A DNA stretch of 64,000 nucleotides, taken from assembly GCA_030390025.1 (NCBI GenBank), contig CM059431.1, forward strand, positions 110,672,001 to 110,736,000, written 5' to 3'. Positions within the stretch are counted from its first letter, which is position 1, and every line of letters starts with the position of its first letter. Under the pieces are notes generated by a model that saw nothing but the letters and a program-made list of their open reading frames with translations, was not told where the DNA came from and did not search any database. Below are positions 1 through 64,000 of this stretch, piece by piece. The stretch comes from Squalus acanthias (Eukaryota). The translations under genes were made by a program, and so were the position numbers.

Positions 1-212
1 TCCCTCCCTAAAACTCACCACTTCTCTACCTCTGTCTCCTCCTTTAAGATGCTCCTTAAAAACTACCTCTCCGACCAAGCTTTTGGTCACCTGCCCTAAT
101 ATCCCCTTATGTGGCTCGGTGTCAAATTTTGTTTGATAATCGCTCCTGTGAAGCGCCTCGAGACATTTTACTACGTTAAATGCGCTGTATAAATACAAGT
201 TGTTTTTGTGGT
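1..212 (+). mobile_element. L2-clade LINE 3' end fragment
   Basis: Encodes the degenerate ORF2 C-terminus (SLSSFKxLLKxYL-type) and ends in the gcgctgtataaatacaagttgtt tail shared with many other copies in the window. Confidence 0.7.
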
Positions 213-415
213 TGTAGATAGATACCAAAATTAAAATAAATATACCCTTGTAGAATTGTTATGCATTCTGTATCATCTACCCTAAATAGTTAGTAAATCA
301 GTTCTGGCTCATTGTCATTGCAAACACGACAACTGCACTTATCTCAATAATATCTAAAATTAAGTTAATTGTTCAATTTGTGAACTGTGCTGAATTAGCA
401 TAAATTAGGGACTGC

Positions 416-600
416 GAGATAGATTGTGACTTTGTACGATAGTGTAAAACGAGTGATAGCAAATCAGCAGTCCACTTTACAGCTCCCCTCATTTTTATTT
501 CTATTGAAGTCAATGGAAATAAAATCAGGAGAGATGTAAAATGGGCTGCCGACTCGCTAGCGCTCCCTTTACGCCATCTCACAAAGTCAAGAACTACCCC
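416..600. mobile_element. Palindromic fold-back MITE, about 185 bp
   Basis: Arms 416-507 and 510-600 are imperfect reverse complements around TATTGA-AG-TCAATG. Confidence 0.65.
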
Positions 601-959
601 AACGTCTGTGGATGCTGAGCGAGAACTTTCACCCATGGATACTATCCTGGCTCACACTTGAGCAATGCACAAAGCACCCTCCATGGGGCAATAAACCCAG
701 GACAGATGGGAGGGAAAATTGGAGGAGAAAAATAAATTTAAGAACTAACCCTTATTACAAGATTGACTATGGGAGCAACAATACAAGCATGTATCTAACA
801 CATCTTCTTATGGTGTTTTAAGATTCCTCCATTGGAGAAAGTAACCAGGGATCACCATGTATCAGAGCTTTACAGTGAAGTGCAGTGTTTTTAATCACAC
901 TTGATGCAAAAATATCTTGTGATTGGAATAGAAAATACAATTGTGAGCAATTTTTAGTG

Positions 960-1154
960 ACCTGGGGCTGTGGGTGCTCAGTCGTTGAGTACTTTCAAGA
1001 CAGAGGATCAATAGATTTTTGGATCGAAGGGAGTCACGGGATATGGGGATAGTGCAGGAAAGTGAAGTTCAGGTAGAAGATCAGCCATGATCTTATTGAA
1101 GAGCTCGAGGGGCCGTATGGCCTACTCCTGCTCCTATTTCTTATGTTCTTATGT
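960..1154 (+). mobile_element. CR1 (HER1-type) LINE 3' tail fragment
   Basis: agatcagccatgatcttattga...ggcctactcctgctcctatttcttatgttcttatgt matches the 3' ends of the CR1s ending at 3415 and 60230. Confidence 0.8.
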
Positions 1155-1817
1155 ACATCTCCAAACTTCTTAACCAACAAGAACTTCTGTTCACATATTA
1201 TACATAACAATTAGTATACTTCACTTGCACACTAATATTTTAAAAATGTATGCCGGTCTATTTTTCCAAAAGCTGTGGAATTTTTGAGTCAGCTAGTTGC
1301 TTAGAAAACTATATGGTGGTTGAAAGCAGAATGAGGGATTCTTGAATCATCACATACTTACCATTCAACAACACCAATGATGTTTGACATTTGAATGTAG
1401 TGATACTGAATCTGTAGGAAGCTAAATGATGCTCAAAAGAGGTCAACATATGCCTCCAATATGGAAAAATATTTCGATAAAAGCGAGGAGTCAGTCACCA
1501 GTTACCCAGCAATGTGTTAGGCCGAATTCTTGACCATTTGACCAAAGGAGAGTTTCAGTACTCAATGACTCGAGTTTTGTAGGAAGGCAGACTCAGGAAC
1601 ACCCGTCTCCATAAAGTCATTAGACTTGAATAGGGAGTATTGTAGTAACTCGATGCCAAATTCAGCCGGCTCTGTAAAACCACCAGCCCACCTTAGTCTG
1701 TGCATGGAATCCTGCAGTCAGACTGAATGGAGAGCTTGCTTCATAATACCTGTGACATACATTTGCTATCCCCTGGAGTGGGCAGGGATTTTGTTGGCAG
1801 GAAGAGCCCACTCCTTA

Positions 1818-3167
1818 CCCTTATTTAAAAAGGGCAGTAGACAGAAGGCTGGTAACTATAGACCGGTTAGCCTAACATCTGTGGTAGGTAAAATTTTGGA
1901 GTCCATTATTAAGGAAACAGTAACAGGACATTTGGATAATCATAATTTAATAGGACAAAGTCAGCATGGTTTTACGAAGGGGAAGTCATGTTTGACAAAT
2001 TTGCTGGAGTTCTTTGAGGAAGTAACATATAGAGTGGATAAAGGGGAACCAGTGGACGTAGTGTATTTAGACTTCCAAAAGGCATTTGACAAGGTGCCAC
2101 ACAAAAGATTATTGCTTAAGGTAAAAAATCACGGGATTGGGGGTAATATTCTGGCATGGATAGAGGATTGGCTATCTAACAGAAAGCAAAGAGTTGGGAT
2201 AAATGGTTCATTCTCAGACTGGCAATCAGTAACTAGTGGTGTTCCACAGGGGTCAGTGCTGGGTCCCCAACTCTTCACAATCTATATTAACGATTTGGAG
2301 GAAGGGACCAAGTGTAACATATCAAAATTTGCAGATGATACAAAGATGGGAGGGAAAGTAGTGAGTGAGGAGGACATAAAAAACCTGCAAGGGGACATAG
2401 ACAGGCTAAGTAAGTGGGCAGAGATTTGGCAGATGGAATACAACACTGGAAAGTGTGAGGTGATGCACTTTGGCAGGAAAAATCCTAGAGCAATTTATTA
2501 TCTTAATGGCAAGAAACTGGAGAGTACTGAAGTGCAAAGGGATCTGGGGGTCCTGGTGCACGAAACTCAAAAGGTTAGTATGCAGGTGCAGCAAGTGATT
2601 AAGAAGGCAAATGGAATGTTGGCTTTCATTGCTAGGGGGATAGAATATAAAAATAGGGAGGTATTGCTTCAGTTGTACAAGGTATTGGTGAGACCGCACC
2701 TGGAATACTGCATACAGTTTTGGTGTCCTTACTTAAGGAAAGACATCCTTGCTCTCGAGGCAGTGCAAAAAAGGTTCACTCGGTTAATCCCGGGGATGAG
2801 GGGGTGGTCATATGAGGAGAGGTTGGGTAGATTGGGACTCTACTCATTGGAGTTCAGAAGAATGAGAGGCGATCTTATTGAAACATATAAGATTGTGAAG
2901 GGGTTGGATCGGGTGGATGCGGGGAGGATGTTCCCGATGACGGGTGAGACGAGAACTAGGGGACATAGTCTTAGAATAAGGGGCTGCTCTTTCAAAACTG
3001 AGATGAGGAGGAACTACTTCACTCAGAGGGTGGTAGGTCCATGGAATATGCTGCCACAAAAAGCTGTAGAAGCTACAACATTAATTAAATTTAAAACAGA
3101 AATAGACAGTTTCCTAGAAGTAAAGGGCATTAAGGGTTACGGGGAGCGGGCAGGAATTTGGACATGA
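1818..3167 (+). CDS. CR1 ORF2 reverse transcriptase and C-terminal region, 5'-truncated, no native start codon
   Basis: Motifs PLFKKG..GNYRPVSLTS, QHGF..GKSCLTNL, YLDFQKAFDKVPH, GVPQGSVLGP, KFADDTK and RDLGV; no stops up to TGA at 3165-3167. Confidence 0.9.
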   Translation, partial: PLFKKGSRQKAGNYRPVSLTSVVGKILESIIKETVTGHLDNHNLIGQSQHGFTKGKSCLTNLLEFFEEVTYRVDKGEPVDVVYLDFQKAFDKVPHKRLLLKVKNHGIGGNILAWIEDWLSNRKQRVGINGSFSDWQSVTSGVPQGSVLGPQLFTIYINDLEEGTKCNISKFADDTKMGGKVVSEEDIKNLQGDIDRLSKWAEIWQMEYNTGKCEVMHFGRKNPRAIYYLNGKKLESTEVQRDLGVLVHETQKVSMQVQQVIKKANGMLAFIARGIEYKNREVLLQLYKVLVRPHLEYCIQFWCPYLRKDILALEAVQKRFTRLIPGMRGWSYEERLGRLGLYSLEFRRMRGDLIETYKIVKGLDRVDAGRMFPMTGETRTRGHSLRIRGCSFKTEMRRNYFTQRVVGPWNMLPQKAVEATTLIKFKTEIDSFLEVKGIKGYGERAGIWT

Positions 3168-3415
3168 GTCTAGGTTCGGATCGGTCATGGCCCTGTGGGT
3201 AGTGGAGCGGGCCCAGGGACTGTGTAGCCTGATTCTGCTCCTATTTCGTGTGTGCAATTCTGTTAGATGCAGGAGATGGTTCTGTGATAGATAGTAGATT
3301 GGCGGTTAGGATCAGATCAGCCATGATCTTATTGAATGGCGGAGCAGGCTCGAGGGGCCGATTGGCCTACTCCTGCTCCTATTTCTTATGTTCTTATGTT
3401 CTTATGTTCTTATGT
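1818..3415 (+). mobile_element. Young 5'-truncated CR1 LINE with 8-bp TSD
   Basis: ACTCCTTA at 1810-1817 and 3416-3423; (TTCTTATG)n terminus; uninterrupted RT frame. Confidence 0.93.
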
Positions 3416-3508
3416 ACTCCTTAAAGCCACCAAATTCTGGTCAGTGGAGAGAATTTTGTAGGAAGGCTCAATGCCAGAAATAAACTGCTCTGTAAAACTG
3501 CCATACTC

Positions 3509-3547
3509 GGGGTGGGGGGGGGTGGGGTGGGGGGGGGGTGGGGGGGG
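3509..3547 (+). repeat. Poly-G tracts, potential G-quadruplex
   Basis: Five G runs of at least 4 separated by single T. Confidence 0.6.
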
Positions 3548-5876
3548 AAATCACACTGCAGCAGACATTTGGGGAGATGCATCCCTGGATCTGCACTGGA
3601 ACAGCCAGATACAGCAAATGTTGGAACATTGGGTGGGTCAGTGCACTCGCTTACAAAGGATCCTGTCCGATTTTCCGGTATTCTCTAGGCACGACCCTTT
3701 GCGCTGGGTACAGGTTCTGGAAATTCTCCCCTATTATATCCTGCAGTTCAAATTCTCCTTGGTGGGATTCACACAATGAACAAAAATGAGTTTAGACAGT
3801 CTCAATTTGGCTCCCATTGGGCGTGAATCCACATCAGAAATGCCTACGTTTTGGCAGTCTCGCTTCGAGACGCCAGCAGAGTAGCTGCTGTTGGTAATGG
3901 AAGCATAAAGGGTAATTTTCCTACTTTGCAGTGCCAGAGGTGGTTAATTTAAATGGTTGGAAAATCATTTGCCGCCTGAATTTCTGATACATGATGCTAG
4001 CCAGCAAGGCTAGTGGGTTAAGTAACCGTGTGACACTAACACGACGATGTAGGGCACGCTATGATCAGTGCCAGACAGTCTGTGTCACTCACATCCCAGA
4101 CAGCTTTTACAATCTTCAGTGACGTCTGGCTTAGTTAGAGAATGGACTTTGTAACCACAAAGCCACAAATGTAATAATTAAGCTAAATCAACTCCTGCCC
4201 CTGAAGGGTCAAGAGTTCAAACTAAAATCCATCATTCTAACAGAAAGTGATTTAAAAAAAAAGAATTTATCAGATTTTATCGGAGCTATAACCTCGCCAG
4301 TGTTCACTCCAGTATGGGACAGAGTGCACAGAGTTGCTTAGCATCACAATTGACACAATTGCACTTGATTTTGTAATGTAACAATTTAAAAAAAAATCAG
4401 AGCCTGCCCTTCATCTCGCCAGATTATCAGCAATTGGTGCGGAGGCACCAATGATGCATTTCCCCAGATGGAGGGAAGAAGTGGAGGTTGCACTAACCCT
4501 TGCTGCTGTGCGAAGTTGCTAACAACTATATCAAGCGTGCCGTACCCATGGCAATGAGGGCAGGGAAAGAATGAAACTGCAATAAAATGGGCAGTGAAGA
4601 AAGCTCCCATTATAACAATTTCAAACAATAAGATTGTACTAAATGAAACAGGGTTAGTGTGTTGGCCTTTCATATCTGGGTCTTGGCCAGAACAATAGAT
4701 AAAGTCTCACATATCTGTTGGCTGTAACATACTGTGTCCAATGAGTTTGGGCTGTCTCCACCCAGTTTTTAGTGGACGTGGGCCTATAATAAAGAAAACA
4801 GTCTAGTATATGGCACAAATTGACACTCAATCAGCAATTGCACAGGATGGCTGCTGTGGCAAATAAATAACGTTACTCTGGTGCAGTCGGGGTACTCCTC
4901 TGTGGTGGGGCTGAGAAAGTTTACTCTGCAGTTGACTTTGGTATGCTTAACCTTCTCGTGCTTAACGCCAACATTGGATACCAGGAACTGGAACATCTTC
5001 CATTTCGCAGCAATGATATCCCTCACTTTAAGCATGAAAACAATCCACACACCAAACAGTTCTCAAAACAAACATGAATGAAGTAAAATCGTTTGTTCCT
5101 GTTCCAGCTGCACAGGCAGTTGGAATAGTCAGTAAGGAGCATGACAACTCATTTATAATACAGTACTGCCGCTCTATACTGAACAGTGCCATGACTCAAA
5201 TATCCAGGGACCCAGCTAGTATGACTTTTCCAACTCTCGGGAACTATCGAGGATAGTGCGCCACAGACGCATATTCAATACAAGTCAGGACAACCAACCT
5301 AAAGACTAAAGGTTGCTGCCTCAATCAATGTTAACCAGGCATATTTTCAAATCTGCCTTCAGCTTCCCAGTTCAAACCATGCCTCTGTTTCTTCAGACCC
5401 TGGCAGCTGGTTTCCTGGTACTTAATCATCTGCTACAGGATTTTACTCTTTACATTTACTTGCAAACCCCCAACAATCACAACCATCCTCACTCTCCTGG
5501 GAAATAGGGGATACTCCCTGTAAATCGAACAAATAAGTTAACTGAAAACAATACAAGTGTATTTACAATAACAGGATAGTCTCTGACTATTTAGGGAGGA
5601 TTTCCATTGATATTTACACAGGGTTTCTGTTTAGTAAACTACAGTGTTAAAGTAGCACATTTAGGTGAACAATAAAATGGCTAGCATAACAAATGGGAGG
5701 CCAGTGAATGACTAATCCATTGGACAATGTGCAAGTGTAAAAGTATACACACACAAATGGAAAGAAATCTAATTATAATGCATTGCCTTCCAATAAATAA
5801 ATAAATAATGGTTGTTTTTTTAAATTGTTGGGGTTTTCTCATTTTAACTTTGTGCTCATCAGGATGAAGGATATCA

Positions 5877-5963
5877 AAGGTCATCGACCTGAAACGTCAA
5901 CTCTCTTTCTCTCTCCACGGATGCTGCCTGGCCTGCTGAGTTTTTCCAGCGTTTTCTGTTGTT
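5877..5963 (+). mobile_element. 87-bp Penelope-type short insertion carrying the 3' half of a hammerhead motif
   Basis: 13-bp direct repeat ATGAAGGATATCA at 5864-5876 and 5964-5976; begins aggtc-atc-gacct-GAAA-CGTC; same family as 33435-33599. Confidence 0.7.
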
Positions 5964-6003
5964 ATGAAGGATATCAGTGCTGTGGAACAAACTGGTTTCA
6001 TAT

Positions 6004-6657
6004 TGGCCCAGATTTTGCGGTCAGCGGCGAACGAACGGCACTCGCTGTTCATTACGCTTACAGCTGTCCACAGCTGCTCTTCAACCAGATTGAAGGATCC
6101 TTACCGAAGCACGCAGAGTCTAAACCAGGAAGGGTAAGTTAGAATAGTTAATTCTATGTAAAATAATGTACAGAAAGCAAAATAAAGAGAGGGAAAGAAA
6201 GATGGGATTAAGAGAGAAAGAAAAAAAGTTACAAAAAATTGTCGTTTTTAATTTTTTTTAAATCTTCAACGATAATTAAAATCTGAAGGAATGAGGCTCT
6301 ATACTTTAAAAGTAAATTTTTAGTGCTGGAGAAGTTGTTTGGCAGTAATTAAGACTTATCATGCCATTAAAAATTCACTTAGACTTGAATGAACACATCC
6401 TAACCTTTTCAGGCATGTTCAGTGGGTATCTAGTGGGTAAGTACCACAACTTCTCGCCCTTCATGAGTTTGAATGCCGAATCTCTCAGCGAGGTACCGGT
6501 GTAGCGAAGTTTGTAGAGGAGCGGGGCAAATCGGACAGCAACTTCCTGATTTCCGCGTTTAACTGCGCATGTGCGGAATGCCAGAGGTTGCTGTCTGATC
6601 TACTCCACAATAACGATGAGCGCCGATAGCCTCACCTTTATTCCTACCGCAAAATCT
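6004..6657. mobile_element. Non-autonomous DNA transposon, possibly Harbinger-like
   Basis: Inverted ends agattttgcggt / accgcaaaatct; interior resembles 9446-10454. Confidence 0.45.
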
Positions 6658-8959
6658 TATTTGTACTCCCATTGTACAGCACAGATAAGATAAAGGAATT
6701 AGGCGAGTCAGAATCTAGAGGTCAGGTGGAAATGGCTATTCCTGTTCCCCACTGTATATTGTGTTAACATCAAACTTACAAGCTGAAGGCAATTCAAGAT
6801 TTTTTAATTTCTTTGAGGTGTGCTGAAACCATGAAACAATGAAGGTCCTTGAGATACTCTTTGATGTCATGAAGCAGCTGTTCTGACATTGAAGTAGTTA
6901 TGTGACATATCATAAGACAACATTTTTAGGTCCCTGGGAAAGGAAATGAAGTTCTCCAATTTGGTTTACATTAAACCCTCAATTTAAAAAAATATGCTAC
7001 ACATGTAGAGGGAAAACATCATTCTGTATTCACGTGTGGCTTTTATTTATGTAATGCCTGGGGGAAATTAAGATATAATCTACAGCTTTACTTTCACAAA
7101 TACCTGAACTTCAGCCTCTAAAGCTAAATCCGAAATAAACCGCATGCTCCTCCACAACAGACCATTGCTGTGGAGCAGGAATCTGAAGTAACCGACTGGT
7201 CGGTTTTACTGATGCAATGAACTCATAGCCTCGCCTACCAGCCATCAAGGAGATTGCTAAATACATCAGCATTGTAGATTTTCAATGTTCTCCTTCCTTT
7301 GCCGCTTCATCACCAGGAACTGTACATTTAGCAAAGAATCTTTTTATTTAAAGAAGATGTTACAAACTACAGGTCAGCATTGTTCTATCTGAGCAGCACC
7401 GCTGTGTTTAAATTAGGATTTTTTAATGCAGTGGGGTGGCCATTTAGTGTCGCAATGTGGGTTTGCACTGGTGATCCCCTCGCATGCTGAGTGTCTAATC
7501 CCAGCTGTGCAACCATGGGCAAATACTTCACCACAGGATGGTGTGAAGAGCAGAGAGAGTCGCCTCCGCTTTTTCTGGCCCACTGCCATGTATCTCTTTG
7601 GAGCCAATGTTGGAACGGGTTTTGTACTCGTTTTCAGTAGAATTAACAGGAAGAATTTCATCCCCCTCGATGACATACATTCAACACCACAGGAATACGT
7701 CCAACTATTGTATCTAATATTAATTGGTGACAAACTCGGCAATAGAGACATCTTATTGACTAATTATTCCTCTATAATTTATCATGTTCAAATCTGTCCC
7801 TTTAAAACTCATGGTCTTAATTATTTTGCTTAGTGATTTTTTTTGCCATTTATGTTAGTTGCTCCCTTTTGTTTACATTTTTCATTTTGTTCCCCCCCCC
7901 CCACTCTATTTTTCTTCCTTCCTCCTATTACTTCCATTGTTGTTTCTCCTCACTTCTTTCAGTCTCTCTTATGGTCAGTATCTTTCTCCTCCTTTCACCT
8001 TATTTCTGTTTCCATTTAGTTTCCGTTAAATCACAAAAGGTATTATTTTCTGGTTTTAAACAGCAGAAAAGTTAGGATTGTTTATGTATTGTGCGATCCA
8101 GAAACCTGGAAAATCAATCAAAGGTTTACACGACTGTAAATGACAGTAGCACAATTGTTGGAGTATCCGGGTTGTGGGGGGGGGGAGCGAATGGTACTAA
8201 TTCTCTATCACAATGGAAGAATATACCTGACTCTGCTAAACAATGCAGCTCATTGTTAATTCAAAGCCATTTTGGCACTGGAACAAAGTTTGAATTATCC
8301 AGTAATCCAGATTAAGCAATCTAAAATAGAAGAGGCATTGGACTGAATTAACAGATGATTCGAATTAAGTGACTCCAAATTAAAATGATAGACAATCGTC
8401 ACCCTAAGTCCACCTTTCTCCCATCTTCATTGCTCTGTTGTAGCCCTCTCAAGTAGCATGAAGTTTGTCTTGCAGCGGTGGCATTAAGACACATTTGCTG
8501 TAATATTAATTAACTTTACCTATTTAATTTTCATAGAATTAAATGATTATGGAAATTGTATGGCATTCAACATCAGGGAGTACATTTGGATAATTACTTA
8601 ACTTCTGAGACTTTTGCTTGGTTGCTAGTGCACATAACTGTTCAGGAAATGGGGGAAACCAAACAAGTCTTGGCGAATTATTATACTGTTACTTCCTCTG
8701 GGGCATGAGAATAAAGTTAGGCATTAAAGTGAATTTATAATGGGTAAAAAAAAACAGCGTGGTTTGCGTTTGCACATCAGAAGGTGAAAAGTATGCTGAG
8801 GTGTGAGCTGTCTGCCACCCACCACGGTACTTGAAGCTGCAGAACCGTCTAGCCTGATTCTGTGCCCTTTTTAATATTCTTCACCACAGCCCCAGTTGAG
8901 AGCTGCTAATTCAACAGTGGCCAGAGCTAGAACCTGGGACATTTCTGGTCCTGCCTCCT

Positions 8960-9160
8960 CCTGAGCCTTGCTGAAAAGTGCATGTGTGTGGATGCCAAGG
9001 AATGACAGGATGGAGGAGCTGAGCTACTACATGCACCGTGGTAAAATAGCCTGCCAGCACCCTCGCTGTCTACGCCCCGCTTATGAAGAATGGACACTTG
9101 GGTGAGGCTCTAGAAGGCTGCCAGCATCTGTGGAACTGTACCCAGCATGAGTCAGAAAAT
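8960..9160 (+). mobile_element. Old SINE-like repeat fragment, family C
   Basis: aatagcctgcc...tgaagaatgg...cttgggtgagg...ggctgccagca block recurs at about 16780-17110, 41380-41530 and 53350-53660. Confidence 0.45.
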
Positions 9161-9445
9161 CCAGCAAACAAAGTCTATTTTGGTCAATAGTAGTGTATCT
9201 TGTACATTAAACAGACTCCAGTTTGTAGTTCACTGTATGAACACTAAAATAGAACAAGATGATATGCGTGACCTGTGCAAATGCAATACTTGCTCTGGGT
9301 GTGGTGCACAGGAGGATATCATTACCTCTTGATGAGTTTATGACAACAGTGCCAATTTTAAATGGATAAATATATTTCCATAATTTCAGTCAATTTGCTG
9401 TGCTTGAACCACAGCACTACCTTTCCACTGATGACAATACATATT

Positions 9446-10454
9446 GGGCCGGAACTTGCCAGAGCGGGGCATTTCACAGCATACATCGTTAGTTAGGCTT
9501 CCTCCTGCACCCTTCAGCTCAAAAGATCCTTTGCACCCTAACTTATTGGAAGTGCGAGCCAATAACGGGTGCGGCGAGGGCAACAGGGCATCTGGGACCT
9601 TAGTGAACAACGGGACCAACAGTCTATCTCCTTAACCAATGAGATTTAAGGATTGAGAAATAAACAGAGGAATGACTGAGAAGGAGGGTAAATTAGACTG
9701 GGTGTCTGGAATTAGAGTCAAATCAGGTTCCGAAAGAGAAATAAAAAGAGGGAAAGAAATATTGGATTTAGAGAGTAAAAAAAGACAGATAAAGGAAAAG
9801 AAAAAAATGTAACATTTAAAACTGGGCATTTTTAAAATCTCCAACAACAATTTACTACAGTAAACTCTTTCGTATCCGGCACCTACGGGACCAGGATGGT
9901 GCCGGTTGATGAAAAATTCTGGATAACAGAGAGGTAGGCAATTTTTAACACAAAAAAAATAAAAACCACTGACTAACTCGGCCACCGCGGGAAACTCGGA
10001 CTCGGAAAAACGAGTGCTGGATGGATTCGGCAAGGTTACCGGTTATCTATTTTGCCGGTTATTAAAGAATTCCGGATGATTAAGTGCCGTTTAAACAAGA
10101 GTTTACTGTACATGCAGGAATGTGATTGAACAGTTTAAATTGTCCCCCTTTCTGGGTCAGAAAGGTTGATTGACGGTCATTAGCAATCATTACGTCATTA
10201 AAAGGGTACTTTGTGCTATTATTTACTAGAGTTTAATGGACAATTAATGTGCAAACCCAGCATGTTCTTACAAATAACGGGGAGGCGAAGGGCGAGATGC
10301 CGTTTGTGCGAAGCAAACGGCTGCGCGGCGTAAATTGGCCAGCAAGTTCTGGGGATTCACAACTCACGGCGTATCTCTTAATCGCCTGGACTTGCTGGCT
10401 GATTTGCACGTTAATAACAGCATGCATAGTTATTTTTTCAGCAAGCTCCACCCC
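9446..10454. mobile_element. Decayed non-autonomous DNA transposon interrupted by a pogo/Tigger-like MITE
   Basis: Degenerate inverted ends gggccggaacttgc / gcaagctccacccc; purine-rich interior similar to 6004-6657. Confidence 0.4.
9858..10108. mobile_element. Tc1/mariner-superfamily (pogo/Tigger-like) MITE
   Basis: TIR CAGTAAACTCTT / AAGAGTTTACTG flanked by TA on both sides; related to 49196-49761. Confidence 0.8.
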
Positions 10455-10921
10455 AATATCATTTTTTTTTTGGACAGGGAGCATTTCCGTACTGATTAGG
10501 CAAGGGGTGCTAGCATGCGGAAAGTGGCATTCATTTCATGCAGCCAGCGGAAGCATCGAGGAGTTCCACATCAGGTACAGCAGAGTTTTCAGTTCCCTCT
10601 GATCTTCCCAAACAATGAGCTACGACCCAAAATCAGAATAGCACTCCCTGCTGTGCTACTGGCCTTTGAGAGTGAGATTTCCAATTTAGCGGCAGTTTCG
10701 TACTATGGGCCCACACGTAACTAAAATTTAGGTTGAGCCTAAAGCCACTTCTACATTGCCACTCATTGAGATCAGGTTTTGGGAGACCAGCATCCATGAG
10801 CCACCCCTCCCCACGTACACAATTAAATCTCATTCATTTATCCCGGTGGTACTGTATATTCTCCAGTATTTGATTTTTAAATTTCATTCCCTCTGTATTT
10901 TCTCAGTAATATTGGTCTCAC

Positions 10922-11560
10922 TGTTCGTACGCTATTCTCTGGTGTTTCGGATGAGACGTTAAACCGAGGCCCCGCTTGCCCTCTCAGGTGGACGGTAAAG
11001 ATCTCACGGTACTATTCGAAGTTCTCCCTGGTGTCCTGGCCAATATTTATCCCTCAACCGACATCATTAAAACAAAACTGATTATCTGCTCAGTTATCTC
11101 ATTGCTGTTTGTGGGATCATGCTGTGCGCAAATTGGCTGCCGCACTTCATTCATTAAAACAGTGACTACACTTCAAAAGTACTTCATTGGCTGTAAACGG
11201 TCTGCGATGTTTGTACACTATTCTCTGGTCTTTCGGATGAGATGTTAAACGGAGGCCCCGTCTGCTCTCTCAGGTGGACGTAAAAGATCCCAGGGCACCA
11301 TTTCGAAGAAGAGCAGGGGAGTTATCCCCGGTGTCCTGGCCAACAATTATCCCTCAACCGACATCACTAAAACAAATTATCTGGTCAAGATTACATTGCT
11401 GTTCGTGGGATCTTGCTGTGCGCAAATTGGCTGCCGCACTTCCTACATTATAACAGTGACTACACTTCAAAAGTACTTCATTGGCTGTAAACAGCTTTGG
11501 GCTGTGCTGAGGTTGTGAAAGGCGCTATATAAATCCAAGTTTTTCCTTCTTTCTTTCTTC
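10922..11560 (+). mobile_element. Two tandem 5'-truncated SacSINE1-like (Deu-domain) SINE copies
   Basis: Core tttcggatgagacgttaaaccgaggcccc...gtgcgcaaattggctgccgc occurs twice about 286 bp apart; one L2-like tail. Confidence 0.8.
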
Positions 11561-11659
11561 ACAGAAAGAGATAGGAAACCCTTATCCATTCGTTGAGATG
11601 GATTTGAACTCAGGCACTTGTTACTCAGTCCCCCTCATAATAAGGCTTTATAAATTTTC

Positions 11660-12350
11660 TTTATTTATTCGTTCATGGGATCTGGGCATCGCTGGCAAGG
11701 CCAGCATTTATTGCCGATCCCTAATTGCCCTTGAGAAGGTGGTTGCGAGCCACCTTATACAACTGAATGGCTTGCTAGGCCATTTCAGGGGGCAGTTAAG
11801 AGTCAACCACATTGCTGTGGGTCTGGAGTCACATATAGGCCAGACCGGGTAAGGACGGCAGATTTCCTTCCCTAAAAGGACATTAGTGAACCTCTCTCTT
11901 TCTCTTAGGCAGTCCCTCGGAACCGAGGATGACTTGCTTCCACATTAAAAATGAGTTCGCAGGTGACTGATGAGTCCAATGCGGGACCTACAGTCTCTGT
12001 CACAGGTGGGGCAGACGGTGGTTGAAGGGGCGGGTGGGTGGGGTGCTTGGGTTGACGTGCGCTCCTTGCGCTGCCTGCGCTTGGCTTCCGCTTGCTCCCG
12101 GCGAAGAGACTCGAGGTGTTCAGCGCCTTCCCGGATGCTCCTCCTCCACTTTGTGCGGTCTTGGGCCAGGGAATCCCAGGTGTCGGTGAACCAGATGGGC
12201 TTTTACAACAATCCGGTAGTTTCATGGTCACCATTACTGATACTAGCTTTCTATTCCAGATTTTAAAAAATATTTAATTAACTGAATTTAAATTCCCCAG
12301 CTGCCGTGGTGGGCTTTGAACTCATGTTCCCCAGATCATTAGTCCAGGCT
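11660..12350 (-). mobile_element. tRNA-derived SINE family B, sharing its 3' tail with the second LINE family, split by an RTE insertion
   Basis: B-box-like gagttcaaagccc on the minus strand; colinear with 54200-54590; tail matches LINE end at 42270-42345. Confidence 0.75.
11893..12185 (-). mobile_element. RTE-clade LINE 3' fragment with 7-bp TSD
   Basis: GTGAACC at 11886-11892 and 12186-12192; minus frame DTWDSLAQDRTKWRRSIREG...CPTCDRDCRSRIGLISHLRTHF* resembles the RTE C-terminal C2H2 motif; AG-rich tail. Confidence 0.85.
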
Positions 12351-13084
12351 ATTGTTTAATGTTCATTAGAATTGCTATAAGTGCAATGCCCACCGCTATC
12401 ATGAGTAGGACAAGCAGTGTAGGACAAACTGAGACACCCAGGAGTGAAGACAGGACCAGCTGCTCTGAGGAGTCATTACTGAATGAACCAACTGGTGAGG
12501 GAGCCAAAAGGTGGCGAGCAAGAAGGTGAGAGTCTAGAACTAATTTATCAAGCAAGTGTTAGGTGATGGTCTGGTGATGTAATGACTCATAGAAGCACAG
12601 CTTAATTAATAAATTCAATCATTCATTTTGTTATTAATTGTAGACAGCAAATTATTGATTTATTTAATTTGTTTATAAAGTCTATACACCCAAACAGTAA
12701 TTTATTTAGTTAATATTAATTTAATTTTTATTAAATCTAACTGAAAATTATTCTAAAATTCAGTATTTTTAATTAATCAGTTCAGTCTGTAAGCATTCAG
12801 CAATATGTAATCAGATCCTGAGCTTACATGTGATTACTAGGGTGTCCACAGATAGTGAGCTGAACTGAAAGATGCCTGAAGTCCTAACATATGATGTGGG
12901 CACCCACTGTTTAAAGACTAAGGCAAGGTGCAGTTATTGAAGATAGCTCCAAGAATGGAGTACAGTCCTCAGGTAATGGGTAGATCTATAGCCGGGATCT
13001 ATCAACAGTGACCCAGGCATCCAATCAGGACAAGACTGAGGCAATCACAATCCAGTCAACTCGGCAACACCCTCCTCACTACCA

Positions 13085-14170
13085 TCTGGGGACTGCTGCC
13101 CAAGTTAGGAAAGTTGTCCCACAGACTAGTAAAGCAACAGCCAGGAATAGTGATACTTACTGATAGAGAAAGACTTGCATTTATATAGCACCTTTCACAA
13201 CCACCGGACGTCCCAAAGCGCTTTACAGCCAATGAAGTACTTTTGAAGTGTAGTCACTGTTGTAATATAGGAAATGCGGCAGCCAATTTGCACACAGCAA
13301 GGTCCCACAAACAACAATGTGATAATGACCAGATAATCTGCTTTTGTTGATTGAGGGATAAATATTGGCTCAGACACCAGGGATAACTCCCCTGCTCGTC
13401 TTCACAATAGTGCCACGGGATCTTTGACATCCACCTGAGAGAGCAAACAGGGCCTTAGTTTAATGTCTCATCTGAAAGACGGCTTCTCCGACAGTGCAGC
13501 ACTCCCTCAGCACTGCACTGGAGTGTCAGCATAGACGTTTGTGCTCAAGTCTCTAGAGTGGGACTTTATCCCAGAACCTTCTGACTCAGAGGCGAGAGTG
13601 CTACCAACTGAGCCACAGCTGATACTGACGTAGTCATACTCACTGAATAATATCTATCAGCCAACAATCTAGACTCCTCCATCACCATCCCTGGGTGTAT
13701 CCTAGCCCAGCGACAGGATAGACCCAACAGAAATGGTAGCACAGTGGTGAACATTCAGGTAGGCTTGGACCTGGGAGCCCTCAACATTGATTCAGGACCC
13801 CATGAAGTATTATGACAGAACGTCAAAAATATACAAGGAAGCCTCCTGATTGATTACCACCTTACCAACCCCAACCCTCAACTGTTGAATCAGTACTTAT
13901 CTATGTTAAACAGCACTTGGAGGATGTATTGAGGGAATCAAGGGGACAGTGTGTACACTGGGTGCGGATTTCAACGTCTACCACCAAGAGTGGCTCAGTA
14001 GTACCACCACTGTCCAACAAGGACATAGCTGCCAGAGTGGGTAGTGTCAGATAGAAAAAGAACCAATGTAAGGGAGTTACTAGCCTGATTTCGCTCTCAC
14101 CAACCTGTTGCAGACTCATCTGTCCACGACAGGACTGGTAGGCATGACAACCACACAACCCTTATGAAGA
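13085..14170 (+). pseudogene. Decayed APE-endonuclease region of the second LINE family, split by a SINE
   Basis: Remnants read LGKLSHRLVKQQPGIVILT / DSSITIPG..RQDRP / LNIDSGPHEV; degenerate duplication of about 17 bp around the SINE (13147-13163, 13630-13646). Confidence 0.55.
13165..13622 (-). mobile_element. Full-length SacSINE1-like SINE (tRNA head, Deu core, L2-like tail)
   Basis: Minus-strand head gtggctcagttggtagcac (A box) and full core; tail ggtgctatataaatgcaagtctttct. Confidence 0.85.
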
Positions 14171-16134
14171 CAAAGGGGTAGAAATTCATTATTGGGCCCA
14201 GAATTGCCACTCCACAGGCAGCGAGTGCTTCAGTTAAGGGCCCGAGGGTGGCCCAAATGGAGCCTCGGGCCTCATTTCAATAGTTCTGGTGAGTCTGCCG
14301 GGCAGCTCACCCATTTCATGTATCTAAATTCAGGTCACTTGCCTCAGCTAAGTGTTGGGGAGGGTGGCGGGGGGGGGGGGGGCAATCGTGGTGGGCAGGA
14401 ATGTCATGGAGCTAGGAGGAGAACTCCTGCTCCTCCTTGCTCCACGAGAACGTAAAAAAAAAAAAATTAAAAATATGCCTTTGGCCACAGCCACTTGCTA
14501 TCCACACCCAACATTCAAGGCAGCCCAATTTCCCCAGAGGGGTCCTAAATCAGGTGTTAGGCCCCTCATTAGCATAGGCACGGTGGCCAAATGCCTATCT
14601 CTGGTGCTGTAATGGTCAGAAAAGGTGGCCAGTCGGTAATTACTGATGCACTGTCCGACCCAATTTAAATAAAGGTTGTCTCTCTGTGGAGAACAGCATT
14701 AAACTGCGAGGGAATATTATTTGCACAGTTGTGACTCGTCCTAAGCATACATCCACTGCTGATGGCAAATGGCATTAGAATCTCTGCTTCTGTTCGTTTC
14801 AGTGCATTCCCCTTTCAGGCATATTTGCTGGCCACTCACTAATGGCTGCACCTGTCAGTCAATGAAGGAGCTTTGGGTCCTGGGGATTATAATGCCATGC
14901 TAGACTACTCCCGCCCATCAGTCTTGATCTGCTGTACACAAAACAGCAATATGCTCCCTTTGCAGTGCCCAGATGCATTCAGCCAACTACAGATGATACA
15001 CCTGCCCCCTCCCCCTTAACTGCTGTGTGTGTTGCATACAAGAATGTATTCCTTGCTTGTCTTTTGTGCGAACAGGCTGCGCTCACTGCCAACTGAAATT
15101 GGCAAGCCCCAGATGGCAATCAGGGCTGACTGATGCAATCATAGCCACTGTGGGACAGCGTCAAGCCAAGCTGAAATGAATGGCTGGCTGATCAATACAA
15201 GGCGACAGGCCAGTGCAGGAAAACCTGCCCTTCAATGAACCATTGCTGACCTCAAAAGTATGGATGATTTAATGAACTTGCAGTTACTCGCCCCCTCCCA
15301 TAAAAATAACACGCCCCTGCCACAAAGAGACCATGCATTTGCTGTCGGTTTTTGCAAAAGGTTTAAGAATGTAGAGAGAATAATGTTATGTTGCTAGAGG
15401 ATTAAATGTCCCTATTTTATGACGAATAAAATGAGAGGAACGATTCAGCTTTACGGGAAAATACTATAGTAGCAGCGGTGATTCACTGCATTGAGAGTAC
15501 GGGTTTGCAGAGCAGTTCCTATTCGATCCTCCCTCCTATTTTTTTCTCCCTTCCTGTCTCTCTATTGCGGAGGTTCCTTTTCTGAGGAATTTCTTTTATT
15601 TATTTCCCACCCCTTCTTCATAGCCACCTTGTTTTTTTCCTATCTCTCCTCAGCTGTCATGTACCGTTTGGTCCAGCTCTTTAACGCATCCCTACTGCCT
15701 GACTTGGGTGGAGTTTTACGATCATCAATGAACAGCTTATTTCCTTTGACCATTAGACCATCCTTTGAAGCCCATTCTTGTTTTGTTCTTTTGCCTCTGT
15801 TCTGAACACAATGGTGCCCCCACCTTTTGTCCCAGTTTCTGCAATGTCCCCCTTCAGTTCCAATCCTGGCAGTCACGAATTTGTGTCACAAGGTGATGGC
15901 TGAATATTTCATGAGGTCGGTGATATTGCTGTTCCATTTGGATCCACATTCAAGCGTGTAATTTATGAATGTGCCCTCCCAGCACACAGCTTCACCCAGA
16001 TAGGGAATTCAGAGGGTAGAGGTCAGCAGGCCTCACAGGATGCTCCATCGATTAAACTCTGCACCAGGCGCACAAATTCATAAATTATCCTGTTAAATGT
16101 CTTTGTATAATATTCTAGCGAGTCAACAAAAAGT

Positions 16135-16570
16135 CTTGGGATGTTTACGCCGTTGACAAGGCGGCATTTATGGCCCATCCCTAGTTGCCCTAAGAAAGTG
16201 GTGGCGTCCATGTGATGATGCTGTTCCCACAATGGTGTTAGGTAGAATTCTGACCCAACGATGATAAAGGAACGGCGATATATGTTCAAGTTAGGATGGT
16301 GTGCGGCTTCAAGGTGATACTGTCCCCAAAACTTTGCTGCTGCTGTTGTCCCTTTTGGTGGTAGAGGCCGCAAGGGAGGGAGGTGCTGTCGACATAATCT
16401 TGGCGAGTTGCTGCAGTGCATCCTGTAGATAGTACACACTACAGCAACCATGCGCCGGTGGTAGAGGGATGGATAGTGAGTCAACTGCAGGGGCACTGAT
16501 CAGGCAAACTGCTCTGTCCTGGATTTTCGAATATTGTTGCAAATATTCCATCACACTCCTGACTCAAGCC
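16135..16570 (-). mobile_element. Decayed 3' fragment of the second LINE family
   Basis: Translates to HRRMVAVVCTIYRMHCSNSPRL, matching 41696-42184. Confidence 0.75.
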
Positions 16571-16779
16571 GAGCAGACGGCTTTTCTCCTTAATTTTATG
16601 TACAAGCTCAATATGATATGATGTAAATTTTGTCATAGAGACAGCGCCATTTTCACTTTACTGCTTCGTGACATGATGACAAAAATTATGCCTCGCTCTT
16701 TTCTCTAAGTCAATTAAAATTATTCTGCCAAACATTCTTTCTTTTCATCCCTATTGTCACTCTTTCTGGCCCTGGAGGC

Positions 16780-17110
16780 AGTGATTAACGCTGGGGTAGA
16801 GTCCAATGGGTGCTGGCAGCACTTCATTACGTCGCTCAATTGGCCATTCTTCACATGTGAGCCCAGGCAGAGGGTATCATCTGGCTATTCAGTCATGGGG
16901 GGGCATGATAACAGAGCCCTTTCCTCTCTTTATCTGACATCATTGCTAACCAGGTGTAGAAACCCAGTCGAATGTTCCTCTCCCTCGCCCTAATGCTAAT
17001 TGCAAAGTCCCCACCACCAGCCTGGCGGAGATTAGCACAGATTAAGGATTGAACCTGCAACTTTCCTTGTCTGTATGGCTCACCACCACACCAAATGCTG
17101 CATTTACCTA
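16780..17110 (-). mobile_element. Old tRNA-SINE-like repeat, family C
   Basis: Minus-strand B-box ggttcaatcc; shares blocks with 8960-9160 and 53350-53660. Confidence 0.45.
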
Positions 17111-17144
17111 TTAATCCATTGTTGTGCTATTATTTCTCCTGTTC

Positions 17145-17780
17145 AACAACAACTTGCATTTATATAGCTCCTTTAACATTAGTAAAACATCCCAAGGTGC
17201 TTCACTGGAGCGTAATCAGACAAAACAATTGACACCAAGCCAAAGAAGGAGGCATTAAGACAGGTGACCAAAAGCTTGGTCAAAGAGGTCGGTTTTAAGG
17301 AGCATCTTAAAGGAGGAGAGAGAGGTAGAGAGGCGGAGAGGTTTAGGGAGGGAATTCCAGAGCTTAAGTCCTAGACAGCTGAAGGCACGGCCGCAAATGA
17401 TGGGAGGAAGTCGGGGTTGCACAAGAGGTCAGAATTGGAGGAGCGCAGAGTTCACGGAGGATTGTGGGGCTGGAGGAGGTGCCAGAGATAGAGAGGGGCG
17501 AGGCCATGGAGGGTTTTGAACACAAGGATGAGAATTTTCAATTTCAGGCGTTGGTCTACCGGGAGCCGATGTCAGTCAGCGAGCACAAGGATGATGGGGT
17601 GAATGGAACTTCACGCGAGTTAAGATACAGGCAGCAGAGTTTTGGATCAGCTCAAGTTTATGGAGGGTGGAAAGTAGGAAGCTGGCCAGGAGAGAATTAG
17701 AATAATCAAGTCTGGTGGTAACAAAGGCATGGATGAGGGCTTCAGCAACAGATGGGTTGAAGCAGGAGCAGGGCGGGCAA
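17145..17780 (-). mobile_element. L2-clade LINE 3' fragment
   Basis: (CAA)n tail on plus strand; decayed ORF2 C-terminus on minus strand. Confidence 0.75.
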
Positions 17781-18077
17781 TATTACAGAAAATGACTCTT
17801 TGAATTGTTAGATGATGCACTGGTAGACATGTTAATGCATGCATAGAAAGGTAACAAACGTATGCACATGTATGTGTTTATATCTATTATAGAGTCTGGA
17901 GTTTTCTTGAAAGGAAGCTCAGATCCAATTAGTTCCCAATCTATGGTCTCAATAAAACTGAAGTCTATGTACAGTAGTACCATATTTATAAAGACACAGA
18001 AAGCTGAGTCACTGTCAAATTCCATAAGCACTGTTGAATTTCTTATAATGGGAATCAATGCTGTTTTCTATATATGT

Positions 18078-18200
18078 TAGGCTGACCATACGTCCCCGTT
18101 TTCTGGGGACAGTCCCCGGATGAGGTACTGTGCCCCCGGGCAAACAACGTCCTCGGAAGAGTCCCCGGTTCAGAAAACTTGTCCCCGTTATAGAGAGTCA
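18078..18200. mobile_element. hAT (Blackjack-like) terminus with GTCCCCG subterminal repeats
   Basis: taggctgaccatacgtccccg followed by several gtccccg motifs; possible degenerate partner end at 21978-22005. Confidence 0.5.
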
Positions 18201-18762
18201 TTGTTTTTTTTTTAAACGGGAATGTACAGAAACCCCGGGGGTGGGGGAGATTCTCGGCCCGTTCCCGCCCGGTTTGAGCTCAGAAACGGATTCCAGGAGC
18301 CGGTTGAACGGAGGCGACGATGGTGGCCCCGCCTTCCCACAATGCAGCGCGGCGGAGAAAAGGCCCCATCGATAGCTCGGACCGCACTGCACTCTGGGGG
18401 ATTGAGTCACCTGACCCCGTGTTTCTGCCAATAGTGACTGGCCGGAGAGCGGAACCTTTAAAATGCTCGGGAGAAGCCGAGGGCGCAGCGAGAGCTGGTG
18501 GGTGAGTGGATTTACTTTACCTCAGATTAGTATGGTGCATGGTGTGTTTTTTTTAACTGAATAAGGCAAGCTCTAAATTCTCCCACTGGGAAGAGGCTTC
18601 AGAATCCTTCTGAGACAGAGTGGGCTCGATTTTGCCAGTGTGGGCGGGCTGGGGCGTGTTAGGTGGCATTTGTGTCAGGACCTCGGCTCCGAAGTGAAGT
18701 GGGGAAAAAGTGCGATTTTCCCCTAATTGGGCAATTGATTTCCTGCGTGTGGGAACCCCTGG

Positions 18763-18827
18763 CCCAATGAGTCATTTCACACAGAAAGTCACCTCCGATG
18801 ACGTCATCAATGCTGCTGGATTTAAAG
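18763..18827 (+). promoter_or_regulatory. Putative promoter of the Myb-like gene
   Basis: CCAAT, AP-1 TGAGTCA (18768-18774), CRE TGACGTCA (18799-18806) and TTTAAA about 80 bp before the ORF; motif evidence only. Confidence 0.4.
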
Positions 18828-18901
18828 CCTGCAAGCAGCCTTGCTTCTTCTGGAGACTACAAAGTTTATGCTGATTGTAATAAGGACTTCATTGATCGAC
18901 T

Positions 18902-19141
18902 GTGTCCACCAGCAGGCCAAAGTGTGCTCCACGCTTCGATGAGCCCTCCCTCCAAGCTCTGGTGGAGGGAGCAAGATCGAATAAGGAGGTGCTCTTCCCT
19001 TCCTCAGGGAGAAAAAAGCCACCCCAGCAGACTAAAGCGGTGTGGATGCAAGTGGCCCAGGAGGTCAACTCCATATCGATGAGCCGCAGAACCTGGCTGC
19101 AATGCAGGAAGAGGTTTCATGACCTTCTCCGCACAGGAAAA
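18902..19141 (+). CDS. Harbinger Myb/SANT-like (trihelix) DNA-binding protein, exon 1; starts at GTG
   Basis: APRF..L..LVE...KEVLF....W.QVA.EVN...RTW.QCRKRF.DL pattern; donor AAA|GTGAGT, phase 0. Confidence 0.8.
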
Positions 19142-19463
19142 GTGAGTGTGACTTTCCCATCTCCCTCAATCTGATCCCCATCGCCTCTCCTCACCAGCAC
19201 TCTGCTTTGCCAACCTCTTCCTCCACATCCCACTTGACACTTACATCCCTGCACCCTTACCCATTCCCTTTCTCTGTATGGTCACATTCACTTAACTATT
19301 CGACCATGTAGCCCTCACACTCCCTATTACTGTGATGCAACAACAACAACAACTTACAACACACAGGGAGGGCTCTTTGTGTCCTTCTAAGCATCTATGC
19401 TATGCATTCTCTACACTCACTCCTTCATTCTCACTCAAACTCCACTTGTGTCCCTCATTGCAG

Positions 19464-19623
19464 GAAAAGAGAGCCCACAATAAGAGGGAAAGAGCCATGA
19501 CAGGAGGAGGGCCACCCTCAGTAGCCCAGCTCACCGCCTGGGAGGAGGCGGCCCTGGAAATCGCCGGGATCGAGGACAATTCCCAAGTGGGGGATGGGCA
19601 GACGGGCGCATCACAGCAAGCTG
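19464..19623 (+). CDS. Harbinger Myb/SANT-like protein, exon 2
   Basis: Acceptor ccctcattgcag; EKRAHNKRERAMTGGGPP...LTAWEEAALEI, with the TGGG motif typical after this domain; donor G|GTGACA, phase 1. Confidence 0.8.
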
Positions 19624-19799
19624 GTGACAGAATAGTTTGGCATCTCTCTCATTGACATTGCATGAGTCACTGATAATGATTCTGAGTCACTGATAATGAT
19701 TTTAATGCTCTAACAGATTGACTTATAATCACCTGCACTATTCAATGTGCATGTAACCTTGACCTCACATCTCTAACTCTTTCCTTTACTCCCCCACAG

Positions 19800-20815
19800 G
19801 ACCATCGAAAGCCCCCATTCCCACTGTCCAGGAGGAAGAGCCTGAGCTTCCAGACTCCTCAGAGGAAGCTGCAACCTCTGAGGGCGCAGCGTCAGCAGAA
19901 TTCAGCGCACCCAGCACCAGCACAGACACTCACACCTCGGTGGGACCTTCGCGAGATAGAGTAGTGTTAGCACCTGGTGTATCACAGCTCACAAGTGAGC
20001 ATCAGCAGATGGCAGAGACAGGGACAGCAGTGGAGAGTCCTCATCGGAGGGCGCAGGATTCTGCCCGCTCGACTCCGCTGCATGTTGACCCTGTGCCTCC
20101 GGGTCCATCCAGAAGGGGAGCGGTGCTGGTACTCCAGGAACAGGTGCAGGAGTCTCTGGCAGTTTTTGTCTCCAGGGTCGCTGCGAGTGTGGAGCGAATG
20201 GAGGAGTCCATCGCGAACATGAGCAGAGCCTTTGTGGAGGCATTGGCACATGAACGCATCACTGCGGAAAGGATGGCAACCTCCGTGGAAAGGATGGCTA
20301 CCTCTGTGGTAAGGCTGGCTACTGTAGAGGAGAGGATGGCTATAGTAGAGGAGAGGATGGTTACGGCCATGGAGGAGCTTAGTCACCAGGGTCTTGAAAA
20401 CATGGTCATTGTTCAGAATAGACTGACATCTCTTGAGGAGCAATGGTCAGCTATTGAGCAGCGAAACCAGAACTTCATGGAAGTCCTCTGGAGTAGGACT
20501 TCCAGTGCAGAAACGGGTCCTCATGGCCCCCCTGAAGTGCAGCAAGGTGCTGTCAAGCCACTTGCTAGCTCTGAAGTGGGGCTGACCCATGAGAGGGATT
20601 TTGGTGGCAGACAACAAGGAAGTGGGGGCTCCTCTCCATGCGCTCGCACGACCATGCCACTGCAAAGCCCTCGATCAGAGCCCCACCAGAGTCCTCACCC
20701 AACTGAGATGGGTGTCTCAGCCCCTGCACAGCCGCAGGAGCAGCAGACTGTTGCCGAGCCCTCACAGGTTCGCAACCCCAGAGGACACCCGCCAAAGGCA
20801 TTGAGACAGGAGTAG
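19800..20815 (+). CDS. Harbinger Myb/SANT-like protein, exon 3 (low-complexity and coiled-coil); probable ancestral stop at 20906-20908
   Basis: Acceptor ctttactcccccacag; phase-compatible with exon 2; spliced total 1416 nt = 471 aa plus stop. Confidence 0.75.
20258..20380 (+). repeat. 21-bp coding minisatellite (heptad repeat)
   Basis: ITAERMA TSVERMA TSVVRLA TVEERMA IVEERMV TAMEELS. Confidence 0.8.
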
Positions 20816-21164
20816 CAAGAAAGTGAGCAAGGGGCCTCCACATCTACTGAAGCCACAGGGGAAGCACCACGTAGGAGCACGCGCAAGAGGAAGATAAAGC
20901 ACAAGTAGTCACAAGGGTAGTCACTTGGGTGCTGTGATGTATTGTATTTGGACCAGCCATCCTTGTCATGGTATCAAACAGATTTGATGGCAAACTGTTG
21001 AAGTTGTGGCCTGTGTCATTTTGCAAATGGGACTTTCACATTGAGGGCTTAGGGCGACTTGCAATTGTCAGTATGGTGGTCAGAGTGATAGGAATCCGCA
21101 GGTTTTTGTCCATTGTCGATGCTCTGGTAAGAAGATGCGAGACAAAAGTGTTTGATTGTGCAGG

Positions 21165-21373
21165 CTAAGCAAATCTGGCCAACATGAGTATATCCCTTGC
21201 ATCCCGGGTAGCAATGTGGTCGCGCGCTGGCGCCTTCTGGCCTGTGCAGCTTCAGGTGGGTGAGCAGCAGCTTGGCGCTCCTGTTGATGCTCCTGCTGTT
21301 GGTGCTGCTGTTGCCGTGGCTGGTCTTCGTCCGAATCTGATGTCCAGGAGGAAAGGAAATAAATGGTTCCCAT
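21165..21373 (-). pseudogene. Harbinger transposase remnant: N-terminus joined out of frame to the C-terminal tip, catalytic core absent
   Basis: MGTIYFLSSWTSDSDEDQPRQQQ...AAQARRR, then in another frame DHIATRDARDILMLARFA*; expected position and orientation; assignment from remembered HARBI1-like termini. Confidence 0.6.
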
Positions 21374-23099
21374 GCTTCTGCTATATACCTCAGTTGAGGA
21401 AGCGCTCAGTCAAGGTAGGGAGAGGGGTTTCCCAGGAGGTCACACTGGAGATGGGTCTCAGGCTCCAAACTTCCACAACAATGAGTAGACCTGCTAAAAG
21501 ATCCCCCAGACCTGAGACAACAAAGTTCTGCCACCTGCAAATGATGATTGCTGAAAACTCCTTTTTAATGCAGCTGTTAGTAAGCAATCCACTTGTGAGG
21601 CCGCCAGGATTAACTGGCGTGTTCCAGAGGAGGCGTGCAGGACGTGGGAAATGTCTAAAAATCAGAAAGGCCTCTCAAAATGGGATTATAGAGGCAATTA
21701 AGTGGTTGTTAAGGGCCTTAAGGACCTATCCCTCCTCTTGGAGGCGGGATGGAAACGGGGTCTGAAACCTCGATTCTGGGAAAATTGCTCGGAGGCGGGA
21801 TGGAGGCGGGATCGGGCCCGCACGCCATTTTTTGCGATTTTAGCACCTCACACGCCTCCAAACCCGCCTCCTGGCTGCCTGGCAAAAATCGAGCCCAGGG
21901 TGTTTCACACCTTATATGGAAAATCTCAGTCTGTTTGGAACAGATTTATAATTGAAAAATTATAAGTTAGTGTATTTGGGGACGAGTATAGATGGTACAG
22001 CACTATTACCAGAAACACACGCAAGATTCGAGATTTGGTGTACAGTGAAAATGGCGTTGTCTCTATGCGTATTCCACTGGCAGAAGCAACTAAGTGGTCA
22101 CGTCGGTTTACTTGAAATGCGTCCTGGCTACTTTGCTGTGCTCCCACCCAGTGCGTCCCCGGATTCGGTTTAGAAAATAGTGTCACCCTAATATATCTAA
22201 ATAATCACAATATGGCTATTCTACTCGAGTAGAGAATATTTTAACCGACTTTACTGTTCAAAACACAGGATAACATTGCTTTCAATTTATTGGTGATAAA
22301 ATAGAACGTAATCCACCTATTAAATAACGTATTTCCTTTTGACAACATTGTGCATAGTTGCCAAACAAAACCTTTTTTCTTTTTTGTTAAATATTTGAAA
22401 AAATTCACACCATGAAGTCCTTAGAACACAGGACTGTTTCCTAAATAAGACTTGATAATCATTAATATTTATCTTTACTTCTAACACTAACCTTCTTGTT
22501 CTGATCAAAGTGAGGGACATCAGTGTTGGGGAATATAACGCTTTTCTACATGGTTTCCAAGGTCGAGGAATAGCTTTATATGGTGTAACTCTCCCTCTGC
22601 CCTGCCCCCATAAGTTCTTTATCCTTTTAAAAAAAATCATAGTACTGTATATAGGTAACATTTAAGCAAAACAATTGAGGGTCAGGATTTCAATAAAGTG
22701 GTGATACGACACCAGGAGTGAACATCCCTGAAGTATTAAATGAAGCTCTGCTTCAAAAAAGGACAATTCACAGTATGTGGAATAGGAACAACGCGTACAA
22801 CATAAGGCTTCCCAAAGGTTACCCATCCAAAACAGCAATTAACTACAAATCTGCCATTATATTTTTAACAATTTAATTTCTGAAGAGTATATTATACATT
22901 GTTGGCTTGAAGAAATTTTAGCATGTTAGGCTTTTTTAAAAATATACTTAAATTGGCATTCTAGGTGGTGGAATCATTAATATTGCGATTCTACTGTTAA
23001 TGGCTTATCAGTTATAATCAGCTGATCTCCTTTGGTGATGTTCAGACATTTTTTTTAAATTGTCTTTCTCCCTGTATATACCTCTCTACTTTTCTCCCA

Positions 23100-23425
23100 C
23101 CGCCATCTCTCTGCGCTCCTCCAATTCTGCCCTCTTGAGCATCCCTGATTATAATCGCTCCACCATTGGTGGCCGTGCCTTCTGTTGCTTAGGCCCTAAG
23201 CTCTGGAATTCCCTGCCTAAACCTCTCCGCCTCGCTACCTCCCTTTCCTCCTTTAAGACGCTCCTTAAAAGCCTACCTCTTTGACCAAGCTTTTGGTCAC
23301 CTGCCCCAATTTCTCCTTATGTGGCTCGGTGTCAAATTTTTTGTCTTAGAACACTCCTGTGCAGCACCTTGGGACGTTTTACTACGTTAAAGGCGCTATA
23401 TAAATCAAGTTGTTGTTGTTGTTGT
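23100..23425 (+). mobile_element. L2-clade LINE 3' fragment
   Basis: LRSSNSALLSIP..RSTIGGRAFCCLGPKLWNSLP; (GTT)n tail. Confidence 0.8.
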
Positions 23426-23459
23426 CTATCTTCCACCCTGTATACCTTTTTTTTCCTCT

Positions 23460-23575
23460 ATCTTCCCACATTACAACAGTGACTCCACTTCAAAAAATAC
23501 TTCATTGGCTGTAAAGCGCTTTGAGACGTCCGGTGGTCATGAAAGGCACTATATAAATGCAAGTCTTTCTTTCTA
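23460..23575 (+). mobile_element. SacSINE1-like 3' fragment
   Basis: cattacaacagtgact...tatataaatgcaagtctttct. Confidence 0.7.
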
Positions 23576-23677
23576 TCTCTATCTGTGTGGGTTTCACAGG
23601 CTTTCATTGTAGTCTCAGTATCTCTCAGTCCCTAACTCTTTTGGTAAGCCTCTCTGTGCCCCACACTCTTCGTCTAA

Positions 23678-24460
23678 GGACCAGTACAATAGCAACACAG
23701 AGATGGTGAGTTCAAATCCCACCAAGTTAATTTGTAGGCAGGAACTTAGGAACAGGAGAAGGCTATTCAGTCCCTCAAGCTTGTTCCACCGTTCAATTAG
23801 ATTATGGCTGATCTGTATCTTAACTCCATTTACCCTCCTTGGCACTGTAACCGTCGGATGAGGCCCCATCTGCACGCTCATGTGGACGTTAAAAATTCCA
23901 TGGCACTATTTGAAGAAGAGTAGGGGAGTTATCCCTGGTGTCCTGGTGAATATTTATCCCTCAATCAACATCACTAAAAAGCAGATGATCTGGTCATTAT
24001 CACATTGCTGTTTGTGGGAGCTTGCTGTGCGCAAATTGGCTGCCGCGTTTCCTGCATTACAACAGTGACTACACTCCAAAAGTACTTCATTGGCTGTAAA
24101 ATCCTTTGGGACGTCCTGAGGTCGTGAAAGGCGCTATATAAATGCAAGTCTTTCTTTCTTTCTTTAACTGAATTCAGTAATATCTGGGCTGATACCAGAA
24201 AAAAAAAACGGCCACGAAAGGTCCATATTGTCATAAAACCCCAACTGGCTCACTAATTTCCTTCAGGGAATGTAACTTGTCATCCGTTTCTGGTCAGACC
24301 TACAATTGACTTCAGTCCCACACTATGTGGTTGACTCTTAATGCCCTTTGAAGTAGCCTAGCAAGTGCCCCAGTTGTAAAATCAATCATTAGCCCACCAC
24401 AAGCTTCTCAGGGCAACTAGGGATGGACAATAAATGCAGCCTTGTATCCTAAGAAGAAAT
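23678..24460 (+). mobile_element. SINE family B copy split by a CR1 tail (minus, about 23740-23850) and a SacSINE1-like fragment (plus, about 23853-24162)
   Basis: Head gagttcaaatcccacc at about 23710; body resumes at about 24163 and ends with gggcaactagggatggacaataaatgc. Confidence 0.65.
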
Positions 24461-24518
24461 TTAAAAAAATCAGAGTGTGCTGCAGCAACTCTTAAAACAT
24501 TCTACGGTACACCCTCCC

Positions 24519-24558
24519 AATATATATATCTATATATATAGATATATATATATATATA
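24519..24558. repeat. Imperfect (TA)n microsatellite
   Basis: atatatatatctatatatatagatatatatatatatata. Confidence 0.85.
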
Positions 24559-25424
24559 TTTGATTTTAAGTACTGTACCTTTAAATTATGTTGGAAAGCA
24601 GTGTGAAACATCTTACACGTAAAATATTTGGAATGCAAGCTATTTTCTTGTTGATATTCTTGCAAATTATGGCAGAGTGTTGTAGTTCCTGACACAAATC
24701 AATATAATTAATTTTCCTTTACGATCAAAAAAGTACCACCAATTCTGGTTTTGAAGAGGGCATTTTGAAGCAAAGTAAGTATTATCTAAATCCATTAACC
24801 CTCAGAATTGTGCTCGACTCCAGCTGCAGTTGACTATTCTGAATAGCCTGCCCACGCCTTTTAAATATAAATGTTATGACTCAAGGCAGAAAAGTGCAGC
24901 TCAAGAAATGAGTGTTTAGTTTTCTAAAGGGACTTTCTTCACTGGGAGAAACTTCAAAATTCAAGAAATGAAAATGAAGTTCACGCAACTGGGCAGAAAG
25001 AAGTCTGTAAAAAAAAAATAGGCCAGTCTTTAGTGATGCCTTTGCACTGTTAAAAAATGATATACTGCTTCCGATATATTGATTTTCAAATCACACACAT
25101 ATAATTTTGTGGGACCAACTACGATCCACATTTGCAAACTAAGGCATGAATTAGATATTTCAAGTAGTTCTTACAGAGAAGCCCACTGAAGTAATGATGA
25201 GTTAAATGTACTCACCAGTTAAATGTCTGCTTTTTCAGAATCCCAATTCTTATGCTATTGAATCAATGGTAAATATTCTGGTTAAAAAGCACATCCAGTT
25301 TAAGTGTAGACTTTCACAGCTTCTGACGGGTTATCCACTCACCTAAGCACACTGATTCTCACATCATCAGCCCATTGCTAATTAAAATATCTGCCACTTG
25401 AAACAAGCGGTCTCACCTAGCTTT

Positions 25425-25787
25425 GCAGCTAGGCCCCTCCCCTCCCTATCTCTGTAACCTCCTCCAGCCCAACAACTCTCTGAGATCTCTGGGCTCCTGA
25501 AATTCTGGCCTCTTTTCCATCCTGATTTTCATCTCTCCACCATTGGCATCCGTGCCTTCAGCTATCTAGACCCCAAGATCTAGAATTCCCTCCCTAAACT
25601 TCTCCATCTCTTTACCTCTCTCTCCTCCTTTAAGACGCTCCTTAAAACCTCCTGTGACCAAGCTTTTGGTCACCTGTTTTAATATCTCCGTATGTGGCTC
25701 GGTGTCAAATTTTGTTTGCTAACACTTCTGCGCAGCACCTTGATGATTTACTACATTAAGGGTGCTATATAAATGCAAGTTGTTGTA
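25425..25787 (+). mobile_element. L2-clade LINE 3' fragment
   Basis: Same ORF2 C-terminus and tail as 23100-23425. Confidence 0.75.
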
Positions 25788-28700
25788 GATGTCTTGCACC
25801 TAATGCCCTGTTAATAGTTTAGCCTAGGTTTCTCATCATAATGCCCATGGTAACCCATTTTAGATGAATGGGCTGCTATCGGCGTTACAATCAGAAAACG
25901 TCAGCCATTATGTCTCCATCTTTAGGATTTTAAAAAATAGATCTTAGCTTTTAGAATGACTTTTTGTGCAAGTATTTGTAGTGCAAAAATCGGCAAGGTT
26001 TATCCGTGAACCGAATATCAAAAATGTGATTGGAGTCTAGAGCTTTAAAGTTTAAAGTATTGGTAACCAGGGTTCCTTACGCTGACTGTATAGCACCCAG
26101 CTGCTGTTTCATTCAACAATGCGTGCTCTGCTCACTGACACATTAAACATTTAAGCTCTAATCTTGCAGAGTTCAAAATGCTGCTGCACAGATAAACTGA
26201 TATCTTTTAACTTTGTCTTGAACACAGAAGTAACTGAGCTGAGTAATTAAAGTGCCTATAAGTGGAGTGCATTCTTGATCAATACACCAGCTGGTTACTC
26301 TGCATTCAACATCAGGGCTCTAGTCCTAGTCAGCAGCTCAGGCTTCCAAGTTCCATGTAGTCTTACAGAGGAAGGCTAATGTATACTTTGCAGAGTTATT
26401 AATCTGCAGACTATGGGTGGACAAACAATTTCAATCATATATTTGATAAAGTTCAAGAATCACTCACGAGTGGTACCCAGCAGGTCAGTTAAATGTTCAC
26501 GATAAGCTAAGAAAATGGTGCAAGTTTGAGCAGGGTTTACTGTTAACCCCTAGGATTTAAAACTTTCTCACAGAATAAGGTTATATATCTGTAATATAGT
26601 AACAATCTTCTGTCTGTACGTATTTCCTGCATACAAAACCTTACTACTTGTCACATTTTTGTATCAACTTTTTCCATCATAAATGACCACATCCACATTT
26701 ATAATGGAAACTGCCCATGTAAACTTATCAGGCTGTAATTACACCCTCCCACCAGTGGTTGTGCTAAAGCAGCTGTTTTGCAACTCTGCCATTGTATCCA
26801 GATTCAGCCCTAATTTCATTACCCATGGAACGTTCCCACAGATATGTAAGCCTCTGACTGGGAGCTTGATCATTTGAAGACTAAGCACTAGATGCCACTG
26901 CAGGATTGAAAGGTGTGCAGCAGCGTAAAAGTGGTCACCTCATCCACAACTGTTTAGCCAGCACATTTCAAATTTTTCTACTTCAAGAATGTCTACGAGT
27001 TCTGCAAGATCTTTCAGCAGGGTAGGGAGCCGCATGATTCATGGATAAAGGTGTAGAAGTGCTTCACCACCAAATTCGGCAGAGGAGGGGGGCCACTGTT
27101 TGGGTCAGAGTGACAGCAGTCCCAGGAAAAACAGCACAGCTCAGTGATGGGATGTAACCAGGACAGTGAGTGCCAATACGACCAACAAACATATGACAAT
27201 TTAGGGCTGGAAAAAGTTTAATGACATTACCAGAGCAGGCAAGGTGAGAAGATGTCAGCCACACTTTCCAAAAATACATTATGCTAAGCATGTCAGCCAT
27301 TTATAATAACCTCCCCTCACCCTGTATTAAAGTGCTTGAATTGCTTACCAACAATGCTCTTTATATCCCCAGTGTTCATTTGGAAATGTTCCTTCACTAA
27401 CAGTCTTGCATGCAATCACCCCACTAAAAGCCTCACTGAGAATCTAATTGCTTGATACAATGCACCTATCATTCCTCCCCCTCATTATGGGCTTCATGCT
27501 GACACCTGGGCTTGACGGCACCTCATGAAACTAAAGGTATTTCTTATTTTTTCAAGCCGAATACAGCCCATGATAGCCAAGAGAGATCAGAAATAGGTGG
27601 TGGGCCTTAAACCTGACACTTTTCAGCCCGATGAGAAAGACGCTTTGCAGATTCTACCGAGTAGGTCGGGAATGGGGTTATCCCTCCCAAGCACCAACCC
27701 AGAGGCATCCACCTCAGGGAAATTAGAGAGTGAGCCAAAAGGGAGTGCACTGGATGACACACAGGGAACAAGGGTGGAATATGAGGTGGAACAGGTTGAT
27801 GGCAAGTGGGGCAGGAGATATCAAGTGTACGTGCATGCATGGCAGCCATATGACACAGCCTCTTGCTGATGGTAGGTCAAGTGGGAGGGTCCATTACCCA
27901 ACTGCACGTATGCTACCCTTGATAGATGGCTTTGCAGATCTGCAGTCCACCTAGGAATGTCTCCAATTCTAGGGGCATCTGCAGTGGTGGTCCTCAAAGC
28001 AGAGATCGTGAGGGTAGTGCATGGATGCTTCAATAGAGGCCTAGTATGCCAGATTTGGTGAGGGCTGTCTCTCCTACCCCCCAATAACTGTGATTTATTT
28101 CATGCAGCTGTGCACAGCTGTTTGGCTTATGTTAATGTCCCCAGTGGCAGCCAGGAATGACCCCATTCCTTGGCCGATTATCACCACAAAATCGTGCAGG
28201 CAATAGTGGTATTTCCAGTGTCAAGAGCCCCGTATCAAACCCAGGAGATGGTTGGGAATGAAGAGCTGAACCACTTGAGTCACAATTTCCACTTCTAAAA
28301 TAGAGCTTTTGAATCTTCACAGAAACCTCAACTGAAACAACACCTTTGAAACTGCCTAAAAACATTTCAATTGTGAAGATTTATGATATGCCTGCATTGT
28401 ACCAGTTCCAGACAAAATAGCCTGGCTGCCATTTGTACATCAAGGGTTCTTGCAAGGAATAAGCTTTTGATACTATTGACTGTTGAATTCTCTGAACAAT
28501 CCTACAGATCAAACCACAACAGTTTCTTTAAACAGTTATATAGAATTTCTGCACAACCATTTTGATGGTACTTCATATAGTGACCTGGAAGGCACTATTC
28601 TGTTTCTAAAGACATTCGACTGTGTGATCGGGTCTATGATTTGTATCCATTCTGCTACACAAATTAACAGGAAATATCCTCTAATTACCTATCTGTATAT

Positions 28701-30109
28701 GAAAAAGAGAAAAAACGCCTCATAATCCATCATAGATTCTGATCGACAGCCTGAAGCTTAACAAGAAGATTTCCATCTGTAAAATATTGGTAAAACCATT
28801 TTATTTGTGATTTCACCAACATCAGGGAGAAAGAAACAAGATGGTCAAAAGTGTCAAAAAGACATGGTCATTGTAAACCTATCCCACTTCAAGGTTCTTG
28901 TGCCTTGCACAGCTATTAAAGAAAGGCAATTTGCTCCTGGTTCAAAACCCTGTATTAGTATTTTGGCTCCATTCACCCACTGCACAATTTGCATGAATAG
29001 GAGTGTTGAGATTTAGGGCCCATGTCAGCCTAGAATTAGGCTGGGCATTTCCTTTCTGCAGCTGAATATTTTCCTTCTGACACACCCAAAGAGATCCTGG
29101 TTTCTTGTAAGGATTGGCTTGAGATCTATGCTAGGTACGTTTTTAGCCTCAATGTTAAAAAAAAAATAGAATAGATTCCAGTTCCTGTTAGGATACTTAA
29201 ACCATCACCGCAATTTTTTGTTCCTTAAATGAATTTTTCAAATCAAATTTGAAAAATGGGAGCAAGGGCCTCTTGCTCTGTGTGCTTTGAGGAGCAACGG
29301 CTGCTAACTGTAAAGAAGAAAGGATTATCCTCTCATTTAAGACCGCAATTCCATATTCACCAATCGCCTCTGTGCTAGTGTGGACATTAAGAACAACAAT
29401 TATTACTCGTGCACAATGGACATGTTATCGGCATCACCATCCTAAGGTTGTCACCTTCTGCAGCTAAAGAATGAACAATCCTATCGTCCAGTGGGCCATC
29501 ATTCCCTCCCTGCTGATGGCAGGACAATTTTGTTTTTAGTTTCTTTTGTACACAGAAACAACATCCTCAGGTGAAAAAATACTCCCTGCTGTTACAACAC
29601 TAGGGGTGGCACCTGACAATGATCTTTTATCAACGGAAACTGTTATAGGCTAACCTTGCTGCTTTAATTATGTGTCTACTAATCAAGGTAAAATATGACA
29701 AGAGTCGAAAAGTATGCAATCTGTTTTAGCTTATGGTGACATCAAGTACTGCTAGGATATGTTACATTGCTGCCTCCTAAATGTTGGCCAACCCACTAAA
29801 TGGAAGAAATGATTGGAAAATTTGGTATTTTACACTTTGCTTGTAATTATACTTGGAGGGTTTGGGGATCACTAATCTAAGCCAAATTGAGCTCACCAGA
29901 AGTTTGCTGGCTTAGGTTGAGCATGGAACGATTACTCACTGTCCATTGTTTCATTTCTTTTAAACACAGAGGAAGACGTTCCCCTTTCCCCTGTCCCACT
30001 CCTAGATATTGTTATGGTTGAGAATGCCAGAACAGTGATGATGTTGCCTATCAGTCAGGGGAGGAGATACGGAGCCAGTGTGTAAGCATTGCATAAGTAC
30101 TTATATTAG

Positions 30110-30512
30110 TTTCCATGCCTCAAATTTCAAGTTCTCACCCTTCTGTTTAAATCCTTTCATGGCCTCGCCCCTCCTTATCTCTGCAACCTCTTCCAGCCCT
30201 ACAATCCTCCGAGAACTCTATATATGTTCCTCCAACTCTGGCCTCTTGCTCATCCTCCACTCCCTTCGCCCCACCGTTGGCTGCCGTGCCTTCAGCCATC
30301 TAGGTCCTACACTCTGGTTTATCTTCCCTAAACTTCTCTGCCTCTCCACCTCCCTCTTGTCCTTTTAAACCCACCTCTTTGACCAAGCTTTTGGTCACTC
30401 CTCCTTATATCTCCTTTGGCACTGCATCCATTTTTATCTGATTATGCTTCTGTGAAGCACCTTGGGACATTTTTCTATGTTAAAAGGTGCTATATAAATG
30501 TTATTGTTGTTT
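30110..30512 (+). mobile_element. L2-clade LINE 3' fragment
   Basis: Same family; RPTVGCRAFSHLGPTLW. Confidence 0.7.
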
Positions 30513-30787
30513 GGGACCAATAGCGTGTCAACGCATCTTAGTGTAGGGGCTCGGGGAAAGAGAGGAAAAAGAACAAAAATATAATACTCCCAGAAATTTT
30601 TTTTTCGCAAAATAAAAATGCCATTTTATTGCCAGTTAAAATTTTCAACGAAAAACCAGTCTCAATTTGAAAAACAAAGAAAAAAACAGTACAATGTCAA
30701 TCTTATTTTAAAGCTGTGTGCTTTCAGTTTGGCCTAAGGCTTTATAAATTAGAGGAGTCCCTGGAATCCTTGCCCTTACCATTTTCT

Positions 30788-30897
30788 AGAAAGAAAGAAA
30801 GACTTGCATTTATATAGCGCCTTTCACGACCACCGGACGTCTCAAAGCGCTTTACAGCCAATGAAGTACTATTTGAAGTGGAGTCACTGTTGTAATC
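30788..30897 (-). mobile_element. SacSINE1-like 3' fragment
   Basis: (GAAA)n then gacttgcatttatatagcgcc on plus strand. Confidence 0.75.
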
Positions 30898-31239
30898 TAA
30901 GAGCACAATCCATTTTTTTCAAAAGCTATAAATTCTGATAAAAAAAATAAAATATACAGCTCACTGGGGTGTTGCACCAAACACATAATGGTGTAGTTTA
31001 GTTGTTTGGAATCGGGATTATAAAATAGCTGTACTGCCACTGCTAAGGCGAGGGAAATAAAATAGATAAAGAAAATAATAGCATAAGTTTAACAGAAAAA
31101 AATATTGCAAATTTGTTCTAGAGGCAGGGCGGTGTTAGAACTGTGCAACCCGTGCCACTGCATGGGACCCTGAGCCAGTCAGGAGCCCCCGATCAGCCCC
31201 AGTGAAAGGACGCCTGTGCAATGCTGATCCCTGATGGTC

Positions 31240-31378
31240 TTACAAAGTATTACAAAGTGTTTACAGCACAGAAACAGGCCATTCGGACCAACTGGTCTAT
31301 GCCGGTGTTTATGCTCCACACGAGCCTCCTCCCACCCCTCTTTCATCTAACCCCATCAAGACGTCCTTCTATTCCTTT
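31240..31378 (-). mobile_element. CR1 subfamily 3' tail
   Basis: tacagcacagaaacaggccattcgg...ctccacacgagcctcctcccaccc, matching 49770-49890 and 54900-55000. Confidence 0.65.
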
Positions 31379-33434
31379 TGCCAACTATTTTTATATTGCC
31401 TATTTCAAACGTGCCCTTTTCATGTGCGGATTCGGCACCGGGATTAAGTCGGTAGTTTCATTAAGTGAGTATCATTGTCCAGTAAAATGTAGGGGCTGCA
31501 ATCCGAACCTTTATACAGAGCCCCCACAAGGCAAACACCACTCCTGTCAAGAGATTGGATATATCAAATGACCAAAGTTGTTGTAATTTTAATTATGATC
31601 TCTTGCTCCTTTAATACTCCCTATCATATTTTCTGTTTCTAGATTTTTTTTATTACACCTTTGAATAAAGAATGCATTATCTTCCCTACCACTGATGTTA
31701 AGCTAACCAGTCTATAGTTCCCTGGACTTGTCCTATCTCCCTTTGTAAATACAGTTGTTGGGGCTAACCTGTTGGGGATAAATTGCTGCCCAAAATAGTT
31801 CATATTAGAAATAATTTTAGAGGGGAAAAAAAAGTCACAAATGCCTTCAAAGAATCTTGCCTTGTGTGCGTAAACACACCAGTCATGAGGGTCCCACTCA
31901 CTTTGGTTTAAAAATGTTTCCTATTTTGATGCATTTCACTCTTTAAAAGTAAACACTGTCCAGTATGTGTGAGCGGCCTCCTTCGCCATCAGCACAGCTC
32001 TCACTCCTCACAGTTCCCTGCTGTGAATAGCTTTGACCTGGGCAGTTGCTCAGAACGGTCATCATTTTCCCTCACAAGATGACAGCGGTCACCCCAGTGT
32101 CCCTGCGTTACCTGGAAACAGAGAACCGCCCCTGAGCAGCACTTGTGCCACTGTCATGGCAGTAAAATGAGACCAGAGAACAGTTAGCGCTCATAAAAAA
32201 GGTCCCAATTCTCTTTCACGCCTGTGCAGTGCAACACGCTACACACGGGAGAGTGAACAAGGCTGCAGATTCTTTTTTGTACAAGGTTAAATCTGAGCAG
32301 CCAAGGGGAAGTTATCAGAAATGGTGATTCATAGTAAATGAACTGTTTCAACAAAAAAAAAAGTGTTTTTTTTTAATGTCAACTTTCAGTCATACCAGGC
32401 TCTCTGTTGAATTTTCCTAGTTATAGAAGCCATTTCCCTTGGTAAAACATCTCTCTCGCTCATTGTACTGCTGCACTGAACATGTCCTTTCAATCTGAGC
32501 TCCACGCTGCACTGCACTGTACTGGGGTAAACACAACGGAATGACTGACGAGAGGGGGTGGAGTCCAGTCGACAGGCCTGCCCAGGGACAGAGAGGGGTG
32601 GGGGAGTCGAGGATCAGCTCAGGCATCAAAACAAAAACGCAGACGTGCATGCCGAATTAAGGAACAGCTGGGACCACGCTTTGGAGAGTGGAGGGGAACA
32701 AATTACGCTCTGAACAACAAGAAATGAAACAATCTGCCTGCACAATTTTGAGCTTCTCTGCCTAATAAATCGTTTTGGTTGTACAGGGTGTTGCTGACAG
32801 CATTTTAGACGAATGCCTTGCAATTGGCCTTTGTCAGCACATATGAACCATAGGTTAGAGATGCATCGTTTTTCAATACTTTCGTGATTAAGGAAAATTG
32901 AATTTTTATTTCTATAATATATAATGTAATCTCCTCCCCTCATTCAGGATTCTATTTACAGCAGTGAAGGTTTTTTTGTGCTTGTGTGTCATAAATTAAC
33001 AAAATGTAGATTTGCCAATGTTAGTTCAACTGCCTTGTGCACAATAAACAAAAGGTTTTATTTGTACATAATGACACGGGAAACCTCACTAAAAAATATC
33101 CAAACAAATAATTTGATGTGGTTTAAAACCGTCTAAAATCAATGTAGTGATTGAAAGCAGGTAGCTATCTTCCTGCTTACACGGCACAATTTGAAAGAGA
33201 AGGTAGCAGGTCGAGGTGGATTTTTTTTTTGTTAAATTTTGAACCAGAGATCTTTTCCTCCACCCCTCCGCCTCCCCTCCCTGGTTGATTAGAAATTGGT
33301 TGCTGTTTAAATTAAAACAGGGAGGAAGAAAACAAGAGTGTAAGAAACAAGAGTTAACTTTAAAACGGGGTGGGCTTTAATCATTGAATGTGGTTTTTCA
33401 AATCTAAGTTTGAAACAAGTTGACCGTTCTTGAA

Positions 33435-33599
33435 CAATAGCAAAATACTGCGGATGCTGGAAATCTGAAATAACAACAGAAAATGCTGGAAACACTCAGC
33501 AGGTCAGGCAGCATCGAGGAGAGAGAAACAGAGTCAACATTTCAAGTCGGGGACCCTTACCGACTCGAAACGTTAACTCTGTTTCTCTCTCCTCGATGC
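33435..33599 (-). mobile_element. Penelope-type short insertion with an inverted (tail-to-tail) duplication
   Basis: TGACCGTTCTTGAA (33421-33434) and TGACTGTTCTTGAA (33600-33613); inverted arms of about 42 bp around 33551-33559. Confidence 0.75.
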
Positions 33600-33937
33600 T
33601 GACTGTTCTTGAAGTCTTGTTGCAAGCTGTGTTTGGGGGAATTTCTTCCAAGTGCCACCTAAATGGGACACCTTTTGCTAATGTGGGTGTGTGCTGCAAG
33701 TTCACCATTACCTATTTACAACTTTCAACTGAAGCGCAGGTCTTTAATATGCAAACACTGACCCTCTAATGGGACTAATGCTGAGCATTTCAAAATGCAG
33801 AGAATCACAACATTTTCCCCTCATCGTCTTTATGACTTAATGAAGCAAATTTTGACTGATTTCCTTCTTCTATTTATTATTTTCTACTACAGTGGGAGCT
33901 CGCTGAGCTTCACGACTATGGCAAAAGTAGACGTTAC

Positions 33938-34166
33938 CTTACAGCTACAATTCTCTTGTTCTTTTCCTGCTTAATAAACATGTTTGATGGTTGAAGCCTG
34001 AGTCGAAGCCTAGCGCAGTGTTTGTTCTTCTGAAAGAATAACCTGAAGATGGGTCTCTGCTCGTTCCTTGGGAAAGTTATGAATTGATCCAGGTACCTAG
34101 GCAAGTGAAGGCTTTCTCTGAACCAACGGGAGCTAACAAGTAGTGTGGAATACAAAGTCAAAAATA
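33938..34166 (-). other. Candidate exon of an unidentified host transcript
   Basis: Polypyrimidine tract plus TAG acceptor; AAG|GTAACG donor; one frame open throughout; ATG at 33981 gives MFIKQEKNKRIVAV; no homology recognised. Confidence 0.25.
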
Positions 34167-34211
34167 TCTAGAGTAAACAAAGAGTAAAGAAACTCAAACA
34201 TGACTTCACTG

Positions 34212-34395
34212 AGGAACATAGCAACAGGAGTAGGTCATTCAGCCCCTCAAGCCTGTTCCGCCATTCAATTAGATCATAGCTGATCTGTATCTCAACTCCA
34301 TTTACCCGCTTTGGTTCCATAGCCCTTAATAGCTTCTCTAACAAAAAAAATCTATCAATCTCAGTTTTGAAATTTTCAATTGACACCTCCCAGCC
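34212..34395 (-). mobile_element. CR1 (HER1-type) 3' tail
   Basis: Minus frame ENFKTEIDRF followed by the 3' UTR. Confidence 0.75.
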
Positions 34396-35709
34396 TTGTA
34401 GGATCGATTCCTCACCCCCCAACAGTAAAAATATTGGACGATGAAATATAAAAACCCAGAACTGCAGAGCCCACAAAAAAGGGCTCGGCAATAAAGAGTT
34501 AATTCAAACATTGCAGCTGAAACTATGAATCTAAAATCTGAACAAGAACATCCACATATTCATGTACCTTAAGGGGTTACATTGTCCACCTTAGATCATG
34601 GTCCCCGAATAACTAGTTTCAGTGCAGGCCTAGACAATGGGCTGGGCCTTGAACCTTTTGAATATGAATGCTAACAGAAACCAACAACTTCGCAATTGCA
34701 GTCACTTTGGGAAGGTTGCATTGTCAGAAAGATATCTCAAATCAATGGACAATACCAGGAACAATTCAGGAGGGGCCAGGAAATACTGCAAGTTGGTTTT
34801 GGTTTAAAGTAAGATCACTTCGAAGACAGTGGTGTGGGAAGCCGACGGCAGAACAACGAACAGAAAGATTCGGGCCTACAATCAACTCCAAGAGACAGCC
34901 AATCAGGAGTGGTGATTGTATGTTTCAGTCAAATCATAGAGGGGGCTTTTATGATTGAGTCTGAGTAAGTTTGTGAGTTTCAGTCAGATCACTAAGGGTT
35001 TTGTGATTGAGTCTGGGTAACTTTATATGTAACAGTCAAATCGCGGACGGGTTTCACTGTGTCATATTGTGTCGATGCAAATGACCCTTGCATAGGGGTT
35101 TGTATTTTGGGCTTGTTAGCCTGATATAAATCGTAAGGATTTATACTGGGAAGGTAATTGTGTGTGTGAGTTCAATAAACGAACAAATCAAAGGTTGAGC
35201 CAAAACCCTGTGCCGAGTGTATTTTGTTCTTATAAACCCTGACGTCCAAGAACTGTGTGTGTAACGGGGACCAGTATCGGAGAAAACCCCTTACACCTCA
35301 ACAGCTTTTTCATTTAGGGGGAGGGGGGGGATGGAGGAGTGTTCCAGATTTCCACTACCCTTTGTGTGAAGAAGTGTCTCCTGACATCACCTCTGAATGG
35401 CCTAGCTCTAAATTTAAGGTTATGGACTCTTCCACTTCCAATGTTCTATGGCATGATGAAGAATTGTGCCCTTTATAAACACAACACTTTACTTTAACAA
35501 ACCTGCTGTTTTAATCAAGACCTTTTCCAAAACATGACTTTATTGACTGAAAACATGAGTGTGAGGGGCAGGGAATTTGCAGCATACTGGGCTGGATAAC
35601 TTCCTCAATCTGATAATCTTACTGTATTTGAGCAGGACAAGAAAATATCGACAGGAGACATTGTCACACAAGGGGCAGGAAATAAAATGTTAACATGAAC
35701 TGAATCAAG

Positions 35710-37465
35710 GGGCTGGATTTTTCCAAGCTCGGCGGGTCCGGGGCGGGCGACGTCCGTGGCGTGTGGGGACCCCGCATCTGTCTCGATCCTGGCCTCCAAC
35801 AAGATTTTCTGTTGATGGGGCTTGTTAAGCCCGCCCTGCGAGGTTACCGGCCAGTTAATAGGAAGTGGGTCTGATGACATCATTTGACATCAGCCGGTTT
35901 CCTTAAAGGGACCATGTCCACATTCATTTTGACAGTTGTGCTGTCAGTGTTCTGCAGCATTGAGGTGCTGCAAACACTGACAAACACTGCACCAAGATTC
36001 ACGGCTGCACCCAGGCTCTCGCATTACTCCCTCTATATGCTTATGGAGGGAGTCACAGCACGCAGGGAGGTTCTCTTCCCTTCCCATGGGCGGAAGAGAC
36101 CTCCCCAGGAGACCAACGCACATTGCAGAGGAGGACACAAGCAGGGATGTTGTCAGGAGGACCAGGCTGCAATGACGCAAACCTTTCAATTATCTCAGTA
36201 GATCATGAAATGTTACTGCAAAGCCACACTCAACCTTATCCTCCTGTGCCACTCATCATATCCCCATCACTCTGCCTTCCCTACCCTACTCCTGCGCATC
36301 CTTACTCACACCAACTTACCTTGCACCTCCACCCATCCCTCTCTATCTACATTATCACTTTCCCATCTCACTAGCCACCTCTCACACTCATCCTTGGCCA
36401 ATCATTCAAACTAACAACACACAAGGGTAGGCACTTGTATACTTTAGCCGATGTTCGTGTAAAGTTTCTGTTAATGTGTTGTCAAGCTTTGAAATCTTTA
36501 TTTTTGACACTTTGCCTTCTTGGACAGATTTGTGTGTACCTTTGGAAGTGTCTTAGTGAGTTCAGGTGAATGGTGAGACATAACATTCTCCCTGCCCCCC
36601 ACAATGGTGATGAGTGTGAAAGGAATGGCTTGGACATTGTAGGGATGCTTTATGGTGCTGGTGTGGGTGGTGCCAACCTGGTGCATCATGTGGCAGCCAG
36701 GGTGTACAGTGTTAAGTGAAGTCAATCTGGACATGGTGAGGCCATTGTTGGCATTCCAGGCAGCAATGTGCATGGGTGTTGATGCCCTGTGTCCTGTGCA
36801 GCATCAGTTGATTGCGGAGAAGGTTGTTGTGGATGTTGGTGCTGCTGGTGTTGGGGCTAGATCGTGTTGGGATTCTGAGGACCAAGGTGAGATGTTTTCA
36901 AGGGCACCGATGCTGATGGAATAGATGGCAGGTGAGGTTGAGATGACAGAAGCAATCTGTCAATGGTGAGATAGGTTGTTCCACATGAGGTGACACTGGA
37001 TAGAGAGTTTGCTCCAAACATTTGCAAGCTGCATAAAGCTCAATCTGTCTTCCAGATGCAGTAAGCAACAGCTTCTAACCTTGGAAAGTGAAGAGCTATG
37101 AACTGGGAGCTTTCACAGAAGATTTGCAGCTGCCAGGTTAGTAAATAAATCATTCCATTCTGACACAACAACTGACATACTTACCTGATGTGATACCCGC
37201 TCTCCGGAAACCTCGTTAAAAACCTGGTAAAATAGTAAGTACGTGGGAAAATGGTGCTTAACTACCTTTTAACAAGCTTTTAAGTATCTAAATTGGTTGA
37301 CCCGCCGCTTGGTGCTGGGCCTGTTCAGGGATGACAGACCCGACACTTGGGAAACTGACAAGGAGGCGGGTTTACAGCAGGATACCGACCCGCTGTCAAG
37401 CTTTGTGATTTGGACAGCGTACCCGGCTCCAAACCCGCACTCTGAGCGCCGGCAAAATTCCGGCC
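35710..37465 (+). mobile_element. Decayed Harbinger-type element with Myb exon-1 remnant and transposase remnant
   Basis: TIRs GGGCTGGATTTTTCC / GGCAAAATTCCGGCC; AAG on both sides; AAPRLSHYSLYMLMEGVTARREVLFPSHGRKRPPQET matches exon 1 at 18902. Confidence 0.8.
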
Positions 37466-38663
37466 AAGGAGTTTATTGCCCAATGGGATAATTGGGTTTG
37501 ACTGAAAGCTGATAGTGGGACCCTTAACATGCATTATTGTTAGATCAGCCAGGCTGCATAATGTTTAATGTAATGCTGTCATTGTTAAAGCAACAGTATC
37601 CCCAGAACGATACACTTGCACTTTGAATACTTTCTTGAAACCTATTTCTTCCCTGGGGGAAAAAAAACAGCAAAGGAATATTTTCCCAATTTTGAATCGT
37701 ATTAAGTGAAGTGAATATAGCAGTGCGCTGCAGAAACTCTAAGCACAAGACAGACACACCATCATTCACAAAAGATAGCACCATTTATGTAGTTGCTTAA
37801 CAGTCAACATGCTCGCTGACGTAACAGGAATTGGCAGTCGATCTCTACTTACAGTTTCATTGTTTCTCTGTTTAAATCACAAGCGCATCAGAATACGATG
37901 TTCTACGGATCAGTATTCTCAGTCAGTAAAAGTCCCAAATGTCAGTACGTGGGAGCGCTATAGCTTGACGATCACATATCTGTCAACATTTCTCACTGGC
38001 AGTAGATTGCCTGCCTTTCAAAACACATGATCATATGTTTCAGTCCCAGGACTGCCTGTCACTCAAGCCCACCTGCCACAGTTGAGATTTGAGAGAAAAT
38101 GTTTCTGTTCTTTGCTGGGCTGCTTGACAGAGTCCAACGTCAAGACAAGATTCTCCATCTTGGGAAAGGGAAACAGCAAGTCTGCATTGGTACCCCTGTT
38201 GTAAATGCACTTCTCACCTCATCACAAAGCAGCTTTAAGAACGGTTTTGAACATGTCTCATTCAGACTGACCCAACCCTGTAACCTGAAGCAGCTCCTGT
38301 TCAATCATGAAAAAAAATATAGCAGCTTCAAATAATTTGATAAAAATAATAAATATCTGCAGCAAGATTGAAAGGAGCTTATTCAGAGTTTGACTGAATC
38401 TGTAAGCACCTCTGCCAGACATTTTACTGTCCAGCAAACCTCTTTTCATGTTTGCCTCAGAAACAAGAACATCGAAAAGAAAAATCCACCCCCGACCTTC
38501 CTACTTTTAATTAGTTTCTTCTTTGGTTTCGATTTCCCACTTTCCTAACTGATAGGCCGGGCATGTGAATGCTCTGTGAATTCCGCTCTGTGACCGACTG
38601 TGCAGTACTGAGGGAGTGCTGCATTGCTGGAGTTGCTGCTTTTCAGATGAGACATTAAATTAA

Positions 38664-38757
38664 TTCGTCACTTCACCTGACGAAGGAGCAGCCGCTCCGA
38701 AAGCTTGTGATTTCAAATAAAACTGTTGGACTATAACCTGGTGTTGTGCGACTTCTC
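38664..38757 (+). mobile_element. 94-bp Penelope-type insertion with 12-bp TSD
   Basis: ACATTAAATTAA at 38652-38663 and 38758-38769; hammerhead core followed by AATAAA. Confidence 0.75.
38673..38710 (+). ncRNA. Minimal type I hammerhead ribozyme motif
   Basis: Stem I TCAC/GTGA; CTGACGA; stem II GGAGC-agcc-GCTCC; GAAA; palindromic AGCT in place of stem III; predicted cleavage after T38706. Confidence 0.7.
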
Positions 38758-39036
38758 ACATTAAATTAAGGCAGTGACATGCCGAGGTGGATGTAAAAGA
38801 TCCCGTGGCCCGATGCAAAGATCTCCTGGTGTCCGAGTTAGTATTCCTCTCTCAACCAACACCACAACAAACATTATTCTGCCATTCGTTTGCTGTTTGT
38901 GGGACTTTACTCTGCACAAACCTGCTTCCGTGTTTGCCTGCATAACAGCAGTGACTAAACTTAAAGCTAATCCATTGGTGGTAAACCACTTTGGGATATC
39001 CTGAGGATGTGATAAGGTGCTTTATAAATATAAGGA

Positions 39037-39108
39037 CCTTCTGTCCTTCCTTCTGTCCTTCCTTCTGTCCTTCCTTCCTTTCTTTCTTTCTTTCACTTTC
39101 TTTCTTTC
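39037..39108 (+). repeat. Pyrimidine tandem repeat (CCTTCTGTCCTT)x3 grading into (TTTC)n
   Basis: Read directly, at the SINE tail. Confidence 0.8.
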
Positions 39109-40948
39109 ACTGGCTGCCAAGACGTGTTATTTGATCTATCCTTCTCAGCTAAGCATCGCAGTAAAATAAATTCTCTGAACGTAGCCCAGTTTAAGTTAAT
39201 ATATAACCAGTAATCCAGCAGTTCAAATGAGTATGGATCTTGTCAGTAAACTGGGCACATTGCTAACACCGTGTTGTTTTAATCAGAACTGCCCAAAGCT
39301 CCTGATTTAGTCTGTCATCGTGTCTTTATTTGAGCTTCTTTCCCAACCTCCCTTCCTCAAAGGTAGCACGTTTACTGCTGTTCTCTTTTTGGGAGCGGAA
39401 GAAAGATCACCAGCTTGCTCATTCTTTCAGGATTTGCACCAGTCAGCCCAGTAAACATTAGAACCACAAAGCAGCACAGGAAGCAGGGAAGAGAAAGGAT
39501 AGGAAAACAAAACCCGACAAGTAAGAAAACAGATAGATCCTTTTGAGGACTGCACTCTAATATCAAAATCTGAATGGCAAAATTGCAATTTTGCAGTTTA
39601 GTAACGAAATCTGGAGAGTCAAGAAATGTTTTTTTTGATTTCATACACTCTCCAGTTCCAACTTCTAATGAGTGTCGTTAAACATTTACCCAATCATTTT
39701 GCAGATTTACATCGGCAAGAGAGGGTTGTAGACTTCGAAATCTGAAAAAGTAATTGAACTGTTAAAAACAAGGCACAGATGTTTGTTTTTATTAAACACA
39801 TGGAACAATGTAGTCACTGCCTCAGCCGCTAGCGGGCTGGCTAACAAGGAAGCTTACCCTTGTGGAAGCACGCACATGATTTAGTACACAGAGTAATCTA
39901 ATTTTTGCCTAAGTTTCTTACTGATACCCGAGAGCTAAATTTGTTTTTTGAAGGACTATATATGCTTTCAGGATGTGGCATCTAACGTACACTAATCCCA
40001 GAATCCTTGGCTATGGTTACTAGAGAAACTGAGACTGAAGCTGGCTGACCCTTGAATGACTCCAGCGCATAGATTTGATAGTATTCTTGGCTCCCTGCTG
40101 AGCAACATTTCAAGCACTCTCCCTGACCTTTACTCAACAGCAACAGCACTTGTGACAAGAAAATAACTAACTACATTCAATTCTACCTGTTCACAAAAGA
40201 TTATCCCTCCTCTTTCAACACCCCCTCCCCCTGTCATTAGGCCCTGAGTCCTGCCTCCTAACAGTTACAAGGGTAGCATGTTCTGAAGCTGGGTCCTTTC
40301 AGTGTGTATTATTCAGTAGCAAGCTAGGTACTGATCATGTCAGTTCCTCTTCTCCTTCTGCAATGGAACAGTCTATACGAAAAGCACATCGTTATCATTA
40401 TAAAGATATTGGTCTACGATAATCCCTGACATTTTCACCCCTTCCTCCTCATCCCACCCCCCCACCAATAGACGTAGCATTTAAGAAAGTAAAATTGAAG
40501 TCTTGCATACAGCTGGTGTGAAGAACATTGAATATAATTCTCATCTGTTTGCAAGTCATGTGAGACTGCCACGTTATTGAACATCTCTTTGGATCTCACT
40601 TTCCGTCATTCTAATTTAGTGAGCCTAAGCTGTTTCAATTTGATTCAGCTGTATGGCAAGAATTCTCCACCACCCTGTATCACAACTAGAGCACTGCCAT
40701 ATGGACTCCCGCCCCTGGTTGGAGGAGAGGCCTTCACGTGTTTCTTACCAAAGATACTTTCCTTGTTTGGTGAGTCGCAAGCTGCAGTGTGTGTGTGCCA
40801 GGCTTTTTTTCTACACCAATTGCAGCGTAAGATTGATCTTCATTTCAAACGGTGCAGGGAAGCGCAGCCACCTTCTTTGCTCAATTTTCTTAACAACTTG
40901 CTGGAAAAGAATCAGAGGAGTTGGGCCTCAATTTCCTTCTGACGATTT

Positions 40949-41228
40949 TAGAGGTTGCCAACCCTCCAGGATGGCCCTGGCATCTCTGGGAATGAAAGGT
41001 CAACCTCCTGGGCACTGCTGCCAGCAAAAACCAGGGAGAAAAATCTTAGGAGCATTCAATAAAAAAAAAATGTGTTTGTCCTTTTTCATTTCTTTGAACA
41101 CTTTCCTTTACTAGTTGTAACAGTATCGCAGATGGGGGATAAAAAAGGCTGTTTAGTGGGGCGGATGGAGGCAGGAGGTCATGCGATGAAACATCCAGGA
41201 ATACGCCCAAGCAGAGCTGGCAACCGTA
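40949..41228. mobile_element. hAT-like MITE
   Basis: Ends tagaggttgcca / tggcaaccgta; an inverted homolog is split at 56299-56365 and 60231-60435; no clear TSD. Confidence 0.55.
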
Positions 41229-41529
41229 TCGGATGTGCAAATGCAGATGTGTTGCATTTCAACATGATTTGCACGGTGTAGCCGCAAAATCTGAAAGAAG
41301 GCTTTGCTCAACACATTCTCTTTTAAAAAAAAAGTTTCCCCCTATTTTTTTCCCCTCCTGAAGGCGGGGACACATACAAGGTTTCATGGGTAGTAGCAGC
41401 CTGTAAGTACCTCATCCAAGTGCCCATTCTGCACGTGTGGACTTAGAGAATGAGCACCGGCAGACTATTCATCATTAGGGTGCATTGTACTCCAGTCTGG
41501 CCTTGTTCTTGCCCAACACCCACACATAC

Positions 41530-42348
41530 CTGGATGACGTTCAGGCTTGAGCTGATAAGTGGCAAGTAACATTCGCGCCATACAAGTGCCAGGCAATGAC
41601 TATCTCCAACAAGCGAGAGTCTAACCACCGCCCCTTGGCATTCAACAGCATTACCATCGCCGAATCCCCCACCATCAACATCCTGGGGGTCACCATTGAC
41701 CAGAAACTTAACTGGACCAGCCACATATTACTGTGGCTACAAGAGCAGGTTAGAGGCTGGGTATTCTGCAGCGAGCGTCTCACCTCCTGACTCCCCAAAG
41801 ACTTTCCACCATCTACAAGGCACAAGTAAGGAGTGTGATGGAATACTCTCCACTTGCCTGGATGAGGCAGCACCAACAACACTCAAGAAGCTCGACACCA
41901 TCCAAGACAAAGCAGCCCGCTTGATTGGCACCCCATCTCCCAACTTAACCATTCACTCCCTCCACCACCGGCGTACCGTGGCTGCAGTGTGTACCATCTA
42001 CAAGATGCACTGCAGCAACTCGCCAAGGCTTCTTCGGCAGCACCTCCCAAACCCGCGACCTCTTCCACCTAGAAGGACAAGGGCATCAGGCGCATGGGAG
42101 CACCACCACCTCCAAGTTTCCCTCCAAGTCACACACAATCCTGACTTGGAATTTTATCGCCATTCCTTCATCATCGCTGGGTGAAAATCCTGGAACTCCC
42201 TCCCTAACAGCACTGTGGGAGTACCTTCACCACACGGACTGCAGCAGTTCAAGAAGGCGGCTCACCACCACCTTCTCAAGGGCAATTAGGGATGGACAAT
42301 AAATGCTGGTCTTGCCAGCGACGCCCACATCCCATAAACAAATTAAAA
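41530..42348 (+). mobile_element. 5'-truncated LINE of a second CR1-group family, inserted in an old family-C SINE
   Basis: ADKWQVTFAP.KCQAMTIS...ILGVTIDQKLNWTSHI...SLHHRRTVAAVCTIYKMH with frameshifts; tail gggcaattagggatggacaataaatgc. Confidence 0.8.
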
Positions 42349-43419
42349 AAACACACACACACGTGCCATCGAGCATAGGTTACCTGAAAGTGACCGGGAG
42401 CAGAAATCCTGACTGATTCTTTCCCCTCCCTAACCTGGTGACACTGAGGCAGCTGATTGGTGACTCGATTTCAGCGGGGGGTGGGGGGTAGAAGTGGGGC
42501 ACGATCAGGAATCAAACCTGGAGGGCACTGGTCTTTAGGTCTCAACTCCATGCTGGGCAATGCTTTCTGCCCCCAATTACTTTTTCAGGGCCATTTCATT
42601 TTGAACTGCCATAGTAGAACACAACAGCAGAAGAGTGGACAGCTCTAAAGATTGGTTTTCTTTGTCTTGACAACAATTTCCCGAGCTCATTGTGTTCTCA
42701 CAACCATAGCGTGGGTGATCAAAATTCCAGGTGGCAGAAGAAATGATGCTAACGATGCAAGCGTCTTAAATGTAATTTGCATGAAATTAGCATATAAATG
42801 AGGTGCATGACAGTGTTAAATCACAAAGGGATTAAACATAACAAAATTAAATTTTTATGCACATAAGGTACAGCATAGCACAAAATTACTCATACGCAGT
42901 TTGAGAATCAACCCTGCACTGGTTTCTGGTACCTTTATGCATCGTCAATCCCTTCCAAGAATGCAAGATAGGAATGAAAGTCATTCATCCTATCTAGTTT
43001 ATCTTGTTGCTTAGGGCCCTTGCAGAATGAGCTCTGATTTTACATTTCCAAATAACCATGTACTAAAATATGTAACTCACGTAGAATGCATTCAAGCTAA
43101 AAAAAAAATTCTCACATTTTTATACAATCTTTCTTGATCAAATATGTTTTCCATTATTATACATAATCTGTGTCAACTTCAATATAGTTTGTGGCTGTCA
43201 GCCTGTTGAGGTGTTGCAACACATTGACAAACATGTTTGCAAAGAATTCATTTCTCTAATTGTAAAGCATTGTAATGTGCGGGCATACTAAGAAGCAAGA
43301 GATGTAACAGATCCCTCGTGATGAGTTACTGATCTTGCCAGGCCAGTCAGGGTAAGTTCTCAGCAGAGGCCAGCGCTGATACTTCCTTAGAGGGGAAGTG
43401 AGAACCAACATCACCACCA

Positions 43420-43805
43420 TAAACAACAACTTGCGTGTATATATCATCTTCAACCTAGTAAAACGTCCCAAGGCACTTCACAGAGCGATATCAACTAAAA
43501 TTTGACACCGTGCCACATAAGGAGATATTAGGGCAGATGACTAAAAGCTTGGTCAAAGAGGTAGGTTTTAAGGAGTGTCTTAAAGGAGGAGGAGAGGTTT
43601 GGGGAGGGAATTCTGGAGCTGAGGGCCTCGGCAGCTGAAAGCATGGTCACCAATGGTGGAGCGATTAAAACTGGGGATGCGCAAGAAGCCTGAATTGGAC
43701 CAGCGCAGAGATCTCGGAGGGTTGTAGGGCTGGAGGAGGTTACAGAGATAGGGAGGGGTGAGGCCAAGGAGGGATTTGAAAACAAGGATGAGAATTTTAA
43801 AATCT
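43420..43805 (-). mobile_element. L2-clade LINE 3' fragment
   Basis: DFKILILVFKSLLGLTPPYLCNLLQPYNPPRSLR. Confidence 0.8.
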
Positions 43806-45116
43806 GAGCAATTGGTTACACGGTGCCCTTCAGAGGCCAGAGCGCAAGTAACCAGCTGATACATTTTCTAGGCTTGCCTTGTACCATTCTATGATTGCAC
43901 CACAGCAAAGTGGAAGTCCTCCGTTCTTTACATTGTATGAAATTTATTGAACTTACAATATGGTAAACAAGTCCAATTGACAAACTTAAAACAAAAAGGA
44001 ACCCGCACTGACTTGGATTGCAAAGATTTGGAAAATCGGAATGGGCGGGAAGTTGGCCATTTGGATTTAAATGAGGCCTGGGAGTTAAAATAGCCCAGGC
44101 CTCATTTCTACAGCAGCGGGTGAGTTTCCAACTTGCTTCACTATTCAGCTACCCAAAAACCTTCCCAGAGTTAAAATCGAGTCCCTGGCTACTGCACAGG
44201 ATAATGCTGTGTGAACAGCAAATCAAATTTCTAAAAACAAGTTTTAATGATTTCATGACTTTCTAACATTTTTGGTAATAAAATTTTGTCGCAACACTAA
44301 ACACATGCATCAATTGATGTATAATTTCCAGTAGGTTATTTTTGGTTCTATATAGTCCAAGCTACTCCAGAAAATGATATAAGGACTACTTCCGAAAATG
44401 AGCAGTTCACTGAAGATATAAAGAAGGACCTGATACACAGTTGAGGGTGGTGTACCTTTGTTGTATCACAGGGATTTGTTTGTTCAATGTAATTTGTTTG
44501 TGCTCTGTCACCATTTAATGTCTTTAAGACTTGGAGCGGTCTCAGAATTTCCTCTCTAAGGTTTCATTTTTGGCACAAGATTCAAAAGACTAACCTTTTT
44601 TGCCCTTGTTTGACCAAGAGGTTTGCAAGCACGAGACACACCGGAGAATGCTGTCTCACTCATGTTACCCATACAGAGAGAAAACAAGGGTTTCTAGTGT
44701 GTGTGGCCTGTGGATGCTCACATGTAGTATCTATTCATTTCCAGTTATTTGGTATCTAGTTGGGGAGTTTTTGGTTTCCCACCAGTCAATTGGCCACTTT
44801 CAATGTACGTCATGACTGTGACTGTTAAGGTGTTTTTGGGGTATCGTGGAAACTCTTATCTACTGTAAGCCAAGTAACCCGCTGGTCCCGGTGGAGCATA
44901 GTTGCGGACAGCTACGACTCTGGTATTCAGTTCGTGCCATTTGATATAAATTCAGCATAAAAAAAAGCACAATTGCAAAATACTTCTCCAGATTGAAGAA
45001 AAGCTCATCAGTTTCACAGCTCACTTGCAAAAGTAGTCCCGTGAAAAGTTCATTGGTTTTCTTTGAAAACAATACAGAACTGGAAGACAAAGTTGAATTT
45101 TCATTCTATGTAACGA

Positions 45117-45538
45117 AAGAAAGAAAAGAAAGACTTGCATTTATACAGCGCCTTTCATGACCACCGGACGTCTCAAAGCGCTTTACAGCCAATGAAGTGC
45201 CTCTATGAAGTGTAGTCGCTGTTGCAATGTAAGAAATGCAGCAGCCAATTTGCACACAGCAAGCTCCCACAAACAGCACTCCGATAATGACCAGATAATC
45301 TGTTTTAGTGATGTTGATTGAGGGATAAATATTGGCCAGGACACTGGGGATAACTCCCCTGCTCTTCTTTGAAAATAGTGGCCCTGGAATCTTTTACGTC
45401 CACCTGAGAGAGTAGACGGGTCCTCGGTTTAACGTCTCATCCGAAAGGTGGCACCTCTGACAGTGCAGCACTCCCTCAGCACAGCACTGGCAGTGTTAGC
45501 CTAGATTTTTGTGCTCAAGTCTCTGGAGTGGAACTTGA
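45117..45538 (-). mobile_element. SacSINE1-like SINE, near full length
   Basis: Colinear with 13165-13622. Confidence 0.85.
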
Positions 45539-46411
45539 TAAAATTGCTAGATAAACTGAAAGGAATATTGTGGCTGAGTTTTTTCCCCCAGCAGATAACC
45601 CCATCATGCTAGCCAAATAGGAAAGTTTACAATAGCAGATGCTGTTATCTAATGCAGTGAAAACGTCTGCCTGTTTAATGCCACTGTGGTTAATCCAATA
45701 ACGAAGTACCCCTTGATATCTGATGTATTATCAACACAAATGATATGTCCTTTTCTTCGTAAAGATTACTTACTCACTTAGTGGCTTTCTTTGCTCAGTA
45801 TTAATACAAAACAAGATTATTAAACTTCTGTAAAACAAGACTATTATTTCCTACGAAGGACCTCTCTATGTCAGTTGACCCCAGTATAACCCTGGGCTAG
45901 CGTCATGACGCCCTCTATTCTTGTCATGTGATGCACCAACACTCAGCAAACCTCCGCGGCTATAACAGCTCTCTCTTCATGAGGTCATCCAAAATCCTTG
46001 CATCTGCTGTAGCCTTGTAATACATCCCCAGCCTCTATACTGAATGGTTTTTGTACTGAATTTGCATTCTTCTCACATTGCTGTGGAAGAAAAACAAAGC
46101 TTAGAATACAATGCATTTACCATATGACGTCTATGTCCGATGAGGTCGGTTTATTCCTGTGTGAGCTACCACATAACTAAGCTCCGTGCGCCTTATACAT
46201 TAGAGTCTTATCGTTTTACAAATCTGTATCCCTGGTATCAAGCTGCGCCCGCCCAGTGGGTAAATTCGCAAAATTAGCTCTATGTACTACACCTAATAAC
46301 TGGCCGTGGAAATGCTTTGAAAAGAAGTTGGTGGCAGTTGTGCTTGGAGATAGTGAAGTGTTTTTTTAAATTTCTTCCTGGAAAATAAATAAATAATTTC
46401 CCTTAACCACT

Positions 46412-46502
46412 TCAACAACAACTTGAATTTATATAGCGCCTTTAACGTAGTAAACCGTCCCAAGGCACTGCACAGGAGTGTTATAGGACAAAAAATTTGA
46501 CA
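46412..46502 (-). mobile_element. L2 3' tail
   Basis: caacaacaacttgaatttatatagcgcctttaacgtagtaaa. Confidence 0.65.
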
Positions 46503-46769
46503 TTTCAGGTCGATAAATAAGTTTTGTTCCCTTCACGCATCATCTATGATATATTAGCAATTGGAAATTCCACTGGGATTCTCCCAGCCTCCAGTGGGAC
46601 ACTGGCGCAACCTCTGCAGAAGTGGCAAAAATGCCAGTTTTCAGCCATTGATGTCACTTCTCTGGGGTGGTGGGGGCCTGCTGAGCTCCGGCTGAAGTTC
46701 CAGAGGGAGATCGGGTGACTCCCGCAGAATCCCAGCTTACTGTCAATTTTTTTCATTATAAATCCCTAT

Positions 46770-47065
46770 GTCCACCTCTACCACCTAGAAGGACAAGGGC
46801 AGCAGGCGCATGGGAACACCACCACCTCCAAGTTCCCCTCCAAGTCACACACCATCCTGATTTAGAAGTATATTGCCGTTCCTTCATCGTCGCTGGCTCA
46901 AAATCCTGGAACTCCCTCCCTAACAGCACTGTGGGAGTACCTTCACCACACGGACTGCAGCGGTTCAAGAAGGCGGCTCACCAGCATCTTCTCAAGGGCA
47001 ATTAGGGATGGGCAATAAATGCTGGCCTTGCCAGCGACGCCCAGATCCCATAAACGAATAAAAAA
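46770..47065 (+). mobile_element. Second LINE family 3' fragment
   Basis: PLPPRRTRAAGAWEHHHLQVPLQVTHHPDLE..SWNSLP plus tail. Confidence 0.8.
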
Positions 47066-47794
47066 GAATGGAAGCTGCCTATGCCAACTTGTTGCACTGC
47101 AATTACATTGACCTTCTAGTGGATGCACTGTGGCACCCCCGCTGGTGGGAGGAATGAATTACAACATGACAAGTTTACATAGGTAGTTACTATTATAAAT
47201 GCAGATGTGGGAATTTATAAAAGGAATATAAAAAATAAGGACAGAATGTTTGATTTTCTAATTGGGTACTGAATTACGTCTGCATGTCCTGGTGCAATTA
47301 TCCTTCACCCTCCAACCCAACTTCACCTGCAGACAACACTTGGTCTTGACTCCCCATCTGTAAAGCTAATAGTTACATAAGTGTGTGCATGGAATATGGG
47401 GAGAAGGGCAATCAGTGGTAAGAAAGGTGGCTCAGGAAGAAAACAGCAGCTCAGAGTCACGTTACAGCCTCATTCTTTTGTTGAGTAAAGTGTTTTATTT
47501 AATGGGGGCAAAGTGTTCAACTGCTGATCAGATTTAGAAAGAATGCAAGGAGGCCCGTGGGCCTGCGCGTTAGAAGTAAACCAGAGTAGTATTCATGAAG
47601 AATGTGAGGAGAGTGACTGAGATAGTGGGAAGAATCTATCTCTAGAACAGTAAATATACAAATACTGTAATATATAGTTCAATACACTTTTCTTGTCAAA
47701 ATTACCTCAGATAATGTTCAAAAGCTGATCATTAATTTGGTTTTGTACAAAACTTCATAGTTACCACCAGAATAATGGCTTCCTTGCTGTTTTC

Positions 47795-48178
47795 CTTGTT
47801 TTTGAAACCCTCCATAGCCTCGCCCCTCCCTATCTCTGGAGTCTCCTCCAGCCCTCTGAATCTCTGCACTCCTCGAATTCTGGCCTCTTGCGGCATCCCT
47901 GATCTTAACCGCTCCACCATTGGCACCCCTGCCTTCTGTTGCCGAGGCCCTAAGCTCTCGAATTCCATCCCGAAACCTCTCCGCCTCTCTACCTCTCTTT
48001 CCTCCTTTAAGACGCTCCTTAAAACCTACCTCTTTGGCCAAGCATTTGGTCATCTATTCCAATACCTCCTTATGAGGCTCGGTGTCAAATTTTAATTGAT
48101 AATTATCCTGAGAAGTGCCTTGGGACGTTTTTACTATGTTAAAGGTGCTATATAAATGTACGTTGCTGTTGTTGTTGT
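47795..48178 (+). mobile_element. L2-clade LINE 3' fragment
   Basis: RSTIGTPAFCCRGPKLSNSIPKPLRLSTSLSSFKTLLKTYLF; (GTT)n tail. Confidence 0.8.
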
Positions 48179-49195
48179 ATCCTGTCAGTACTTTATCATT
48201 GCCAGACATTAAAGGGTAGGTTAATCATTAAAAATAAAACTAGTTCAGTTACAGACATCGCAGCTTCAGAATATGATGTTCATTAGACCTGGAAGGGAAA
48301 TAGCCTTAAGTTGCTTGCTGGAAATCATTGTGCACTTTGAGTGTTATAGGTATTATCTGGTTTTATAATCTACTACCTATTTGAGTCTCCAGTTTAGCTG
48401 ACAGACTGATAGCCCTGGGGAGCCTTTTGAACTCAAACCTCAGGTATCTTGGAGAGGGACAGGTATCCAACAAAAAAGCATTGTTAGAGACATTTTAACC
48501 ACAAGAGGTAGTTGTACAGATACTGTTAATCATTTTGTTGTGAGTTTTGTAATGTTATGTATTTATTATGTCAGAAACCTTGCTTTTCAGTATTATGTCC
48601 TCAGCTTAGTGAGAGCAAGAAGGTGGCTGAAAGGATTGTCAATAAGCAATTGAAGAGATTTAATTGGTTCCACTTCTGCTCCTTACGATTGGTATGTGTT
48701 CATTGGCTGTCCATTGTTGATTGGTAGTTCTTGTTCCCACTTTTGGTTTATATGTTTAGTTGTGATTTGTTGCTGTTTTATGAATAAGAAATTTGAACCA
48801 ATCAGGTACAAATTTTGCATATCAAGTGTGATGCCTGAAGTTTACACAGGGGTGCACTAGATGCAAGATAAATACACACAAACAGTAGACAGAGAACTAG
48901 TCGCTTCTTTAGTCTGGTCTGAGTGTAGTACCCACATTTCCAACAGAGTTTGGTAGCATAGTATGAGACTATAGTAAACTCAGTCAGCAGATTACTGCAA
49001 GACAAGGCAATTTGTAAATGTTCAGTACACACCTGTATTAGGGTAAGATTATTGGAAAGGTACAGCTTTTATGTCCGAGATGGCAAGGTTTATAAGAAAC
49101 ACTAGTAAACCATTAAGTGAGAAGATGCTCCAATTAACGCTGATATTCATATTATGTGGCCACCACAGAACCAGTTGGTTTATTACATTCAATTA

Positions 49196-49761
49196 CAGGA
49201 AACTCTTGTTTATCCGGCACCCAAATATCCGGAATTCTCGCTTAACCGGCAAAAATCATCCTCCGAAAACTCCTCTCAAATAACCGGCAATGTTGCCGAG
49301 TCGCAGTCCGAGTCTCCGCGAACGCCGAGTACTCCGAAAACTCCTCTCAAATAACCGGCAATGTTGCCGATCCCGAGTCCGCGAACGCCGATTTATTCAG
49401 TAGGGGTAGTTTTCAAAAGTGCCACGACTCGGCCTCCTGGCGCTGTCAGAAGTCCGAAACACTGCAGTAGCAGGAGTTGATTCTCCCGCGCTGCCGGGAG
49501 TCTCACTTACTGTTAAGTAATTAAAGAGTTATGGATTACTCTCAACTGGCAGTACTGTACTTAATCAAGCATCTTCCACCATCCATTTAACACAACATTC
49601 TGTAGGTGAGTACCCAAATACTGTATACTGCACATTTCTTGATTTTTTTATTTTTCTTTGTTAAAAATAGCCTCGGTAGATATAACTCTCTGTTATCCGG
49701 AACTTTCGATCTACCGGCACCACGCTGGTCCCGTCGGTGCCGGATACCAAAGAGTTTCCTG
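49196..49761. mobile_element. pogo/Tigger-like MITE, 566 bp, CpG-rich
   Basis: TIR CAGGAAACTCTT / AAGAGTTTCCTG with TA flanks; internal duplication 49261-49299 / 49332-49370. Confidence 0.8.
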
Positions 49762-49769
49762 TACATCGA

Positions 49770-50135
49770 ATTTACAGCATAGAAACAGGCCATTCAACCC
49801 AACTAGTCTTCGCCAGTGTTTACACTCCACACGAGCCTCCTCCCACCCTACTTCATCAAATCCTATCTGCATATCCTTCTATTCCTTTCTCCCTCATGCA
49901 CTTATCTAGCTTCCCCTTAAATGCATCTATGCTATCTGCCTCAACTACTCCCTGTGGTAGCGAGTTCCACGTTCTAAACACTCTCTGGGTAAAGAAGTTT
50001 CTCCTGAATTCCCTACTGGATTTATTGGTGATGATCTTATATTTATGGCCCCTAGGTTTGGACTGCTCCCACAAGTGGAAACATTTTCTTTCCGCCATAA
50101 ACCCCTTCATAATTTTAAATACCTCTATTTGGTCA
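49770..50135 (-). mobile_element. CR1 subfamily 3' fragment
   Basis: RGHKYKI...RRNFFTQRVFRTWNSLPQGVVEADSIDAFKGKLD. Confidence 0.85.
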
Positions 50136-50654
50136 TAATTTTTAGGCCATAATTCATTTATTGCCGGCCATCCTTTACATCACCTGTAACAGCGCAGTTA
50201 GATTATCAAACTATCACTGATGGAACAAAAAAAGAGTACACTTTCAAAAGTGTGAATCAGGAATAAATGCTTAAATGCCAGTGGTTTACTTCATTCGTAA
50301 CTTTGAGCAAAAGATGGAAATAACTTTTCTCAGGCATGTACCTGTTTGTCACAGATCAAATCATGAATTCGAACTTGACCAAGCAGTGGTCAGCAATGGA
50401 GCCATCAGTAAATAAAGAAACGTGTATATGCCAATCAATTTCAATATCCATTTGAAAAGTATACCGCTAATTGTACCCTCATTGTCCAGCAACTACTGCT
50501 CGCAGTGTTGCCACTTGGATTTCAGTCAAATGTCATGGTCAGCATGCCCATGATTACAAGGCTAAAACGAGTAAACTGCTGACACGCCTAAATTCAAGGG
50601 AAAGGGACGAGGCATGTGATCCCAAATCAGAATATCATGTCTTTTTGAGTGGTA

Positions 50655-50729
50655 CACTCCTGTGAAGCACCTTGGGACGTTTTACTACGTTAAAGGCGCT
50701 ATATAAATACAAGTTGCTGTTGTTGTTGT
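50655..50729 (+). mobile_element. L2 3' tail
   Basis: ctcctgtgaagcaccttgggacgttttactacgttaaaggcgctatataaatacaagttg. Confidence 0.7.
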
Positions 50730-52831
50730 ATCTGATGCCCATGGGTAAAGGAAGATGTTTAGGACGTACCCAATTGCCCGCAGGTTTGTTTCAGTGTCAG
50801 CTGGCAGCAGCGGGGAAATCAATGGGAGGGATTTGGTGTGTCGCTCGTTCTCACATTGCTGACCGTATTTTGTTGTTTTATGCCGATCCACAGGATAAGT
50901 AGCGGCACGTACAGTGATGTCTACAAGGTTGGTGCCTGTGCGCGAGTCCCGGAATGAGAGGCCAGGAAGGGAGTGGGGCAACAGATTGGCAGATGCTTGC
51001 ACAAACCTCAAGTTGCTTGATTCTCCTGTCAGCCATTCTGAAGGGAGCGGGTTAAACCCCATTAACTGGGAAAATAGTACAAAGTGGAATATTCAGTGTG
51101 GGCAAAGAATAGGATTGAGAAACCCAAATCTTCCAGATATAATATGCTTAGAAAAATACTCAACAAGGAAGCAGAGACATGGCTTCAAGGTACTCTTGGT
51201 GTATATAAATTGTTAAACATCATCCTCCTGAAACTCTTCTTCCAATTACTACCGAACATACATATTAAAGGTTGAGTCACTCAATTACAAAATCATCTTG
51301 TGAAAGAATCAGTTACATACAGTCATCCAACTTAAGATCGACTGTTAAATTTGTCTAAAAGATTCTGGTAAAGAAAATAAATCAAAAAATATTGATGCCA
51401 GCCAAATGCACCGTTTGATATTTTAAGGTCCAGGGAATCTTTGCGGTCCACCTATGAGGCGATTCATTCCGATTTTCCTTTCTCTCTCGCCCAGAGAAAC
51501 TGAGGCTATCAATAACACTTTAAGCTGCCTTGGCTGAGGCCTGTCATCACTTCAAGAAGGATAAAGCTAGAAATTGAACATGGAGCAAGCAAGGGGATGG
51601 GTGTCTGGAGATGTCTGCAGCCCAGTATTTGGAATATTAAAAAAATCTAATTTGATGCAAGGGCAGCTTATTATTTGATTACTCTGCGAGATGAGGGTAC
51701 AACCCTTACAGAAACTTATCTAAAGCAGAATTATTGTAAAAATAATGAAGGAATGAATGCAAGTGGAATGTCATACTTTCGATTTGAATCTAATAGTATG
51801 AACCCAACAATTTCCACATATACATTTTAGCCTTTGACAATAATTACACTGTGCTCCTGAACAGCAGAGTTTTCAACCACCAGGCAAATAGGAGTGACAC
51901 TTATGACCAGTAAGTTTGGCACAGATTGCAAATCTATTTAAACACGAAGGTAAACGTTCCAAGATGCGGAGTTGCATGCGATGGAGGTACAAATTTGGGC
52001 ACAGGGGTCAACATGCCCAATTGCAGCGCTCCTGATTTCGCAGTCGTTAAAATTAGATAAAAGGTTTGGCCTGTGGCTTTCTCAATCTTCTATTGGTAAA
52101 TAAATGAGGAATCTTGTGCTAGTATTCATGTTTGGTTAAGCTACGCCCCCTACTTCTTCTGTCCATGTGCATAATCATTCTGAAAGAAAGAAACAGAATG
52201 CGAAAAGACATAAAGTTCACCTCATTACTGTTTTTAAAGGAGGGGATTGTATGGTTTGGGCCTAAGTTAGGTTTTTCTTTAAAATAACATGTAACCCTCT
52301 TACTGCCTCTGCTCTGACCCCACACAGAACACATTAAATTAACACACGTTGACCAGAGCGCCAGAAATATAATGAGTGTAAATTCCAAAATAAAGGAAAT
52401 AGAATTATAAGCACTTAAACACATTAGGCGTGCAGTTTATATATCACTACATTTTTGGAAAAGCTTGTAAGACAGGGCTGTTCCTTTTAATACACGGCCA
52501 TTTCTTTCTATGGTGACCCAGATCAGTTTGACATCAAAGGTCTGTGTAGTAGTGGATGGTTTATTTAATCCTTTCTTCCACATCAAGAAAATTTACCATA
52601 ATTTCTTTTGGCCTTGATTTGAATATGATTTAGAGTGGCTTTGAACTGTTTTTTTTTATGCCACATGTGCTTCAAGTAATGTTAGTGCTGTCATGGGCAA
52701 TGGCATTTGCTGGACTTTTTTTTGGCAGTGGTAAGAGTTTTTAGCTCAGCTGTCGTAGAGAGGGTGGATTGTTTTTGAATTTTCCTCGTGAAAGTGTGAC
52801 ATGTGTTTCAGAGATTATTTTGTATTTGAGT

Positions 52832-53282
52832 GTCAGCCAGTGGCACCCTTGTCTCTGGAGTCAGAAGGTTGTTCAAGTCCCGCTCCAGAGACTTGAGCAC
52901 ACAAATCTAGGCTGACACTCCAGTGCAGTGCTGAGGGAGTGCTGCACTGTCGGAGGTGTCGTCTTTTGGATGAGATGTTAAACTGAGGCCCCGTCTCCTC
53001 TCTCAGGTAGATGTAAAAGATTCCATGGTACTATTTTGAAGAAGAGCAGGGGAGTTATCCCCGGTATGCTGGCCAATATTTATCCCTCAATCAACATCAC
53101 TAAAACAAATTATCTGGTCATTATCACATTGCCGTTTGTGGGAACTTGCTGTGCACAAATTGGCTGCCGCATTTCCTACACTACAACAGTGACTTCACTT
53201 CAAAAAGTACTTCATTGGCTGTAAAGGGCTTTGGGACGTCTGGTGGTCGTGAAAGGTGCTATATAAATGCAAGTCTTTCTTT
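52832..53282 (+). mobile_element. SacSINE1-like SINE, near full length
   Basis: B-box gttcaagtccc, Deu core and tail. Confidence 0.85.
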
Positions 53283-53349
53283 TATAGTTTTATTTTAAAA
53301 ATGGCACAGAAGCATTCCTGGTGCCACAATGGATAAATGTATTGAGTAG

Positions 53350-53660
53350 TGAGGCACTGCAATATGCTGACTAGGAAGGTCTAGGTCCTGAGTTAATTAA
53401 CCTTAGCCAGGGCAGGATTGACTTCATTGCCGTTGACGTAGGAGGGAGACACTTTGGCTAGAGATCTAAGTGGGCCTCCTGTTTGTTAACCAGTGACCTC
53501 TATTGGAAAGTGTACAACGGGTGTGAAGGAGATCAAACAAAACTAGGATGCTATCTCACAGCTCAATAGCCCACCATATCTGGCTAATGTGAAGGAAAAG
53601 CTACTTGAACAAAGTACCAGAGGGCTGCCAATGCCTTTGGAACAACATTACACAGTGCCT
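53350..53660 (+). mobile_element. Old SINE-like repeat, family C
   Basis: Shares blocks with 8960-9160 and 16780-17110. Confidence 0.4.
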
Positions 53661-54199
53661 TCGTGATGGAAGAGTTCATATTTATATCGTGATAGCGGCA
53701 TGTTGCATAAAATACTAAATCAAAGGACTTATATTAAACGAACTAATAAATGAAGATGGGGAAAACATTCCTCACGCATTATGTTTATCCTATGGAGAAT
53801 GTCACAGTGGATACACAACTTTGCCTGTGAGATAGGATAAGTGTATGGAGAATTTTCTCCCCATATAAAACCAGGCCCCATTTCTGCAAGCCAGAACAGA
53901 TGACCTTTCTCTACCCATGTTATCCTCATCATGGTACAAATTACAGCATTTCTAAAAATGCGTCAAAAGGAAAGCCACTTATATAAATATCACATCAGTC
54001 AGTCACAGCTAATCCAGAAGGAGATATATTCTGTCACTAATCCATCCTGATGAAGTTCTATCTATATTTGCACTCTAACAGACATGCAGCATCCGGATAT
54101 CTGGAACTCCCCACGTCATTTCTGACACTCTTACGGGTCCGATACTAAGTGGTGACTTGGATGTACTCACATGATATCGGCACTTGGCTGGACAACCAT

Positions 54200-54590
54200 T
54201 TTTTTTTAAATTCATTCACGGGATGTGGGTGTCACTGGCAAGCCCAGCATTTATTGCCCAGCTAGGCCATTCAGAGGGCTGTTACAAGTCAACCACATTG
54301 CTGTGGGTCTGGAGTCACATACAGGCCAGACCAGGTAAGGGCGGCAGATTTCCTTCCCTAAAGGGACATTAGTGAACCAGATGGGTTTTTACAACAATCC
54401 GGTAGTTTCATGGTCACCATTATTGATACTAGCCTTTATTCCAGATTTGTTTAATTAACTGAATTTAAATTCCCCAGCTGCCCACGGTGGGATTTGAACT
54501 CTTGCCTCCGGATTATTAGTCAAGTCCTCTGGATTATTAGTCCAGTCCTCTGGATTACTAGTCCCGTAACATTACCACTATGCTACCATT
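54200..54590 (-). mobile_element. SINE family B with a 21-bp tandem expansion in the head
   Basis: Colinear with 11660-12350; ggattattagtc(a/c)agtcctct about 2.5 times at 54510-54565. Confidence 0.75.
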
Positions 54591-54899
54591 TGCACTGGCT
54601 GGGTCAGTATTGATCCCACATCAGCTGCTACGGTTGAGCTGGCTGCACGTTTTACCATGGTCAGCGTCCCACATTGTTTCTCAGCCTTTAAACAAATAGC
54701 ATCAAAATCCAAACGGTACCAACGTTTAGATTTCCCAGAGTTTTGTCATTTTACTGCTCGTGTAAAATGTATTACGATGACTGTACGCTCAGAGGAATAG
54801 CAGCATTCACCCTTTTAAAGGATGTATTACAAAGTAACAGCTTTTATCCTATTCTATTATAGTAGTTTCTGTTTTACTTTATTTAATCCGATTATATGA

Positions 54900-55000
54900 T
54901 TGTTAGATGAAGTAGGGTGGGAGGAGTCGCGGGTGGAACATAAACACTGGCATATACCCGTTGGGCCAAACGGCTTGTTTCTGTGCTGTAAATTCTATGC
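54900..55000 (+). mobile_element. CR1 subfamily 3' tail
   Basis: Reverse-complement homolog of 31240-31378. Confidence 0.55.
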
Positions 55001-55896
55001 AATCTGTATTTGATGTTCAGTGTCTATATTAAAAGCCACAGGCATTTTGTAAATTTAGTTAAAATAAAATATTTATGTATAATCAATACTTAAAAGGGGG
55101 ACGCCAACCTGTAAAGAATTCTAAATTTCAATAATTTGCCAGATTTTAAAGCCTGCGTGCATCTGTTTTATGGAGAAACCCAGATTATAGCAATACATGT
55201 GTGGATATCACTGCAGTAACCCTGATACAGTGCATTTTGACGAATGCAGCATGATACAATTGCTGCAGGAAGTCTATGATGTTGTTCTAAGTAACTTTCT
55301 ACAGAATTTTTGTTCCTAGTTAAAATAGTGGGGGTGGGGTGGAGATTATGAATAAAATATAACAAATACAATTGCTGGGCATACTTTAAATACCAACTGC
55401 AAATGTTTACTGAACTTTTCTTGTGTCAAAAAATGAAGTGGGGGGGGGTGGGGTGTGACAGAATTGACCTTTGAACATTCACTAAACATGGTGATGCGAG
55501 GGTGTAAGATTCCTATCAGCAAAGATACAGTCACTAACCCAAAGTGCATCAGTGCTTGTGGCATTTCAACCCAAGTCTGTTAAATCACCTTCCTTTCTTT
55601 CAGAGCTTAGTGACTTCTGTGAATCAGTTCCCCTTATTATATCATCAGCACTTGTTAAACAAAATTAATTCAATAAATCAACAAAAGCTCAAACTTCTTT
55701 GTAACCGTTTCCATTCGTTTTTAAAAAAGGTCCTGATGGAGAAATTCTTGCTTGGAGGACTTCAATAGCTTTATTCATTCATTCTTTTCCTCATTTTATC
55801 TAATTCGTATTTCCTTGCTATGTTCCATTTGGCTCCCTTTTAACAGAAAAATTCATATGAGGGGGCAAATTCCTCTCTCCTCCCCCTCTCCCCTCG

Positions 55897-56064
55897 TTGT
55901 TGCGCTTGTTCAACAATAAAAAGGTTCCAGGTGGGAGATATTAACCAAATTGCCCCATTAGTGGCAAAATTCTGACCCACAATCGTATTAGGAGTATCCG
56001 CCAATTAAATATTTGGTTAATATCTCCCACCTGGAACCCTTTTATTGGAGAACAAGTACAACAA
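55897..56064. repeat. Long inverted repeat, probable fold-back MITE
   Basis: Perfect 28-bp arms 55923-55950 / 56011-56038, extending imperfectly to about 54 bp. Confidence 0.8.
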
Positions 56065-56367
56065 TCAAGGAGAAAAGCTTTCCCTGTAACATTAATTGAT
56101 CTATTATAGAAAGAGTACAATCGGAAAAGTAATTAAAAAGGGGAAACGTGCCAAATAATCATAATTAGATAGAATGGGAGTGGAGCATTTAGGACACAGT
56201 TACACTGCAATAACCATTTTGAGACCAGTGCCTGCTTAAAGTGACATGGGGCCAACATTTATCACTTTGTGATCAGGAAAAATAAGGCTCTGAATGATTT
56301 AGTGTTCACAACTCTGGTGGGACATGTTTCTGGAGGTTTCATCACATGACCTCCCACCTCCAACTTT

Positions 56368-59300
56368 AAACCAATGAAGCGGGGGGGGGAGGATTCAGGA
56401 AAGAGTAAATTTAAAAGCAGCAAGAGAAATGTCAAGGCTCCAGAGCAGAGCAGAGTTTTGGGTAAAGATAAGCAGAGTGGGTCAGGAAGGGACTGAGGGA
56501 GTAACAAAGGTAATAGGGCATCAGTGACTAAGGTGACATCAGGGAAAAATAGAAAAAAGTCAAAGCTAAAGGCACCATATCTGAATGTGCAAAGCATTCG
56601 CAACAAAATAGATGAATTAATAGCGGAGATAGAAATTAATAGGTTTGATCTAATAGCCATAATAGAGACGTGGTTGCAAAGTGGCCAAGGTTGGGAACTA
56701 AATATTCCAGGATACTTAACTTTTAGAAGAGATAGGCAAAATGGAAAAGGAGGAGGGGTAGCCCTGATAATAAAGGATGGGAGAAAGACAGTAGAGAGAA
56801 AGGATCTTAGCTCCGAAAATCAAGAAGTAGAATCAGTTTGGGTTGAGCTAAGAAACAGCAAGGGGCAGAAAACATTGGTGGGAGTTGTTTATAGGCCCCC
56901 AAATAATAGTTATAATGTAGGGCAGAGTATAAATCAGGAAATTAGAGGTGCATGGAACAAGGGTAATCATGGGGGACTTTAATCTACATATAGACTGGGC
57001 AAACCAAATTTGCAGTAATAGTGTGGAGGATGAATTCATGGAATGTGTGCAAGATAGTTTTCTAGATCAGTATGTTGAGGAACCAACTAGGGAACAGGCT
57101 ATTTTAGATCTAGTATTGTGCAATGAGAAAGGGTTAATTAATAGCCTTGTAGTAAAGGGGCCCTTAGGGAAGAGTGACCATAATATGATAGAATTTTATA
57201 TTCAGTTTGAAAGTGATTTTGTTAAATCCGAAACTAGGGTTTTAAATCTAAACAAAGCAAACTACGTAGGTATGAGGGGCGAGTTGGCTAAGATAGATTG
57301 GAAAACGACATTAAAAGGTATGATGGTAGATAAGCAATGGCTAGCATTTAAAGAATTAATACATAATTTACAACAAATATACATTCCTTTAAGGCACAAA
57401 AACCCCAGAGGAAAAGTGGTCCAACTGTGGCTAATAAGAGAAGTTAAAGATAGCATTAGATCAAAGGAAGAGGCTTATAATGTTGCCAAAAAGAGCAGTA
57501 AGCCTGAGGATTGAGTGGATTTTAGAATTCAGCAAAGGAGGACCAAGAAATTGATAAAGAAAGGGGAAATAGAATATGAGAGTAAACTCACGAGAGACTG
57601 TAAAAGCTTCTATAGGTATGTAAAAAGGAAAAGATTAGCGAAAGTAAATGTGGGTCCCTTACAGGCTGAGACAGGAGAAATTATAATGGGGAATAAGGAA
57701 ATGGCAGAGAAATTAAATAAATACTTTGGGCTGGATTTTGATACTGGGGACGTGATGTAGGCAGGACTCCCACTTTTTGGGTTGTAGTCCCGCCTCCATC
57801 GACTTGTGGCCAACCCACTGCATTTTCACTTGATTGACCTTGTTGAGCCCGCCCAGCGAGCTCAGCAGGCCAATTAAGGGCCACCCGGCAACAGGTGACG
57901 TCACAGATTGACATTTCATCTGTCAAGAGCTTTTGACAGATGAAATATCAGCGTTTGACAGCTCTGTGAAGCTGTGAAACACTGACAATCTGTCTTCTAA
58001 CTTGAGTCCTTCCTCTCAGGCTGAGTTAGAAATCATTCCATCACAGAAAGCAGAAGGCTGCAGTTTTTGACAGCACCACGGCCATTGTGTTTTCTGTGCC
58101 AGTGAGATTTCTGACTCCCGAGACCTGAAGGGCTGACACCTGCAGGAGGAAGTTAAGGTAAGTAAAACTTTTCCCCACACTTTACACTTACCTTACACAC
58201 TTACCTCTGCACACATGCACTCATCACTCACCTGCCCACCGGACATATCGACCCCTCCAACCCCTGCAGACCCACGGTCCGCCTCGCTAACTTGGCGTGG
58301 TTGGGACCTGTCGGGAAGCCCACATTTCAGCTTTTAAAATAGGGATTAGGCAAAAAACTGCCTGTTAACTACCTGTTAACAGGCAGTTAATTGTCACTAA
58401 TCCCCTTCCCGCCTCAGGGAGGCGGGTCCCAGCACAGGTTGGGCACCCACCTCCAGCGAAACTGACATGGAGCCGGGTTGGGGGCAGGATGGGTTCGGGA
58501 CCCCCGAATCTGCAACTTTAACCCCCCACACGCCTCCAAACCCGCCTCCACGGGTCAATGAAAATCCAGCCCATTGTGTCTGTCTTCACGGAAGAAGACG
58601 CAAAAAAATCTCTCAAAAATAGTGGAGAACCAAGGTAAAAAAATTACTGGAGAAATTAATGGGACTGAAAGCCAATAAATCCCCTGGACCTGATGGCCTA
58701 CATCCTAGGGTTTTGAAAGAGTTGGCTATAGAGATAGTGGATGCATTGGTTGTCATCTTCCAAAATTCCATTGATTCTAGAACAGTTCCCGCAGATTGGA
58801 AGGTAGCAAATGTAACCCCACTATTTAAGAAAGGAGGGAGAGAGAAAACAGGGAACTACAGACCAGTTAGCCTGACATCAGCAGTAGGGAAAATGCTAGA
58901 ATCTATTATTAAGGACGTGGTAACAGGGCACTTAGAAAATAATAATAGGATTGGGCAGAGTCAACACGGATTTATGAAAGGGAAATCATGTTTGACAAAT
59001 CTGTTTTTTGAGGTTGTAACGAGCAGAATAGATAAGGGGGAACCAGTGGATGTGGTGTATTTGGATTTTCAGAAGGCATTCGATAAGGTGCCACACAAGG
59101 GCTCATGGGATTGGGGGTAATATACTAGCATGGATTGAGGATTGGTTAACGGACAGAAAACAGAGAGTAGGAATAAATGGGTCATTTTTGATTTGGCAGG
59201 CTGTAACTAGTGGGGTACCACAAGGATCAGTGCTTGGGCCTCAGCTATTCACAATCTATATCAATGATTTGGATGAGAGGACCAAATGTAATATATCCAA

Positions 59301-60230
59301 GTTTGCTGATGATACAAAGCTAAGTGGGAATGTAAGTTGTGAGGAGGATGCAAAGAGGCTTCAAGGGGATATAGACAGGCTAAGTGAGTGGGCAAGAACA
59401 TGGCAAATGGAATATAATGTGGATAAATGTGAAGTTATCCACTTTGGTAGGAAAAATAGAAAAGCAGAGTATTTTTTAAATGGTGACAGATTGGGAAATG
59501 TTGGTGTTCAGAGGGACCTGGGTGTCCTTGTACACGAATCACTGAAAGTTAACATGCAGGTACAGCAAGCAATTAAGAAAGCAAATGGTACGTTGGCCTT
59601 TATTACAAGAGGATTTGCGTATAAGAGTAAAGATGTCTTACTGCAATTATATAGGGCCCTGGTAAGACCACACCTGGAGTATTGTGTACAGTTTTGATCT
59701 CCTTACCTAACGAAGGATATACTTGCCATAGAGGGAGTGCAACAAAGGTTCACCAGACTGATTCCTGGGATGGGGAGATTGTCCTATGAGGAGAGACTGA
59801 GTAGACTCGGCCTATATTCTCTGGAGTTTAGAAGAATGAGAAGTGATCTCCTTGAAACAAACAAAATTCTTACAGGGCGTGACAGGGTAGATGCAGGGAG
59901 GATGTTTCCCCTGGCTGGGGAGTCTAGAACCAGGGTTTACAGTCTCAAAATAAGGGGTCGGCCATTTAGGACTGAGATGAGGAGAAATTTCTTCACTCAG
60001 AGGGTGATGAATCTTTGGAATTCTCTACCCCAGAGGGCTGTGGAGGCTCAGCCATTGAGTATATTCAAGACAGAGATCGATAGATTTTTGAATATTAAGG
60101 GAATCAAGGGATATGGGGATCGAGCAGGAAAGTGGAGTTGAGGTAGAAGATCAGTCATAATCTTATTGAATGGTGGAGCAGGCTCAAGTGGCCAAATGGC
60201 CTACCCCTGCTCCTATATCTTATGTTCTTA
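56368..60230 (+). mobile_element. Decayed CR1 LINE (ORF2 endonuclease plus RT), interrupted by a MITE
   Basis: YLNVQSIRNKIDEL..ETWL, MGDFN, LGKSDH, FADD motifs; several frameshifts and stops; ttatgttcttat tail. Confidence 0.9.
57728..58572. mobile_element. Harbinger-type MITE inside CR1 ORF2
   Basis: TIR GGGCTGGATTTT / AAAATCCAGCCC; splits KYF|VSVFTEED; flanks TTT/ATT. Confidence 0.85.
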
Positions 60231-60435
60231 TCCCACCTAGTGAAACAGTATTTCCCCCCCCACCGATCTCCAGTATTTTTATAACTAATAAAAAAAGTGT
60301 TCAATGAAAAAAGCGCACAACTATTTTTATCGACCCCCAATGATTTTTCCCCTGAGTCGCTCGCAGCAGTGTCCAGGAGATTCTTCTTTAATTCCTGGAG
60401 ACTCCCGGACAATCCTGGAGGGTTGGGAACCCCTA
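60231..60435. mobile_element. Right part of the hAT-like MITE split by the CR1 (left part about 56299-56365)
   Basis: Joined halves align to the reverse complement of 40949-41228; ends gggttgggaacccta. Confidence 0.6.
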
Positions 60436-61290
60436 ACCGGATTCTGCTCGCTGGCACCTCAACGATGGTTACATTTTAATGTTAAGAAAGAGCCAACAGT
60501 CCTGTTAACAGCCAAAGGATAAAAAATGAAGCTTCAAAAAGTTGGTGGTTTCAACTGGTGCAAAAACCAAAGAGATGCCAGACTACCTGCTGGAAGTGGT
60601 CTCGTACTGCTGGCCTAAGCTGAATTCAGAAGACTTCCCATCTGTATTCTGAGACAGTTTAAGTCAGTGGGAACCCGAAGCTATTTTACAACAATGTAAA
60701 CTCTTCTGTACCATTGCTTATTAGGATGTCTGAGAGAGGGAGATTATAGTACAAAAAAAAATCAATTCTTATGCACAATCCTAGTTACTATAATAAATAG
60801 TTAAGTGAGATTACAGTCATTTAAAAAAAAGTAATTAAAATACTTTGTTAAAACTAAAAAGATGTGTTAAAAATAAAATGTACACAATTTACTTCAAGTT
60901 CAAGGCCTTTTCAGGAAATTGAACAGACCTTAATCTATGGAGTCACATGAAAACAGTACAGGCTGTGTTTTTCAGTTTAGTAGAAGTGCTTGAAATGAGA
61001 TTACAGTCATTTTAAAAAAAACAGCAATTAAAATACTTTGTTGCATTTTCTTTGAGCTAAGTTCTTGTGGAAAGAATAATAACATTACAGGCTGCATGCA
61101 CTTGTGATATTACTGTCAAGTCTTACCTTGAATGCACTGGGTGAAGTAATGGTGTCCCACACATGCAATGCTGCCTGGATCTGACCGCTATACAACAGTA
61201 CGTAGCTCTGAATGTTTTCCGGAGGATTTGGTTTGTAACTAAGCTATTGGCTTACCATCTTTTGATATGGTTGAGCATCTAGTTACACTG

Positions 61291-62123
61291 GGGGTGATTT
61301 TGCCAATGGGGGCGCGATGGAGGTGCGACTGTTGCTTGTCGGGTTTCAGTCCCGACTCCATTGATGTCTGGCCAACCCACGCTATTTTCCCTTGACTGAC
61401 CTTGTTAAGCCTGCCCAGCGGGCTTAGCAGGCCAATTAAGGGAAAGCCGGTGACAGAGAACGTCAGCGTATGACGTTTCATCTGTCAAAAATTTTTGACA
61501 GATGCTTTGTCATCGTTTGACAGCTTTGAGAAGCTGTCAAACACTGACATTCCCTGTTGTTTGGTGAGTTCTTGTACTCAAGACTCACCAACCCTCTTTC
61601 GTGAGCAGAAAGTAGATGGCTGTTGCATCGGAGAATGCAGCAGCCATTCTGTCAGCTCTGCCATTGAGATGCCGGAGCCTCCGGATCCCCAACGATTGAA
61701 GCCTGCAGATAAGAAAATTTTTCTATTACTTTTCACTCACCTCATGTACTTACCTCTCCACACTTGCACCCATCACTCACCTCCACAGCGCACTTTTGGA
61801 CCCCTTTCACCCCCGCAGACCCATTGCTCGCCTCGGTGACCCTAGCGGGGTTTCCCGACGTCGGGAAGCCCGCACTTCTGTTGGAAAAATGGGGATAATC
61901 CTCTTAACTGCCTCTTAACTACCTGTTAACAGGCAGTTAAGTGGCTGTAATCCCCTTCCCGCCTCCAAGGAGATGGGACCTGGCGCGGGTCGGCTACCTG
62001 CTTCCTGGGACGTTGGCACGGAGGCGGGTTGGGGGCGGGTTGGGCACCCGCCCCCAGATTCTGCCATTTTCCCCGCAGTCCCGCCTCCATACCCACCTCC
62101 CCAGGGCTGGCAAGAGCGCGCCC
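61291..62123. mobile_element. Harbinger-type MITE with interior homologous to 57728-58572
   Basis: Degenerate TIRs ggggtgattttgcc / ggcaagagcgcgccc; shared palindromes catctgtcaa..ttgacagatg and ttaactacctgttaacaggcagttaa. Confidence 0.7.
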
Positions 62124-62188
62124 AATGTTTCCATTTTCATCTGCTTTTGGTGATCTTTGATGCACAAAACTTATCCAATGTAGTCTAA

Positions 62189-62851
62189 GGGCTGGATTTT
62201 CATTGACCCTGTGGAGGTGGGTATTGGAGGCGTGTGGGGGGTTAAAATTGCGAAAACTGGCGGGCGGGCACAAGCCCACCTCCATCACGCCTCCACGCAA
62301 TTTTCATTAAATCGTGTCTGCTAGTCCCGACTCCGTCCCACCTCTAAGAGGCGGGATAGTCTGTTAAGGCCCTTAACAAGCACTAAATTGCCTCTATAAT
62401 GCCATTTTAAAAGGCCTTTGTGATTTTAACCCTTTTTCTACGTGAAGCACGCCTGTTCTGAACCACGAATGTGAAACCTAGCGGGAGCACATTTGGCTGG
62501 CTGGCAAGTATATCTGGGAGTGGTGGTGGATGGGAGACATATCTGGGAGTGGTGGTGCAAAAATATCTGGGAGCAGACTTAGGGCTGCTGCTGCTCATTT
62601 TGCATCCAGGTCCTCTCACAGCAAAGGCCAGGCAGTCTTTGCAGACCTTCAATGCAGCAGCAATGATGACATCATCAGAGGTGACTTTCAGACTGAAAAC
62701 ACTAATTGGTTCATGGGTTCCCACATGCTGGAACTCAATTGCCTAATTAGGTGAAAATCGCATCAATCTCCCACATCCAATTGGAGTCGGGTGGATAACA
62801 CGAAAAGTGGATGACACGACCCCAACCCGCCCCAGTATCAAAATCCAGCCC
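62189..62851 (-). mobile_element. Harbinger-type MITE with perfect TAA TSD
   Basis: TAA-GGGCTGGATTTT...AAAATCCAGCCC-TAA; interior matches both subterminal regions of 18622-21896 in reverse. Confidence 0.9.
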
Positions 62852-63204
62852 TAAGTCTTAAATTAAACACAGAGCAACAGAAGTGGTATACAAGGTTGCA
62901 TATCAACTGGGAACTGCGATGTAACGTAAATCACTGGAGCAAAGCTCAAGTGGCTCAGCTGAGCTAAGCTATTGTCAGAGCAAAGTTATTAAAGGTGTTG
63001 AGTAAACTGGAGTTGAAGTTTACAGGGAAGAGCAGGGATCAAGCAATGCAGCCAGGCTTACAAAATCTACCACATTCCATTCAAGTCTCATATTATAAGA
63101 TTGCATTCTCTTTCCCCCCAGGTTCTGATATCCCACACGTGGAATATGAAAATCATTCCTAGCATTTCTCTTGCTTTCTCTCTCTAGAGCAGAAGAGAAA
63201 ACAA

Positions 63205-63835
63205 GAAAGAAAGTACTTACATAGCGCTTTATCCCGTCTTCAAGATGACGCAAAAGCACTCTGCTCCAATTATTTACTTTTGAAGTACAATCATTGTTGT
63301 CATGTAGGAAATATGGCAGCCAATGAGGTGTCAGCCGTGGCTCAGTGCCACACCAGATACTTGAGCACATAATCCAGGCTGACACTTCAGTGCAGTACTG
63401 AGGGAGTGTTGTTCAGTTGAGACGTTAAACCGAGGCCCCTTCTGTCCTCTCAGGCTGGACGTAAAAGATTCCTTGACACTATTCGAAGAAGAGCAGTGAG
63501 CTGTCCTGGCTAATATTTATCTCTCAACCAAGATCACGAAAAACAGGTGATCTGGTCATGTCTATCATTTAAGGGGCCTTGCTATCTGTCAATTGGTCGC
63601 CGCACTTCCCTACATTACAATGGTGACTACACTTTAAAAATACTTCATTGACATTTGGAATGACCTGAGGCCATGAAAGGTGCCCAATAAATGCAAGTCC
63701 TTTCCTTTCCAATTTTAACATCTTAAGGACAACCTATAGCTCATCACAACCAATGAATGACTTCTGAACTACAGTCGCTGTTGTTATGTAAGCAAACATG
63801 GCAGAAAATTTGAGCAGACCAAATTCCAAACTTAT
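63205..63835. mobile_element. Cluster of three SacSINE1-like pieces (minus about 63205-63325, plus about 63330-63710, minus about 63730-63835)
   Basis: Core and tail matches to 52832-53282. Confidence 0.65.
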
Positions 63836-64000
63836 ACTAGGCCCCACGGCGGCCAGGGAAGTGGGAACTCTCAGTGTAGAAAGTCCCCACATCCAGTCAC
63901 ATCTCTTCTGAGCTGGGGGGACTAAATTTGGTTCCGCCACAAAACAAGGCTCGTCTGGAAACTTCTGATGAAGACCAATACCGGGCATATTTTCAGCAAC

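Follow-up and report, generated by a model that had tools for sequence, protein, structure and literature searches.

Can a transposon that has lost its catalytic gene retain its DNA-binding gene because it makes use of it, or is that gene a passenger in a decaying copy? The question is raised by a 3,275-bp element at positions 18622 to 21896, on the plus strand, of the DNA analyzed here, a 64,000-nucleotide stretch of the Squalus acanthias genome that we call the window. Our analysis confirmed that its structure is real: a non-autonomous Harbinger element bounded by terminal inverted repeats (TIRs), with a three-exon Myb/SANT gene and a 209-bp transposase remnant, which diverges by approximately 2 to 3% from the majority sequence of its subfamily. 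The left TIR (18622 to 18638, plus strand) and the right TIR (21879 to 21896, minus strand) match perfectly over 12 bases at 18622 and 21896, and over 5 further bases beyond a 1-nt indel; this indel, one extra T in the right repeat, is private to the window copy. The element thus has the short TIRs that characterize PIF/Harbinger transposons. It is flanked by 3-bp target-site duplications (TSDs), AGT at 18619 to 18621, within a palindromic target of the type preferred by the family, and AGG at 21897 to 21899, which differs from the left one by one mismatch. The end matches and the TSD bear out the boundaries proposed in an earlier, sequence-only reading of the locus. In the right subterminal region, a cluster of GGAGGCG(G/T) motifs on both strands (21740 to 21871) may represent Myb-binding sites.

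Little is left of the transposase gene. The sequence-only reading had recognized about 210 bp of transposase-like sequence on the opposite strand, and the remnant indeed spans 209 bp of the minus strand (21165 to 21373), in which the start and the end of a transposase are fused out of frame. Approximately 50 N-terminal codons (21230 to 21373, minus strand) are followed by the deletion junction, a 6-bp overlap of the two breakpoints at 21224 to 21229, and then by approximately 19 C-terminal codons and the stop, in another frame (21165 to 21223, minus strand). The loss of 1,018 bp at this junction took the DDE core. None of the 9 frames scanned in the element matched DDE_Tnp_4, and a tblastn search of the window with an intact transposase from the same genome gave no match; as had been anticipated, no DDE core was thus detected inside the element. 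Without it, the window element cannot be autonomous.

The deleted form is not peculiar to this locus. A search of the 3.7-Gb genome with the whole element yielded 40 scored candidates, all at 90 to 93% identity, most of them full-length and with unrelated flanks. A 29-base pattern spanning the deletion junction gave 1,552 exact matches in the genome, compared with none for a control pattern. As the junction pattern catches just 14 of 70 copies picked by similarity, the real copy number must be above 1,552. Scaling by recovery gives estimates of approximately 7,800 deleted and 1,400 full copies, but these come from biased samples, and the firm figures are the exact counts. The 1,018-bp deletion sits at one position in the 70 similarity-picked copies and in 39 of 40 picked by pattern, the fortieth lacking everything left of the deletion. 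These observations support the existence of a real, amplified family with the Myb-only structure and different flanks, in agreement with the prediction that the deleted form would be multi-copy rather than unique to the window.

The copies carry the marks of transposition. The 3-bp flanks were identical in 75 of the 115 copies with both ends and differed by one mismatch in 29, and the profile of the 75 sites revealed a palindromic target with an extended preference, as described for PIF/Harbinger elements (PMC2836001). Derivatives in which the Myb gene is truncated or absent have also multiplied. A common extra loss of approximately 590 bp of exon 3 is found in 4 of 40 deleted copies, and the window itself contains, at 62189 to 62851, a noncoding relative of 663 bp that has a TSD of its own. 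That such Myb-truncated and Myb-less derivatives have spread argues that the ends suffice for mobilization, contrary to the proposal that the Myb gene was kept because the element uses it.

A source of transposase with the same ends is supported by the presence in the genome of a parent family of approximately 4.3 kb, which shares the ends and the Myb gene and differs by the 1,018-bp segment, with a 6-bp overlap at the breakpoints. DNA searches with either side of the junction recovered the core in one of 58 non-self loci, a few of which are one element counted twice. In this locus (L093), the extra kilobase matches DDE_Tnp_4 (E 1.8e-25), and its core, used as a query, retrieved 40 of 40 scored matches. 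We took 38 of them in full, omitting one with a tandem expansion and one without the Myb side. Loci matching the missing core have the same right end (30 of 30) and the Myb side (29 of 30), and a pattern for the intact left breakpoint gave 495 exact matches in the genome. Other family members thus do carry full transposases and are abundant, a finding that the sequence-only reading had counted against itself. In two samples of full copies, 17 of 37 and 5 of 31 have an open transposase ORF, and 1 of 28 and 1 of 31 an open Myb ORF (2 of 59 in total). The best DDE_Tnp_4 matches of the genome were considered as the parent and rejected; they belong to a different Harbinger family that has almost nothing in common with the element.

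The Myb gene of the window copy had been described as near-intact, which is partly correct. Exon 1 (18902 to 19141, plus strand) encodes the Myb/SANT domain and matches PF13873, Myb_DNA-bind_5, above the cut-off (E 1.4e-10), confirming the predicted domain; the Atlas neighbors are all Myb/SANT. Exon 2 (19464 to 19623, plus strand) was placed by its GT-AG sites and frame, and exon 3 has a family length of 19800 to 20908 (plus strand). All exon borders follow the GT-AG rule, and the predicted spliced product, 1,416 nt long, encodes 471 amino acids and a stop without any frameshift. The two ends of the ORF do not fit this description. The first codon is GTG, directly after an in-frame stop, where the majority of 30 family copies has ATG, and the next in-frame ATG, at 19046, is within the Myb domain. 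The TAG at 20813 to 20815 is premature: the family frame runs on for 31 residues to 20908 and includes a basic tail. With its start codon lost and its stop 31 residues early, the window copy is probably a pseudogene. Exon 3 also contains a stretch of 21-nt repeats and, judging from its sequence and weak Pfam matches, a probable coiled coil. A search for exon 1 homologues among longer proteins (E <= 1e-10; none of 33 candidates) and a PDB sequence search (no match) were both uninformative as tests.

Decay of the Myb gene is widespread in the deleted family. Two samples of deleted copies contain 4 intact ORFs among 61 and none among 29 (4 of 90 in total), where the Poisson zero class predicts 3.6 and 1.9; intact copies are thus no more frequent than expected from chance decay. 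In the window's subfamily (45 copies), the rates of replacements and stops are 0.87 and 0.88 of the synonymous expectation, respectively. Individual copies therefore decay at close to the neutral ratio of 1.

For older changes, we tallied the alleles that mark clades, with an added sample of 40 full and 40 deleted copies drawn from the pattern lists according to their location on contig C1; a variant base guided the choice of two deleted copies. Over codons 9 to 95, with an expected ratio of nonsynonymous (N) to synonymous (S) alleles of about 3:1, we counted 5N:6S for alleles restricted to full elements, 8N:15S for shared ones, and 7N:3S for those restricted to deleted elements; the figures count observed alleles and are not estimated per branch. 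Alleles carried by full elements show clear purifying selection on the Myb domain (13N:21S when pooled), whereas the power of the contrast between classes is low. Deleted-only alleles of the domain show no significant purifying selection, again with low power, and the difference between them and the other alleles is weak (p = 0.15 at one threshold and 0.026 at another). The pattern also appeared in a smaller sample. When the whole ORF is considered, the deleted-only class amounts to 31N:14S, a ratio of about 0.7 (p = 0.19). The selection analysis called for by the sequence-only reading thus returned values near 1 for individual copies and, for the shared branches, counts of low power.

Some signs of constraint remain in the deleted groups. 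In the coiled-coil region (codons 246 to 365, threshold 4), the count is 2N:4S (p = 0.027). None of the six groups has a fixed stop or frameshift, and 1 or 2 shared lesions were seen compared with 3.5 to 4.6 expected (p 0.05 to 0.33). Full subfamilies outside our sample could account for such signs. Pooled allele counts put N at 0.33 of expectation in the Myb domain of deleted copies, a figure in which subfamily variants are mixed in. A pooled ratio of 0.46 for the domain, from 30 copies, was discarded, as decay and subfamily variants are confounded in it.

How did one deletion come to be shared by such diverse copies? At least six end/Myb haplotypes carry it, a pattern indicative of recombination. 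In each of three regional trees, deleted copies are intermixed with full ones; the trees comprise 166 (Myb region), 175 (exon 3), and 174 (right end) of 188 rows after exclusion of those with more than 25% gaps. Of the full groups, one lies nearest to the window's subfamily in exon 1 (4.1%), and others do so in exon 3 (0.7 to 1.2%). Another subfamily, X, in which both TIRs and the Myb domain are changed, diverges from all others by 14 to 25% at the left end, 11 to 20% in exon 1, and 5 to 11% in intron 1, and by 2 to 4% from the other deleted groups at the junction. The greater divergence of exon 1 relative to the adjoining intron points to import of the exon rather than to evolution in place. 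The simplest account of these sequence patterns is a single deletion that was later shifted between subfamilies by recombination. The 6-bp overlap at the breakpoints and the very different haplotypes that carry the deletion would also fit a microhomology hot spot at which it recurred in separate subfamilies, but we regard this as very unlikely: the base just left of the junction is G in all six deleted groups and C in all five full groups, and the junction flanks of the deleted groups are closer to each other than to those of the full groups. Among 100 junction-pattern matches listed, 2 have C at that position. One full clade nests among deleted clades in the trees, and exchange may have run in either direction.

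Taken together, these data make it likely that the window element is one decayed member of an abundant family of Harbinger deletion derivatives, and that it was probably moved by a transposase acting in trans, with the Myb gene as a probable passenger. The deletion would have arisen once at the 6-bp microhomology, probably during gap repair, and then have passed from one subfamily to another through template switching or conversion. Because it spread by recombination, the purifying signal between the Myb domains of deleted subfamilies would mostly have been acquired in autonomous elements. Published assays show that the transposase enters the nucleus with the help of the Myb-like protein, which also binds the ends, and that a noncoding element is mobilized in trans when both proteins are supplied (PMC2836001, PMC9179366). 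Trans action in those assays and the spread of Myb-less derivatives suggest that the proteins of the 4.3-kb parent mobilized the element, its Myb gene being mostly a passenger. Rare intact deleted copies could add Myb protein to a shared pool, although an element would not need its own. The proposal that the enzyme is borrowed in trans thus gains a co-resident source with matching ends. Its companion, that the Myb gene is retained for use by the element, is at odds with near-neutral decay and with deleted-only alleles that lack significant purifying selection.

It is nevertheless conceivable, if doubtful, that the deleted lineages are half-autonomous, with a functional Myb protein that fits their own ends and helps them recruit a borrowed transposase, such that selection acts on a split two-part system. 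The same model has been proposed as a hypothesis for Caenorhabditis inopinata (bioRxiv 10.64898/2026.05.26.728016). Where deleted subfamilies differ in the Myb domain, most changes are synonymous and conservative, e.g., 16N:28S between X and the main subfamily, and none of the six deleted groups has a fixed lesion. The change of both TIRs and the Myb domain in subfamily X fits as well; searches with its right end returned 30 loci, all deleted, and no full-length partner or autonomous donor was found among them. As deleted copies outnumber full ones, few of which have an intact Myb ORF, they may also hold most intact Myb ORFs. Nevertheless, purifying selection is not detectable in deleted-only alleles, exon 1 of X appears to have been imported, and derivatives lacking the gene multiply too. 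The trans-acting protein of the published assays (PMC2836001) would moreover give little reason for an advantage in cis. An extended form of this model, which we deem unlikely, is that the deletion passed into several subfamilies in which each Myb domain was selected to match its own ends, so that Myb-only elements supply most of the targeting subunit and even return Myb haplotypes to full elements; in this view, subfamily X would be a Myb-only lineage with self-evolved specificity. Finally, the locus had been suggested as a source of new host Myb/SANT factors. Harbinger Myb genes have been domesticated several times in vertebrates (PMC9392472), and the window copy has kept its splice sites and is free of frameshifts. 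However, we found no sign of domestication: instead of a single-copy, intact, constrained ORF, the gene has a GTG start and a premature stop between intact TIRs, with thousands of near-identical relatives. Its divergence is typical of its subfamily, and a similar single-lesion-class profile is common among decaying copies. A host gene, or one in the making, of the NAIF1 or MSANTD type is thus highly improbable at this locus.

The family is a further vertebrate example of a kind of derivative that has already been described, the abundant non-autonomous Myb-only Harbinger. The closest parallel is provided by the solo-ORF variants of Harbinger-Snek in Laticauda, likewise multi-copy deletions that encode the Myb-like protein only, accompanied, as here, by full elements and short noncoding variants; 452 intact Myb-only variants are reported for L. 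colubrina (bioRxiv 10.1101/2021.06.13.448261). Transposase-only variants are more numerous in Laticauda, whereas here one deletion extends over many haplotypes with few intact Myb ORFs. Harbinger-1M_cIno of C. inopinata is also an expanded, TIR-bounded, MADF/Myb-only element for which a trans-acting transposase was proposed (bioRxiv 10.64898/2026.05.26.728016). In that species, a single intact DDE locus coexists with 19 MADF loci, of which 14 are intact and expressed and show recent activity, in contrast with the thousands of older copies, approximately 4% of them intact and showing no sign of current activity, and the hundreds of full-length parents described here. A newt paper (PMC5741667) considered as a precedent for Myb-only Harbingers was not borne out as such by the text available to us, and the literature searched, with supplements and Repbase outside its scope, yielded no shark example.

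As the C. inopinata authors leave the selective retention of an enzyme-less Myb gene hypothetical (bioRxiv 10.64898/2026.05.26.728016), thousands of copies with a co-resident parent offer a test bed for whether selection can keep a non-catalytic gene in elements without the enzyme. Comparisons of such copies by raw dN/dS can be misleading, as the signal of full elements is brought in by recombination with them. The anatomy of the 4.3-kb parent is that of canonical two-gene PIF/Harbinger elements such as Harbinger3_DR and Ping/Pong, described as having short TIRs, a 3-bp TSD, a palindromic target, and Myb and transposase genes on opposite strands (PMC2836001, PMC9179366), from which the window element differs by its missing DDE core. 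NAIF1 and the MSANTD genes share with it a Myb/SANT domain of Harbinger origin, but they are described as host genes under negative selection (PMC9392472), unlike this multi-copy, TIR-bounded, decaying element.

The Myb region of a clade of full-length, transposase-bearing elements (L213, L214, L217, L195, L198, L263, L267, L284 and L298) nests within that of the deleted copies, the family members that share the 1,018-bp transposase loss. Because of this nesting, it is possible that a full element acquired its Myb region from a deleted copy. One branch of deleted copies (L308, L316, L327 and L334) has undergone a second loss, in which some 590 bp of Myb exon 3 disappeared together with the stop codon. 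The same exon contains a 21-nt repeat (window 20266 to 20370) whose number of in-frame units differs between copies, and long arrays have grown from it at two loci, L090 and L154.

Subfamily X, a group comprising L301, L302, L307, L319, L330, L331 and L339 to L368, carries the same 1,018-bp transposase deletion, but its exon 1 has diverged strongly, as have the TIRs and the subterminal regions at both ends. Among 30 loci, none proved to be a partner of this subfamily with a transposase. The loci L031 to L060 represent a distinct Harbinger family, with open, near-identical transposase frames of approximately 385 to 391 residues at many sites; this family is apparently young. A first look for the Harbinger transposase domain, DDE_Tnp_4, yielded 63,886 candidates in this genome.

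Other Harbinger pieces are present in the window. A 663-bp, noncoding MITE-like element on the minus strand (62189 to 62851), with TAA/TAA flanks, shows 75 to 79% similarity to the ends of the 18622 to 21896 element, and its TIRs are similar to those of subfamily X. Right-end fragments of related Harbingers are found at 58469 to 58572 and 62016 to 62123. An older, decayed element at about 35990 to 36900 contains Myb exon-1-like and transposase-end-like stretches separated by less than 1 kb, and it apparently likewise lacks the DDE core. Finally, the window contains pieces at 1569 to 3167, 41600 to 42184, 56262 to 57514 and 59032 to 59697 that we take, from the look of their frames, to be LINE-like reverse-transcriptase/endonuclease sequences.
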